This document shows positions 1 to 15,459 of a stretch of DNA of 15,459 nt, one piece after another. Numbering within the stretch: the first letter of the stretch is position 1; each line of letters opens with the position of its first letter. Source of the stretch: Elainellaceae cyanobacterium (lineage in GTDB: Bacteria; Cyanobacteriota; Cyanobacteriia; CAZCXK01); contig JBNPEG010000064.1 of the NCBI GenBank assembly GCA_051117555.1, positions 1 through 15,459 of the forward strand. Direction: 5' to 3'. The notes beneath the pieces are model-generated. The model searched no databases, had not been told where the DNA came from, and worked only from the letters and a program-made list of their open reading frames with translations. The position numbers and the translations under genes were made by a program.

Positions 1-17
1 TTTGATGTATCTGCCAT
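1..17 (-). CDS. Possible 5' end of a gene running off the left edge (MADTS...)
   Basis: Minus-strand ATG at 17 (ATGGCAGATACATCAAA), just downstream of a HIP1 site and an AT-rich divergent intergenic region. Only 5 codons are visible. Confidence 0.3.
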
Positions 18-142
18 GAGGGCGATCGCGCCTATTACACATTAATCCGGGGTCAATGACTCGACAGGCATTCGATTTATATCCTGAGGACGATTTCCGT
101 TTAGATAACATTTAATATAATCATGAAAATCTTTGCAAAACC

Positions 143-165
143 AAATGCAGTAATGTGCTGCATTT
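143..165. promoter_or_regulatory. Perfect inverted repeat AAATGCAG-N7-CTGCATTT, candidate operator
   Basis: 8-bp perfect arms with a 7-bp spacer in AT-rich intergenic DNA about 100 bp upstream of the ORF at 267. Confidence 0.35.
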
Positions 166-266
166 ATGCTCGTTTTTTAACTTGATCTAAGCTAAAAGAA
201 ACTGCTGTCCACTCAACTAACGTTTAGGTGGATTAATGTTTCTTAAAGTTTATCGAGGCGTCATGA

Positions 267-488
267 ATGGCTGATGTTCCACTCACAAACGTGAGTCAAT
301 TTGCTTATGCACTGTCGGGTTTAACGCGAACACGGGATGTTCATAATATGGAAAAGCTTCTATTGAAAGTTTCAACGTTTCCTCAAAAGCGGCGGCAGCA
401 AATCTTATTTAGAACCCTAGAACAGCTTGATTCGACCGAGCAGGTTTTTCTGCAAGATCAAATCACTCGTTTTGCAAATCAGGGTTGA
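267..488 (+). CDS. Small hypothetical protein (73 aa)
   Basis: ATG preceded by GAGG, lies in otherwise empty intergenic space, helical protein-like composition. No recognisable motif. Confidence 0.6.
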   Translation: MADVPLTNVSQFAYALSGLTRTRDVHNMEKLLLKVSTFPQKRRQQILFRTLEQLDSTEQVFLQDQITRFANQG

Positions 489-760
489 GCCAAGTTGTCT
501 GATATTCTAATCTTACTGAGGTGGTGAGCGTCATTGTTGAGTCAGTGATAGTCTAAGATGCCAGGAAGATATTAGGCTCCGAACATTATCGAGTTAAGAG
601 AGGGCAGGTTGCCTCACTGGATGAAAACGCCGTAAGCTAACGATGTGACTGTCAATAATTGGAATACTTGTAAACTTCTGTTAATGGTTACTGAGGGTTA
701 GGTTGGGGTTCAAAGAATTAATTTCATTAGCGTGTTGTTCTTGGTCGAGCATTCCAAGTC

Positions 761-2086
761 ATGAAATTTAGTATTCAAAATTTGCCGGTATTTGAGCGCT
801 TTAAAAGTTTTAATCTCTCCCGTCTTCGATACATTTTGATTGCATTGGGTTCGCTTCTGGGGGTTTTGCTATTCGGATGGATAGCCCTCTCTCAGCAGCC
901 TGTTACCGTTTCGTTTTTGGTGCGAGCGCTAGAAGCCCAACAAATGGAATTTCTGATTGAGGAGTTCGAAGAGCAGAATCCAGATATCCGCATTGAGGTT
1001 GTTGAAGGTCCAAACGCTACCGATACAGTGGAAGACCTTTATACGTCCTCCTTTTTGTTGGGCGATTCTCCCTATGACATTGTGTATGCAGACGTCGTTT
1101 GGATTCCAAAATTTGCGGCAGCAAATTGGCTCCTCGATCTTTCTGATCGCGTCTCAGAAGACGACCTCAACGATTTTCTGGATGCAGACGTTAATGCAGG
1201 CATGGTTCAGGGCGGGTTTTATCGGATGCCGTTTCGCTCTGATGTGGGGATGCTTTACTATCGCACCGACTTGCTAGACGAAGTAGGTGCCGAACCCCCT
1301 GAAACGTTTCAGGACTTGATGAATGCGTCGCAACTGATGCAAGAGCAAGACCTCACGGAGTGGGGCTATGTTTGGCAAGGGCTTCAATATGAGGGGCTCT
1401 CGGCGATGTTTGTAGAGATTTTAGAGGGTCACGGTGGCTTTTGGATTGATACTGAAACGAGTGAGGTTGGGCTAGATCAGCCCCCTGCTATTGAAGCAGT
1501 CGAATTTTTGCGAAGCGTCATTGAAGAAGGCATTACGCCGCCCGGTGTCACAAACTATCTAGAAGAGGATACGTTGCGAGTGTTCCAAAATGGAAATGCT
1601 GCATTTTTGAGGAATTGGCCCTATGTGTGGGCAGAAGTCAACCGAGAGGATTCTCCACTCCAAGGCAAAGTTGCGCTGAAGCCAATGGTGCATGAACCGC
1701 AGAATTCGAGCGGCGCATGCTTGGGTGGATGGGGATTTGGAATCTCTGCGACAAGTTCTCATCCCGAAGAAGCATGGCGAGTGGTCGAGTTCTTTACGAG
1801 TGAGGAGTCGCAGCGCAAGTTTGTCCTGGAACATGCCTATGTACCGAGTCGGCGATCGCTCTTTACCGATCCTCAAGTGGTCGAGAAATATGACCACTAC
1901 CAAGAGCTGCTAGACGTGGCTGAGCAGGCAGTTCTTCGTCCTCCGATTGGTCAATATTCTCAGGTATCTGATATTCTCCAGCGCTATTTGAGTTCTGCTA
2001 TTTCGGGGCAGATGAGCCCTGAGAATGCAATGCAGCGAGCGGCTGGGGAGACCCGTCGAGTCCTAGGACGAAATTCGGATGCCTAG
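761..2086 (+). CDS. Sugar ABC transporter substrate-binding protein (CUT1, trehalose/maltose/sucrose-binding TMBP-like)
   Basis: N-terminal hydrophobic anchor; motifs LYYRTDLL, QYEGL, FQNGNAAFLRNWPY, LGGWGFGI and RPPIGQY typical of the TMBP subfamily; first gene of the ABC operon. Confidence 0.92.
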   Translation: MKFSIQNLPVFERFKSFNLSRLRYILIALGSLLGVLLFGWIALSQQPVTVSFLVRALEAQQMEFLIEEFEEQNPDIRIEVVEGPNATDTVEDLYTSSFLLGDSPYDIVYADVVWIPKFAAANWLLDLSDRVSEDDLNDFLDADVNAGMVQGGFYRMPFRSDVGMLYYRTDLLDEVGAEPPETFQDLMNASQLMQEQDLTEWGYVWQGLQYEGLSAMFVEILEGHGGFWIDTETSEVGLDQPPAIEAVEFLRSVIEEGITPPGVTNYLEEDTLRVFQNGNAAFLRNWPYVWAEVNREDSPLQGKVALKPMVHEPQNSSGACLGGWGFGISATSSHPEEAWRVVEFFTSEESQRKFVLEHAYVPSRRSLFTDPQVVEKYDHYQELLDVAEQAVLRPPIGQYSQVSDILQRYLSSAISGQMSPENAMQRAAGETRRVLGRNSDA

Positions 2087-2155
2087 CGCTCGTGATTGAT
2101 TCTAGCCAGGTCTTTGTACTGTAGTTGACGTGATTGAAGGAAACAAGCGATCGCC

Positions 2156-3061
2156 ATGGCAGAAACCATTCAAACCAGAGAAAAGCGAGTCGGATGGCTG
2201 CTTACTATCCCTGCCGTCTTTGTTCTATTACTGGTCTACGCTTATCCCATTGCGCGCGCCTTTATCCTCAGCCTCTTCACTGAAAATCTCAGCACTAACT
2301 TAGACCCCGTCTTTACTGGGTTTAGTAACTACGTCCGCATGTTCTTAGACGGACGGTTTTGGGGCAGCATTTGGAATACCACCATCTACACGGTTGTATC
2401 CCTTGCTCTCGAACTCGTGCTGGGCATGTGCATCGCCTTAACACTTGACCAAGCATTTCGAGGGCGGGGCGTTATCCGCACGATTGCGATTTTGCCGTGG
2501 GCTTTGCCGACTGCGCTGATTGCCCTTGCTTGGCGATGGATCTTTAACGCCGAGTTTGGCGTGTGGAATGACATTCTCATCAACTGGTTTCATATCTTAG
2601 ATGAGCCCATCAACTGGTTGGGTGACCCAGTTTGGGCAATGATGTGCGTTATTGCGGCTGATGTTTGGAAAACAACTTCGTTTGTCGCAATCTTGCTGTT
2701 AGCCGGGTTGCAGTCAATTTCGCAAGATTTATATGAAGCGCATCGTATCGATGGTGCAACGCCGTGGCAGAGTTTCACTAAAATCACAGTGCCTCTGCTG
2801 ATGCCGCAAATTTTGATTGCAATGCTGTTTCGCTTTGCCCAAGCCTTCGGAATCTTTGACTTGATTGCCGTAATGACAGGGGGCGGCCCTGGTGGCGCCA
2901 CTGAAATGGTGTCTCTCTATATTTACGATACGGTGATGCGCTATCTCGACTTTGGGTATGGCGCGGCATTGGTTGTTATTACTTTCTTAATTTTGATTGC
3001 AGTAGTGGCGATCGCCCTATCATTTCTATCGAAAGCCCGCACAGCAACAGGGGTTGAATAA
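2156..3061 (+). CDS. Sugar ABC transporter permease (MalF/UgpA-like)
   Basis: Several TM segments, GFSNY motif, EAA loop LLAGLQSISQDLYEAHRIDGA and MTGGGPGGATE. Confidence 0.95.
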   Translation: MAETIQTREKRVGWLLTIPAVFVLLLVYAYPIARAFILSLFTENLSTNLDPVFTGFSNYVRMFLDGRFWGSIWNTTIYTVVSLALELVLGMCIALTLDQAFRGRGVIRTIAILPWALPTALIALAWRWIFNAEFGVWNDILINWFHILDEPINWLGDPVWAMMCVIAADVWKTTSFVAILLLAGLQSISQDLYEAHRIDGATPWQSFTKITVPLLMPQILIAMLFRFAQAFGIFDLIAVMTGGGPGGATEMVSLYIYDTVMRYLDFGYGAALVVITFLILIAVVAIALSFLSKARTATGVE

Positions 3062-3063
3062 TC

Positions 3064-3954
3064 ATGACGACAACACCACCAGATACCACCGCGAGTCAGA
3101 AGCCCGAAGGGTCGATCGGCGTCAGCCTAAGCAAAATTTTGCTGTGGGTTGCTGTTGTTCTGATTATCTTATTTAGTTTGGGGCCCGTCCTTTGGGAGTT
3201 ATTGACCTCAATCAAAACCAATCAGGCCATTACGGCAGATCCGCTGGTCTACGTGCCAACGCCGTCTCAATATACCGCAGAGCACTACGTCCAGCTTTTT
3301 GTCCAAAACCAGTTCTACATTTATATTTTCAACAGTGCATTGGTGTCGGTCGTTTCGACGATACTATGTTTGGGCATTGGCTCGCCTGCGGCCTATGCCT
3401 TAGCGCGACTCCGGATTCCGGGAGAAAATATCGTACTCAGCGCCGTGTTGATTGTGACGCTATTTCCCTACATCCTTCTGTTTTTGGGGTTGCTCGAACT
3501 TGTGCAACTAACTGGGCTTGCTAACAATTACTTGGCGTTGATTATTCCCTATACCGCGATTAATCTGCCTCTGACGATTTTAGTGATGCGGAGCTTTTTT
3601 CAGCAGTTGCCCCGTGATCTCGAAGATTCTGCCAAAGTAGATGGCTACAACATTGTGCAAATGTTGACTCAGATTATTCTGCCGATGACGCTGCCTGCTC
3701 TCGTTACAACCGGAATCTTGGCGTTTATCTTTGCTTGGAATGAATATATCTTCGCACTCACGTTTATCAGTCAAGAAAATATGTTGACGATTCCAGTGGC
3801 TGCGGCGCAACTGGCCGGAACGAGCATCTTTGAGATTCCGTATGGGCCGCTGGCGGCTGCTACCATCGTCGGAACGTTGCCGCTGATTTTGCTGGTGCTA
3901 TTTTTCCAGCGCAAAATTGTGCAAGGTTTGACGGCGGGATCTGTTAAGGGCTAG
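3064..3954 (+). CDS. Sugar ABC transporter permease (MalG/UgpE-like)
   Basis: TM segments, FFQQLPRDLEDSAKVDG EAA loop, FAWNEY, C-terminal GLTAGSVKG; starts 2 bp after the upstream stop. Confidence 0.95.
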   Translation: MTTTPPDTTASQKPEGSIGVSLSKILLWVAVVLIILFSLGPVLWELLTSIKTNQAITADPLVYVPTPSQYTAEHYVQLFVQNQFYIYIFNSALVSVVSTILCLGIGSPAAYALARLRIPGENIVLSAVLIVTLFPYILLFLGLLELVQLTGLANNYLALIIPYTAINLPLTILVMRSFFQQLPRDLEDSAKVDGYNIVQMLTQIILPMTLPALVTTGILAFIFAWNEYIFALTFISQENMLTIPVAAAQLAGTSIFEIPYGPLAAATIVGTLPLILLVLFFQRKIVQGLTAGSVKG

Positions 3955-4040
3955 TCCTGGGTCGATCTGCGTCGTGCGCGTAAAATTCTCCATGACCCGT
4001 TAATACTTCTGATCTCTTATTTACACCAGACATAGACATT

Positions 4041-5147
4041 ATGGCTAAACTTGAGCTCAAAAATCTGAATAAAACCTATGGTCCTAAGGTTGTCCCGGTC
4101 AAAGACCTGAGCCTCACGGTAGAAGATAACGAGTTCCTGACGCTGGTTGGGCCGTCAGGCTGCGGGAAGTCTACAACGTTGCGGATGATTGCGGGGCTTG
4201 ATCAACCCACTCGCGGGCAGGTGTTTATCAACGGTGATGATGTTACCCAGGTCAGTCCGGGCGATCGCAACATTGCGATGGTGTTTCAAAGCTATGCCCT
4301 CTATCCCCATATGACGGTTTATGAAAATATGGCATCGGGGCTAAAGCTGCGCGATGTGGCTGAGTCAGAAATCCGCGATCGCATTCAAGAAACCACGCGC
4401 GTGTTAGGGCTCGAAGGACTGATGGATCGTCGCCCATCTAAGCTATCGGGCGGTCAACGGCAGCGTGTTGCTCTAGGGCGAGCACTCGTGCGTCAGCCGT
4501 ATGTGTTCTTGCTGGATGAGCCTCTCAGCAACCTCGATGCGTTGCTAAGAGAGCAGGTGCGATCTGACCTCAAGCAAATTTTTGAACAACAGAAGGCTCC
4601 AGTGGTGTATGTGACTCACGACCAAACTGAGGCCATGACCCTGTCTACAAAGGTTGCTGTTCTCTATGAGGGGATTGTGCAGCAGTTGGATACTCCCGAT
4701 CAGATCTATAACCGACCGGCTAATCGATTTGTTGCTGGCTTTATCGGTAGCCCTCAAATGAATCTCTTAGAACTCAAATGTCAGGATTCTCACGCGTTGC
4801 TTGGCGAGTTTAAGGTTCCGTTGCCAGACAGCTTTGTGCCGCCGCCCGAAGTAGTCATGGGGATTCGCCCCGATCATGTTCGGCTGGCAACTCCTCAAGA
4901 TGTTCACACCATTAAAGGGCATGTATTCCTAGTTGAAAACCTGGGGATGAGCTACCTGCTCAGCATTCGCGTTAAGGGCACTGAGAATATGACGATTCGC
5001 TCGTTGCTGCCTGCCGATCAAACCTGGGAGGATGAGGTGAATCTAGCGCTCCCTCCGGAGCGACTTCACTGGTTTAATTTGCAAACTGGAGAACGCCTCA
5101 AAGACAAGCACGGCGCATCGGCAGAGATGTCTCATGCTGCTCACTAG
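4041..5147 (+). CDS. Sugar ABC transporter ATP-binding protein (MalK/UgpC-like)
   Basis: Walker A GPSGCGKS, VFQSYALYPHM, signature LSGGQRQR, Walker B LLDEPLSNLD, VTHDQ, FIGSPQMN and a C-terminal TOBE-like region. Confidence 0.96.
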   Translation: MAKLELKNLNKTYGPKVVPVKDLSLTVEDNEFLTLVGPSGCGKSTTLRMIAGLDQPTRGQVFINGDDVTQVSPGDRNIAMVFQSYALYPHMTVYENMASGLKLRDVAESEIRDRIQETTRVLGLEGLMDRRPSKLSGGQRQRVALGRALVRQPYVFLLDEPLSNLDALLREQVRSDLKQIFEQQKAPVVYVTHDQTEAMTLSTKVAVLYEGIVQQLDTPDQIYNRPANRFVAGFIGSPQMNLLELKCQDSHALLGEFKVPLPDSFVPPPEVVMGIRPDHVRLATPQDVHTIKGHVFLVENLGMSYLLSIRVKGTENMTIRSLLPADQTWEDEVNLALPPERLHWFNLQTGERLKDKHGASAEMSHAAH

Positions 5148-5250
5148 GAACGCCCTAGATGCTGCATGCCTGCAAGCCATTTTATGCAAGCCTGGCAATT
5201 TTACATGTCCAGGTGATCGGCGTGGCCTTAAATTTATACGAGCCATTTGC

Positions 5251-5453
5251 AGCATCTCGCTCACGGCCCGAGCAAGGCGCTCAGGACGCTAGAAAGATGT
5301 TCAGGATTAGTACAAGATGGCGGAAGTTTCATACCCGTAGTGTGAGCGTCTCGCTCACGTCGCGGTCAAGATGCCCGCACTTAAATGGTTGGCTTATTGT
5401 TGCCAACCAGTACTAGCAAGATGTTCAGGATGCTGGCAAGATGCTAGCACTAG
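5251..5453. repeat. Cluster of GTAG-type REP-like palindromes and 20-bp-period repeats
   Basis: GTAGT-GTGAGC-GTCTC-GCTCAC (5337-5358) followed by an inverted relative GCGGTCAAGATGCCCGCACT (5362-5381); related GCTGGCAAGATGCTAGCACTAG (5432-5453); degenerate AGCATCTCGCTCACG (5251-5265); CTAG(A/C)AAGATGTTCAGGAT at 5289 and 5413. Confidence 0.7.
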
Positions 5454-5488
5454 GGTTGCCCGACGCTTATACGACTAAATGATTCGTG

Positions 5489-5512
5489 GGTAGCTAATTC
5501 GTATGAGCTACC
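5489..5512 (-). terminator. Hairpin immediately after the response regulator stop
   Basis: GGTAGCT-N10-AGCTACC inverted repeat abutting the stop codon. No clear U-tract, so it may be a 3' stabilising hairpin instead. Confidence 0.35.
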
Positions 5513-6240
5513 TATAAGCTGACTAAACCAGAGCGGAGTGCTCTGACAGCGGCTTGGGTGCGGTCAGAGGCACACAATTTGCTGAGAATATTACGCACGT
5601 GGGTTTTGACGGTGCCTACAGTGATGTAGAGTTCTTCAGCGATCGCCGCGTTGCTGTATCCATCGACGATGAGTTCTAATACTTCAAGCTCTCGGTCCGT
5701 CAAGGGATCTGACTCTAGGATCTGCTCATAATCTGACGTATCTGAGCCCGCCTCCTCTGATGAGGTGCGAACCGCCGCCTGGTTTTTCTGAGCCTGTTGC
5801 AATACAATCCGGGCGATCGCAGGGTCGATCCACGCATTTCCTTCGTAGGTTGATCGAATGGCCTCAGTGAGCTTTTCTACACTCGCATCCTTTACGCTGT
5901 ATGAATCAGCACCTGCTGCAAATGCCGCCAAGACAGCATCCTGATTGTCCTGCATCGTCAGGATGAGAACCCGTACAGACTTCGCCGAATCGTCTTCTGA
6001 GGGTGCGATAGAATGCTTAATTTGATTTGTGACTTCAATGCCATCGATTCCCGGCAAACCGATATCTACGATGGCGATGTCGGGATGAACAGATTTGACT
6101 ACTTCGATTCCCTGCTGACCATCAGGTGCTTCACCAACCACCTGAATGCCGTCATGCTGTTGGAGAGCAGTCCTTAAACCGATTCGAGTCAAATCGTGAT
6201 CTTCAATTAAAACAACCCGGATTTCATTCATGTGTGGCAC
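5512..6240 (-). CDS. NarL/FixJ-family two-component response regulator (REC + LuxR HTH)
   Basis: IEDHDL acidic pocket, phosphoacceptor in IVDIGLPGIDG, ILT and K motifs; C-terminal LTDRELEVLELIVDGYSNAAIAEELYITVGTVKTHVRNILSKL. The true start may be the second Met (6231). Confidence 0.96.
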   Translation of the reverse strand: MPHMNEIRVVLIEDHDLTRIGLRTALQQHDGIQVVGEAPDGQQGIEVVKSVHPDIAIVDIGLPGIDGIEVTNQIKHSIAPSEDDSAKSVRVLILTMQDNQDAVLAAFAAGADSYSVKDASVEKLTEAIRSTYEGNAWIDPAIARIVLQQAQKNQAAVRTSSEEAGSDTSDYEQILESDPLTDRELEVLELIVDGYSNAAIAEELYITVGTVKTHVRNILSKLCASDRTQAAVRALRSGLVSL

Positions 6241-6477
6241 TGAATCTTTACAGTTTCTTTATACCGAATGTCTACGACTTCTTGATTGAATTATGGAAGA
6301 TTTTATACCAAATTCTGTCTATCGATAGTCGTAATAATTAGCTCATCTTTGTAGCTTTAAAGGGCATTCCTAATATGTTCGTATTGCATCACATCATCTG
6401 GCTAACTCAAGGATTGAGTCGATAGTATTGAGGTCAATCGAGTCATCACAGTTGATTAATCCGCGCGTTTAAGAGTA

Positions 6478-8280
6478 ATGAGTCAACCTTATCCTGCTGA
6501 AGAGAACAGACCCCCATCCTCCAATTTTTTATACACACCTAATTGCGAGTCTGATTTAGACAACGATGGGCACTACCACCGATGCTTTCTGGAGTTGATC
6601 CCTCACATCGCGTGGACTGCGAGCAATGATGGAGCACTCACTTATATTAACCAAGAATGGGTCAAACAAACTGGATTACCGGTTTCTGAGTCTCTCGGAT
6701 TTGGCTTTATTAAGGCCATTCATCCTAGCGATCAGGATGTTTTTTTGGGTAGCTGGAATCACGCACTCAACCGCCAGCAAAGTTATGAAACCGAGCTGCG
6801 TCTCCAGCAATCAAATGGACACTACAGTTGGTTTGCAATCCGAGTAAATCCGGTTTTAGATGCTCAAGGACAGGTCCGCGAATGGATCGGCACGTTGACT
6901 AGTATTGAGTGTCGTAAACAAACCGAAATGCAGCTCAAATCTGAACAAGAATTTTTGAGAGCGGTTTTAGTTAATTTGTCAGACGGTATTGTGGCCTGTG
7001 ACTCAGACGGCGTCATTAGGATGTTTAACCCAACGGCTAGAGAATTTCACGGTATTCCAGAAGAGCCGACACCGCCCGAAGAATGGGCAGAGCGGTATGG
7101 CCTTTATCTACCCGACGGTAAAACGATCATGCCAACCGATCAGATTCCTCTGTTTCGAGCACTCAAGGGGGAGCATGTCCATGATACGGAAATGGTGATT
7201 CAGTCTCACGATGGCGATCTGCGAACCGTTTTAGTGGATGGGGATGTGATTATTGGCCCCGATGGTGAATGTCTAGGTGCCGTCGCTGCAATGCATGATA
7301 TTACTCGACGGAAGCAAGTTGAGGCCGAAATCCAGGCACTCAACGTAGACCTTGAAGCTAGAGTCCATGAGCGAACGCTTGCATTAGAAATGTCACACCA
7401 GACCCTAGAACGCGAAATTGCTGCCCGGAAACGCGCGGAAGAACGACTGGAACTTCAAAATAAGTTGCTAATTCGGCAGAATCATAAGCTTGAGCAACAA
7501 CGACGGCGTATTCAGCGACAAAATCTGCAATTAATCGAAGCATCGCGCTTGAAGTCTCAGTTTTTAGCAACGATTTCTCACGAACTGCGGACTCCTATGC
7601 ACGCAATCATTGGGTTTTCTCAGCTTCTTTTACGTCAGCGTAAGAATCCACTGCCGCCTCAAATTTCTAATATGGTGGAACGCATTTTGAATAATGGGAA
7701 GCGATTGTTGATGCTGGTGGATGAGGTGCTAGATTTCTCCAAAATTGAGGCAGGTCATTTAGAACTGAAGCCCCAAAGCTGCAATCTTGCTGACGTTGTC
7801 ACCGCAACCCTTGATGAGCTTCGTTCGCTGGCTCATCAAAAACATTTAGAATTACGACTCAATATGGATTTAAAAAATGCCTGCGTGGTGAATGATCCGA
7901 TGCGAATTCGTCAAGTTTTGATAAATTTACTTTCAAATGCAATTAAATTTACAGACAAGGGTTATGTTCAAGTAAATGTGTTAGAAATTGGGGAAAATCG
8001 GTTGGCGATCGCCGTTAAAGATACCGGAATTGGTATTAACCCCTCAGAAATTAAATCGATTTTTGAACCGTTTCGACAAGTTGACCAAACTAACACTCGC
8101 AAGCATGAAGGAACCGGATTAGGATTAGCGATTACAGAATCTCTGGTGCAGATGATGCAGGGTGAAATCACGGTGTCAAGTCAGGTCAGGACCGGCACAG
8201 TTTTCCGAATAGAAATTCCTCGTAATGTTATTCAGAAAAATTCGGAGCGCTCATCAGATTCTACTTATCAAGGTGCTTAA
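6478..8280 (+). CDS. Cytoplasmic PAS-PAS sensor histidine kinase
   Basis: Two PAS/PAC domains (YINQEW...AIHPSD...WIGT; MFNPTA...HDITRRK), coiled-coil/S-helix linker (LEARVHERT), H-box SHELRTP, N-box NLLSNAIKFT, DTGIGI and GTGLGL. No TM segment. Confidence 0.96.
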   Translation: MSQPYPAEENRPPSSNFLYTPNCESDLDNDGHYHRCFLELIPHIAWTASNDGALTYINQEWVKQTGLPVSESLGFGFIKAIHPSDQDVFLGSWNHALNRQQSYETELRLQQSNGHYSWFAIRVNPVLDAQGQVREWIGTLTSIECRKQTEMQLKSEQEFLRAVLVNLSDGIVACDSDGVIRMFNPTAREFHGIPEEPTPPEEWAERYGLYLPDGKTIMPTDQIPLFRALKGEHVHDTEMVIQSHDGDLRTVLVDGDVIIGPDGECLGAVAAMHDITRRKQVEAEIQALNVDLEARVHERTLALEMSHQTLEREIAARKRAEERLELQNKLLIRQNHKLEQQRRRIQRQNLQLIEASRLKSQFLATISHELRTPMHAIIGFSQLLLRQRKNPLPPQISNMVERILNNGKRLLMLVDEVLDFSKIEAGHLELKPQSCNLADVVTATLDELRSLAHQKHLELRLNMDLKNACVVNDPMRIRQVLINLLSNAIKFTDKGYVQVNVLEIGENRLAIAVKDTGIGINPSEIKSIFEPFRQVDQTNTRKHEGTGLGLAITESLVQMMQGEITVSSQVRTGTVFRIEIPRNVIQKNSERSSDSTYQGA

Positions 8281-8334
8281 TATAAAGTCATTAATTAAAG
8301 TTAATATAGTGACTTAAATCGCGTGTGAATTGTG

Positions 8335-8375
8335 TGTGAGGGGTGGGGCGGGCGACGCCTGCTCCATCCCTCACA
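8335..8375 (+). repeat. GC-rich palindrome with 20-bp arms (REP-like/RNA hairpin) between the two kinases
   Basis: TGTGAGGGGTGGGGCGGGCG-A-CGCCTGCTCCATCCCTCACA: 17 Watson-Crick matches plus 3 G:T pairs between the arms. Confidence 0.75.
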
Positions 8376-8501
8376 ACCCATCTGGGATTGCCATAGTAAG
8401 TAATAAAAGTCCATCTTGGGAGGTAGGTTATTTGACGGCTGAGAGTGCAAGGATAATAGATAAACCAAATAAATGTGATATGAAGTTCGCGATAGGAAAG
8501 C

Positions 8502-9668
8502 ATGCTTGGTAATTCTGCACTCGAACTTAATCGATTTCCAAGTCACCACAGTTTAATCAAAGCGGATCGAATTTTGGCGGTTGATGACTCACCGGATAGC
8601 TTGTTTTTAATCGAAAACATTTTGGCAGAAGAGGGATACGAAGTCGTCTGTGCTGAAAATGGTCAGCTAGCGCTTTCAGAGATTGCTCGGTTTCCTCCCG
8701 ATCTGGTATTGCTTGATGTGATGATGCCCGGAATCGATGGTTATGAGGTGACTCGCCGTATTCGTCAGCACCCCGAGTGGTCGTATATTCCAGTGCTGTT
8801 GGTTACGGCTCATGAGCAATCCTGTGTCGTCGAAGGATTAGATGCTGGAGCCGATGATTTTATTCGTAAGCCCATTGTTGAAGTCGATGAGCTGTTAGCA
8901 CGGGTGCGATCGCTGCTCCGACTCAAACACACCATTGACGAGCGGGATCAGATCGCCCGGCAGCGCGAAGATTTTGTCTCTCGTTTAACCCACGATCTTC
9001 GCACCCCGCTAGTTGCAGCAGACCGGATGTTAACTCTGATTCATCAAGAGGCGTTTGGTGAGATTCCGGAGGGGGTTGTTGAAGCAACAGAAACCATGTT
9101 GCGGAGCAATCAAAATCTTCTAGATATGGTAAACAATCTCCTAGAAGTGTTTCGATATGAAGCGGGATGCAAGGCGTTAACCTTCTCTCGATTCGATTTT
9201 CATAAGCTTGTTCAAGAGGTGGTTGATGAGCTAGAGCCGCTCGCAAATCAAAAGGTGCTCGCCTTCACCGCTGATCTAAGTTCGTTTGATGAATCTAACG
9301 TCAATCAACAAAAAGTGCTGGGCGATCGCCTCGAATTGCGTCGAGTGTTGACTAATATTATCGGCAATGCCATCAAGTTTACGGATAAGGGCTCGGTGAC
9401 CGTTCGGCTACGCAGCAGCGTTGGCAATAACGGTAATGCCGGGCCTTGGGCGATCGTGGAGATTGAAGATACCGGTATCGGCATTTCGCCTACCGATCAG
9501 AACAAGATTTTTGAGCGCTTTCGCCAGGGGCAACACGATCGCTCAGGCAGTGGCTTAGGGCTACACCTTTCGCGACGAATCATCGAGTCTCACGATGGCA
9601 TATTGGAGCTTGAATCGACCTTAGGCCAAGGAAGCCGGTTCACTATTCATCTTCCATTCAAGACCTAA
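8502..9668 (+). CDS. Hybrid sensor kinase (N-terminal REC + HisKA + HATPase_c)
   Basis: AVDDS, LLDVMMPGIDG and FIRKP receiver motifs; THDLRTP H-box; NIIGNAIKFT; DTGIGI; GSGLGL. Confidence 0.96.
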   Translation: MLGNSALELNRFPSHHSLIKADRILAVDDSPDSLFLIENILAEEGYEVVCAENGQLALSEIARFPPDLVLLDVMMPGIDGYEVTRRIRQHPEWSYIPVLLVTAHEQSCVVEGLDAGADDFIRKPIVEVDELLARVRSLLRLKHTIDERDQIARQREDFVSRLTHDLRTPLVAADRMLTLIHQEAFGEIPEGVVEATETMLRSNQNLLDMVNNLLEVFRYEAGCKALTFSRFDFHKLVQEVVDELEPLANQKVLAFTADLSSFDESNVNQQKVLGDRLELRRVLTNIIGNAIKFTDKGSVTVRLRSSVGNNGNAGPWAIVEIEDTGIGISPTDQNKIFERFRQGQHDRSGSGLGLHLSRRIIESHDGILELESTLGQGSRFTIHLPFKT

Positions 9669-9692
9669 GGGCTTGTTTAAAGGGCTTGTTTA
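9667..9692. repeat. Perfect 13-bp tandem duplication AAGGGCTTGTTTA x2
   Basis: Copies at 9667-9679 and 9680-9692, overlapping the kinase stop codon. Confidence 0.85.
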
Positions 9693-9702
9693 AAAACTAT
9701 GC

Positions 9703-9729
9703 GGCGCGTTAGCGTCAGCTAACAGCACC
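9703..9729. repeat. Degenerate REP-like hairpin between convergent genes
   Basis: GGCGC-GTTAGC-GTCA-GCTAAC-A-GCACC inverted repeat. Confidence 0.5.
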
Positions 9730-9788
9730 TTTACTCCTGTAATGATGCCGTTCGATTCAGGCGACTCGACCCGCAGTCAAACCAATCC

Positions 9789-10544
9789 TCAGTCAAACCA
9801 ACCGATCTCAGAATCAGAGAGCTTGGGTTTGGGTAGATTGACGTCTGCTATGCGGGATGATCGCGTTTCTTTTTCAACGGTCGTCTTAGAGCGAGTTGTC
9901 GGACGGATTGGTTGCTCTGTCGACATTTTGGGCAATCCGTTCAATTGCTCCGTCGACATTTTGGGCAGTAGCTGCGAGGAAACCGGACGCTTAATTGGAC
10001 GAGCAGATCGCCTTGAGGAGGTTTGAATTGCGCCGCCTGGGCGAGCAGTCGGAGACGATTTGGCTGCGGGGGGGGATGGCTGACTAGGAGGGGTTTGGAC
10101 AGCCGATTGGGGGGGCGGAGCGAGATTCAACGATTTAGATGGAGACCGTTCATCCGATGGAGCGTCTTTGGCCGTCAATTCTCGAATATATCGCTTAGCT
10201 TCTTCGAGTTCACGTTTAATTTGGCTGGTTTGCTCTAGTTGCGATCGCAACGTCTTAATTTGCTCGGTGAGGTCGTCGATTTCTGACTTAAACTCAGCCG
10301 CTTGCCGTTCTAAAGACGCTTCTCGTTGGTGAGATGCGTGGAGCGTATTCTTCAAAACGTTTATATCAATATCGGCGTCAGCGGTAGCAGTGACGGGTTT
10401 CTCGGTCGATTTTGATGAATCGGCGGGTTGAGGGGAGGATGCGTTGGTGGACTCTGGCGAAGATGATTGTGCTTCGTCATCGGTGTCTGAGTCGGTATTT
10501 GCAATCGTTTCTGCTTGAATATCGATTAAATTGTCTGATGTCAT
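9789..10544 (-). CDS. Hypothetical protein: disordered N-terminus, central coiled coil, Pro/Ser-rich tail ending DSEIGWFD
   Basis: 251-aa ORF with AGGAAAG upstream; heptad region LERQAAEFKSEIDDLTEQIKTLRSQLEQTSQIKRELEEAKRYIREL; internal LPKMSTEQ duplication. Confidence 0.85.
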   Translation of the reverse strand: MTSDNLIDIQAETIANTDSDTDDEAQSSSPESTNASSPQPADSSKSTEKPVTATADADIDINVLKNTLHASHQREASLERQAAEFKSEIDDLTEQIKTLRSQLEQTSQIKRELEEAKRYIRELTAKDAPSDERSPSKSLNLAPPPQSAVQTPPSQPSPPAAKSSPTARPGGAIQTSSRRSARPIKRPVSSQLLPKMSTEQLNGLPKMSTEQPIRPTTRSKTTVEKETRSSRIADVNLPKPKLSDSEIGWFD

Positions 10545-10594
10545 GATGTTCTTTCCTGTCTTGCGGTGTGCCGCTGATAGACGATGGGTAACAA

Positions 10595-10634
10595 TAAAGG
10601 GCTATAAAGGGCTATAAGGGGCTGTAAGGGGCGA
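10595..10634. repeat. Four tandem 10-bp repeats TAARGGGCTR
   Basis: TAAAGGGCTA TAAAGGGCTA TAAGGGGCTG TAAGGGGCGA; the last copy merges into a HIP1 site. Confidence 0.85.
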
Positions 10635-10779
10635 TCGCCTTAATAGTGTGGATTGATTGTGGATGAATTGATTTCTATTGTCTCATTAATGAAACTTCTG
10701 CCAAAATCAGTATGAACTTCGGTCACATTCGCATCGTCTGATGACGATATACGCTGGAGAAATTTCTCATGAGTCTGTT

Positions 10780-11295
10780 ATGCCACTATTAAATCGCGTT
10801 TTGCCCCCCACTGCGGTTGGGTTGCTGCTCATTCTGGCTGGATTTGCACCCTCTGCTCAAGCCCAAGATGCCGAATTCACACCTCTCCCCGAACCGACTG
10901 GGCTCTGTGTTCTCAACGAGCTTGGCGGATTATGGGTTAACAACGAAGAGGGACAGCTTGTACAGCTTGAAGATCTATGTCAACGCTTCCAGCCCCGACA
11001 GTCTGTAAATGACGACGTTGCTGTTGCTAGATTGACCGAGCTTGAAGAAGAGTTTTGGCGATCGTTTCTACGTGTCGCCAGCAGAGAGGCGATCGCCTTT
11101 GCCAATCGGGTCGACTATCAAGATGTGGTTGATTATGGCAAGACCATATGCACGTCTCTCGAAAGCGGCGATACGATGAATGACGTTCGCAAGGTACAGG
11201 TTGAAGGCGGCTTGCCACCCGCATTTGATGCAGCCGTAAATGTTGCTGCAATCAACACCTATTGTCCAGAATTTCAGTTTGAGATTGGGCGATAG
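10780..11295 (+). CDS. Secreted protein with a C-terminal DUF732-like domain
   Basis: Signal peptide (LLNRVLPPTAVGLLLILAGFAPSAQA-Q) favours the ATG at 10780 over 10741. C-terminal YGKTICTSLESG...AAINTYCPE matches the DUF732 G-x2-[IV]C-x2-L-x2-G...YCP pattern as I recall it. Confidence 0.8.
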   Translation: MPLLNRVLPPTAVGLLLILAGFAPSAQAQDAEFTPLPEPTGLCVLNELGGLWVNNEEGQLVQLEDLCQRFQPRQSVNDDVAVARLTELEEEFWRSFLRVASREAIAFANRVDYQDVVDYGKTICTSLESGDTMNDVRKVQVEGGLPPAFDAAVNVAAINTYCPEFQFEIGR

Positions 11296-11311
11296 GAGTC
11301 CCACCGGCGAT

Positions 11312-11491
11312 TCACCGATTGAAAAGCAACCGGGCGATCAGAGAGATTTGGTTTGGTTTTACAGTAACGAATTCAGTATTTTTGGGTTCGAGGGCCAACC
11401 GCAACACCAGAGACGTAAGCAGCACAATAATTAGCGGGATTCCTCGAATCAGGATGAGTTGTTTTAATTGGGTTGCAAATGTAGCGTTCAT
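11312..11491 (-). CDS. Small single-pass membrane protein (59 aa), not in the ORF track
   Basis: Translated by hand: MNATFATQLKQLILIRGIPLIIVLLTSLVLRLALEPKNTEFVTVKPNQISLIARLLFNR*. Shine-Dalgarno GAAGGAG just upstream (GAAGGAGAGGGCC-ATG); stop lies 16 bp from the convergent gene's stop. Confidence 0.7.
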   Translation of the reverse strand: MNATFATQLKQLILIRGIPLIIVLLTSLVLRLALEPKNTEFVTVKPNQISLIARLLFNR

Positions 11492-11612
11492 GGCCCTCTC
11501 CTTCTGGGATTATTGTGCTTCTCCATGAAAGGGAGTCAATAGCCCTTACAATCTTTACAATATTTTGAGGGTTCCCGGTTTTAACTCGTCCGACTATCTC
11601 ACCCAATTGGGT

Positions 11613-11644
11613 AAGAAAAATCCCCAACCCGAAGGTTAGGGGAT
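11613..11644 (-). terminator. Rho-independent terminator with C(UUCG)G tetraloop
   Basis: ATCCCC-t-AACC-TTCG-GGTT-GGGGAT followed by TTTTCTT. Confidence 0.85.
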
Positions 11645-11665
11645 GTAATCAGGGTGCATCTACCA
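11613..11665 (-). ncRNA. nsiR1: NsiR1-like small RNA (about 50 nt)
   Basis: Minus strand reads TGGTAGATGCACCCTGATTAC-ATCCCCTAACC-TTCG-GGTTGGGGAT-TTTTCTT. The 5' segment matches my recollection of the conserved NsiR1 5' end (GGUAGAUGCACC), followed by an intrinsic terminator and preceded by TCCGGA near -35. Confidence 0.75.
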
Positions 11666-11699
11666 TTTATTTATTCGGGTTAGAGGGGGTGCATCCGGA
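11666..11699 (-). promoter_or_regulatory. DIF1-type promoter (TCCGGA near -35, GAATAA -10 region)
   Basis: TCCGGA at 11694-11699, a 17-nt spacer, then GAATAAATAAAT directly before the sRNA 5' end. The DIF1 motif is the established signature of HetR-dependent promoters, including that of NsiR1. Confidence 0.65.
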
Positions 11700-11734
11700 A
11701 TAATTTGGGTACTTTTGTACGAGGCTGAGCGGCT

Positions 11735-12379
11735 GTGGATTTTTTTGTTCAGGCATATGACTATGCGATCGCCAATCTTGACCGGCTGACCTCCGCATTT
11801 GGAGAACATCTGCTGCTGGTGGTGATTCCATTGATAGTTGGATTGGTCTTGGGGCTGCCGTTGGGGGTGTTAAGCGCGCGATCGCGGATTGCATCGACTA
11901 TCTTGATCAACACGTTCAACGGGTTGCGGGTGATTCCGAGTCTGGCAATTCTCTTTGTGGCGATTCCCTATTTCGGGCTGAGCTTTCAGTCAGCGGCGAT
12001 CGCGCTCACAATTTTGGTCATGCCTCCCATATTGATTAGCACAGATGTTGCATTTCGTAATATTGATCCCATGATTCGAGAGGCAGCCGTGGGGATGGGC
12101 ATGGCTCCCAATCAAATTTTGCGATCGATTGAGATTCCGTTAGCGCTTCCCGTGGTGATTGCCGGCATCAAAACTGCAACGGTCGAAGTAATCGCCAGTG
12201 CAACGCTGGCGGCATTTATCGGGGCAGGAGGGCTAGGAGATTTTATTGTGCTCGGATTTGCCCAATACGATCCGGCGATTTTGCTGGTGGGCGCAATTCC
12301 CGTGGCATTGCTGGCATTGCTGGCAGAAATTAGCCTTGCCAGCCTCCAAAAAGCTGTTCAACCGCCTTCATCGACTTAG
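11735..12379 (+). CDS. Osmoprotectant (glycine betaine/proline/choline) ABC transporter permease, OpuCB/OsmW-like
   Basis: GTG start; RVIPSLAIL, EAA loop IREAAVGMGM, IEIPLALPVVIAG, ATLAAFIGAGGLGDFI. Confidence 0.93.
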   Translation: MDFFVQAYDYAIANLDRLTSAFGEHLLLVVIPLIVGLVLGLPLGVLSARSRIASTILINTFNGLRVIPSLAILFVAIPYFGLSFQSAAIALTILVMPPILISTDVAFRNIDPMIREAAVGMGMAPNQILRSIEIPLALPVVIAGIKTATVEVIASATLAAFIGAGGLGDFIVLGFAQYDPAILLVGAIPVALLALLAEISLASLQKAVQPPSST

Positions 12380-13059
12380 CTTCCTGATTGAACAGCCTGT
12401 CGCTGCTGTTGCCGCTGTCGCTTTAAGCTGCGCTGAATACGAGTCGTGGGGCTAGCAGCCCACTCAAGGGAAAGCAGTATGCCGTTGATGACAAACGCAA
12501 GCAGCGCAACTGCGATCGCCCCTGCCCAAATTTTGTCATATCGACCGGCTTGTGAAATTCCTTCAAACAATAACGTGCCCAAGCCGCCTGCACCAAACTT
12601 AGCGCCAATCGTGGCAATGGCGATCGCCACAATTGCAGACAACCGCAATCCGGCGAGAAACACAGGCAACACCAATGGAACCTGGATGCGCCACCAGCGC
12701 TGCCAGGGGTTCATTCCCATTCCTTTGGCTGCTTCTAGCACAGCCGGTTTAATCGACTGCAACCCGACTGACAGGTTGCGCACCAAAATCACCTGAGTGT
12801 AGAGAATCATCGCAGCAACCACTGATGAGGAACTCAGCCCAAACAGCGGCACCAAAAGGATGATCAGCGCCAAACTCGGAATGGTGTAGAGAATGCCCAA
12901 AACACCCAGAATGGGAACCGTCAGCCAGCGATAGCGCGAAATCAACAGCGAAACGGGCACTGCTACCAACACGGCGATCGCCAAGGCGAGGAGAGTCATT
13001 TGCAGGTGTTCGAGTATCAGATTCCAGATGATGGCGGGGTTATTTAGGAGATAGCTCAT
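12376..13059 (-). CDS. Osmoprotectant ABC transporter permease, OpuCB/OsmY-like
   Basis: YTIPSLAL, LEAAKGMGM, IATIGAKFGAGGLG; several TM segments. Confidence 0.93.
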   Translation of the reverse strand: MSYLLNNPAIIWNLILEHLQMTLLALAIAVLVAVPVSLLISRYRWLTVPILGVLGILYTIPSLALIILLVPLFGLSSSSVVAAMILYTQVILVRNLSVGLQSIKPAVLEAAKGMGMNPWQRWWRIQVPLVLPVFLAGLRLSAIVAIAIATIGAKFGAGGLGTLLFEGISQAGRYDKIWAGAIAVALLAFVINGILLSLEWAASPTTRIQRSLKRQRQQQRQAVQSGS

Positions 13060-13079
13060 GATGCCCTACTCATTGGCGG

Positions 13080-14045
13080 CTAGTCGGCTACAGTGGCGAT
13101 CGCAGAATCTCGGATATGCTCTAGCGTGAGGACGCCGACGGTTGCTCCGTTTTCGAGCACCATGAGTTCGCGCGCACCCGTTCTCAAAATTAACGATAGG
13201 GCTTGACGTAAGTTTTGATGACGGGCGATCGTCGGCTGACCATTCTGTTGATAGGGAGGAGAAAGCTCCATCATTGCCGTTTCGACGCGCAATAACCCCA
13301 ACTGACGCACCATATCATCGGCTCCGAGCAGGTCATACACAAATGAATTAGCGGGTTGCGTGAGGATATTAAACGGCGTGTCGTACTGCACAATTTGCCC
13401 GTTTCGCATCACCAAAATTCGATCGGCGAGCTTGAGGGCTTCTTCCACGTCATGGGACACAAACAAAACCGTTTTTTTAAGCTGCCGCTGCAATCTGAGA
13501 ATTTCATCCTGGAGGCTATTGCGGGTAATCGCATCGATTGCCCCAAAGGGTTCGTCCATGAGCATCACGTCGGGATTTCCAGCTAACGCTCTGGCAAGCC
13601 CAATCCGCTGCTGCTGCCCTCCGGATAGCTGAGCCGGATAGCGATCGCGATAGTCCTGGGGAGAAAGTTCGATGAGCGTTAAGAGTTCGTCAATGCGATC
13701 GTCGATTACAGAGCGCTCCCAATTCAGCAGCTTGGGAACGACAGCAATATTCTGAGCGACTGTCATGTGGGGAAACAGCCCCGACTGCTGAATCACGTAC
13801 CCGATTTGCTGCCGCAGCCGGGTCGCTTTCATCTGACGAATATCAGTGTTGTTGATGTAAATCTTGCCAGCGGTCGGCTCGTAGAGCAGATTGACCATCT
13901 TTAGCAGCGTCGTTTTTCCGCATCCTGACGGACCCAAAATCACAACAAACTGCCTAGCTTGAATTTCGCAACTACAATTATCGACTGCTGGATGAGACGA
14001 ACCAGGAAACCGTAGGGATACACGTTCGAACCGAATATTGCTCAC
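13080..14045 (-). CDS. Osmoprotectant ABC transporter ATP-binding protein, OpuCA/OsmV-like, with a C-terminal CBS-like region
   Basis: GTG start; GPSGCGKTT, IGYVIQQSGLFPHMT, YPAQLSGGQQQR, LMDEPFGAID, VSHD. Confidence 0.95.
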   Translation of the reverse strand: MSNIRFERVSLRFPGSSHPAVDNCSCEIQARQFVVILGPSGCGKTTLLKMVNLLYEPTAGKIYINNTDIRQMKATRLRQQIGYVIQQSGLFPHMTVAQNIAVVPKLLNWERSVIDDRIDELLTLIELSPQDYRDRYPAQLSGGQQQRIGLARALAGNPDVMLMDEPFGAIDAITRNSLQDEILRLQRQLKKTVLFVSHDVEEALKLADRILVMRNGQIVQYDTPFNILTQPANSFVYDLLGADDMVRQLGLLRVETAMMELSPPYQQNGQPTIARHQNLRQALSLILRTGARELMVLENGATVGVLTLEHIRDSAIATVAD

Positions 14046-14054
14046 GATCGCCTC

Positions 14055-14960
14055 TCAACTCTCAGAGATTAACCCTTGTTCAAGCAGGAATTCTTTTGCG
14101 ACATCAGCCGGTTCGCGTTGATTGCCGCTGACCTCGTAGTTTAGCTGTCGCATGGTTTCATTGGTGAGCAGAGATGAGAGAGAATTGAGTGCATCGGCGA
14201 TCGCAGGATTGGCGTCTAATGCATCCTGACGAACAACGGGGGCAACTTGATAGGGAGGGAAAAGATTTTGATCGTCTTCTAACACAACCAGATCAAATGC
14301 GCTGATTTCTCCGTCTGTTCCAAAGGCAACGGCAACATCAGCTTCGCCATTCACAAGCCCCTCATAGCGCAGTCCTGCATCGACTGCCTTATATTCTTGC
14401 AGATCGAAGTCTCCGTATGCGTCTTTCAATCCCGGTAAGCCATCCTCCCGTTCTGCAAATTCTGGAGGACCAATCATCACCAACTGATTGGCTTGCTCGG
14501 CCATATCCGAAATCGTTTGAATACCGTAGGTTTCTGCCCCTTCCTGCGTCATGGCGAGTGCCTGCGTATTATTCATGGGAGCGGGCTCAAGCCAGACTAG
14601 GTCAAATTGCTCTTTGTAGGAACTGGATACAGTATTGTAAACCTCTTGCTGGTCGCTGCTGGGAGACATTTTCAAAACCGTGAGCAAGCCTGTCCCCGTA
14701 TATTCTGGATATAAGTCAATCTCACCACTTTGCAAGCCCGCTTGCGCAACAGGCGTACCGCCTAGGTTGAGTTTTCGCTCGACGGGCAGTCCGGCTTCTT
14801 CTAGCACAAGAGCATACATTTCGCCGATGATAAACTGCTCGGTGAAATCTTTAGATCCAACCTTGATGGCGTTGCTGTCGTTACCCGCACAACTGACAAC
14901 GATTCCGGCAGTCAGAAGGACCAGCAGCGGAAAAATAAACAGACGACGAAGCAATTTCAT
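14055..14960 (-). CDS. Osmoprotectant ABC transporter substrate-binding lipoprotein, OpuCC/OsmF-like
   Basis: Lipobox-like IVVS-C after a signal peptide; VGSKDFTEQ, IDLYPEYTGT, EFAEREDGLPGL, LEDDQNLFPPY. Confidence 0.95.
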   Translation of the reverse strand: MKLLRRLFIFPLLVLLTAGIVVSCAGNDSNAIKVGSKDFTEQFIIGEMYALVLEEAGLPVERKLNLGGTPVAQAGLQSGEIDLYPEYTGTGLLTVLKMSPSSDQQEVYNTVSSSYKEQFDLVWLEPAPMNNTQALAMTQEGAETYGIQTISDMAEQANQLVMIGPPEFAEREDGLPGLKDAYGDFDLQEYKAVDAGLRYEGLVNGEADVAVAFGTDGEISAFDLVVLEDDQNLFPPYQVAPVVRQDALDANPAIADALNSLSSLLTNETMRQLNYEVSGNQREPADVAKEFLLEQGLISES

Positions 14961-15167
14961 AAGACTGGTATAGAGAATAGAACCCTACAAATGGAACAGA
15001 TAGACTAAGACCAGCTTGGAACCTACGAATTCTTTCAAAAATAGAACTCTAGTTCTGGACTTGGGTGAAATTTATATCCAGATCATCATACCGGACTCAA
15101 CCCAATCTGACTGCCAAAGTTTGCGCATTCCTCGGATGACTTGGTGAGTTGCTAGCCAATTTCAGCG

Positions 15168-15324
15168 CTGATTGACTGACAAAACGTTGTTTAGCGGCAG
15201 TTAAAACTGCTCCTACACGGGCAAAACCCGCCTACGCGGGTTGAAACTAGTCGGCGCAGGCCGACTTTGCTTGTCTAGCCGCGGTTTTAACCGCCAGCCC
15301 CTGAATCTTTTGTCAGTCCATCAG
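15168..15324. mobile_element. 157-bp MITE with 17-bp TIRs and a 9-bp target-site duplication
   Basis: Left TIR CTGATTGACTGACAAAA (15168-15184), right TIR TTTTGTCAGTCCATCAG (15308-15324), 16/17 match. Flanked directly by ATTTCAGCG at 15159-15167 and 15325-15333. Confidence 0.9.
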
Positions 15325-15380
15325 ATTTCAGCGTTTGTCTGACGGAAACTCCGAATGTCTTTTATCAAGTCTCTTATCAA

Positions 15381-15459
15381 CAGGACTTACGCAAATTCCC
15401 CTCCTTGAACTAGGTTTAGCGTAGTGGCGTGGCACAGCTAATTTGGTGGATTAAAGTAG
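15381..15459. mobile_element. Probable left end of a second MITE/IS (CAGGACTTACGCA), cut by the window edge
   Basis: CAGGACTTACGCA (15381-15393) matches, from memory, an abundant terminal repeat of cyanobacterial MITE/IS elements. The partner end is not visible. Confidence 0.45.

Follow-up and report, generated by a model that had tools for sequence, protein, structure and literature searches.

An NsiR1 gene and its promoter

The stretch of DNA analysed here (15,459 bases, hereafter the window) carries on its minus strand a 53-nt gene of the NsiR1 family of small RNAs, at positions 11613 to 11665. Searches with the Rfam 15 covariance models assign this segment to RF02399 (NsiR1; model positions 1–60) with 52.7 bits for a gathering score of 39 and an E-value of 3.8e-8, and NsiR1 is the sole Rfam family found above cut-off in the window. 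A whole-genome search with RF02399 returned the same match, and none of 14 control genomes had a match above cut-off. The segment is thus a genuine NsiR1 gene. The initial annotation had proposed an NsiR1-like sRNA with an intact DIF1 promoter from a likeness of the 5' end, and the covariance model confirms that likeness.

Read along the minus strand, a TCCGGA hexamer (11699–11694) is followed by 17 nt, then by GAATAAATAAAT and GGTAGATGCACCCTGATTAC, by a G+C-rich hairpin of 8–10 bp with a UUCG loop, and by a U-tract. The UUCG-capped terminator is exactly as it was first described. Taken together, a terminator scan and RNAfold delimit an intrinsic terminator at 11613–11644 (minus strand), with the hairpin at 11620–11644 and the U-tract at 11613–11619; the scan itself placed the hairpin at 11641–11622. 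The 17-mer at the 5' end, TGGTAGATGCACCCTGA (11649–11665, minus strand), is presumed to be the pairing seed, by analogy with published work on Nostoc (PMC9045159). RNAfold gives the window RNA an Rfam-like structure of -15.7 kcal/mol, in which a 3-bp 5' hairpin (11653–11664, within the 17-mer) and a single-stranded linker precede the terminator. The fold string,.(((......)))........ followed by the terminator hairpin and the U-tract, reproduces the family layout, in 53 nt instead of the known length of about 60 nt. Since the z-score of the fold energy against shuffled sequences is -1.2, which is not significant, fold energy alone is uninformative for this copy. What takes the unit beyond chance is that an identical architecture recurs in the other copies described below.

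Judged from its sequence, the window copy has a DIF1-type promoter, TCCGGA-N17-GAATAA. For a start of transcription at G11664, the -35 hexamer (11694–11699, minus strand) would span -35 to -30, and a putative -10 element, GAATAA, lies 17 nt after it (11671–11676, minus strand). The predicted start, at 11663–11665 and by this layout at about G11664, agrees with the start near 11664–11665 put forward earlier. In Anabaena, HetZ was reported to be a sigma factor whose region 4 recognises T-35 C-34 C-33 G-32 G-31 A-30 (previously known as the DIF1 motif) at a spacing of 16–17 bp from the -10 element; T-35, G-32 and A-30 were described as replaceable (PMC13342950). The minimal DIF1 promoters of Anabaena read TCCGGA-N17-GTAGAG for patS and TCCGGA-N17-GTAGGT for hetR (PMC7377430, S1 Table oligonucleotides). 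The window promoter therefore has in common with the sigma-HetZ promoters of Anabaena 7120 (patS, patX, hetR, nsiR1) the TCCGGA hexamer, the 17-nt spacer and a -10 element of the G[TA]A type (PMC13342950, PMC7377430). It should, however, be noted that its fit to the sigma-HetZ/DIF1 class is partial at the -10 element (G-A-A instead of G-T-A; GAATAA where Anabaena has GTAG), and that recognition by HetZ was shown in Anabaena only (PMC13342950).

Sibling copies, orthologous loci and targets

The assembly that contains the window measures 6.06 Mb in 256 contigs and has a G+C content of 48.8%, in line with the value near 50% noted from the window. Seven RF02399 matches were found in it at E <= 0.001. 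Six are above cut-off, and the remaining one is a divergent relative with the same seed and a sigma-70-like promoter. The six copies are spread over contigs C1, C48, C111, C117 (two) and C189; besides the window copy, they are C48:30153-30205, C111:31787-31840, C117:6197-6248, C117:5984-6037 and C189:121765-121816. The two copies of C117 form the one tandem pair, about 210 nt apart. Thus, the view of a solitary copy holds within the window and fails at the scale of the genome. Nor is the window copy unusually short, as had been supposed, since the copies above cut-off are all 52–54 nt long. Five of the six share the 17-mer of the window copy. Upstream, three have TCCGGA and three TCCTGA, in each case followed by 17 nt and a G[TA]A-type -10 element (GTAATA, GAATAA, GTAGTA, GTAGAA, GTAGAA and GAATCA). 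The neighbours of the other five copies (an ABC exporter, rlmN, yebC, hisF and others) are unrelated.

A comparable number of copies, six to seven above cut-off, is present in each of the four genomes of the GTDB family, which amount to the whole GTDB order as sampled. When the four loci orthologous to that of the window are aligned, the TCCGGA hexamer is unchanged throughout. Conservation is limited to one block, which extends from the terminator to the -35 element, and the flanks differ in the second genus. The orthologous locus is retained in two genera. Within the block, the terminator stem is kept by paired changes (CCCCUAACC/GGUUGGGG, CCCCUGACC/GGUUGGGG and CCCCGGCAC/GUGUCGGGG). The conserved block, the paired changes in the stem and the diverging flanks together argue for a selected, self-contained unit.

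The arrangement can be compared with that of Nostoc/Anabaena sp. PCC 7120, whose NsiR1 (RF02399; PMC9045159, PMC6596454, PMC4030482) agrees with the window copy, as described, in its 5' sequence, GGTAGATGCACCCTGAT. Both also have TCCGGA at -35, several slightly divergent siblings, and an RNA in which a linker separates a small 5' hairpin from an intrinsic terminator. The RNA of the window is 53 nt long, whereas that of Nostoc measures about 60 nt. In Nostoc, 12 tandem copies are reported to form an array upstream of hetF, one of them running antisense to its leader; here, the six copies lie scattered on five contigs and include one tandem pair, and no copy lies beside or antisense to hetF. The hetF-adjacent tandem array characterises the Nostoc locus and not the RNA model. 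Shared seed, divergent 3' parts, and an own promoter and terminator also liken the present set to the multicopy sibling sRNAs of other bacteria, as these are presented in PMC9045159.

The sRNA gene diverges from an ABC permease gene (BPD_transp_1, Pfam 3.6e-21) that belongs to an OpuA/OpuB-like transporter cluster and lies at 11735–12379 on the plus strand, 70 nt from the sRNA start. A divergent permease gene is found 66–70 nt from the sRNA in all four genomes of the family. This raises the question of a cis-antisense role, because a permease mRNA starting upstream of 11613 would have a leader fully complementary to the sRNA, in parallel with NsiR1.1, which is reported to be antisense to the hetF 5' UTR in Nostoc (PMC9045159). 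A sigma-70-like site on the plus strand at 11525–11552 (ATGAAA-16-TACAAT, 9/12) could serve such an mRNA, and the self-antisense duplex ranks, trivially, at the top of the target scan (-44.6 kcal/mol). The site is, however, a consensus match only, in a region where two such sites were found and 0.5 expected, and the second genus has not kept its sequence. Moreover, a cis role on the permease is at odds with the unrelated neighbours of the other five copies. All copies have the conserved part of the RNA in common, which favours shared trans targets. A cis-antisense RNA dedicated to the permease gene is, in our opinion, quite unlikely.

Possible trans targets were sought by scanning the first 24 nt of the RNA for duplexes with the regions from -120 to +45 of 5691 ORFs, these being a greedy set and not the output of a gene caller (mean -14.3 kcal/mol, standard deviation 2.9). 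In Nostoc, NsiR1 was reported to repress hetF in antisense and alr3234, a hetP-like gene, at its start codon (PMC9045159), and to be bound by PatR, an RNA-binding protein (PMC11797042). Neither of the two Nostoc targets was recovered here. Among the 5691 5' regions, that of the HetF-like gene ranks 2202 (-14.8 kcal/mol), so that the hetF link does not emerge from the scan, and no gene was identified as hetP-like. The 5' region of hetR ranks 1677. The best trans duplex (-28.6 kcal/mol) involves a 64-aa ORF at C218:5326-5520, with a site from -28 to -7. This ORF, the one trans candidate whose conservation was checked, was rejected as a conserved target: it was not found in two other genomes, G002 (same genus, 99% complete) and G003, and the alignment with a third, G001 of the second genus, ends at the site.

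The host and its HetR circuit genes

The histidine kinase encoded in the window is 86–89% identical to proteins of records named Elainellaceae cyanobacterium, and orthologs of the NsiR1 copies are found in the same records. In the NCBI taxonomy, Elainellaceae belongs to the order Elainellales, outside Nostocales, which agrees with the earlier remark that the base composition is atypical for Nostocales. Members of the Elainellaceae group are thin filaments that are not known to form heterocysts. Most likely, therefore, the host makes no heterocysts, and the heterocyst-specific expression known from Nostoc cannot apply as such. Among the sequencing runs listed for window positions 10700–12400 there is no RNA run, and those that cover part of the interval are of soil-metagenome DNA only.

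The genome encodes HetR (equivalog NF009718, 598.8 bits for a cut-off of 489; PF03574, 269 bits), and nifH and nifD are adjacent on contig C150, both above their cut-offs. The host can thus be described as a filamentous cyanobacterium of the Elainellaceae type with the potential to fix nitrogen. A HetF-like CHAT protein of 953 aa is encoded on contig C139. It scores 805 bits with NF045509, under the equivalog cut-off of 1200, and shares 61% identity, over its N-terminal 395 residues, with the HetF equivalog encoded in a Nostocaceae-like genome. The RF02399 search of the genome returned no NsiR1 match on C139, in keeping with the initial annotation, which had seen no hetF near the sRNA. Two PatX-like ORFs, one of 67 aa and one of 55 aa, combine a hydrophobic N-terminus with an HRGSGR motif (the 55-aa ORF ends in HRGSGRR); both are under the NCBIfam PatX cut-off of 30, one with 14.9 bits and the other with no match. 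With hetR and small secreted-type RG(S/T)GR proteins both present, the genome has the layout of a HetR–PatX circuit by sequence, the PatX-like proteins being below cut-off.

DIF1-type sites also precede these circuit genes. TCCGGA-N17-GTAAAT lies 217 nt before hetR, TCCGGA-N17-GTAAAA precedes the 67-aa HRGSGR ORF and TCCTGA-N18-GTATTC the 55-aa one. Promoters of one type thus stand before the sRNA genes and before the core genes of the HetR circuit, and it is on this ground that control of the HetZ-type/HetR kind is proposed for the sRNA genes. For comparison, a DIF1 promoter was predicted before patX-hetR in Leptolyngbya BL0902 (PMC11298460). Across the genome, TCCGGA-N17-G[TA]A occurs at 42 sites (18 intergenic), against four for the backwards pattern, a poorly matched control. 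Since both hexamers are palindromes of differing frequency, we rely on the individual DIF1 sites and not on this enrichment.

hetR, hetZ and patU3 have been described as common among filamentous strains without heterocysts or as confined to filamentous strains (PMC12669612, PMC2821919), and by analogy with the genomes covered there, hetZ is expected in the present one. It was sought by indirect routes, that is, a HetR-box pattern, primer-derived probes and sigma-like candidates, with no HetZ query at hand, and was not located in the genome by any of them. A HetR-box-like sequence, GAGGGG-N5-CCCCTC, has one site, at C54:43305-43321. Its neighbours there, a 122-aa ORF and a TPR protein, both lack a family match; the same pattern has no site in the Nostocaceae-like genome G104. 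Two probes derived from primers of PMC7377430 matched no cyanobacterial record.

Several sigma-like proteins were considered as HetZ and rejected. Of the four DUF1822 genes in the genome, three lie within triads of sigma-like, DUF1822 and CHAT-CHASE2 genes. A 502-aa protein encoded upstream of DUF1822 is present in 43 of 151 sampled genomes, and the ECF-like sigma proteins of about 400 aa that are paired with DUF1822 in G104 occur in 46 of the 151; the latter gave no tblastn match in the genome of the window at E 1e-5. Both kinds occur in hetR-negative families, which shows that they are not HetZ. A Cas6-like protein of 401 aa, which matches sigma-4 weakly, is found in a hetR-negative genome and is missing from two hetR-positive ones. 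Searches of PDB sequences with two HetZ candidates returned no match. Because hetZ was not located by these routes, HetZ as the sigma factor acting in this host is an assumption of the model discussed below.

Distribution across cyanobacteria and possible role

The distribution of the RNA was determined in 151 Cyanobacteriia genomes that are at least 90% complete. NsiR1 is above the Rfam cut-off in 83 of these, belonging to 54 of 84 genera, and its presence is all-or-none within most GTDB families. The rarity implied by the initial annotation can therefore be dismissed. The hetR family is found in 82 genomes. NsiR1 and hetR occur together in 81 genomes and are both missing from 67; two genomes (G010 and G014) have NsiR1 only and one (G053) has hetR only, so that presence agrees in 148 of the 151. 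This co-occurrence is to be read as a pattern and not as a statistical test, since the sampled genomes are related and the count overstates their independence. NsiR1 thus follows hetR rather than heterocysts, a statement that is partly in print. The idea of an ancestral HetR/DIF1–sRNA module, raised from the window alone, fits well with a co-occurrence so close to perfect.

A scan for the exact 17-mer, with one genome per species, returned at least 124 stretches. Among the matches listed are Nostoc, Calothrix, Tolypothrix, Rhizonema and Atlanticothrix, with tandem arrays. The matches listed also include many non-heterocystous cyanobacteria: Drouetiella, Crinalium, Symploca, Stenomitos, Allocoleopsis, Microcoleus vaginatus, Leptothoe, Alkalinema, Coleofasciculus, Microseira, Phormidesmis, Spirulina, Geitlerinema, Thainema, Vacuolonema and Chamaesiphon, together with metagenome-assembled genomes (MAGs) of Leptolyngbyaceae, Oculatellaceae and Pseudanabaenaceae. 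Two of the 80 loci listed are non-cyanobacterial (Ginsengibacter and Clostridia); at this database size, a few matches by chance are to be expected.

The promoter was surveyed in the 131 copies whose upstream sequence extends over 60 nt or more, by looking for TCC[GTC]G[AGT] starting 36–34 nt before TGGTAG. The motif is present at 43 of 44 loci titled as heterocystous genera and at all 85 other cyanobacterial loci, a group that is not purely non-heterocystous, as it takes in MAGs and one Plectonema record with Calothrix-like copies; it is absent from both chance matches. Among the 85, it reads TCCGGA in 58, TCCTGA in 20, TCCCGA in three, TCCGGG in three and TCCGGT in one. The TCCTGA and TCCCGA variants fit recognition by sigma-HetZ, as T-35, G-32 and A-30 are the positions reported as replaceable (PMC13342950). 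A hairpin of -8 kcal/mol or below followed by T4 is found in 91 of 93 unique copies of the other cyanobacteria, whose hairpins comprise 90 different sequences. Of the heterocystous copies, 42 of 44 have such a hairpin, and of the two chance matches, neither. An invariant 5' 17-mer alongside 90 distinct terminator hairpins in 91 unique copies argues for purifying selection; selecting copies by the exact 17-mer biases this invariance, but the Rfam matches of the four family genomes and of the 151-genome sample show the same conserved 5' end.

These data bear on whether the copies could be a decaying or selfish promoter–terminator cassette, repeated in the genome without regulatory function. Multiple copies dispersed over varied intergenic contexts, with no conserved target detected, are what such a repeat would look like. 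A repeat of this kind would, however, hardly keep the 17-mer invariant across many cyanobacterial families while its terminator stems vary by paired changes, nor would it be expected at orthologous positions in two genera; in addition, a function has been demonstrated for the RNA in Nostoc (PMC9045159). We consider this explanation highly improbable.

A more serious alternative is that the RNA is a real NsiR1 sRNA outside HetR/HetZ control, read by another sigma factor and serving a general nitrogen-stress or housekeeping role rather than patterning. The queries used did not find hetZ in this genome, half of the six copies carry TCCTGA in place of TCCGGA, the seventh relative joins the same seed to a sigma-70-like promoter, and two of the 151 genomes have NsiR1 without a hetR match. 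In Limnospira, an NsiR1-like RNA was reported to respond to gamma radiation (PMC8400943). Against this, NsiR1 and hetR agree across nearly the whole sample and the hetR and PatX-like genes of the genome carry the same promoter type. The change to TCCTGA affects G-32, which is among the replaceable positions for sigma-HetZ (PMC13342950), and hetZ is reported in the core gene set of filamentous species (PMC12669612, PMC2821919). On balance, independence from HetR and HetZ appears unlikely, though less so than a cis role at the permease gene.

Most likely, then, the window encodes a sigma-HetZ/HetR-controlled, seed-pairing sRNA of a circuit that predates heterocysts. The full reading, in which the gene is a functional NsiR1 member, one of six dispersed siblings under HetR/HetZ-type control, acting by seed pairing in a non-heterocystous host, seems to us reasonably probable. 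Each copy would be its own transcription unit, with a DIF1-type promoter, an RNA of about 53 nt and an intrinsic terminator. A HetZ-type sigma factor would read the promoter under the control of HetR. The RNA would then accumulate when the HetR–PatX circuit fires, probably under nitrogen stress and possibly in some cells only. Finally, its invariant single-stranded 5' part may pair with target mRNAs and lower their translation, by analogy with hetF and alr3234 in Nostoc. Several points speak against this model, namely that hetZ was not located by the routes used, the -10 element GAATAA where the tested Anabaena promoters have GTAG, the Nostoc target link that the duplex scan did not recover, the lack of conservation of the best trans candidate, the PatX-like ORFs below cut-off, the three discordant genomes of the 151 and the relatedness of the genomes in that count.

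Reviews present NsiR1 as an RNA of heterocyst formers. Its occurrence in non-heterocystous strains is nevertheless already in print, in a supplementary table of 2016 (PMC4734099, supplementary file 6, row 202), where homologs are marked in 38 genomes and a second count, 27, corresponds to the heterocystous columns. The non-heterocystous plus signs include Trichodesmium IMS101, Arthrospira PCC 8005, Oscillatoria PCC 7112, 6506 and 6304, and Microcoleus FGP-2; five others, of uncertain strain assignment, follow in later columns of the row. A 57-nt NsiR1-like RNA, RNA162, was also reported in Limnospira indica PCC 8005 (PMC8400943). These homologs belong to the same RNA family as that of the window, and their hosts are likewise filamentous and have hetR but no heterocysts. 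As far as the relevant parts of the two reports go, presence only is recorded, and promoters, copy number or a link with hetR are not discussed; the Elainellaceae-type lineage is absent from the 2016 table (PMC4734099). In the parts of the NsiR1 literature available to us, supplements aside, neither the co-occurrence with hetR nor the conserved promoter outside heterocyst formers was found discussed.

Taken singly, the locus is an ordinary member of a six-copy NsiR1 family in a filamentous, non-Nostocales cyanobacterium that carries hetR and nif genes. Its value is modest, as one more member of a known RNA family. The role of hetR, hetZ, patU3 and patX in the absence of heterocysts has been called "a mystery" (PMC11298460) and said to "remain unknown" (PMC12669612). 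In Nostoc, NsiR1 is described as the earliest known marker of a cell becoming a heterocyst, and 70 nt of its promoter suffice for cell-specific expression (PMC4030482). The same RNA and promoter type, tracking hetR through most filamentous lineages, offer a compact and testable handle on filament patterning. It is possible, although on present evidence rather doubtful, that NsiR1 is not a heterocyst RNA at all but an original output of a HetR–PatX–(HetZ) activator–inhibitor circuit older than heterocysts, with the six copies switched on in a spaced subset of cells in diazotrophic filaments like the present one. If so, under nitrogen stress the six copies would mark, or help to set, a cell state that has gone unseen, for instance that of transient nitrogen-fixing cells or of cells at which the filament breaks, and any hidden patterning in cyanobacteria regarded as undifferentiated would have a ready reporter in the nsiR1 promoter.

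A seventh NsiR1 relative and a variant sibling

Besides the six NsiR1 copies that score over the Rfam cut-off (39 bits) in the genome from which the window comes, a sub-threshold relative (31.4 bits; locus L007) is found on contig C201 (97358-97408, + strand), where it is flanked by gatB and ffh. Its seed, AAGTAGATGCACCCTGAT, is unchanged; its terminator differs. The DIF1 box is absent and the -10 element is sigma-70-like (CATAAT/TAATAT). A palindrome, AGGGGGTGTCACCCCT, overlaps the -35 region and includes GGG-N5-CCC, the core of the HetR site (PMC7377430). This seventh relative is kept in all four genomes of the family, at 31-33 bits (its counterparts being at loci L038, L039, and L040).

One of the six over-cut-off siblings (C117:5984-6037, - strand) carries two changes within the otherwise invariant 5' part, TGGTAAATGTACC replacing TGGTAGATGCACC. 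The same variant is also present in the second genus of the family (genome G001, locus L037:1501-1553). Together the changes would give the 5' hairpin one more A-U pair.

PatX-like ORFs, a palindrome resembling the HetR site, and co-occurrence with hetR

Two small PatX-like ORFs, of 67 aa (C201:134856-135059, - strand) and 55 aa (C252:2763-2930, - strand), were found in the same genome, each having a hydrophobic N-terminus, the HRGSGR motif near the C-terminus, and a DIF1-type promoter upstream. Neither adjoins hetR, which is located on contig C248. A perfect 21-bp palindrome, ATGAGGGGTTTGACCCCTCAT (C54:43301-43325), which resembles the HetR recognition site, lies between the gene for a TPR protein and a 122-aa ORF without family.

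Among the 151 Cyanobacteriia genomes sampled, the exceptions to the co-occurrence of NsiR1 and hetR are G010, G014, and G053. Two of these have 2-3 NsiR1 matches each and no match to PF03574, the hetR family; the third has two hetR-family matches and, under stricter filters, no NsiR1 match.

DUF1822 clusters

The window's genome encodes three triads that combine a DUF1822 protein with a short sigma protein of ECF-like type and a CHAT-CHASE2 protein, together with a fourth DUF1822 cluster where a 502-aa protein without family replaces the sigma protein (C13:10262-14270; C106:31756-35933; C21:163-4251; C13:35428-40754). The components are patchy across cyanobacteria (43-46 of the 151 genomes), and their distribution does not track that of hetR.

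Genes around the NsiR1 copy of the window

On the same strand as NsiR1, about 120 nt downstream of its terminator, a 59-aa ORF (11312-11491, -) shows a good Shine-Dalgarno motif, AAGGAGAGGG, and a hydrophobic core. It is associated with a sigma-70-like site (11539-11512) and is overlapped by a longer frame of 84 aa. Two permease genes with BPD_transp_1 domains (11735-12379, +, and 12376-13059, -), which belong to one type of transporter, are convergent and overlap by 4 nt, one of them facing the remaining OpuAC/ATPase/permease cluster (13080-14960, -). This layout, conserved in 4/4 family genomes, is unusual for an operon of such a transporter.
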